Positions 1 to 20,000 of a stretch of DNA of 20,000 nt are shown here, piece after piece. The notes beneath the pieces are model-generated. The model was given only the letters and a program-made list of their open reading frames with translations, made no database searches and was not told the DNA's origin. How positions within the stretch are numbered: position 1 is the first letter of the stretch; every line of letters starts with the position of its first letter. The stretch is from positions 56,854 through 76,853 of the forward strand of contig KZ538373.1 of the NCBI GenBank assembly GCA_000934665.2, given 5' to 3'. The translations under genes and the position numbers were made by a program. Origin of the DNA: Catajapyx aquilonaris (lineage: Eukaryota).

Positions 1-3000
1 GGGACATGTTCACTCCTGCCCATTCTCCCAGAAGCCACACGATGCGTGCTCGGAGGATGCGGTAGTTAGGCTCACCAATCTTCAGTTCCGTCATCAGACT
101 GCTGGTGAACCACTTGTCAAAGTCAACCTGGAAAATGATGAAATGAGACTTACGCATCCAACTGACTGGGAGCAACATTCATTTTGTGTTACAAAGAATA
201 TTCTGACATGTAAAAATCAAACCTACCTCATTATACAAATCAAATGCAGTAAGTCCTATGACATTGTAAATGGCATCCTTCCTGAGGATTTCGCTGAGGT
301 CATCTGGAGGGACGGGAGCACTCTTGGACCTCATCAGTTCCAGCACTACAGGAATCAGGACCTTCTGGAATATCTTGAATAGCTCGAGGAACAAGTCTTC
401 TGTACACGGCTGGTGGAAACAAAAAAGAAAAGTGTTTGGAAAAGTTTTTACTCCCAAAATCATACTAAACTCACCCTAATATCACATTTAGATGATTCTC
501 CTCCTTCAACAGTTGCTGTGGACAGACAATTTAATTGTGTTATTCCGCAGCGATGTCAATAGGTTAGAGTACATTTTGACGATACTCACCCAGCAGTTCT
601 GGGTCACTATCCCACATCTCAAGGTCAGCCTTTGAGAATGGGAAGTACTCAAACACAAGCTTCGTGGCAATGTCGATCACTCTCTCCGTTGTGAAAAACT
701 GCGAAATTAGGTTCTGTGCCTCAAGTACTAATGGGTCCTTCACCTCTGTCAAAATTGCAACACAATTAAAAACGACAGTTCAATAGACACCTAATGACCA
801 ATTAACTTACCCCCAATGTACTTCCCAGGCTTGAACCTGTACTCGACACAGTCCAAAATCCCTTTCATCAGATTCATGCACTGGACGGTGAACCTCTCAA
901 AGGTGAAGGCCTTTCCCTCTGGGGTGAAAATGTAATGGTACACAAAGTCAAGGGAGGGTCGGATGAAGCGGACATAGGAGAAGGGATGCTGCTCCAGGAC
1001 CTCCAGGAGGACCTTCATCATTGAAGTGACACACTTCTCGCACAGGTCCTGAATGTGTTGGGAATACGGAGCAGCTTTCTTTCCTAGGGAGTTAGAAAGC
1101 AGAGCATTGAAGCTGTCACAGCCCGAATATCTTCAGGACTTACTGTATTCAAGGATGAATCTGATCCTTTCAAAAATATGGCTTAGGAATAGCACAGTAA
1201 CTTCAACCTCATGTGGCTTCTTAAAGCCACGTACAACCAGCTTCCGTAACACTTTGAGAGCCAGCAACCCCTTCTCCAAACTGGCTGTGTGGCCCACTCC
1301 GTTATTCCCTTCCTAAAATCCACATCAATATGAGACACGACCTGGGGCACCACAATGAGTGCATAGCTCACCTGCTGGAAGAATGTGTCAAGGTGAAGGT
1401 TCCAGACTGTAAGGATATACCCAAATACATTTTCGGCCAGCTCGCAAAAGACCCTCCTGTCACCGGTAAGCGTCTTGGAGGACAAAACCTTGACGACATG
1501 GTGAAGAATAAGCAGCGCACGATGTTGGCAGATCTCATTGTCAGATTTAAGAGCCTCGAGGAGCGTTGGGATCAGCTCTGGCCACTCACGAGGAAATTCA
1601 AGCCTACGGAGAAACAAAAGGTTAGAGCACATGTCGTATTCATTGCAAGCATTTCCATTACCTGGCAATCCTTGAGATCAGCACTGCCAACTGCACTGCT
1701 ATCTGGTTCACTGGTTCCACTACATTTGAAATCAGTCCTTGCCTGAGAAAAGTCTTCTCAGCATCAGAAATCGCACTGGAAAAAAATATTGTCATTAGTT
1801 AATCTGGAGAGGTTGGCCCATGCTCTCAAACACTCACTTGGGTGCATTCCGTCGCCAGTAGCGGTTGATCCCATTTTTGAAATACAAAACGGCCAGGCAG
1901 CGGACATGCTGGTCATTCGAATGGTTCGAAAATATGTTCTGAAATGCAGTAATATGCTGTAGAATTCAACAAGTTCATTAAGGCACATTTCTCAAAAAAC
2001 AATGTTCATTGGCAGGATGCAAAAATATGTCAACATTCTGAGCTTAACTGCAGTTAATCTCCGGGAGCCGTTCATTATAAATTGTAATTTCATTTCATCA
2101 TTTTGGCGACAGTTTTCTGCCCTTCATATATCAGTACAAACTATGAATCATTGATGATGCCATATTGCATCATGCCAGAATATAAAGAAAAGATTAGACG
2201 CCGCCTTTTCCTGGTGATTGGAAATTGTCAACAACCTGAATCTAAATCACCTAACACTTTGCAGGGTCTCACATGAACCGTCAAGGCCATGCACATCAAT
2301 GTCATTGAACATTACGCCATCAAATAATTTTGAAATGGTACAACACTGGAAAAAACCTCGGACAAGTATTCCTCCAGGTCATATCATGTTACCCCCAACT
2401 GACACGACCTGCAACTGTACCATCTATTATGCGGATCCTTGAATTTCACACTTCACACAGGCTGTCGACAGTTTTGGTCTTTGGTCGCGTTGACGCCGTG
2501 GACCAATCATGACACATGTAAACGAGCTGTAACAATGTGTTGCTCTTGTTTACATGAGTCATGATTGGTCCGCGGTGTCAACGCGACCAAAGACCAAAAC
2601 CGGCGGCGGCCTGTGTGTATTGGCCTCTATTTTCACACGAGCGCCGCCGCATAAATTAGGCGGCACTTCTGGCCGCACGTCTCGTGTGAACGGCTTCTTA
2701 TTATTCAATGCAAACATGTGGCAGCGCCCTGCCCTGCCCACCACCAGCATTTCTGGCGGCACCTGGGCAGCACTGCCAACCACATGTGAATCCACTGCAT
2801 CGCTGTTCACGATGCTAAAATTAGCATTGTCAACAGCAGTGCTTATTCGCACTGGTCCCAAGGTTGTGACAGAATTGTACTGCCCGCCTTGCTCTTCCCC
2901 GCCGGGAGATTGGCACCTGGGAGGTGCGGTGCGATTGGCACCACTTGCCGGCGGCGAGGAGGGGGGAAGCTGGAGTAACCTTTGACCTTTGAGGTCACAA

Positions 3001-3482
3001 GGTTGTGAGTTCAAACCCGGCCTAGGTCGGTGACTTTTCTCTAGGTGGTAGAAAAGTGAGAGTACGCCTTCCTTCGGAGGGGAAGTAAAGCCGTCTGTCC
3101 CGTGTGCTTGTGACATTGCGCGAGTGCACGTTAGAGATCCCCAGAGTGGCCAAACTTCCCGGAGGAGGACCACCCCCTGGCGTCGGTATTGAGCCGTAGA
3201 GGCCGACGTTAAGCCCCACTGAACCCAGTGCTTATTCGCCTACGCATTTACGATGAAAGTGGGCCAGTCTGTTGTGTGCGGACATAAGTGAAGGAACAAG
3301 TGTCCTATCCATAGGGGACATGTCCAGTGTCGGTGTCCCCTCACCAGCAATACGGGGTAGAACCCAGGCAGCGACTCCCACTCCTGGAGCTTGGCCTCCG
3401 CCGGCTTGAGCAGCTCCACGTCCTGACTGGCCGCCTGCTGAAGGGTCTCCAGCACCAGGGAGTATGCCCCCTGAGATTCCAT
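1..3482 (-). CDS. IPO11: Importin-11 (karyopherin beta family), 5' part; coding exons 3482-3345, 1938-1838, 1775-1662, 1603-1372, 1312-1144, 1083-811, 745-590, 515-475, 409-227, 127-<1 (continues beyond window)
   Basis: Joining exons at GT-AG boundaries gives one open frame: MESQGAYSLVLETLQQAASQDVELLKPAEAKLQEWESLPGFYPVLL/NIFSNHSNDQHVRCLAVLYFKNGINRYWRRNAP/...IAVQLAVLISRIAR/LEFPREWPELIPTLL...QHRALLILHHVVKVLSSKTLTGDRRVF.../PCTEDLF...KDAIYNVIGLTAFDLYNE/VDFDKWF...YRILRARIVWLLGEW. These match importin-11 motifs as I recall them (LAVLYFKNGIxRYWRR, WPELIPTL, KDAxYNxxGLxAxxL, VDFDxWF). Confidence 0.93.
2454..2626. mobile_element. Palindromic MITE-like element in IPO11 intron 1
   Basis: Near-perfect inverted repeat of ~70 bp: CACACAGGCTGTCGACAGTTTTGGTCTTTGGTCGCGTTGACGCCGTGGACCAATCATGACACATGTAAAC (2454-2523) pairs with GTTTACATGAGTCATGATTGGTCCGCGGTGTCAACGCGACCAAAGACCAAAACCGGCGGCGGCCTGTGTG (2548-2617). 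The right end TGTGTGTATTGGCCT resembles the terminus of the MITE at 17235-17390; the left terminus is degraded. Confidence 0.75.
2632..2795. mobile_element. Second MITE-like relic with nested inverted repeats, adjacent to the first
   Basis: TTCACACGAG (2632-2641) / CTCGTGTGAA (2681-2690) is a perfect 10-bp inverted repeat. A second imperfect pair is ACATGTGGCAG..TGCCC / GGGCAG..CCACATGT (~2714-2787). Confidence 0.5.
2960..3225 (+). mobile_element. tRNA-derived SINE with Deu/Nin-domain-like core, in IPO11 intron 1
   Basis: Pol III B-box GAGTTCAAACCC at 3007-3018. It is followed by CCTTCGGAGGGGAAGTAAAGCCGTCTGTCCCGTGTGC...GCACGTTAGAGATCCCCAGAGTGGCCAAACTTCC and a tail GACGTTAAGCCCC, which resemble Deu/Nin-domain SINE cores (recalled similarity, not searched). 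Boundaries are approximate. Confidence 0.65.
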
Positions 3483-3599
3483 CCGTCTCTATGCCCTTGC
3501 CCCCTCCGGGTCCTTGTCCTGCGGGCAGGCAGCACCCGGGGCCAAACTCCGGTCGGCCTCAGCTAATCCGGAGGGAGACGTCTTTCCCCAACTCCGGTC

Positions 3600-3800
3600 A
3601 AATCGTTAATAAATCCGGGACGGGCAACGCCGCTCATCTGTTCCAGGAATTTCCCAACATGGCCGACAACAGCTGTGCTACTTGACCCCGTAACGGTTCC
3701 TTGATGGTTGGCTATAACAGCTACATTTGGACGCGACGCCATTTGCACGAGGCGCGTCTCCGTCCTCTCTGGGGTGATTTGGAAGCGATTTGCGGTTCCA
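3600..3800. promoter_or_regulatory. Bidirectional promoter region shared by IPO11 (minus) and the ZBED-like gene (plus)
   Basis: The start codons diverge 512 bp apart (3482 and 3995) across a CpG-rich stretch. YY1/Pho-type motifs lie in opposite orientations: AACATGGCCG at 3656-3665 and CGCCATTT at 3737-3744. Confidence 0.6.
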
Positions 3801-3994
3801 GCAACAGGGTCCCGCCCCGGTGTCTGCCCTTGGGTGGAATCTAGGACGAGTGGTGGGTTAGGAACAGGTCGAAGATTGGGTGGAGGGGGGGAAGGGGGAG
3901 GGTGCGGGCCGCCCCTGGGCTGGGTGGCCCTCAGTTTGGTAAATCACTGTTATTGGCGGGGATTTTGATTGTTTGCCCCCACTTTTCCAGAGAG

Positions 3995-6900
3995 ATGGCA
4001 GGCAAAGGGCTGCCGAAGATGGTCACGGTGTATCTGGCTGAAGGAGGGCCTGGACCAAGCGGGATGCTGCCCAAATGCAGGGTCAAATGTAAGGGCTAAA
4101 GTTGGATATGGTCGGTGTGGGTGTAATAATTGGGGTGTTTTTCAGCGTTTGCTAACTTACCGAAGCACTTGCAGTCGGGTCGGAGGGATGAGGATGACAT
4201 CGCAATGGTGGATGACGTGGAGAATGATCCGGAGTACGAGCCAGAGGGTGAGCTGAAAGAAGTGTCGTCCGCAGGTTTGCAGCCGATTTGTGTGTTTTTA
4301 AGATTCAAAGTATTATAGCAGATACATTTTTTTCAGATGATTCGGACATCCCTGAAAATGACAGGCCTCGACAGAAAAGGCAGGACAACTCACCGGTGAA
4401 GAAGTCCGCAAGAATTGAGGCGAGACGAAGCTCCAGAGCTCCAAAGAGGAAAAAGCCCTTAACTGATGACGAAGATGACGATGACGATAAGGTTGTAAGT
4501 GACAGTTTGATAATTAAGTAGTCGCTTACAAGTCAGTAGCAATGTCAAAAGTTGAAACTATAGAGCTGATGTTCTCAAGCAAAATGTTCATCCAGATATG
4601 CCTGAATTATTTGTTGTTTAATCTTTAAAACATATTTCGTCTTTTTCAAAAAAAGAGAGATCAAAGTCGACATTTGCGTAAACGTCGTACGTGTAGGACG
4701 ACAGGCATGTCTGGGTTAGTAAACATTTTAGGACAATTGTTTTAAAGATTTGTACTATGTCCTCACTGAAGGCTGTGTCAAGTCCCTCAAGAAGGAAGTG
4801 GAGTATGGCGTGGGCACATTACCATGAAGTAAATAAGAATATTGCGAGGTGCAAGTACTGTCAGAAAATGATTTCATTCCGAACCACCCTCACAAACTTA
4901 AAGGCTCACATGATATCCCAGCATAAGGATGAATGGACGGCTGCGGAGCACGAATTGATAGAGGTTAGGCATACTTCTTTTAGGGAACCTCAGTGGGAGC
5001 ATGTACATTGTGGATAACTTACATTTGTACTCCCATTTTTTCTTGTCAGTCTCAGCGGATGAGTGTGGAGCCGGCGACTAGAAGGAAACGGAGCATTTTA
5101 TGGACCTATTTTCAACAAGTTGGTAATGGGACAGCCATCTGCAACTTGTGTGAAAAACGAGTCTCACACAAGACCACATCCTCGAACCTGAAGCGACACT
5201 TGCAGGTGAACCACCCAACCATCACTCTTGAGTCTGGAGGGAGATCCACGTGTGCATCAGAAGCTTCAGGGCATGAGATCAGACGAGAACGAAGCCCCGA
5301 GTATGATGAAGAGGAGCCAGATGCAGGTCAATGATTTTCATGTCATATAATATTTTACACATGGATATTTGTTATGTAGATGTCACGCTGTTGATTTGGT
5401 GAATTGAAGCATCATGTGATTTACTTGTCCAATAGAATCAATTGTGGAAGCGGAGTTTGATCCAGAGAATTCCCAGCAGCCAACCATCACGGCTTTCCAA
5501 GGGGACAGTGAAAATGGAAGCGATGAAATGCCAGATGAGGAGGTGAGAGGTCTTGTGGAAACATCACGATTTTAAATGCGCGGCATGTGCACATTAATTC
5601 CTTGCAGCAGTGAAGTGATTCCTGGTGTGTGCTTCTCTTCACAGATAATCCCAGACGTGAAGACACCAGCAAGTACAAAGAAGAAACGGAGCTCCCTGTG
5701 GGATCACTTTACATCCAAGGGAAACCGCATGGCCACTTGCAAACGCTGCTCGAAGCTAATCTCTTACAAGACCACAACCTCCAACATGAAGCACCATTTG
5801 AAGACGAAGCACCCCGAAGTTGACCTAGACTTATCACTTGTCTCAGCAGATAGCCAGCCTGCTGCTTCGTCTGCAGGAAACAGTGCTACAAAAAGAGTCA
5901 TCATCGCCACATCTTCAGTAATAAACCAGGTCAACAGGAAAAACATTGACCGCAGCCTGATGGAAATGTTCATAAAAAACAATCAACCTTTCTCACTGCT
6001 GAAGTCGGAGAATTTCATCAAGTTCACAATCTCGTTGAACCCAAACTACATTCCGCCATCCATGAAGCACATGACTAGAACAGTACTTCCTGCCCTGTAC
6101 AAAGAGTATGTCATACAGGTCAGGTCAAAGATGCTACAAGCCACAAGAGCTTGTGTGACGGCGGATTGCTGTGACGTCGGTACTGAACGTCTGATCAGCG
6201 TCATGGCACATTACAATGACGAGAGCTTGGAAACGCACCATGTGCTGCTCGAGTGTTCGGCATTGGGTGACTTTGAAGCATGTTTTGTTGTGGCTCGAAT
6301 CATGCAAGAGTGGGGATTAGACAGCAACACGGAGAGAAAGGCTTCCTTGCTGGTTACCGGTGCAGGCTTGGCTGGAGCCGAGATCAGCAACACAAGTCGG
6401 TTTGAGTGCCTGTCGTACCTGCTGGATGCAATTGTTGTGCATTCACTTGAACAGCATGCCAAGATACTGCTTGAGCAAATTAGAGCCATGGCAGACTATT
6501 TTGGGAAGAATCCGCTAGAAGAGCAGAAATCAAAGGTATGTTGGTTGTCTGAACAAGTCAAGAGTAACGAGTAATAATTCGGCACCTTGGTTGTTCCACA
6601 GGATGCGGATGTGAAACTGCTCACCCGAGATGTGGACACCCAGTGGCCCACGACCCTGCAGATGTTGCAACAGTTTGTGGAACTTGAGAACAGCATCAGA
6701 GCTGTGATTATATCAGTGTCTGAGACAGATTTTCAAGCAGCTCGTGAATTAATTGAGATCCTGATACCGTGGGAGGAAGTGTCTGAAAAGCTGAAGAGCG
6801 ATTACGTGTTGGGGGCAATGGTGGTCGTATACACAGAGGGTCTCCTGGACCACTGCAACGAGTTGAGCTGCAGACCCCGTGAAATTCTGTCAGCCACCGT

Positions 6901-7527
6901 CCTGGCCACGCTGACAGCGGAACTGAAGGCCTTGCTGAAAAATGTGGAAGACGAGGGCAGCCTAGGTCTGGCCACATTGCTGGATCCGAGGTTCAAGACA
7001 CTGGGATTTCAGGACAGCGGACATGCCCGGACCGTCAGGAGTCGCCTGGAGAAAATCCTGGTTGAGCAGGATCCAGGGAGAAGCGAGGCGTCACCTGTGA
7101 AGACGCCATTGCCAGGCCGACCCATCACAGGGCTATCCATCCTTTCCAAGTTCCTGGGAAAAGTGGATGCCACCAGGCCCACCGTCCTGCCGCAGTGTCG
7201 CGGGATTGTTGAGTTACAACGGTGGGTACAATGCAACGTAATCCCAGCAGAATGCTGAAGCCTTATTTCAAATCCCGTTTTCATTGCAGGTACCTGATCG
7301 AGCCCTGCCTGGACATGGAGGAGGACCCGCTCCAGTGGTGGCAGCAAAGCAGGGAGTCGTATCCGTTCCTGTCCAAGGTTGCAAAAGAGACACTCTGCGT
7401 ACAGGCTACCTGCATCCCTGCGCAGCTGGTGTTCACAAAGGCCAGGCGGCTGATTCGAGATTATTGCGGTGACCGCAGTTTGGAGAGGATGAAGTACATG
7501 TTGTTCTTGGATGCTCACATGGACTAA
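3995..7527 (+). CDS. Domesticated hAT-transposase-derived zinc-finger BED protein (ZBED-like; 3 BED fingers, inactive DDE core, hAT dimerisation domain). Proposed exons 3995-4088, 4146-4247 (alternative donor 4274), 4337-4494, [4697-4714 possible micro-exon], 4772-4963, 5050-5326, 5436-5542, 5645-6535, 6602-7221, 7290-7527
   Basis: Three BED fingers: WSMAWAHY..ARCKYC..TTLTNLKAHMISQH, RSILWTYF..AICNLC..TTSSNLKRHLQVNH and RSSLWDHF..ATCKRC..TTTSNMKHHLKTKH. hAT core: NQPFSLLKSENF..LNPNYIPPS, DVDTQWPTTLQML, ATLLDPRFK. C-terminal DPLQWWQQSRESYPFLSKVAKETLCVQAT. Splice phases are compatible at the proposed GT-AG junctions; the N-terminal exon linkage is less certain. Confidence 0.88.
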
Positions 7528-8074
7528 AATTCCAGTGAATCAGACCTTGTTCAAATGGCCTGACCAGCTTTACACACGTTGTGGTAACAGAAAGACCAAT
7601 GGTGGTTAATGCCTCTTTGACACTGTACTGTACTTTACTCGATGAAAATGCTTGTGCATTTTTAACAGGAAAATCATGTATCGTTTCTAGATGTAAGGAG
7701 AGTTTGACATAAAAATATTAAATAATGGAAATTGATATATTTTTCCAGACGGTGAGCGAATCTAATACGGCAGTGATCCCTGTTAACGTTACACGTAACT
7801 GATAAGAACTGGACCGTTTCAATTTTGTCGATTTATTTCCGCTAGCATAATATGAAAATAACACCCACGAACATTCATGTCTTTTAACACTCTGAAGTCT
7901 ACCAGTGGATTGAAACAGATAGCAATCGTGTTCAAAACACTAGCACAGGAAGGTGGGGGTGTACCAGATGCAATAATAAATGGTTACAACTCTGCACTAT
8001 TGGCATCATGATCAATAATTCTAGTTCGTAAAATAACAACGGTGTCCACACACGAGGTGCTAAAACCACCAGCA

Positions 8075-11000
8075 TTACACTCTGAGCCTGTCCATGTAAA
8101 TGGGCTTGGACTGCACTAGGTCTGAGTAAGTGGCCGAGAGATGTCTCAACTCCTGCAAAGCATAGTCTTCTGGGAGGGGCAGCTGTGCCAGCAGTTCTGC
8201 CCCGGGTAGGACCCCGCTTTGTTCGCCTGTCTCTCCGGCCAGTACGAACATGGCTCTGAGCACGTGAGCAAGGCGCTTGGCCATCTCCGCTTGACACAGG
8301 TGCTCCTTTGGGGTGTGCACCTTCATGGACATCACACGAGACACTAGGGAACCCAGCTTCGGCCCCAAGCGCGATGCCAGCCCTGGAGCGTCCTCTGATT
8401 TTGAAGCGACCATGTGCTCCACGGCTTCCAGCACCTGTCGTATTGAAAGAACTCATGAAAATATTTCTGGTTACATAACACCTCACCTGAATGCAATGCC
8501 ATTACCTGCAGATACTCCCAGAAGACGAGCCCTCCATTTGCCCACCCAGCCACTCGAGATGCATTTTGTGGGAGGGCCATTTTGTTCAGGAAAGCTGCCA
8601 GATGTGCACGGTTGTCCTGAACAACTGCGGATGGACCCACATGTGAAGTCAGGAGGTCGTGGCAGCGGGTCCAACGACCCGCCTTCAGCCAGAACCATGC
8701 TTCAAGCTCGGGGAGACCCAAAGATGATGCACGAGTCGCCTTTGCTTCGAAGATCCATTCGGCAGGGATGTGAAGCTCATGCTGTATATAACATGATGAT
8801 AATACAGGGTGGTTGCAAAGTTAGATTTCATTCAAACCTGCAAGAACTCCTCGATGTTTTCCTCCCCTTGTGTGGAAACATGCCTCCCAAGCAGGTCCCT
8901 CAAGATGGTGTCTCTTGCCGGGGAGGTTGGCAGGTGCAGAACCACAAACGCAGCCCACCACCACAAGCCAGAGGCCTCCAGCTGTGCAGCAAAGCTGCAG
9001 TGCAGGTTGGCTGCCTGATGGGCACCAATGTGGCCGTACCCAAGCGACATCAGGGCCTGGTGAAGATGCCAGCTGGTTCTGAAATCCACAGGGTCGCGGG
9101 TGTGTGTGTTGGGCTGCAGCATTGCCTGTACAGGGGATAAGGGTGGTCAGCTCTCACGACTTGCGACAAGCACCGCCGAGTCCTAACCTGCAGCGGATGT
9201 GACCTCTGCCCAAACAGCTTGAGCATGTGGAAGCACAGGTCATAGGGCATGGAGGGATCATGCTCGATTCCCTCCACCCCCAGATCTTCCTCCAGATGTG
9301 GCGGCAGGGGTGGCGTGGCGTAAATCCCGCAGTCCCACCCTGCCCCAACGTTGATCTCCTTTCTGAACGCACGCTCGTATTCTCTCAGCACAGCCGGGAG
9401 AGAGGAGGCTGGGGATGTGATATACCACAGATGCACTCCCAGGCACCGCTTCCAGTCCAGCCCTGCACAGGTGTTGACCTCCCCTCCGTAGGGGTGAGCT
9501 TCAACGGGATCGTCTGAGGTGAGGTACACCGGAATACCAGCGGCCAGGGCCAGTGTGCGGAGAGACTCCAGGGGCATGTGTCTGTCTGCCTGTGCCTCGG
9601 CCCATGTGCCCATCTGCTGCTGCACCAGGCGCTGGCTAGTCATGCTTGACGACTAATGGAAAAAAGCGTTCCAGTTAGCCTTCACTGTGTGATCATCTGT
9701 GTGTACACTCACCTGTGTGATTAGGAGTGCTGCTCTGTACCCTGCTTCTTCATCTACGTACTCACACCAATCCCTCAGCTGGTGTCCCGTCAGCTTGGCG
9801 CTCCTCCCTCTCCATCCTTCCTCCTCCACTTTTCTCCTGTCCTCCTCCACCTTCCCTTCCACCGCCCCTTCCAGCCAGTTCCCAACGCCTCTCTTCCTTG
9901 CCAGCATCCAGGCGTGAGTGTTGGGCCGCAACTTTTCAGGCTCTGGCACCTCCTTGCTCTGGTCTATGCGGCCCCACAACGCTTTTGCCAGGCCCCATGC
10001 CAAGTGGGAAGGGTCGGACTTGGGTGAATTTTGGGCAATGTCGTAGTGGGAGTGGATTGGGTCAGGGCCGTGCTTGGCCTTGAAAGGTTCGTCATTGTCT
10101 GGGTCGCGGCTGTCCACAGACAGGGACAGCTGAGCCTCCAAGTGCTGCTCCAAGCACTCATCTGATGAAACCTGCAGGGCGCATTTAATATCAATTATTT
10201 TGCTGGTTGAACCGAGTGAAAGTTAGCTCTTACCTGGAGCTTCATGATGTTGACCTCCAAGTTTGATCTGGAGGTGAGTGTCCAGCCTGCCCCCCATCCA
10301 ACCCTGAAAGCTCGTCCATGGAAAAGGGCTGCATCGGCCATCATGGCCTGCTTGCCTGCCAGCAACGTCTTGCTCAAAGGAATGTCATCATCGGCATGCT
10401 TTGGCGGAACCATCACTGGCTTCTCTAGTGGTAGAGGTGTTGGTAGGGGTGCTGTAGACTGCTTCGGGACTGAGGGTGCCATTGAGGTGGCTGCGAGGAA
10501 GGCAGGCAGGCGGGGAGCGGCAGAGAGCTCAGGCAGGCGCAACGAAGGTCGCTTGCAGACAGGCGACCCAGGAACAGACTGGTCCATTGTCTCTGACTCC
10601 ATATCTTCCTCGTCCGATTCGTCGGCAAAGAAGGATGCTTTCATCATCTGGATGTTGCGTCGCATGCTTGGAAGCACTTCCCCTGACCCGATGTGCTCCA
10701 TGCTCAGTTCCTTTTCCTGGACAAAAAATCCAAGCCATTAGTTCAGAATAATTACATCAAATTCCAAATGATTGAAGCGAACCTGTCTGCTGATTGGGCG
10801 GTCCTGGTCCTCCATGGCTTGATCCTCTTCTCCTATTGTATCCATGTGGTGCATAACCAAGTTCCCATTGACAGACGGTGACATGGAGGAAGGTACAGGT
10901 GGAGTTGGAAGTGGCTGGGGTGGCACAGGGGCAGCCGTGGCATCGCCCCCACCCTTTCTGGCAGGTGACAGCTGAGAAGGCTTTTTGAGAGGTGGTGGTC

Positions 11001-14000
11001 TCACCACTGCCACACTCCCATCTTCTTCCTCATCCTCCGCTGTAATTCCATACTTGGAAAAGTGCTTCACACGAAACACCCACGACCCAGTCTCAGGCCG
11101 GTATTCCACAAAGGTTGAGTTTAGCTTCGCACAGGTACGCACCAGCTTTTCTTCATACCTGGAATCCAACAGTGGTTGTCACAAACCATTGGCTACACTA
11201 GAACACGCAATTCCACCAACTTACGCCATTGCCTCGAGCCTTTCTGGGTTTGTGATTGGCCTCTTTATGGTCTTGTCCATCGGCCAGACTCTGTCTAGAG
11301 TCACCTGAGCAGGCCTATTCAGTCCCTCCCCTTCAGGAGGTTTGTCCTGGTCATCTGGATACACCACAACTTCCTTCAAGCGAAGATGCACCAGCTTGTC
11401 CAGGTCCAGACCAGACACATCCAGTGGCCCATCGTAGTAAAGGCTGCCGTAACCCTGCCTCCCAATGGTGAAGTCCTCCACCAAGCAGGAGCCATCTTCA
11501 GGGTTGGTCAGCTCAGCAAGTTCCTCCAAGGATGGAATGGTGTAGTAGCCAGGGCGACGAAGAGTGATGCCGGCTGGGTGGACTGTGCTGGTTGGAGTTG
11601 CTCTGCCTGCGTTCATGGAAGGCTCTCCATCAATCCATGATTCCATATCACCTGTACATGACAAAAGTTTCAAGTTAGAAACAGGCCATTTCCAATGTGA
11701 CAGCCAATTGCTTACCACGTGATTCGTCAAGATCGTTGAAACCCAGCCTGCCGACCTCTCTGTGATCATCCGTGCTCGAATCAGCAAGGGCCTGCCTGAG
11801 CTCCCGCTGCCTCTCCTTTGGCATGCCCAAGATGTCCCCTACTCCAGAATTCTCTCTGCTCCCAACTGGCCTGCCTTCTCTCTCGGGCAACCTGTTCCCT
11901 TCCCTGCTGTTCCCATTCTGAGCCACTACACTGTCACGATTCGGGGGCGACTGCTGGCTCTGTGGCCTAATTACCAGCCTCTTGACGCTGTGCTTTGGCA
12001 CAAAGATCTCTGCTCCACCAGGGGTAGAGGGGTCATCATCCTCACCAAATCCATCAAAGAGACCAGTGGAGGAGTTTGGAGTCAGCTGCACTGGGCGAGG
12101 CTTGATCTTCACAGTTATCCTGAGAATTGAAAAGACACTGATTGAAGTCACGAATAATTAACATACCACGTCCAAATACTGACCTTGGGGAGACCTTGTA
12201 CAGAGCCACGTCGTTAACTGCCTTCTGTGCAGTTGGATTAGTGGGCATGAGCACCTCTTCTCTCCTCCCGCTGGCAGTAACCCCTCTGAACAGTGGGGAA
12301 TCTCCAAACGGACTTGAGGCCAGTGCCAGTATCTGCTGCTGAGCCGAAGACGACGCTTCCTGGATCCCCACAGTGCCCAAGGTGCCTCCTCCCAATCCAC
12401 CGCCTCCCAAACTGCTCATGCCTCCACCCAAGGTAGACCCAAATCCCCCCATCAGTCCCCCACCACTCAGAGATCCTCCTCCCAGGGTGCTTCCCGAGCT
12501 GAAGCCAGACCCAAACATCATCCCCGTCTTGTTGCCTCCAGCTGAGAACATGGTCCCACCACCAAGCCCAGTGCTACCAGTGGCAGGCGTCTGACCAAAG
12601 CTGAATCCGCCAGAGCCGAGCCCTGGGGCCTTGGCAGGCTGGCTGAAGAACGTGGAGGCTGGGGCAGAGGCACCGAAGGTCAGGCCTCCTGTGCCTCCGA
12701 GACCGGGAGCAGTGGAAGAAGTGGTGCCAAAGGAGCCGAAGGGCTGGGTCTTCTGACCAAACAGACTCTGAGTGGTGCCTGGCTGCGTTGCCTGATTGAA
12801 ACCCGGCAGCCTTGTGGAAAGGAAGAAACAATAAATTAGCATTGTCATACTACACGCTGATATACCACAGGGATACGAAGAATCTCAATTAATGCAACAC
12901 TGTGCCGAAATCAATAATACTGCTGCCCGTATTACTACATGAATATGTTCACAGCACAATCTTGCAAGTGGGCAATCTTTTGGCACAAAAAAAAAACCAA
13001 CGGCAGGATCAAACTTGAACAATAACCGTTGACGTTGACGTTTCAACTTGTGAAACATCTTCCGCTGCCATGCCTGCTTCATCATCCTTCCCTTGCACTC
13101 CAAGAGCAGGAGTAAAGCATCTGCTCCTGAAGCTATCCTACATCCCACATATTGTGTTCAATGTTGAAACCACGGTAATGCATTATAAGCAAACTCACCC
13201 AGTGGAACCAGGCAGGGTGGATCCAAAGTTGGTCTTTGGCGCGTTGAAGAGGCCGATCTGTTGCTGCTGCTGCCCCTGCTGCTGCTGCCCTTGGGTGCTG
13301 CCAAACACGCCAAACCCTGCCCCTGGAGCCACGGTGTTGCCGGGAACCGTCCCTGTGCCAAATGCGCTCGTCCCCTGCTGGGGGGTGCTCCCAAAGAGGC
13401 CGCCGCCACTTTGAGGAGCAACCACTCCAAACGTCTTGTTGGGTTGGGCACCAAACAAGCCTGTTGCGAAGAGAAGAATTAAATTCAACCTGTTACGCTA
13501 CTGATAAGTTGGACATTTACCTCCCGCGGTACTGAAACCAGTGGTGGTGGATGTAGCGGCTGGGTTCCCAAACACCGTGGGTGCCTTGCCGAAGAATCCC
13601 CCAGTCGCAGCCCCAGCAGCAGTCCCAGTGTTCTGCGCCTGATTAAAAAAGCCTGTTCCGAAGCCAGTCTGGGCAGTGCCAAACATAGACTTGTTCTGTG
13701 GGGCCCCAAACAAGCCTGACGTACTGACAGTGGCTGGGGTGGGGCCTGTGGCAGCCCCAGTGCCGAACAAGCCCCCTCCAGCCTGGGCAGCACCAGGAGT
13801 GAATATGGTGGCCGCCTGCCCTGGGACCTGCTGACCCTTGCGGTTGGCACTGTAATCCTCCATCCGCAGCTCCTCCAGGCTCTTAGTGTCATACTCCTTC
13901 ATGCACGTGATGCACTGATGCCGGGTGCTGATATTGTGAGACTGCCCATTTTTCATCATGGTATCTGTTCCGGTGGGTGGATTGAATTTGACTGTGGTGC

Positions 14001-14643
14001 CCACCAGGGCCCCAGTCGTCCCAAATGCAGTCGTGCCAAACAGGTTGGTCGTCCCAGGGGAAGCCACCACCGATGGCTGCCCAAAGAGGGACTGTGCCGT
14101 GGACTGCACTTGCTGTTGGCCCACCACCGGCTGGGCTGCATTTTGGGCACCAAAGAAGCCACTTGTGTTCCCTACGCCAGTCCCAAAACCACTGGTGCCT
14201 GGGGCAGCTCCAAACGCAGTCTTGGTCTGCCCAAATGTGGAGGTCGATGCTCCAAACAGGTTGCCTCCAGACACCTGGTTAATGAAGTCCACAAAATGAT
14301 TAACATGCAAGGCCTGACAATCTTGAGAAATGGGAAGTACTCTGACCTGTGGGGTTTGACTAAATGGCGATGCCGTGGAAGTGGTGGCAGTGGCCCCAAA
14401 CCCAAATCGAGGGACATTTGCCTGGCCAAATCCAGTGGATCCAAACAGTGGCGCTGCCGTCGCTGTGCCTGCAGTGCCAAACAAGGAGGGTGTTTGGTTG
14501 CCAAAAGACTGTGAGCCAAAGCTGGGTGTCGGAGCCTTGTTGCCAAACGCAGTCTGCCCAAAAGGATTGGCTGCTGTGGCATTCACATCATTGAAGCTGA
14601 ATGATGTTCCTGGCATGCCAAAGGTTTTGTTTTGCCCAAACAT
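8075..14643 (-). CDS. Nup98-96: Nuclear pore complex protein Nup98-Nup96 precursor; coding exons 14643-14347, 14274-13521, 13460-13199, 12810-12184, 12119-11716, 11651-11225, 11158-10783, 10716-10234, 10171-9713, 9652-9188, 9125-8838, 8781-8506, 8434-8075 (5478 nt, ~1825 aa)
   Basis: N-terminal FG/GLFG repeats. GLEBS motif [61 protein letters not shown]. Autoprotease domain [21 protein letters not shown]...[24 protein letters not shown]...[19 protein letters not shown]. Nup96 motifs [54 protein letters not shown]. All introns are GT-AG and the summed exon length is divisible by 3. Confidence 0.97.
11056..11064 (-). other. HF|S autoproteolytic cleavage site separating Nup98 and Nup96
   Basis: Minus-strand codons CAC TTT TCC (His-Phe-Ser) within [10 protein letters not shown], the conserved self-cleavage motif of Nup98-96/Nup145. 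Confidence 0.95.
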
Positions 14644-15056
14644 GCTGAGGAAAAAATATGGTTATTATGTAACAGTATAACCTTCATGAAAGGTGATGGC
14701 AAATTTTTTTATTTGCATAATTATCACTTAAATTGACATCTGATTAAATTCTGATAGCATCTTGCGGCAAACGGGGCAGTACAATGGGAAATCATGATGG
14801 GGCCTTTGAAGTTTTATGAAAATAATGTTCATGACCAATATGCTACACAAAAAATCAGCCATCCTCGATGATTGTTGTGAAAATTTAAATAACAAATTAT
14901 GGCAGATTCCTAGCGCCCTCTGTGACCATTTAAAATGCAAACAAAATGAAAATTCACAACTTTGAAGCATAGGTTTTCACTACGAGAGAACAGACATCAC
15001 ACATTTTCATCTATTATTATTAGGAACTTGCAACAAAAATTATTGGGGGCCTCTCA

Positions 15057-15183
15057 AGGTGCGTTTACATGAGAGCGATGTCATCGCCGAGTGATAACAT
15101 TACTGAGTAACCAGTATTGTTGAAGGCAAATTAAACATTATTGGTCACTTAGCTCATCAAATTGCTCACATGTAAACCTCGCT
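15057..15183. mobile_element. PIF/Harbinger-type MITE (127 bp) in the Nup98-96 5'-UTR intron
   Basis: Imperfect TIRs AGGTGCGTTTACATGAGAGCGAT / ATTGCTCACATGTAAACCTCGCT, flanked by a 3-bp direct repeat TCA (15054-15056 and 15184-15186). Confidence 0.72.
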
Positions 15184-15669
15184 TCAATAGCGAAAAGAAA
15201 GACATCGAGTAAAACGTAGTTTGACAGGTCAGACAAAATCTGGGGCCGCACCTAAGTTTTGGGGATGGTGACTGGCTGTACATGACACGACCTTACGTAA
15301 GATGACTGTGACAGCAAGACTGGTAGTTGTGATAGGCCAAAACCGTAAGGTAGTGCGGTTCAACCACTGCAATCTAATCTGTATTGTTTGACCTCACCTG
15401 TTGTATCAACATGGCTAACTAGCTTACCACTGTACACCCAGCACTGCCCAATCTGAAGGGCAAATCACCAAAATTGGTCTGACCCTCAATTATTTATTAT
15501 AAACACTTGTGTAATGTTTGCACAATGAGTTGAAATCAGGCGCAACATTGTCTGATAATCCGGATAGATCAAGGCAAGTGTACCTGCGGCCTGTTCCTGT
15601 CCCGCAGTGGGTGGTGCAAGGCCAGGGTGCCCGAGGGTCTCCGGCTCAACAGCAGCAGAGGAGGACCAC

Positions 15670-15980
15670 CACGGGCAACATGGCTATACTTCCCCCGCAA
15701 TAAACATGGCGGACAAGGAAGACCACCGCGAACACTACTTCCCTCTGCAGCCACCAGAGAGGCGCTCCGACCCCATTGGCAATAATGCCAATCAGAATTT
15801 AATCAGACTATTTAAATCTAGACGTAATTAATACACAGGTTGTAACTAGTGTGGAATTTAAATCATATTCGGCAGCCATCTTGGAGCTCCAGCCAATCAC
15901 AATATAGAGCTCCGAGTTCAGCCAATCAGATCGGAAGTCATGACCGTTGCAATTCAAGTTTGAACTTGTCAGAAATTCAG
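15670..15980. promoter_or_regulatory. Bidirectional Pol II-type promoter for Nup98-96 (minus) and the candidate telomerase RNA (plus)
   Basis: CCAAT boxes: ATTGGC 15775-15780, GCCAATCAG 15787-15795, AGCCAATCAC 15891-15900, AGCCAATCAG 15920-15929. YY1-type motifs: AACATGGC 15677-15684, AAACATGGCGG 15702-15712 and the opposite-strand GCCATCTT 15875-15882. ETS-like CGGAAGT 15932-15938. Inr-like TCAGAA with its A at 15979. The Nup98 ATG exon starts with a splice acceptor at 14645-14646, so an upstream non-coding exon is required. Confidence 0.7.
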
Positions 15981-16445
15981 AAGGGCTTCGGAGTTGGTGG
16001 CGGGAGGACGTGGCCTCGGGTCACCTCCTCCTCCTCTGAGAGGGGGTCGGGGGTGCCAGACCAGGGGCCGCCCTACCTGCCACGGGCACTAACCTAACCT
16101 AGGTGTCGTGGCTGGCTTCGGGAGATCTTTGGCCACTTGGAGCCTCGCTCCTCCTCAATTCAAAGATCTCCCCTGGGCTTGGTTGCCCTTCTTTTGGATC
16201 CAGTTTGGGCTTGGTTCGGTCAGGGATGATGCCCGCTGGGGTTCTTGAAAAAGCACCAGGCTGACCTTCGTGGTCGGCTGGGCAAGGACACCCCTGGAGG
16301 CGACCTGACCTCTCTCCCGCAGTGGCTGGAGGAGCATCACTGCGGGGGAAGGAACCAAGTCGGATCCTACAGAAAAATTGTGCAGGGTGCAGGGTCGTGG
16401 TGCACCAATCTAGCCCATGGCCCGGCCCACTAAGCACAGACACAC
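15979..16445 (+). ncRNA. TERC: Candidate telomerase RNA (TTAGG template, pseudoknot, box H/ACA), ~467 nt
   Basis: Template CTAACCTAACCTA 16089-16101 (complement of TTAGG repeats). Boundary helix GTGCC 16053-16057 / GGCAC 16085-16089. Pseudoknot: P2 GTGGCT 16108-16113 / GGCCAC 16131-16136 crossed by P3 GGGAGATCTTT 16120-16130 / AAAGATCTCCC 16162-16172. P1 AGAAGGGC 15979-15986 / GCCCTTCT 16185-16192. Long arm closed by GGATCC 16196-16201 / 16362-16367. H box ANANNA (AGAAAA 16371-16376). 3' hairpin TTGTGC 16378-16383 / GCACAG 16434-16439, then ACA at 16440-16442. Confidence 0.82.
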
Positions 16446-16689
16446 CCATATTTTTTACAATATAAGATGTGATTGAAAATATTGCTGAAAATCTAGTCTT
16501 TTCCAGGTTGCCAAAGATGTACGGCCTGTAGCGACACATGCAGCGTATCGATGCCAGCAGTTCAAAACAAGCATTGTTCATTGTTGTCTCTTAAAAAGTA
16601 GAGTTGCTCTCCATTATTTTTGTCTTTGCTGGTGGTCCAAGCAAATAAAAAGAATAAACAATAGCAAAATTATTAGAAAGTCAAGTTTG

Positions 16690-17185
16690 AACATGCCCCA
16701 CAAGTACACCTGCATGTTCACTGTAAGAGTACCATAATTGTCTGAACTTGGAGGTGTACTTGGATACCTTCACCTCATCAGACCTGGTGCCTCTCTGAAT
16801 GACATGTTGAGTTTGACGGAAATCACCCAACATGACACCTGCGACACCTCCCATGACGCTGTCAGAATCTTGCACATCCTGCAGTGTTCTGTTCCGAGCT
16901 TCCACTTCTCCCTTGTGAGTCATAGTGCAATCATCCCAGATTATGATGCTGCAGTCTTGCAAAACTTTGGGCTCATGTGTCCGCTTCACGATGTTGCAAA
17001 CGGTGCTCTCGGCATACCCCAGATTAAAAGGCAATTTGAAGGCAGAGTGACCAGTGCGACAGGCTTGCAGCAGGGTGGCGGCAATTTCCGAGGAGGCAAT
17101 GGCAATGGTTAGTTCCCCAGATCGAATTCTTGCCAGCAGGATATTGGGTATAAATATTCTGACAGTTTTCTAGCATCTGGGACAA
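16690..17185 (-). mobile_element. Decayed Helitron Rep/Hel fragment (Pif1-family helicase domain)
   Basis: The minus-strand frame reads ILLARIRSGELTIAIASSEIAATLLQACRTGHSAFKLPFNL...CNIVK...KVLQDCSIIIWDDCTMTHKGEVEARNRTLQDVQDSDSVMGGVAGVMLGDFRQTQHVIQRGTRSDEV. This matches Helitron helicase motifs (ASSGIAATLL..GRTAHS..KLPL, IIWDECTM.H, GDFRQ.LPV). Walker A is degenerate and frameshifted (~17150-17180), and Walker B DE has become DD. Confidence 0.88.
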
Positions 17186-17234
17186 CAATTAAGTCCAACA
17201 TTATGCCCAAGCAAAGATGGCGGCCTTTCTGTTA

Positions 17235-17390
17235 AGGCCAAAACACAAAAAGATTTTGTGGCAGCGTCAAGCGGCAAACGCCTGCCCCGCCAATTATTAT
17301 TAATTGTTGGCAATAATACATGTAAATAATAAATATGCCGCAACGCGCGCCGTTTGCCGCGCGTTTTCTTTTTTTTGTGTGAAATGGCCT
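17235..17390. mobile_element. PIF/Harbinger (Tourist-like) MITE, 156 bp
   Basis: TIRs AGGCCAAAACACAAAAAGA / TCTTTTTTTTGTGTGAAATGGCCT; TTA target-site duplication (17232-17234 and 17391-17393); internal perfect inverted repeat GCGGCAAACG (17271-17280) / CGTTTGCCGC (17351-17360). Confidence 0.8.
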
Positions 17391-18102
17391 TTACAGCAGA
17401 ACTATTCCGTTGTCAACAACGGTTGATATGGCAATTCAAAATGTGACATACCTATACCAAAATCAACTGCTTTATACTATAAAGGATATGTGCTCCCTGG
17501 CATCGTAACGCAAACATACAAAATGCAGTGACAGGATTTCAGGAGATTTTTAAATCCGTACACTTTCGACATACACACAGATTTCTTTGAAAAGACTAAC
17601 TGAATAACAACATGTGTGGCTCATCAATTGCTTTCTTTACGTACACAAAATTTACATAAGCTTAATAATGGGTTAGTGCAAATTAATGTAGAAAGAAATC
17701 AAACTGGTGATAGGATCTGGTCCTTCTTGTGTCCCCCTGCAAGAAAGCTTCATCATTACAAAATTGGTCTTGGACATTTTGAGAATGTCAATAATTCATA
17801 ACAGTGTCCAAAGAAATGTACGATACAAAAAACATCAGCGTCAACATCCTCCAGCCCAAACAGTTCTAACACTCGATCAGTTCCATCTGCCAATAGCCAG
17901 CCAAGCTCTGATCACTTCTAAAAATTGATGACAGGAAGGAACAATCTTGTGCTTCACCATTGTCGACCCCCAGAGTAGCAAGTCACTGGCGGTTACACTC
18001 AGTCACAATAATCAACACCTACGGTCCAGTGAGTGCCACTACATCTCCCCAAACCTTAGGGTTCATTGTTGGGCTCCTGCTGGTTCTCCAAATTCCGAGC
18101 CA

Positions 18103-19611
18103 TCATGTCCAGTGGGCCTTGTCCGCTGCCGAGAGCACTCCTGGGACAGGCCCAACTCCAGCTCCCTCGACAGGGGCGGGCACCACTCCTGCCCCTGGAT
18201 CGGCCCCAGGTCCTGCAGCCCCTTGCCTCGCAGCAGCTCCTGCTCCTTGAAGTTCGTCCGTTAGATCCATCCCCATTCTGTTCTGCGTCCTCACCCAACC
18301 TTGATGGATCAATGTCTAGGTTGTTAGCTTGAGCTAGATAAACAGAACACATCAACAGTGAAAATTAGCTGATCTGAAATGTAAACACCCACTTTTCTGT
18401 TGTTTGGAAACATCCAGTACTGCATCTTTCTCTGTCTTCTTCACCCCTGCGCTACTTCCTCCTCCTTCCCCAGCCCCTCCAGAACCAGCTTGTGCTGCCT
18501 TTCCCAGTTCTCGGCTGCGTCCAGCTGGGCCTTGGCCTTGGGGTCGCTTGTCACTGGTTTGTCTTCAGGTTCACCACCCTCCTTTCCTGCTGATACCGCA
18601 AGTAAGAAAGTGAAGCCATGACACAACAGCCTTCATCTGAAGAGCTCTCTTTTGACAAAATGCTCCTCCGAGTCCATCCCGCCTCTTTATATTGCCTTTA
18701 AAAAACTGATGCACTGCAATTAAATGCTGTTAAAAACTGTTAAAACCTCCAGTAAAAAATGGATTGCAAAAATGTATAGCAGCTGGTTAGAAAAATTCAG
18801 GCAGAAACCTATGTCACAAGTCTGGATAAATTATTCATCATTGTAATTAAGCATACAAGCAAAGATTTCTCTAATCAAAAGACTCATGCTGGTCCGTTCC
18901 CTACATTTGAACCATTCCTCCAAAAATAAAAACATGCGACTCATTCAACTCACCAAGGTTTCCACTCTGTGAATCCTGATTCTGCTTATTGTCTTTCAGC
19001 TGCAATCCCTGCAAATATTGGAAGAGAATAAGTAAGTAAAACGGGGAGGTGTGGGTCGCCGAGATCCTTGAGTCTCGGCTTGCTGTGTGAAATGTCCCAG
19101 GTTCGATCCCCACCCGGGAGCTCCCCTTCGCCTGTGTCAGTTGGGTCTCTGACCCGCACCTTGGAGGCGTCTTGGCAACCTGACCTCCAGGCAGGGGGAC
19201 TGCACATGACCCAGTTTGAGACATCGCACTTGTACCTGTGTCCCTTCTCCAAAAATCCCTATTCCCTTCCCCATGTCCCTTTCTCCCTTGCACGGTGTGT
19301 GAAGAAAAAATTACAGAAAACTGATTGGTACAATGGTGGTGTGCCACCTCCCTAATGGAGCACAGATTCTTCCAATGGGGTGAAATAAAATAAATAAGTC
19401 AGTAAAACACCAGTTTACGTAACATGTGTCGCCTCAAGCCTGGTTGCAGCCAAGTCCTCACCTGCTCATCAATGATGGCCAAGAACTGCTTGAACTCCTT
19501 TTCCTTGGCATCCTTCACAGGATTGTGCTTCTCCTTCATCAACTTCTCACTGTTGCTCTGAAGTTTGGCGATCAGTTCGTCCTTCGTTGCCACACTTGTC
19601 TCCGTATTTTT
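18103..19611 (-). CDS. 3' exons of an unidentified gene (charged/coiled-coil then Gly/Ala/Pro-rich), possibly frameshifted; exons 19611-19462, 19008-18954, 18589-~18441, plus an uncertain terminal segment ~18335-18103
   Basis: Phase-compatible GT-AG exons give KNTETSVATKDELIAKLQSNSEKLMKEKHNPVKDAKEKEFKQFLAIIDEQ/GLQLKDNKQNQDSQSGNL/AGKEGGEPEDKPVTSDPKAKAQLDAAENWERQHKLVLEGLGKEEEVAQG*. No family recognised. The 5' end probably lies outside the window, and downstream coding-like sequence is in other frames. Confidence 0.5.
19043..19275 (+). mobile_element. tRNA-derived SINE-like element in an intron of the unidentified gene
   Basis: The head GGGGAGGTGT...GCTTGCTGTGTGAAATGTCCCAGGTTCGATCCCC...CTCCCC has a B-box (GGTTCGATCCC 19100-19110) and a tRNA-Ala-like anticodon/T arm, but a degenerate D arm/A-box. 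A GC-rich body and pyrimidine-rich tail follow. Confidence 0.6.
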
Positions 19612-19904
19612 CTGTTTGAAAATAAAGAAGGACAGTGACAAGTGGGAAATACCCCCTTCTATGGGTCATTGGCCCACCAAGAATGCAATAAATCAAACAT
19701 TAAGTTAAAAGGAAAAATCTTTCCCCAATTGCTCGTTAAAGGTTCTCTGATTAACAATAATTATCAGCAGCATTGTTATGGTAGATTTTTGCAGACATTA
19801 TGCATAGAAAATATTAACAGGTTTGACGAGGTAAAAAAACAGAGGCTGGACCAATTTAAGAGCACCGGCAAATAGTATTCAATTATCGGACAATAAAATA
19901 AAAA

Positions 19905-19990
19905 CTAGGAAAATCCTCGCTCCGCTCGCCTTTTCCTAGGGCGCAGGCCTAGAAAACCACTCGCTTCGCTCGCTGTTTTCTAGGCCTGCG
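19905..19990. repeat. Two tandem related hairpins, probably part of a non-autonomous mobile element running off the window
   Basis: CTAGGAAAA (19905-19913) / TTTTCCTAG (19931-19939) forms a 9-bp stem. CGCAGGCCTAGAAAAC (19942-19957) / GTTTTCTAGGCCTGCG (19975-19990) forms a perfect 16-bp stem. Both loops are 17 nt and contain CTCGCTYCGCTCGC. Confidence 0.7.
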
Positions 19991-20000
19991 GCCTGCTGTG

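Follow-up and report, generated by a model that had tools for sequence, protein, structure and literature searches.

A candidate telomerase RNA gene with a TTAGG template and an H/ACA-like 3' domain next to Nup98-96 of a probable arthropod

Telomerase RNAs (TRs) of the H/ACA type have been found in eight further animal phyla, and for arthropods, nematodes and flatworms no convincing TR candidate is reported, the arthropod searches having been exhaustive (Logeswaran 2020, PMC8480181). All arthropod TRs discovered afterwards come from Hymenoptera, Lepidoptera and Coleoptera; they are short and devoid of H/ACA. It was accordingly proposed that the TR type changed when arthropods or Ecdysozoa diverged, and TRs from further arthropod lineages were explicitly asked for (PMC9841428, PMC12133305, PMC12921731). 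A February 2026 paper likewise describes the arthropod TRs known so far as lacking H/ACA. A non-coding stretch of 467 bases that adjoins the Nup98-96 gene in the 20-kb piece of DNA analysed here (the window) raises the question of whether an arthropod TR can be of the H/ACA type. We put the probability at roughly 0.7 that this stretch (15979-16445, + strand) is a real, undescribed TR gene of an arthropod with TTAGG telomeres. Searches of the published literature listed no H/ACA-type arthropod TR, in line with the suggestion of the sequence-only reading that the gene may be undescribed.

15979..16445, + strand: whole candidate TR, GC-rich, with no + strand ORF; MFE −243.8 kcal/mol, z −6.24

The first half is laid out as a P1-closed core that holds a template-proximal hairpin, the template and a P2b/P3 pseudoknot with an inner hairpin; the second half opens with a branched arm (P4/P5/P6), which is followed by an H box, a 3' hairpin and an ACA. 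By sequence reading and MFE folding, each of the canonical TR modules that the sequence-only reading had listed was recovered where it had placed them and in the expected order. The architecture of a TR is thus present in the sequence, and it is statistically unusual. The GC-rich island was also borne out, with a GC content of 0.61 in the candidate vs 0.42–0.49 and 0.44 in the flanking 500-nt bins. Stop-to-stop ORFs of 90 aa or more number 70 in the window; none of those on the + strand overlaps the candidate, and the sole overlapping − strand ORF (16099-16590, 163 aa) matched 0 Pfam families; the earlier statement that the island holds no convincing ORF stands, and a protein-coding reading was rejected. 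A high-copy repeat was ruled out for the candidate itself, which is covered by only one contig in each of the DNA runs X1 and X4, both possibly the window's own source.

The host was placed by IQ-TREE trees of the single gene Nup98-96, computed under LG+G4 and LG+C20 for 14 rows comprising the window, arthropods, molluscs and deuterostomes. The window's Nup98-96 was sister to four insects (SH-aLRT 99), and it grouped with all six arthropods against molluscs and deuterostomes with support of 97 (LG+G4) and 95 (LG+C20). Its placement outside the six arthropods was rejected by the AU test (p 0.005), the tested group having been named after the tree was seen. The window's branch is long in these trees (0.9–1.2). 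In a FastTree tree with yeast and Lepidoptera the window fell beside another long branch and not within the insect clade, and a 25-row IQ-TREE tree gave the same unrooted position, which we read as lying on the path between insects and other arthropods. The trees, built on one gene with a long branch, support a host inside the arthropods and next to the insects.

16089..16101, + strand: template CUAACCUAACCUA, complementary to (TTAGG)2.6

Apart from the run CTAACCTAACCTA at 16089-16101, no stretch of 10 nt or more on either strand of the 20 kb matches a permutation of TTAGG. The template had been given as CTAACCTAAC at 16089-16098; this was confirmed, and the run extends to 16101, for a total of 13 nt or 2.6 repeats. 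It begins 5 nt after a long hairpin (15997-16083) and ends 6 nt before the pseudoknot, and the nested MFE structure pairs part of it (ACCUA/UAGGU). The TTAGG repeat has been confirmed in many arthropods (PMC10767889). Given the arthropod placement of the host, TTAGG is therefore the likely telomere repeat of this genome.

The template-pseudoknot core is built from the following elements.

15979..15986, + strand: P1 5' strand AGAAGGGC, pairing with 16185-16192 (8 bp, mean pair probability 0.96)
16185..16192, + strand: P1 3' strand GCCCUUCU, closing the template-pseudoknot domain (MFE)
15997..16083, + strand: P1.1-type hairpin close to the template, 6 helices with 36 bp in all (probabilities 0.87–1.00)
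16108..16172, + strand: H-type pseudoknot P2b/P3 (descriptor search, energetics)
16108-12 (GUGGC) / 16132-36 (GCCAC), + strand: P2b, 5 bp
16120-31 / 16161-72, + strand: P3, 12 Watson-Crick bp
J2b/3, + strand: pseudoknot loop UGGCUUC, 7 nt
J2a/3, + strand: pseudoknot loop of 24 nt, holding a small P2.1-like hairpin (16139-43 / 16147-51)

The two P1 strands proved to be complementary over the 8 bp, as had been claimed. In the MFE structure P1 is extended inward by 15991-95 / 16176-80; on its outer side 15978 C stands opposite 16193 U, which rules out a further pair, and the last base of its 3' strand is overlapped by a T4 run (16192-95). When the flanks were folded along (15900-16540), the MFE structure lost P1, the 5' strand of which paired with the upstream flank. 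The hairpin between P1 and the template reached a z of −4.3 on the + strand when folded alone, with 0 of 100 shuffles as good, and −1.8 on the − strand. It is predicted, from these structure models, to be a likely template boundary element of the P1.1 type. The boundary had earlier been assigned to a 5-bp helix, GUGCC (16053-57) with GGCAC (16085-89). These segments are indeed complementary, but the helix is absent from the MFE structure, which has the single long hairpin in its place.

The pseudoknot had been proposed at 16108-16172, where both P2b and a 12-bp P3 were found. A stringent descriptor matched 2 loci in the native window, compared with a mean of 0.13 matches per shuffled window and any match at all in 9 of 100. 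The energies of a fold with P2b forced (−101.4) and of the P3 duplex (−18.9) add up to about that of the unconstrained MFE (−118.4). At the junction, three of the P3 pairs are U-A (U16128-30 / A16162-64), and J2b/3 contains three U; this loop is weakly U-rich, and a triple helix is therefore not evident.

Downstream of the core lie a branched arm and the elements of an H/ACA domain.

16196..16367, + strand: branched arm, eCR4/5-like, closed by GGAUCC/GGAUCC, closing helices at probability 1.00
16196-201 / 16362-67, + strand: P4 (MFE)
16208-17 / 16352-61, + strand: P4 extension (MFE)
16218-16310, + strand: P5 long stem, 93 nt, on the three-way junction
16313-16349, + strand: P6 hairpin, 37 nt, 12 + 3 bp, on the three-way junction
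16369..16376, + strand: H box candidates ACAGAA (16369-74) and AGAAAA (16371-76), both fitting ANANNA
16379..16438, + strand: 3' hairpin (MFE), terminal loop ACCAAUCUA
16440..16445, + strand: ACA (16440-42) plus 3 nt, the putative mature 3' end

The long branched arm expected at 16196-16367 is present in the MFE structure. Folded alone, its 172 nt gave a z of −5.2 on the + strand, with 0 of 100 shuffles as good, and −4.3 on the − strand. A canonical CR4/5 with a 4-bp P6.1 was not found in the three-way junction of the arm (MFE). The predicted fold places two stems, borne by P4 and its extension, after the core and ahead of the H box, and it corresponds to the eCR4/5 of protostome and echinoderm TRs. 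The H box named earlier (AGAAAA, 16371-16376) is there and of the ANANNA type, and so is the ACA plus 3 nt at 16440-16445; the 3' hairpin, given before as 16378-16439, was found at 16379-16438, with a z of −2.7 on the + strand vs +0.1 on the − strand. Alternative ACA triplets occur at 16436-38 and 16442-44, and a T6 run (16451-56) lies 3' of the proposed end. The CAB box (UGAG) is absent from the loop ACCAAUCUA of the 3' hairpin; this box is also missing in teleost TRs and not universal in echinoderm TRs (PMC8480181). The elements of an H/ACA RNA, namely both hairpins, an ANANNA and an ACA, are in place, and such a motif set is frequent by chance: a loose descriptor of H box, hairpin and ACA was no commoner than chance, with 8 native loci vs a mean of 10 matches per shuffle (20 shuffles). 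The three structured domains tile without gaps, joined by linkers of 3 nt and 11 nt that carry the expected boxes.

How far the fold exceeds chance was assessed on both strands. None of 100 shuffles was as good as the + strand of 15979-16445 (MFE −243.8, z −6.24), compared with a z of −3.18 for the − strand; the asymmetry amounts to 44 kcal/mol, and the MFE structure holds 17 G-U pairs. In a comparison of 392 sliding windows of 467 nt, the candidate fell 3.3 sd under the regression of MFE on GC, on the + strand only, and is the second strongest outlier and the sole strand-specific one, exceeded only by an inverted repeat at 2200-2900 that stands out on both strands. The z of the template-pseudoknot core was −4.8 on the + and −2.5 on the − strand, and for each domain (core, P1.1, arm and 3' hairpin) the value was lower on the + strand. 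With flanks of 79 nt and 95 nt added, the fold still contained the P1.1 hairpin and P3 as well as the arm and the 3' hairpin.

The region upstream of the candidate and its divergent neighbour contain the following features.

15893-97 and 15922-26, + strand: two CCAAT boxes, about −86 and −57 from 15979 (sequence read)
15775-79 and 15788-92, intergenic region common to Nup98-96: two further CCAAT/ATTGG boxes (sequence read)
15977..15982, + strand: initiator-like TCAGAA; P1 begins with its A at 15979
15584..15684, − strand: first exon (non-coding) of Nup98-96, which is transcribed divergently; spliced to 14644
14645-15583, − strand: Nup98-96 intron with GT..AG ends

Judged from their positions, the CCAAT boxes may form a promoter shared with Nup98-96. 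Vertebrate TERC promoters also have CCAAT boxes. Neither a TATA box nor an snRNA-type PSE was recognised in the sequence upstream of 15979. The arthropod initiator consensus is TCAGT, and A15979 is a putative transcription start. A contig of run X5 matches 15584-15684 and continues with letters identical to 14615-14644; the run was read as RNA-derived because it holds this GT-AG spliced 5' exon of Nup98. A 344-nt contig of the same run is identical to 16193-16536, so that the 3' part of the candidate has RNA-derived cover, from a contig that cannot show strand or RNA ends; X5 contigs give no cover over 15979-16192, a gap to which no weight is given. The contig passes the proposed 3' end by 91 nt and does not support a discrete 467-nt RNA.

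The contig that overruns the proposed end and the promoter common to both genes favour a different structured non-coding transcript, either an upstream-antisense or long ncRNA of a bidirectional Nup98-96 promoter or an unusual H/ACA RNA, in which the TTAGG-type 13-mer would be a coincidence. The frequency of H/ACA motifs by chance points the same way, as does the result from Rfam: the full 20 kb gave 0 matches at the gathering score (an snRNA gene was likewise not among the window's matches), and at E up to 10, also on 476 bases alone, Telomerase-vert was absent and only miRNA, snoRNA and other noise appeared, at E of at least 0.85. However, an arithmetic estimate puts the expectation of a 13-nt telomere-phase run at about 0.003 per 20-kb window over both strands. 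The run moreover falls precisely in the interval from a boundary-type hairpin to a rare pseudoknot, within the most strand-specifically structured stretch of the window, and the order of the modules is that of the published protostome TR plan. We regard such a transcript as unlikely.

It is less probable still that the locus encodes no functional RNA and is a GC-rich promoter island in which low-complexity CCT/GGG tracts and palindromes (GGATCC, AGATCT) produce fold and motifs by chance. P1.1 is made largely of a polypyrimidine/polypurine mirror, the arm folds well on the − strand too (z −4.3), and the second match to the pseudoknot descriptor (16688-16762) falls in a nearby transposon relic. 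Against this reading stand the strand asymmetry with its G-U pairs, the contig over 16193-16536 from a run read as RNA-derived, and the gap-free tiling of three domains whose short linkers hold the expected boxes.

With a TR as the preferred reading, the candidate was compared with the known classes of these RNAs. Logeswaran 2020 (PMC8480181) describes protostome TRs as having a template-pseudoknot core with a template-proximal P1.1, a P4 that bears one or two long stems, and a box H/ACA, but no canonical CR4/5. As described there, the TRs of molluscs, annelids, a brachiopod and a phoronid share with the candidate the order of modules, the P1-closed core with a template-proximal P1.1, and a P4 with two long stems (P5, P6) followed by box H, 3' hairpin and ACA. 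Size and proportions are similar: in the 408-nt TR of the snail Pomacea diffusa (PMC8480181), the core spans nt 1–146 and the arm nt 162–335, compared with 1–214 and 218–389 in the candidate. Protostome TRs differ in their TTAGGG template (TTAGG in the candidate), in their non-arthropod hosts and in a P1.1 much shorter than the 87 nt found here, and the likeness is one of architecture. The echinoderm TR (Podlevsky et al. 2016, cited in PMC8480181) is reported to have a P1.1-type boundary and an eCR4/5 in place of a canonical CR4/5, as predicted for the candidate, and an H/ACA domain, which the 3' part of the candidate resembles; it too can be without a CAB box, which is not universal. The echinoderm TR is unlike the candidate in its deuterostome host and its TTAGGG template.

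Vertebrate TERC resembles the candidate in its P1-closed core, in a P2b/P3 pseudoknot with the P3 5' strand inside the P2b loop, in the three-way junction of the 5' hairpin of the H/ACA domain (H/ACA-like in the candidate), and in its similar length. The candidate differs from TERC in giving no match (E up to 10) to the vertebrate family in Rfam (RF00024), in lacking the 4-bp P6.1 and the CAB box, in having a local hairpin as its likely boundary element vs P1b, and in its 5-nt repeat template. The predicted structure thus fits a protostome H/ACA TR better than a vertebrate TR. For the sequence-only reading this means that the TR interpretation keeps its architecture and, by the Nup98-96 tree, its arthropod host; it loses the P1b-type boundary helix and the vertebrate-like design, there being no canonical CR4/5 with a 4-bp P6.1, and instead a likely boundary hairpin of the P1.1 type and two long stems on P4.

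The short insect TRs, from Hymenoptera (PMC9841428), Lepidoptera (sfTR, 135 nt; PMC11892584) and Coleoptera (TcTR1/2; PMC13023368), share with the candidate a TTAGG-type template and a core of P1.1, template and P2/P3 pseudoknot with an inner P2.1 stem-loop. The P2.1 element of beetle and moth TRs parallels the inner pseudoknot hairpin of the candidate, and insect TRs consist only of P1.1, template, pseudoknot and P2.1, with a median of 187 nt. The candidate core alone (214 nt) is close to this size. Animal TRs range from 239 to 599 nt, which spans the candidate's 467 nt (PMC11892584). Insect TRs have neither an arm equivalent to CR4/5 nor H/ACA, and they have snRNA-type promoters, whereas the candidate keeps both 3' domains and has no recognisable PSE. 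In place of a core-only RNA of 130–200 nt, as in the short insect type, the candidate has a 172-nt arm and an H/ACA-like 3' domain that directly abut the core.

These insect TRs suggest another reading, in which the TR is the 5' core only (15979 to ~16195, ~217 nt), ending at the T4 run, and the downstream arm and H/ACA-like hairpins belong to a separate transcript or a relic. The T4 run over the last base of P1 (with the T6 run at 16451-56), the core-only composition of the insect TRs and the start of the X5 contig at 16193 speak for it. A type-3 promoter (PSE plus TATA) was not recognised upstream, contig ends are not RNA ends, and the 3' part is strongly structured on the + strand, with an H/ACA layout immediately next to the core; we consider a TR confined to the core quite improbable.

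For the full-length TR, every functional step is inferred, as are the exact RNA ends. RNA polymerase II would start near 15979 from a CCAAT-box promoter, head-to-head with Nup98-96, and the 5' 214 nt would fold into the P1-closed template-pseudoknot core. Within it the hairpin 15997-16083 may keep reverse transcription from running past the 5' edge of CUAACCUAACCUA, the template (16089-16101), and the P2b/P3 pseudoknot (16108-16172) would be bound by TERT. The P4/P5/P6 arm (16196-16367) could be the eCR4/5, the second domain by which TERT is activated. The same arm, joined by the H box, the 3' hairpin and the ACA, would make up a two-hairpin H/ACA domain, to which dyskerin, NOP10, NHP2 and GAR1 would be recruited and which would place the mature 3' end 3 nt past the ACA.

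There is, in our estimate, a slightly better than even chance that the candidate is the first TR of a non-holometabolan arthropod and an evolutionary intermediate, in which an insect-like core is combined with the eCR4/5 arm and the H/ACA biogenesis domain that are ancestral in animals. It may show the form of the arthropod TR prior to shrinkage in some insects. If so, the change from TTAGGG to TTAGG preceded the loss of H/ACA and was independent of it, and the miniature TRs of wasps, moths and beetles arose later, when the RNA was cut at the joint that follows P1; in the candidate this joint carries the T4 run. An arthropod TR that combines H/ACA with a TTAGG template would place the switch within arthropods and supply the missing intermediate. 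It would also provide a seed sequence and structure for covariance-model searches of crustaceans, myriapods, chelicerates and non-holometabolan hexapods, and the question would be directly testable by reconstitution with the species' TERT.

Wider searches were made with the candidate and with its neighbours. Scans of metagenome DNA returned 0 matches both for a 20-mer around the template and for the template plus P3 strand with a gap, and ESM Atlas gave no usable match. Among the neighbours, no match of the Nup98 autoproteolytic domain exceeded 74% identity over 26% of the query (18 matches near its length, 85 longer), and the hAT transposase ORF of the window had 1 match, at 26% identity. In runs X1 and X4 extra contigs occur only at 16767-16964. 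The Nup96 ORF, searched against 1.84 billion representatives, gave 245 matches, of which the higher-scoring are at most 49% identical and a few short, low-scoring ones reach 50–53%.

The segment 15979–16445 on the + strand is, with a probability of about 0.72, the telomerase RNA (TR) gene of an arthropod in which two ancestral parts have been kept, the H/ACA domain and eCR4/5, the arm equivalent to CR4/5. With 15700–16800 read directly and 15979–16445 folded on both strands, all the modules of the sequence-only reading were found where it had placed them.

Features of the candidate TR gene
15979–86 / 16185–92, + strand: P1, AGAAGGGC / GCCCUUCU, paired in the fold
16089–98, + strand: template, CTAACCTAAC
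16108–16172, + strand: pseudoknot-capable stretch
16108–12 / 16132–36, + strand: P2b
16120–31 / 16161–72, + strand: P3, its 5′ strand within the P2b loop
16196–16367, + strand: branched arm, GGAUCC/GGAUCC closing helix
16371–76, + strand: ANANNA box AGAAAA, the H box originally proposed
16369–74, + strand: second ANANNA box, ACAGAA
16379–16438, + strand: 3′ hairpin
16440–42, + strand: ACA

P1 closes a core of 214 nt. The template is present as claimed, and its run is longer than claimed, continuing to 16101 (13 nt). The 5-bp boundary helix that had been proposed (16053–57 / 16085–89) is indeed complementary but is absent from the minimum-energy fold, which has in its place a single long hairpin, P1.1 (15997–16083), separated from the template by a 5-nt linker at its 3′ end. 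The pseudoknot loops measure 7 nt (UGGCUUC) and 24 nt, the latter containing a small hairpin (16139–51); with P2b forced and the energy of the P3 duplex added, the total is about −120 kcal/mol, versus −118.4 kcal/mol for the nested fold. The arm follows a UUU linker with P4, a P4 extension and a three-way junction, which in the predicted fold bears a long P5 and a P6 of 12 + 3 bp. The H box lies in the 11-nt linker between the arm and the 3′ hairpin.

For the + strand the minimum-energy fold is at −243.8 kcal/mol and includes 17 G-U pairs (z −6.24; none of 100 shuffles was as good), and the − strand reaches a z of only −3.18. Every domain scores better on the + than on the − strand: −4.8 versus −2.5 for the core, −4.3 versus −1.8 for P1.1, −5.2 versus −4.3 for the arm, and −2.7 versus +0.1 for the 3′ hairpin. 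Folding with flanks of 79 nt and 95 nt left P1.1, P3, the arm and the 3′ hairpin in place, and P1 was lost to pairing with the upstream flank.

That the locus is some other structured non-coding RNA carrying the template by chance is considered unlikely. Template-phase TTAGG runs of at least 10 nt occur nowhere else in the whole 20-kb window. A stringent descriptor for H-type pseudoknots (Watson-Crick stems of ≥5 bp and ≥9 bp, loops of 4–10 and 10–60 nt) matches two loci in the window, the candidate and 16688–16762, against a mean of 0.13 hits in shuffled windows (any hit in 9/100). The second locus (+ strand; stems of 9 bp and 11 bp) lies inside a Helitron-like relic and is probably a set of nested terminal hairpins, not a functional pseudoknot. 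A loose H-box/hairpin/ACA descriptor showed no excess (8 native loci versus, on average, 10 hits in each of 20 shuffles); thus, the H and ACA boxes by themselves weigh little.

The segment is a GC-rich island, as had been noted (61% GC versus 42–49% and 44% in flanking bins), and an island without function is quite improbable. The candidate's folding energy is 3.3 sd lower than a regression on GC across 392 native 467-nt windows (196 positions on two strands) predicts, the sole stronger outlier being an inverted repeat within 2200–2900 that scores on both strands. That repeat (2449–2622; 78-nt arms, 87% complementary, 18-nt spacing) folds more strongly than any other part of the window, whichever strand is taken, and may represent a MITE-like element or give rise to a hairpin RNA. 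The noted lack of a convincing ORF was borne out on the + strand, where none of the 70 stop-to-stop ORFs with a length of 90 aa or more overlaps the candidate; no Pfam family was found in the single overlapping − strand ORF (16099–16590).

Three parts define an animal TR according to Logeswaran 2020 (PMC8480181): a template-pseudoknot core, box H/ACA, and either CR4/5 or an equivalent of it. For protostome TRs that paper describes a P1.1 boundary stem close to the template and a P4 bearing one or two long stems, canonical CR4/5 being absent. The predicted fold of the candidate shows exactly this plan, and the candidate is therefore of protostome type and not, as first proposed, vertebrate-like. 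Its authors did not find a convincing candidate in arthropods. The TRs since described from arthropods are short and lack H/ACA, in Hymenoptera (PMC9841428), Lepidoptera (PMC11892584) and Coleoptera (PMC13023368), and a February 2026 paper states explicitly that those described to date lack H/ACA (PMC12921731). In beetles and moths the core comprises P1.1, the template, P2/P3 and, inside it, a P2.1 stem-loop (PMC13023368), and every element is also present in the candidate's core. No arthropod TR of H/ACA type was found in a literature search whose coverage left out subscription journals and in which 'H/ACA' was not searchable as a string.

A short TR, consisting of the core only, with its 3′ end at the T4 run that follows P1, is about as improbable as a functionless island. 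A 344-nt contig from X5, a run read as RNA-derived, is identical to 16193–16536, which shows that this stretch occurs in such sequence; the contig gives neither strand nor ends and extends 91 nt beyond the proposed 3′ end. Another X5 contig matches 15584–15684 and continues with letters identical to 14615–14644, skipping 14645–15583, which is bounded by GT and AG and contains a pyrimidine tract. X5 thus carries spliced material. The T4 run (16192–16195) overlaps the last base of P1 and continues beyond it, and 6 nt beyond the proposed 3′ end there is a T6 run (16451–16456). The two runs resemble terminators for RNA polymerase III, and the gene is presumed to be transcribed by polymerase II.

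The skipped interval is a GT-AG intron of 939 nt within the 5′ UTR of Nup98-96, whose non-coding first exon (15584–15684) is oriented oppositely to the candidate and separated from it by ∼300 bp. Between the two genes are four CCAAT/ATTGG boxes, two at about −57 and −86 from 15979. TCAGAA at 15977–82 resembles the initiator consensus and has its initiator-like A exactly at the first base of P1. The shared promoter also contains AAGATGGCTGC (15868–15885, − strand), which differs at a single position from AAGATGGCGGC, a motif of YY1 type.

Nup98-96 is compact (∼6.5 kb; 8126–14643, − strand, plus exon 15584–15684), with tblastn pieces from 14643 to 8126 and a Pfam nucleoporin autopeptidase domain. 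No close relative of the window's proteins was found in the protein collections searched, and Nup98-96 sits on a long branch, with no relative exceeding about 50% identity among 15 billion proteins. The best identity in the autoproteolytic domain is 74%, over a quarter of the domain; of the 245 hits for Nup96, those with higher scores reach at most 49% identity, and a few that are short and score low are at 50–53%. Named proteins in the best 10 of these 245 come from cricket, stick insect, thrips, centipede, coelacanth, killifish and acorn worm.

In the main IQ-TREE analysis (14 rows, 1601 columns; LG+G4 and LG+C20 PMSF), the window was sister to four insects (SH-aLRT 99), and the window plus six arthropods were separated from molluscs and deuterostomes with support of 97 (LG+G4) and 95 (LG+C20 PMSF). 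A tree uniting the six arthropods without the window was rejected by the AU test (30 log-likelihood units worse, p 0.005), for a group named post hoc, once the tree was known, from a single gene with a long branch. A 30-row FastTree and a 25-row IQ-TREE, with yeast and Lepidoptera added, drew the window outside the insect clade; this is the unrooted position of the main tree, with yeast drawn to the long lepidopteran branch. We read the host from this single-gene tree as an arthropod, probably a pancrustacean whose lineage lies outside the insects sampled. The placement agrees with the TTAGG template, since the repeat is confirmed in many arthropods (PMC10767889).

Two DNA runs (X1 and X4), both possibly the window's own source, each gave a single contig across the candidate. 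Surplus contigs occur at 16767–16964 only; several, diverged and at higher depth, cover this interval, which is thus repeated in the genome. It lies inside a PIF1-like helicase fragment (16681–17169, − strand; Pfam E 4e-28) that is probably a Helitron relic. At 4697–7527 (+ strand), a hAT dimerisation domain and three BED zinc-finger ORFs (two Pfam-scored, the third judged by eye from the ORF list), interrupted by stops, constitute a hAT-type element or domesticated gene; the sole database relative of the transposase is 26% identical. ORFs with importin-like HEAT/TPR repeats at 179–1677 (− strand; TPR_IPO5 Pfam match weak and below cut-off, E 0.0095) probably belong to an importin or exportin gene extending off the window.

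Follow-up and report, generated by a model that had tools for sequence, protein, structure and literature searches.

The question raised by this locus is whether 140 bases flagged within a 20,000-nt stretch of DNA (the window, which is the whole stretch that was analysed) form part of a telomerase RNA gene. The original prediction, made from the letters of the sequence, was of a template, a boundary helix and an H-type pseudoknot. All of its coordinates and complementarities were confirmed on the sequence, and the region very probably represents the core, with template and pseudoknot, of a telomerase RNA; around it lie the other parts of an animal-type layout (P1, the three-way junction, the H box, the 3' hairpin and ACA). 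The flagged bases are part of a larger unit of ~467 nt and not a stand-alone motif. The unit at 15979-16445 is probably a real telomerase RNA gene. With less assurance, though still favoured, it is a gene of the ancestral animal box H/ACA type, with the P2/P3 knot of the original prediction, from an arthropod branching beside the insects. What was observed here comprises complementarities in the sequence, stability in silico, partial coverage by RNA and an arthropod affinity of the neighbouring genes.

Extent and folding of the candidate unit

The unit differs in composition from its surroundings, with a GC content of 0.615 in 15979-16445 vs 0.447 upstream and 0.363 downstream, and its nested minimum free energy (MFE) fold has an energy of -243.8 kcal/mol. 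The interval 16040-16440 had a folding z of -5.05, and 0 of 100 shuffles folded as well. When 132 segments of 300 nt were ranked by over-folding, ranks 2 and 4 (z of -7.39 and -4.61) fell within the unit, which is the most over-folded place in the 20-kb window, one long inverted repeat excepted. The order of the elements in silico is canonical and their spacing tight: P1, a template-adjacent hairpin, the template, P2/P3, a 3-nt linker, P4/P5 with a three-way junction, the H box, a 60-nt hairpin and ACA (Table 1). A core-enclosing helix was found in silico in the form of P1, whose 8 Watson-Crick pairs had probabilities of 0.70-1.0. A coding reading of the unit was dropped, since the open reading frames across it, 16099-16581 (-) and 15849-16097 (+), had no Pfam family at E values up to 0.1.

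Table 1. Coordinates of the observed and predicted features (window numbering)
Feature	Position	Strand	Remarks
NUP98-96 5' untranslated exon	15584-15684	-	spliced to 14644
Intergenic region, NUP98 5' exon to RNA gene	15685-15978	.	4 CCAAT/ATTGG boxes and duplicated GAGCTCC...AGCCAATCA unit
Candidate telomerase RNA gene	15979-16445	+	~467 nt; 5' end set solely by P1 helix, 3' end solely by ACA + 3
P1 5' strand AGAAGGGC	15979-15986	+	core-enclosing; pairs with 16185-16192
Long leader hairpin	15997-16083	+	base helix GUGGCGGG/CCUGCCAC, P1.1-like
GUGCC/GGCAC, boundary helix of the original prediction	16053-57/16085-89	+	complementary, probability 0.0
Template CUAACCUAACCUA	16089-16101	+	13 nt, complementary to 2.6 TTAGG repeats
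P2 5' strand GUGGCU	16108-16113	+	pairs with 16131-36
Loop J2/3 GGCUUC	16114-16119	+	U-poor, 2/6 U
P3 5' strand	16120-16132	+	11 nt in knot model, 13 nt as plain hairpin
P2 3' strand GGCCAC	16131-16136	+	overlaps 2-pair extension of P3
Mini hairpin GGAGC-CUC-GCUCC	16139-16151	+	inside pseudoknot, P2.1-like
P3 3' strand (AAAGAUCUCCC plus UC)	16160-16172	+	
P1 3' strand GCCCUUCU	16185-16192	+	pairs with 15979-15986
RNA-derived run X5 coverage	16193-16536		one 344-nt contig; strand not given by contig
5' hairpin of H/ACA domain	16196-16367	+	P4, P5, tight three-way junction; subdomain MFE -96.6 kcal/mol
P4 GGAUCC/GGAUCC	16196-201/16362-67	+	probability 0.99-1.0
P5 GGCUUGGUUC/GAACCAAGUC	16208-17/16352-61	+	probability 0.99-1.0
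Long arms of three-way junction	16218-16310 (UUCG loop); 16313-16349	+	
H box candidates ACAGAA/AGAAAA	16369-74/16371-76	+	ANANNA scan, 1 nt after P4
3' hairpin of H/ACA domain	16379-16438	+	-31.1 kcal/mol as subdomain
ACA box plus 3 nt	16440-16445 (ACA 16440-42)	+	predicted mature 3' end

Template and candidate boundary element

The repeat of the template is broken in the sequence by its flanking bases, A16088 and G16102, and TAACCTAACC, at 16090, is present as a single copy in the 20-kb window, between the leader hairpin and P2. Only 6 nt lie between the template and P2. In the plain nested ensemble, part of the template was paired (ACCUA/UAGGU).

The pairing of GUGCC with GGCAC had been proposed as a boundary helix closing immediately 5' of the template. 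The two strands are indeed complementary, but the boundary role was not sustained, as the helix had a probability of 0.0 and forcing it cost ~15-17 kcal/mol relative to the leader hairpin. The base helix of the leader hairpin had a probability of 0.99-1.0 in all ensembles and, because its base stops 5-6 nt 5' of the template, the folding models make this hairpin the leading candidate for the boundary element of the template. A helix just 5' of the template, as provided elsewhere by P1.1 or P1, was thus found in silico in the leader hairpin ending at 16083.

Predicted pseudoknot

The description of P3 as a perfect 11-bp pair was borne out: GGGAGATCTTT (16120-16130) and AAAGATCTCCC (16162-16172) are exact reverse complements of each other, their pairing has a probability of at least 0.98 in the nested ensemble, and the helix can be extended to 12 Watson-Crick pairs and one G.U (16120-16132/16160-16172). 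Such a pairing is not rare alone, as 7 inverted repeats with a length of 11 nt or more, their arms separated by no more than 80 nt, occur in the window. Within the models P3 is solid. The UUU/AAA junction is likewise present, with U16128-30 paired with A16162-64.

The originally proposed P2 (GTGGCT 16108-13/GGCCAC 16131-36) consists of 5 Watson-Crick pairs and 1 U.G, and its 3' strand follows immediately on the P3 5' strand. Two extensions of this helix had been suggested. That of CTAG with TTGG over a 5-nt bulge is complementary but unfavourable, costing +0.7 kcal/mol, and the alternative, AGGT with GCCT, is complementary as written. The probability of P2 depended on what else was allowed to pair, being 0.84-0.92 with the strands of P3 and the template both blocked from other pairings and 0.24-0.26 with P3 alone blocked, vs ~0.7 for a template-sequestering alternative. 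Shuffling of its flanks gave P2 by chance in 841 of 20,000 cases (4.2%; p ~0.04). An H-type pseudoknot 3' of the template is topologically possible, with 11-13 bp in P3 and 6 bp in P2. The best knot-forming stem pair in 16089-16192 had an energy of -25.9 kcal/mol vs -14.2 +/- 3.3 in shuffles, and none of 300 dinucleotide shuffles reached this value.

These analyses bear on the possibility, which we regard as unlikely, that the locus is a real telomerase RNA with a core folded otherwise, either with P3 as a plain 13-bp hairpin bearing the mini hairpin or with another functional P2. Candidates for the latter are CUAGGUG (16099-105) with CACUUGG (16134-40), and GGCA (16085-88) with UGUC (16104-07), which would loop out the template. 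In plain nested folding, P3 was a 13-bp hairpin in the MFE structure (probability at least 0.98) and P2 had a probability of 0.0. The top-scoring knot pair in the enumeration, at -25.9 kcal/mol, was P3 with CUAGGUG/CACUUGG, vs a sum of -24.8 for P3 with the P2 of the original prediction, and the presence of three copies of GUGGC and two of GCCAC provides several competing partners. The energy of the knot was estimated at ~ -97.9 plus the P3 stack, vs -111.2 for the best nested template-free fold; as modelled, the knot and the best nested fold with a free template are roughly equal, within error. Against a different fold, the CUAGGUG/CACUUGG pairing had a probability of 0.0 with the template blocked, when that of the P2 at 16108-13/16131-36 was 0.92, and it would bury 3 template bases, whereas this P2 leaves the whole template free besides directly adjoining P3. 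Furthermore, the available parts of two papers call the pseudoknot universal (PMC11892584) or a conserved feature of every animal telomerase RNA (PMC11892584; PMC8480181). The P2/P3 knot is the arrangement used in the proposal below.

The loop expected to supply triples had been described as U-poor, and GGCUUC (16114-19) does contain only 2 U among 6 bases. With this composition a run of U.A-U triples like that of human telomerase RNA is not possible, and no U-rich J2/3 was found. By analogy with Tetrahymena, as treated in the part of PMC5224487 available, no more than one or two triples can be envisaged, and the U-poor loop is less odd than was first supposed. The mini hairpin at 16139-16151 had a probability of 0.94-0.99; it resembles, and may be homologous to, P2.1 of insects.

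Predicted H/ACA domain

Downstream of the core, a tight three-way junction is predicted, formed by P5, the arm at 16218-16310 and the arm at 16313-16349. The third arm comprises 12+3 bp and is not a 4-bp P6.1, and no canonical P6.1 stem-loop was present in the predicted fold. A P6.1-like sequence, AGUUUGGGCU (16202-11), falls in the P4/P5 internal loop and a P5 strand of that fold.

The succession of hairpin, H box, hairpin and ACA, with the ACA three nt from the predicted 3' end, was found with both the motifs and the spacing of an H/ACA domain. A run of T6 is located at 16451-56, after the predicted 3' end. Transcription by polymerase III is the less likely reading, given an internal TTTT at 16192 and an RNA contig that reads through the T6 run.

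Phylogenetic affinity of the neighbouring genes

A tree of NUP98-96 proteins with 28 rows placed the protein encoded in the window inside the arthropods, beside the insects (splits of 99 and 100), and one with 15 rows grouped it with 5 insects (100). An AU test on the 15 rows under a simpler model rejected arthropods without this protein (p = 0.00027). The protein forms a long branch (1.43 and 1.02 in the trees), by which its position could be pulled. All 9 matches of the neighbouring importin-11 exon were to insects. No close relative was detected in an exhaustive representative protein search, in which identity was at most 49% and the best-scoring match had 42%; the named members among the 10 top clusters were a mix of coelacanth, fish, centipede, stick insect, thrips and tick. 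A protein search with the Nup96 exon gave 1 match, which was uninformative, and the ESM Atlas returned no usable match to the NUP98 domain. By these sequence comparisons, the neighbouring genes group the organism inside the arthropods, next to the insects. With an arthropod placement TTAGG is the expected telomere repeat, and this fits the template.

Transcription and candidate promoter region

Run X5, which covers the 3' part of the unit, is RNA-derived because it holds a spliced NUP98 contig. The X5 contig over the unit is strandless and extends 91 nt past the predicted 3' end; 15685-16192 is without X5 cover, and nothing is inferred from this gap. The NUP98-96 intron at 14645-15583 has GT..AG ends on the minus strand, and the NUP98 exon ends at 15684 or beyond. 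CCAAT/ATTGG boxes at 15775-79, 15788-92, 15893-97 and 15922-26 number 4, vs 0.79 expected in 330 nt from the window-wide total of 48. The region 15685-15978 is likely to be a shared divergent promoter, although the CCAAT boxes may serve NUP98 only.

Divergent promoters often yield upstream transcripts. It is accordingly conceivable, if improbable, that the unit is no telomerase RNA and that a GC-rich, structured transcript of the divergent NUP98 promoter, whether a lncRNA or an orphan RNA of the H/ACA sno/scaRNA kind, carries a telomere-like 13-mer by chance. The continuation of the X5 contig beyond the ACA is compatible with such a transcript, as are the Rfam searches: these gave 0 matches at gathering score, and at E values up to 10 gave no telomerase or relevant H/ACA family and only chance-level matches (5, 3 and 12), mostly to miRNA-precursor hairpins. 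RF00024 (Telomerase-vert) was absent even at E values up to 10, with no covariance-model match to it, and metagenome pattern scans for relatives returned 0 loci. By arithmetic, chance would place a given 10-mer, taken in any of its 5 phases, ~0.2 times in a 20-kb window when both strands are counted. The motif, however, is where a template belongs, as a single copy between a stable hairpin and knot-capable helices in a domain closed by an 8-bp helix, and it is of the repeat type of the clade indicated by the neighbouring genes. In addition, a branched 5' hairpin of 173 nt is typical of telomerase RNA and atypical for guide H/ACA RNAs.

A feature of the DNA itself or a repeat remnant with no RNA function, such as a palindrome around the AGATCT, CCTAGG and GGATCC sites or a mobile-element fragment, is a very unlikely explanation. 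A 6-bp palindrome can be read in each of P3, the template end and P4, and mobile-element remains are found nearby, in the form of a PIF1 helicase fragment (16681-17034) and high-depth short contigs (16872-16964). In run X1, however, the DNA depth over 15500-16774 is single-copy-like, and one contig with a depth of 35.5 spans 15500-17000. Neither the sharp composition boundaries nor the long-range helices P1, P4 and P5 are explained by a palindrome, and RNA-derived coverage of the locus exists. A telomerase RNA gene is the preferred reading.

Proposed working of the RNA

The gene would be transcribed away from NUP98-96, from a short CCAAT-rich divergent promoter. In the folded RNA, P1 (15979-86/16185-92) would close the core, and the leader hairpin (15997-16083), ending 5-6 nt before the template, would halt reverse transcription there. 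The chromosome end would align on the 3' part of the template CUAACCUAACCUA, and copying would run toward the 5' end of the template, adding TTAGG per round. P2 (16108-13/16131-36) and P3 (16120-30/16162-72) are proposed to stack as an H-type pseudoknot whose junction carries U-A pairs, and the small hairpin at 16139-51 would sit in the long loop of this knot. The three-way junction in 16196-16367 may offer TERT its second binding element. Dyskerin-type proteins, recruited by the H box, the 3' hairpin and ACA, would stabilise the RNA and set its 3' end near 16445. In protein-free RNA, the P2 5' strand is predicted to prefer pairing around the template, a behaviour also reported for the telomerase RNA of Tetrahymena.

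Comparison with known telomerase RNAs

Box H/ACA telomerase RNAs of mollusc, annelid, brachiopod, hemichordate and echinoderm were described by Logeswaran et al. in 2020 (PMC8480181); according to the parts of this paper that were available, two validated cases have 408 and 436 nt, and exhaustive searches of arthropods yielded no convincing telomerase RNA candidate. Work since then has reported only small RNAs that lack H/ACA, from four orders of holometabolous insects, and no description of an arthropod telomerase RNA of the H/ACA type was found in the literature searched. The candidate could, tentatively, be the first full-size arthropod telomerase RNA of the box H/ACA type, a living intermediate that combines the ancestral animal architecture with an insect-type core. 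If so, the ancestral type outlived the origin of both the arthropods and the TTAGG repeat, and the tiny RNAs of moths, beetles and wasps represent the same core from which the 3' domains were later lost, within the insects. The switch to a small telomerase RNA would then move inside the insects, and P2.1 would be an older pancrustacean trait rather than an insect invention. How, and at what point, the telomerase RNA of arthropods changed is posed as an open question in the literature. The candidate gives a sequence and structure model for covariance-model searches of crustaceans, myriapods, chelicerates and early insects, and the same model is usable for reconstitution tests of the roles of the lost domains.

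Human telomerase RNA has U-A pairs at the knot junction, and its gene has a CCAAT box ~55 nt before the start; the candidate resembles it in both respects, its own CCAAT box lying ~55 nt before the presumed start. The predicted core is also like that of human and other vertebrate telomerase RNAs in being closed by P1 and in the order of the knot, which runs from the P2 5' strand through a loop to the P3 5' strand abutting the P2 3' strand, and then through a long loop to the P3 3' strand. Unlike the vertebrate core, the candidate is without a U-rich J2b/3, a P2a/J2a-b region and a 4-bp P6.1; its mimic of the 5-nt bulge is energetically unfavourable, and its boundary is probably the template-adjacent hairpin and not P1.

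Comparison with the metazoan H/ACA telomerase RNAs was made by architecture, from the available text of PMC8480181. Shared features of the predicted structure are a template-pseudoknot core closed by P1, a template-adjacent hairpin as boundary element, and, between the core and the H/ACA domain, long stems carried by P4, followed by the H box, 3' hairpin and ACA, in a total of ~400-470 nt. The candidate differs in encoding TTAGG rather than TTAGGG, in the small hairpin inside the knot and in the U-poor J2/3.

The predicted knot resembles that of Tetrahymena, as far as the accessible portion of PMC5224487 describes it, in having a short loop over a long stem (3 nt and 8 bp there vs 6 nt and 11 bp in the candidate) and in the preference of the free RNA for another fold, with residues of the knot paired around the template. 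Unlike the candidate, the Tetrahymena RNA is a ciliate product of polymerase III with no H/ACA domain, and the likeness is one of behaviour only.

For insects, the sections available of PMC11892584 and PMC13023368 give lepidopteran and beetle telomerase RNA genes snRNA-type promoters, and beetle and moth RNAs a conserved core made up of a stem-loop within the knot plus a hairpin adjacent to the template. The moth sfTR has 135 nt and, in the part of PMC11892584 at hand, is without P1, CR4/5 and an H/ACA domain. In its predicted structure the candidate shares with the RNAs of Lepidoptera and Coleoptera, as presented in these excerpts, a TTAGG-type template, a short P2 and a stem-loop inside the pseudoknot (P2.1, its placement in insects being taken from the wording 'inner pseudoknot element'). 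A P1.1 hairpin shortly upstream of the template is a further shared element, at a distance of 4 nt in the moth and 5-6 nt in the candidate. Unlike the small insect RNAs so described, the candidate has in silico a P1, a three-way junction and an H/ACA layout, at ~467 nt, and is thus not of the reduced form.

Layout of the candidate H/ACA unit

The bases that the original prediction had read as a template, a boundary helix and an H-type pseudoknot (16053-16192) were found to lie within a candidate box H/ACA telomerase RNA gene of ~467 nt, and this gene around the flagged bases, beyond the core itself, is the larger result. The evidence comprises a single sequence, thermodynamic modeling, an RNA contig that covers part of the unit, and the clade to which the neighboring genes belong; from it, we consider it likely that the unit is a real telomerase RNA and somewhat better than an even bet that it is one together with the predicted P2/P3 knot.

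Features of the candidate telomerase RNA unit and the adjacent genes
Feature	Position	Strand	Basis
NUP98-96 gene	8075-14643 and exon 15584-15684	-	Pfam, solved-domain matches, X5 splice
Importin-11-like gene	left of NUP98-96		
Candidate unit	15979-16445	+	
P1	AGAAGGGC 15979-86 / GCCCUUCU 16185-92	+	probability 0.70-1.0
P4	GGAUCC 16196-201 / GGAUCC 16362-67	+	probability 0.99-1.0
P5	GGCUUGGUUC 16208-17 / GAACCAAGUC 16352-61	+	nested fold
Tight three-way junction	long arms 16218-16310 (UUCG loop) and 16313-16349	+	nested fold
H box candidates ACAGAA/AGAAAA	16369-76	+	fit ANANNA, one base after P4
3' hairpin, 60 nt	16379-16438	+	nested fold
ACA	16440-42	+	motif after 3' hairpin

The nested minimum for 15979-16445 was -243.8 kcal/mol, and the helices for which a probability is stated were near certainties in this fold. 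P1 closed a 214-nt domain and was separated from P4 by a 3-nt linker, while the inner 8 pairs of P5 (16210-17/16352-59) had a probability of 0.99 to 1.0. GC content was 0.615 within the unit, 0.447 in the preceding 300 nt and 0.363 in the following 300 nt. Folding of 16040-16440 gave a z of -5.05, with 0 of 100 shuffles being equally good. Over-folding was ranked along the + strand in overlapping windows of 300 nt, 132 in all; the two over the unit came 2nd (z -7.39) and 4th (z -4.61), and the 1st and 3rd places went to an inverted repeat in the importin-11-like gene region (2449-2622; 78-nt arms, 87% complementary, 18 nt apart). This repeat resembles a miniature inverted-repeat element and, at z -13.9, is more over-folded than any other spot in the window.

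A direct repeat of GGGCUUGGUU was present at 16175-16184, between P3 and P1, and at 16207-16216, where it forms the P5 5' strand; the first copy is a possible competitor for GAACCAAG (16352-59). At 16222-16266, a weak pattern resembling C/D boxes (AUGAUG ... CUGA) matched an archaeal C/D RNA family at chance level (11.9 bits, E = 2) and is probably meaningless.

Pairing of the predicted P2/P3 pseudoknot

All sequence statements of the original prediction were confirmed. A script check of the pairings found the P3 strand GGGAGATCTTT (16120-30) to be the exact reverse complement of AAAGATCTCCC (16162-72), and P2 (GTGGCT 16108-13/GGCCAC 16131-36) to consist of 5 Watson-Crick pairs and 1 U.G pair. 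The UUU/AAA junction was present as U16128-30 paired with A16162-64 at the P2-side end of P3, and the loop separating P2 and P3, GGCUUC, was U-poor as described. P3 had a probability of 0.98 or more in the nested fold and could be extended to 12 Watson-Crick pairs plus one G.U (16120-32/16160-72), using the two 5'-most bases of the P2 3' strand. As a telomerase core, the prediction stood with respect to its kind and P3, and probably P2; the P2 extension and the boundary helix were not favored.

Single elements, taken alone, were weak against chance: inverted repeats of 11 nt or more whose arms were separated by no more than 80 nt numbered 7 in the window, and shuffling the flanks produced a 6-bp helix abutting P3 841 times in 20000. 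In combination, they were no longer weak. Among knot-forming stem pairs in 16089-16192, the best score was -25.9 kcal/mol, a value attained by 0 of 300 dinucleotide shuffles (-14.2 +/- 3.3).

ViennaRNA does not fold knots, and the energy of the knot was bracketed by constrained nested folds of the 214-nt core. These gave -118.4 kcal/mol unconstrained, -111.2 when P1 and P3 were imposed and the template was held unpaired, and -97.9 when P1 and P2 were imposed and the P3 strands omitted. To the last of these values, and not counting any penalty for the knot itself, the P3 helix would add -16.3 kcal/mol as a duplex, or about -20 by stacking alone once we correct for duplex initiation. Within error, the knot is thus as stable as the best nested fold with a free template.

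When the P3 strands were blocked and no helix was imposed, P2 reached a probability of 0.24 to 0.26. A competing fold, in which CAC 16087-89 pairs with GUG 16108-10 and, within the template, ACCUA pairs with UAGGU, had 0.61 to 0.79. Additional blocking of the template raised P2 to 0.84 to 0.92 and left a rival register, CUAGGUG/CACUUGG, at 0.0. The template must likewise be kept from pairing in a working enzyme. In Tetrahymena, according to one study, the free full-length RNA forms no knot and template-side residues pair with knot residues, a behavior that its authors suggest is general (PMC5224487). On this precedent, we gave the template-pairing fold no weight for or against the knot. GUGGC occurs three times in the core (15997-16001, 16010-16014 and 16108-16112) and GCCAC twice (16079-16083 and 16132-16136), which gives mutually exclusive pairings at the leader hairpin base, in a template-enclosing hairpin and in P2; this network could act as a folding switch.

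The two predicted extensions of P2 were both complementary. CUAG/UUGG was not energetically favored, the energy changing from -7.7 to -7.0 kcal/mol across the GUGUC bulge. AGGU/GCCU gained 3.3 kcal/mol but competes with a very stable mini hairpin, GGAGC-CUC-GCUCC (16139-51; probability 0.94 to 0.96 in the nested fold), which the prediction did not mention and which lies within the knot, after the P2 3' strand and before the P3 3' strand. An inner stem-loop, P2.1, belongs to the core of moth and beetle telomerase RNAs, and the moth paper describes it as absent from other animal telomerase RNAs (PMC11892584; PMC13023368). An exact correspondence between the two hairpins is a lead rather than a result.

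GGCUUC, with its two U, rules out a run of U.A-U triples like that of the human RNA; where P3 ends in U-A pairs, one or two triples may form. The objection that six nucleotides cannot span an 11-bp stem was rejected as too strong; in Tetrahymena, a loop of 3 nt crosses 8 bp (PMC5224487).

Putative template and boundary element

TAACCTAACC occurred once within the 20-kb window. The longest telomere-repeat-like stretch, CUAACCUAACCUA (16089-16101), was complementary to 2.6 copies of five-base TTAGG and not to TTAGGG, the six-base repeat of vertebrates. TTAGG is called the ancestral arthropod repeat in two papers (PMC8480181; PMC11892584).

The predicted boundary helix, GUGCC/GGCAC, was complementary but had a probability of 0.0 in every ensemble, and forcing it cost 15 to 17 kcal/mol (-83.0 versus -97.9 and -93.8 versus -111.2), because 16053-57 forms part of an 87-nt leader hairpin (15997-16083). 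The base helix of this hairpin, GUGGCGGG/CCUGCCAC, stops at 16083, 5 to 6 nt before the template. The moth P1.1 is placed 4 nt upstream of the template (PMC11892584), and such a template-adjacent hairpin is described in two papers as the boundary element of most non-vertebrate animals (PMC8480181; PMC4993307). When the template was blocked, a short helix, GGCA 16085-88/UGUC 16104-07, also formed, so that the template became a loop flanked by the leader hairpin and P2. In these models both helices are candidates for setting the boundary.

Transcription and possible promoter region

The stretch was found in five sequencing runs, four of which are possibly source DNA, while X5 came from another sample and study. 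A 398-nt X5 contig linked 15584-15684 with 14615-14644, and the skipped segment (14645-15583) had GT..AG ends on the minus strand; the contig is therefore a spliced NUP98 messenger, with a 5' untranslated exon joined across a 939-nt intron, and X5 is RNA-derived. One 344-nt X5 contig spanned 16193-16536, indicating transcription of no less than the 3' two-thirds of the unit. This contig carries no strand information and extends 91 nt past the predicted 3' end; it may represent a precursor or a different transcript.

The first NUP98 exon ends at 15684 or beyond, leaving a gap of at most 295 bp to P1 that contains 4 CCAAT/ATTGG boxes versus 0.79 expected. A divergent promoter is the simplest reading, although the boxes may serve NUP98 alone. 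A GAGCTCC...AGCCAATCA unit is duplicated 29 bp apart in this intergenic region (15884-15930), and the downstream CCAAT (15922) lies ~57 nt ahead of the first P1 base. A T6 run (16451-16456) begins 6 nt beyond the predicted mature 3' end, a striking placement in light of the telomerase RNAs of Hymenoptera, which are polymerase III products. The X5 contig crosses this run, and an internal TTTT is present at 16192; T6 is therefore probably not a polymerase III terminator.

Neighboring genes

NUP98-96 was identified by Pfam (Nucleoporin2, 4.8e-31; Nup96, 9.8e-29) and by solved NUP98 domains (E = 3.4e-47). It is compact, with about 1800 codons in 6.6 kb and a few large exons; several adjacent same-frame ORFs are divided only by very short stop-containing gaps, probably introns of about 50 to 70 nt. 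Identity to named NUP98-96 proteins was at best 51 to 68% in the autoproteolytic domain and about 37 to 43% over all exons among the 45 best-scoring matches, and an exhaustive search of 1.84 billion representatives returned nothing above 49% for the Nup96 exon. These low identities indicated that the protein has no close relative on record. Top totals were 859 bits for cockroach, 858 for horseshoe crab, 836 for centipede and 800 for the best fish, and the named clusters in the Nup96-exon top ten were coelacanth, fish, centipede, stick insect, thrips and tick.

Trees were judged more telling than these lists. A 28-row tree (LG+C20) placed the protein between the insects and a group comprising myriapod, chelicerates, mollusc and vertebrates (splits 99 and 100), and a 15-row tree (LG+G4) placed it as sister to five insects (100), on long branches (1.43 and 1.02) and among rows without a crustacean. 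An AU test on the 15 rows, for a clade chosen after the first tree was seen, rejected nine named arthropods as a clade without this protein (lnL difference, 34.6; p = 0.00027). All 9 matches of the importin-11 exon were insect (42 to 55% identity). Our reading is that the neighboring genes are probably arthropod and would branch beside the sampled insects, a crustacean or an early hexapod being the simplest source.

Between the importin-11-like gene and NUP98-96, an ORF run on the + strand (4757-7527) contains a BED zinc finger (Pfam 3.3e-10), and N-termini of BED type recur along it; this is a ZBED/hAT-transposase-like gene, domesticated or decayed. A PIF1-like helicase fragment (16681-17034, minus strand; Pfam 8.3e-17) follows the candidate RNA gene by ~240 nt and contains an inverted repeat with 20-nt arms (16701-16762). 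At 16872-16964, the short DNA contigs from run X1 had depths of 39.5 and 161.7 versus 35.5 locally (1 to 5 times), indicating a dispersed repeat, perhaps a Helitron remnant.

Comparison with known telomerase RNAs

Rfam gave no match at the gathering score, and focused searches at E up to 10 gave 5, 3 and 12 matches, none to a telomerase family; the unit is therefore not a member of the vertebrate telomerase family model. Four core sequence strings had no match in the main text of the open-access literature, and no crustacean telomerase RNA appeared in the titles and abstract openings of the open-access papers listed on the subject. According to two papers, arthropod telomerase RNAs are reported only from Hymenoptera, Lepidoptera, Trichoptera and Coleoptera (PMC12133305; PMC13023368).

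Animal telomerase RNAs are described, in two papers, as a P1-closed template-pseudoknot core followed by P4 stems, H box, hairpin and ACA (PMC8480181; PMC4993307). The modeled unit would be alike in layout and working to the H/ACA telomerase RNAs of non-vertebrate animals, with an identical predicted order of elements, but differs from them in the repeat encoded, the U-poor loop, the inner hairpin and the lack of a short P6.1. It shares template type, a P1.1-like hairpin, a short P2 and an inner hairpin with the small insect telomerase RNAs and, unlike them, keeps P1, the three-way junction and the H/ACA layout. The modeled preference of its core for a template-pairing fold over P2 when the template is left unblocked is the same behavior as that of free Tetrahymena RNA.

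Follow-up and report, generated by a model that had tools for sequence, protein, structure and literature searches.

The locus and its probable transcripts

The window, that is, the whole stretch of 20,000 nucleotides of Catajapyx aquilonaris DNA that was analysed, includes a candidate telomerase RNA (TR) on the + strand and, on the - strand, the flanking gene NUP98-NUP96 (approximately 8000-15700). The introns of the NUP98-NUP96 gene include many of about 60 nt and, following a 5′ exon, one of 939 nt (14645-15583). The named matches of the gene, with Limulus, stick insects and moths at the top, were mostly about 55-68% identical. The predicted elements of the candidate RNA and of its probable promoter are as follows.

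15703-15938, no strand assigned: probable bidirectional Pol II promoter common to NUP98 and the candidate RNA (putative function)
15979-15986, + strand: P1 5′ strand, 8 Watson-Crick pairs with 16185-16192, closing the core; seen in a 501-nt fold
15997-16083, + strand: P1.1, a long template-adjacent hairpin (87 nt) that ends 5 nt before the template; candidate template boundary element
16089-16101, + strand: putative template CTAACCTAACCTA, 13 nt, complementary to (TTAGG)n
16108-16172, + strand: predicted H-type pseudoknot, with P2 at 16108-16112/16132-16136, P3 at 16120-16131/16161-16172 and a P2.1 hairpin at 16139-16151
16185-16192, + strand: P1 3′ strand, from the pairing check
16196-16367, + strand: P4 and two arms, a putative eCR4/5-type domain, from folding, shuffles and sampling; covered by an exact X1 contig
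16196-16201/16362-16367, + strand: P4a, with a 6-nt bulge (16202-16207) between it and P4b (16208-16217/16352-16361) in the predicted fold
16218-16310, + strand: long 5′ arm, 93 nt, joined to P4b by a 0-nt junction; the tip is a 7-bp hairpin with a UUCGU loop
16313-16349, + strand: short 3′ arm, 37 nt, consisting of 12 bp, a 2-nt bulge, 3 bp and a GGAGG loop
16369-16374, + strand: H box ACAGAA (ANANNA), 1 nt after P4
16379-16438, + strand: 3′ H/ACA hairpin, 60 nt, loop ACCAAUCUA
16440-16445, + strand: ACA box (16440-16442) plus 3 nt, presumably ending at the mature 3′ end

Transcription was assessed with one sequencing run, X1, which is not recorded as RNA and contained 0.29 of the sampled words. 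Comparison of X1 with positions 10001-19800 showed six joints with CT..AC ends, and the NUP98 pieces had 0 differences. From these spliced joints and difference-free pieces we infer that X1 is RNA of the same organism. One of the joints, 14644-15584 (CT..AC), sets the end of the NUP98 5′ exon at 15584 (- strand). Since this places the exon about 400 nt from P1, NUP98 and the candidate RNA are arranged head-to-head. Four CCAAT boxes lie between the two genes. The promoter region includes CCAAT at 15788, 15893 and 15922, ATTGG at 15775 and CGGAAG at 15932, words that we take to be CCAAT boxes, an ETS-like site (CGGAAG) and YY1-like words. No common upstream element was visible by eye in five U2, six U1 (one of them mis-indexed) and three U6 loci, and therefore these loci provided no PSE reference for comparison. 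The published TRs of Lepidoptera, Trichoptera, Hymenoptera and Coleoptera use snRNA-type promoters, whereas the candidate adjoins a CCAAT-rich divergent promoter.

An X1 contig of 344 nt (depth 6.2) was identical to 16193-16536; it comes from a single run, the contigs of which carry neither strand nor ends. X1 coverage of the candidate RNA begins at 16193, and the uncovered 5′ half provides no evidence either way. The contig extends about 90 nt beyond the predicted 3′ end and falls within a 160-codon ATG open reading frame of the opposite strand (16099-16581, - strand). The overshoot fits an untrimmed precursor and also an antisense transcript. An ATG frame that long was present in 61 of 1000 shuffles, and GC content was flat across the codon positions (0.54/0.56/0.50). 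The frame had no match in Pfam or the Atlas, a blank that constitutes weak evidence. A codon-bias score was dropped because it could not tell a coding exon set aside as a control from noise.

Another X1 contig showed 33 differences and 10 gaps in its alignment to 17782-18316, in the 3′ portion of the right-hand gene, whereas the NUP98 contigs were identical to the window; a divergent allele, a paralog or a second individual are the alternatives. Other features of the window carry provisional labels. Positions 1-2000 (- strand) presumably hold exons of an importin-11-like gene. The region at about 4000-7530 (+ strand) is presumably a gene with introns in which several BED-finger-like repeats accompany a body resembling a hAT transposase, and looks domesticated. 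We take the stretch just 3′ of the candidate RNA (16681-17169, - strand) to be a decayed PIF1/Helitron-helicase-like fragment and those at about 2970-3230 and 19050-19220 to be tRNA-derived and SINE-like; the last of these was matched by several divergent X1 contigs. Inverted repeats, presumably MITE-like, were observed at about 2436-2620, 17228-17400 and 19900-20000, and the first of them gave the most stable of all the tiles.

Predicted elements of the candidate RNA

The 13-nt template is the longest telomere-type run in the window, where the runner-up has 8 nt. The region that includes P1.1 (15990-16088) folded with a z score of -4.41, and none of 200 shuffles was equally stable. In the pseudoknot, P3 has 12 bp with UUU/AAA at the junction, and the 3′ strand of P2 comes immediately after P3. 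A comparable knot was found in 1 of 2000 shuffles, and a further run with relaxed settings gave 0 in 1000, with filters that, as those used for the H/ACA end, were composed after the sequence had been seen. A 5-bp P2.1 hairpin lies within the knot, at a position that matches P2.1 of the lepidopteran and beetle TRs in PMC11892584 and PMC13023368. The J2/3 loop, GGCUUC, has two U residues, by eye fewer than the protostome rows of Figure S3A in PMC8480181. Inspection of the core identified no convincing P2a. By inspection, GGCAC (16085-16089) could also pair with GUGUC (16103-16107), looping the template, a possible competing fold.

The sequence-only reading had described 16196-16367 as a three-way junction located where CR4/5 would be expected, with a much longer helix in place of P6.1. 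A motif check found all the helices that it named. GGATCC is present at both 16196 and 16362, and GGCTTGGTTC (16208) and GAACCAAGTC (16352) form nine Watson-Crick pairs and one G-U pair. Both halves of the closing stem stood, with the refinement that the 6-nt bulge splits it into P4a and P4b. The base of the long arm is formed by GGTCAGG (16218) and CCTGACC (16304), its middle by GTTCTTG (16241) and CAAGGAC (16283), and its tip by GCTGACC-TTCGT-GGTCGGC (16260-16278). The short hairpin, CTCCCGCAGTG (16314) and CACTGCGGGGG (16338), had been read as having 11 bp; it is present and extends to 12 bp through a 16313/16349 pair, with 3 bp more at its tip.

Folding predictions bore out the junction. 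The + strand of 16196-16367 had a free energy of -93 kcal/mol compared to a shuffle mean of -68.6 (z -5.67), and none of 200 shuffles was equally stable; the - strand fold was weaker (-77.1 kcal/mol, z -4.53). With default parameters, 4963 of 5000 structures sampled from this one sequence had the shape of a single three-way junction. At both 37 and 20 °C, each of the four parameter sets gave this shape as the minimum free energy (MFE) structure, with a broader ensemble under two of the sets. The domain had the second-lowest z score among 116 tiles of 172 nt, behind the inverted repeat at 2436, in a ranking that is rough, with 10 shuffles per tile and a tiling aligned to coincide with the domain. 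Pair probabilities were 0.98-1.0 in the closing stems, the base of the long arm and the short arm (0.76 for its first pair), and were unchanged across 172-, 471- and 1001-nt contexts. They were 0.99-1.0 at the tip of the long arm except for its first pair (0.64), and about 0.68 in the 3-bp tip of the short arm with its GGAGG loop. The middle of the long arm is the soft part, with values of 0.30-0.68 overall and of 0.30-0.66 for GTTCTTG/CAAGGAC. When folded alone, the long and short arms had z scores of -3.50 and -4.83. The junction linkers are UC (16311-16312) and AG (16350-16351).

The canonical P6.1 is missing, as had been claimed: its slot cannot form a hairpin with a 4-bp stem and a 5-nt loop. 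The invariant A between P6 and P6.1 is also absent, the linker being U16311 C16312. The short arm occupies the same topological slot as vertebrate P6.1 and snail P6; to say that a longer helix replaced P6.1 would go further, being a claim about homology that calls for orthologs.

The region that follows the domain, 16368-16445, had a z score of -3.18, a stability that was reached in none of 200 shuffles. The combination of H box, hairpin and ACA box was present in 6 of 2000 shuffles. The consensus of the CAB box is UGAG. This word is absent from the 3′ hairpin loop, ACCAAUCUA, and also from several protostome 3′ loops published in PMC8480181, such as that of Phoronis, CCAACCAU. The H box reads ACAGAAAAAUU compared to ACAGAAAAAUACA in the Conus TR row of Figure S3B of the same article. 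By eye, the H box and the P3 junction words resemble the protostome rows of Figure S3, the H box especially the gastropod rows.

The candidate RNA as a whole has about 467 nt (predicted span 15979-16445), within the 239-599 nt of animal TRs, and the region had a z score of -6.82. Within about 470 nt the elements are found in the order P1, P1.1, template, P2/P3 pseudoknot with P2.1, junction, H box, hairpin and ACA box. The domain therefore lies between the template-pseudoknot core and the H/ACA end, which agrees with the proposed CR4/5 (or eCR4/5) position. As modeled, the RNA fits most of the features of metazoan box H/ACA TRs; it has no UGAG CAB box, and its J2/3 is less U-rich than in the rows of Figure S3. 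We consider that 15979-16445 is very probably a TR.

Host genome, TERT and search for relatives

A COII frame in the genome was 92% identical to that of Japyx, 85% to Occasjapyx, 79% to Parajapyx and at most 77% to the other named matches; because of these identities, the host was placed as a japygid dipluran. A frameshifted ND2-COI stretch on another contig is probably a nuclear copy of mitochondrial DNA; the intact COII is elsewhere, after a tRNA-sized gap.

(TTAGG)6 had 432 overlapping matches in the genome compared to 0 for the reversed control. Among the matches listed, most were internal to contigs and thus are no proof of a telomeric location. Many short internal TTAGG arrays are spread across contigs, and similar repeat elements bearing TAACC dominate the metagenome pattern matches. 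TTAGG has been predicted as the telomere repeat of the campodeid dipluran Campodea (PMC8977481).

The genome had one TRBD match, a TERT with TRBD and RT domains in an open frame of 761 residues. Most of TERT, from the N terminus to RT motif D, is included in the 761-codon frame (490-2799, - strand, of its contig region), with a CTE exon downstream, and the T motif begins with MYVTP compared to the consensus FYVTE of the aligned TERTs. A protein search produced 1506 HMMER matches, and a word-based search none. The closest named matches (six were named among the ten examined) belonged to cockroach, katydid, stick insect and centipede, with 29-32% identity. About 200 residues located before the TRBD align with non-holometabolan and mollusc TERTs. 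The match of the N terminus to the human TEN region fell short of the threshold, and a profile of ten TERTs matched a TEN structure with an E value of 0.0037. In a structure model, pLDDT was below 50 over the N terminus, and residues 1-192 were too weak for a fold search. These comparisons suggest that TERT may retain a TEN-like N terminus; the pLDDT values keep TEN at the level of a suggestion.

The candidate RNA is single copy in the genome; one search pattern was tailored to this locus and serves as a paralog check only. Rfam had 0 matches in the window at the gathering threshold, and the five weak matches at E values up to 10 included no TR family. One degenerate template-plus-P3 pattern found 98 stretches in metagenome contigs, 0 of which passed the pseudoknot filter, the one that the RNA in the window passes; no homolog was found in this search. 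A comparison with other analysed stretches of DNA also gave no look-alike. Since there was no ortholog to compare, no pair is backed by covariation. No report of an H/ACA-type arthropod TR was found in a literature search limited largely to open-access papers and, for the insect TRs, to main texts.

Relation to known telomerase RNAs and possible role of the junction

The absence of P6.1 is not new. As described in PMC8480181, protostome TRs have no CR4/5 and no P6.1; their P4 bears one or two long stems. The proposal that the domain is a lineage-specific oddity was therefore not supported, and it plausibly represents one more instance of an element already known from protostomes. As predicted, 16196-16367 has the structure that defines a protostome eCR4/5, with long stems on P4 and no P6.1. 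In position, in its three-way junction and in having the long arm 5′ of the short arm, it resembles the CR4/5 of vertebrates, fungi, hemichordates and basal metazoans. Unlike the canonical P5/P6/P6.1 structure presented in PMC4993307, the modeled domain has no P6.1 (4-bp stem, 5-nt loop) and no invariant A, and its arms are much longer; for the lack of P6.1 and the invariant A, it falls outside canonical CR4/5. Echinoderm TRs, which the sequence-only reading cites for a divergent equivalent, are not the best comparison. Their eCR4/5, a functional stand-in, has the same position and no P6.1, but it is described as an internal helical region (PMC4993307), and the loss of P6.1 in echinoderms is reported as independent (PMC8480181), so it is not the nearest relative.

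The closest parallel that was compared in detail is the TR of the apple snail (Pomacea diffusa), in which Logeswaran et al. defined a P4/5/6 fragment of 174 nt (nt 162-335). According to that report (PMC8480181), the snail core alone is weakly (basally) active, and the 3′ stem P6 stimulates it in trans while P5 does not. Both domains lie between the template-pseudoknot core and the H/ACA end, have a P4 with two long stems and no P6.1, and are nearly equal in size (172 nt here and 174 nt in the snail); in both RNAs P1.1 adjoins the template. They differ in the arms (93 and 37 nt here compared to 54 nt for the P5 and 65 nt for the P6 fragments), in the template (TTAGG type and 13 nt compared to TTAGGG type and 8 nt), and in the core, where the candidate combines P2.1 and a very long P1.1 with the lack of a clear P2a. 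The hosts also differ, as the host here is an arthropod, a group in which no TR was found in PMC8480181.

PMC11892584, PMC9841428 and PMC13023368 show that the TRs of Lepidoptera, Trichoptera, Hymenoptera and Coleoptera share with the candidate a TTAGG-type template, P1.1 and a pseudoknot, and P2.1 is common to the candidate and the lepidopteran and beetle TRs. In the same sources, the TRs of Lepidoptera and Hymenoptera are small, that of Spodoptera having 135 nt, with neither H/ACA nor CR4/5, and the text on the beetle TR (PMC13023368) describes the core only. The candidate, unlike these short insect TRs, has about 467 nt, with P1, a junction and an H/ACA end predicted.

We think it likely that 16196-16367 is the eCR4/5-type domain of a full-size box H/ACA TR in a japygid dipluran. 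With the same degree of confidence, by analogy, the junction would be a second domain that contacts and activates TERT, P4 doubling as the 5′ hairpin of the H/ACA domain. In the proposed pathway, Pol II would transcribe the RNA from the promoter in common with the head-to-head NUP98, and H/ACA proteins would bind at the 3′ end, which they would trim back to about 16445. TERT would copy the 13-nt template, bounded by P1.1, adding TTAGG. The junction, as in the snail, may bind TERT as a second contact and lift the basal activity of the core to full activity without a P6.1 loop. The short 3′ arm is somewhat favoured as the stimulating element, because by position it is like P6, the 3′ stem that stimulates in the snail (PMC8480181). 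Stimulation by the long arm is possible and less likely, and a need for the intact junction is unlikely.

The RNA could also be a TR whose H/ACA domain simply uses the junction as its variable 5′ hairpin; the junction would then act as a spacer setting up the H box, and the core alone would activate TERT. Such a role is compatible with the lepidopteran TR, which works without CR4/5 (PMC11892584), with the snail results, in which the core alone was basally active and one of the two arms inert (PMC8480181), and with the presence of P2.1 in the candidate and insect cores. Against it, these 172 nt with two stable arms match the snail domain shown to function, both in size and in layout, and the TERT keeps the approximately 200 residues before the TRBD that align with those of non-holometabolan and mollusc TERTs; we regard this role as rather unlikely. 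Still less credit is given to a locus that encodes no TR at all, in which template and knot would have arisen by chance in some structured, GC-rich transcript, in an H/ACA RNA of another kind or in the mRNA of the 160-codon frame (16581-16099, - strand). The antisense frame exists and includes the X1 contig, the - strand also folds well, Rfam had no match, and TTAGG-type runs are common in the genome. Nonetheless, the shuffles, the flat codon-position GC and the lack of Pfam or Atlas matches speak against a coding frame, and this alternative does not account for the canonical order of five elements on the + strand.

A canonical CR4/5 nested in the long arm is very improbable. In that arrangement P5 would be 16231-16234/16280-16283, P6 would be 16236-16259 and the UUCGU hairpin would serve as P6.1, selected on TERT binding. 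Such a junction can be drawn, and the middle of the long arm is soft. GACC-UUCGU-GGUC is the only all-Watson-Crick hairpin of the domain with 4 bp and a 5-nt loop, and its loop starts with two U residues, like the essential U residues of acorn worm P6.1. The ensemble energy of the nested form was 7.0 kcal/mol worse (-88.78 compared to -95.76) and that of the 4-bp form 12.8 kcal/mol worse, and the MFE structure stayed a single junction with four parameter sets at two temperatures. In addition, the stem of the hairpin lengthens to 7 bp, and protostomes are reported to have lost P6.1 (PMC8480181). The nested form was rejected on energy, being 7.0-12.8 kcal/mol worse.

What appears to be new, if the model is correct, is an arthropod TR that retains an eCR4/5-type domain and an H/ACA end. 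PMC9841428 and PMC12133305 date the switch away from H/ACA TRs to the time when arthropods or Ecdysozoa diverged, and call for TRs from further lineages of arthropods. A structure-based search found no arthropod TR (PMC8480181), and arthropod TRs are stated to be without H/ACA (PMC12921731). We lean towards the interpretation that the candidate is a transitional TR, with an insect-like core (TTAGG template, P2.1, reduced P2a), ancestral eCR4/5 and H/ACA domains, and a TERT with an N-terminal domain.

The TERT and the RNA from the same genome would be a ready pair to address how a domain without P6.1 activates TERT, a question named in PMC8480181 and PMC4993307. Of most interest are the RNA as a whole and the animal that carries it, which is wingless and closely related to insects. 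A full-size dipluran TR would date the shrinkage to within insects and seed the search for the missing arthropod TRs. If the interpretation is true, H/ACA, CR4/5 and TEN were lost inside insects rather than, as has been proposed, when arthropods arose; H/ACA-type TRs would then be expected across crustaceans, myriapods, chelicerates and early-branching insects.
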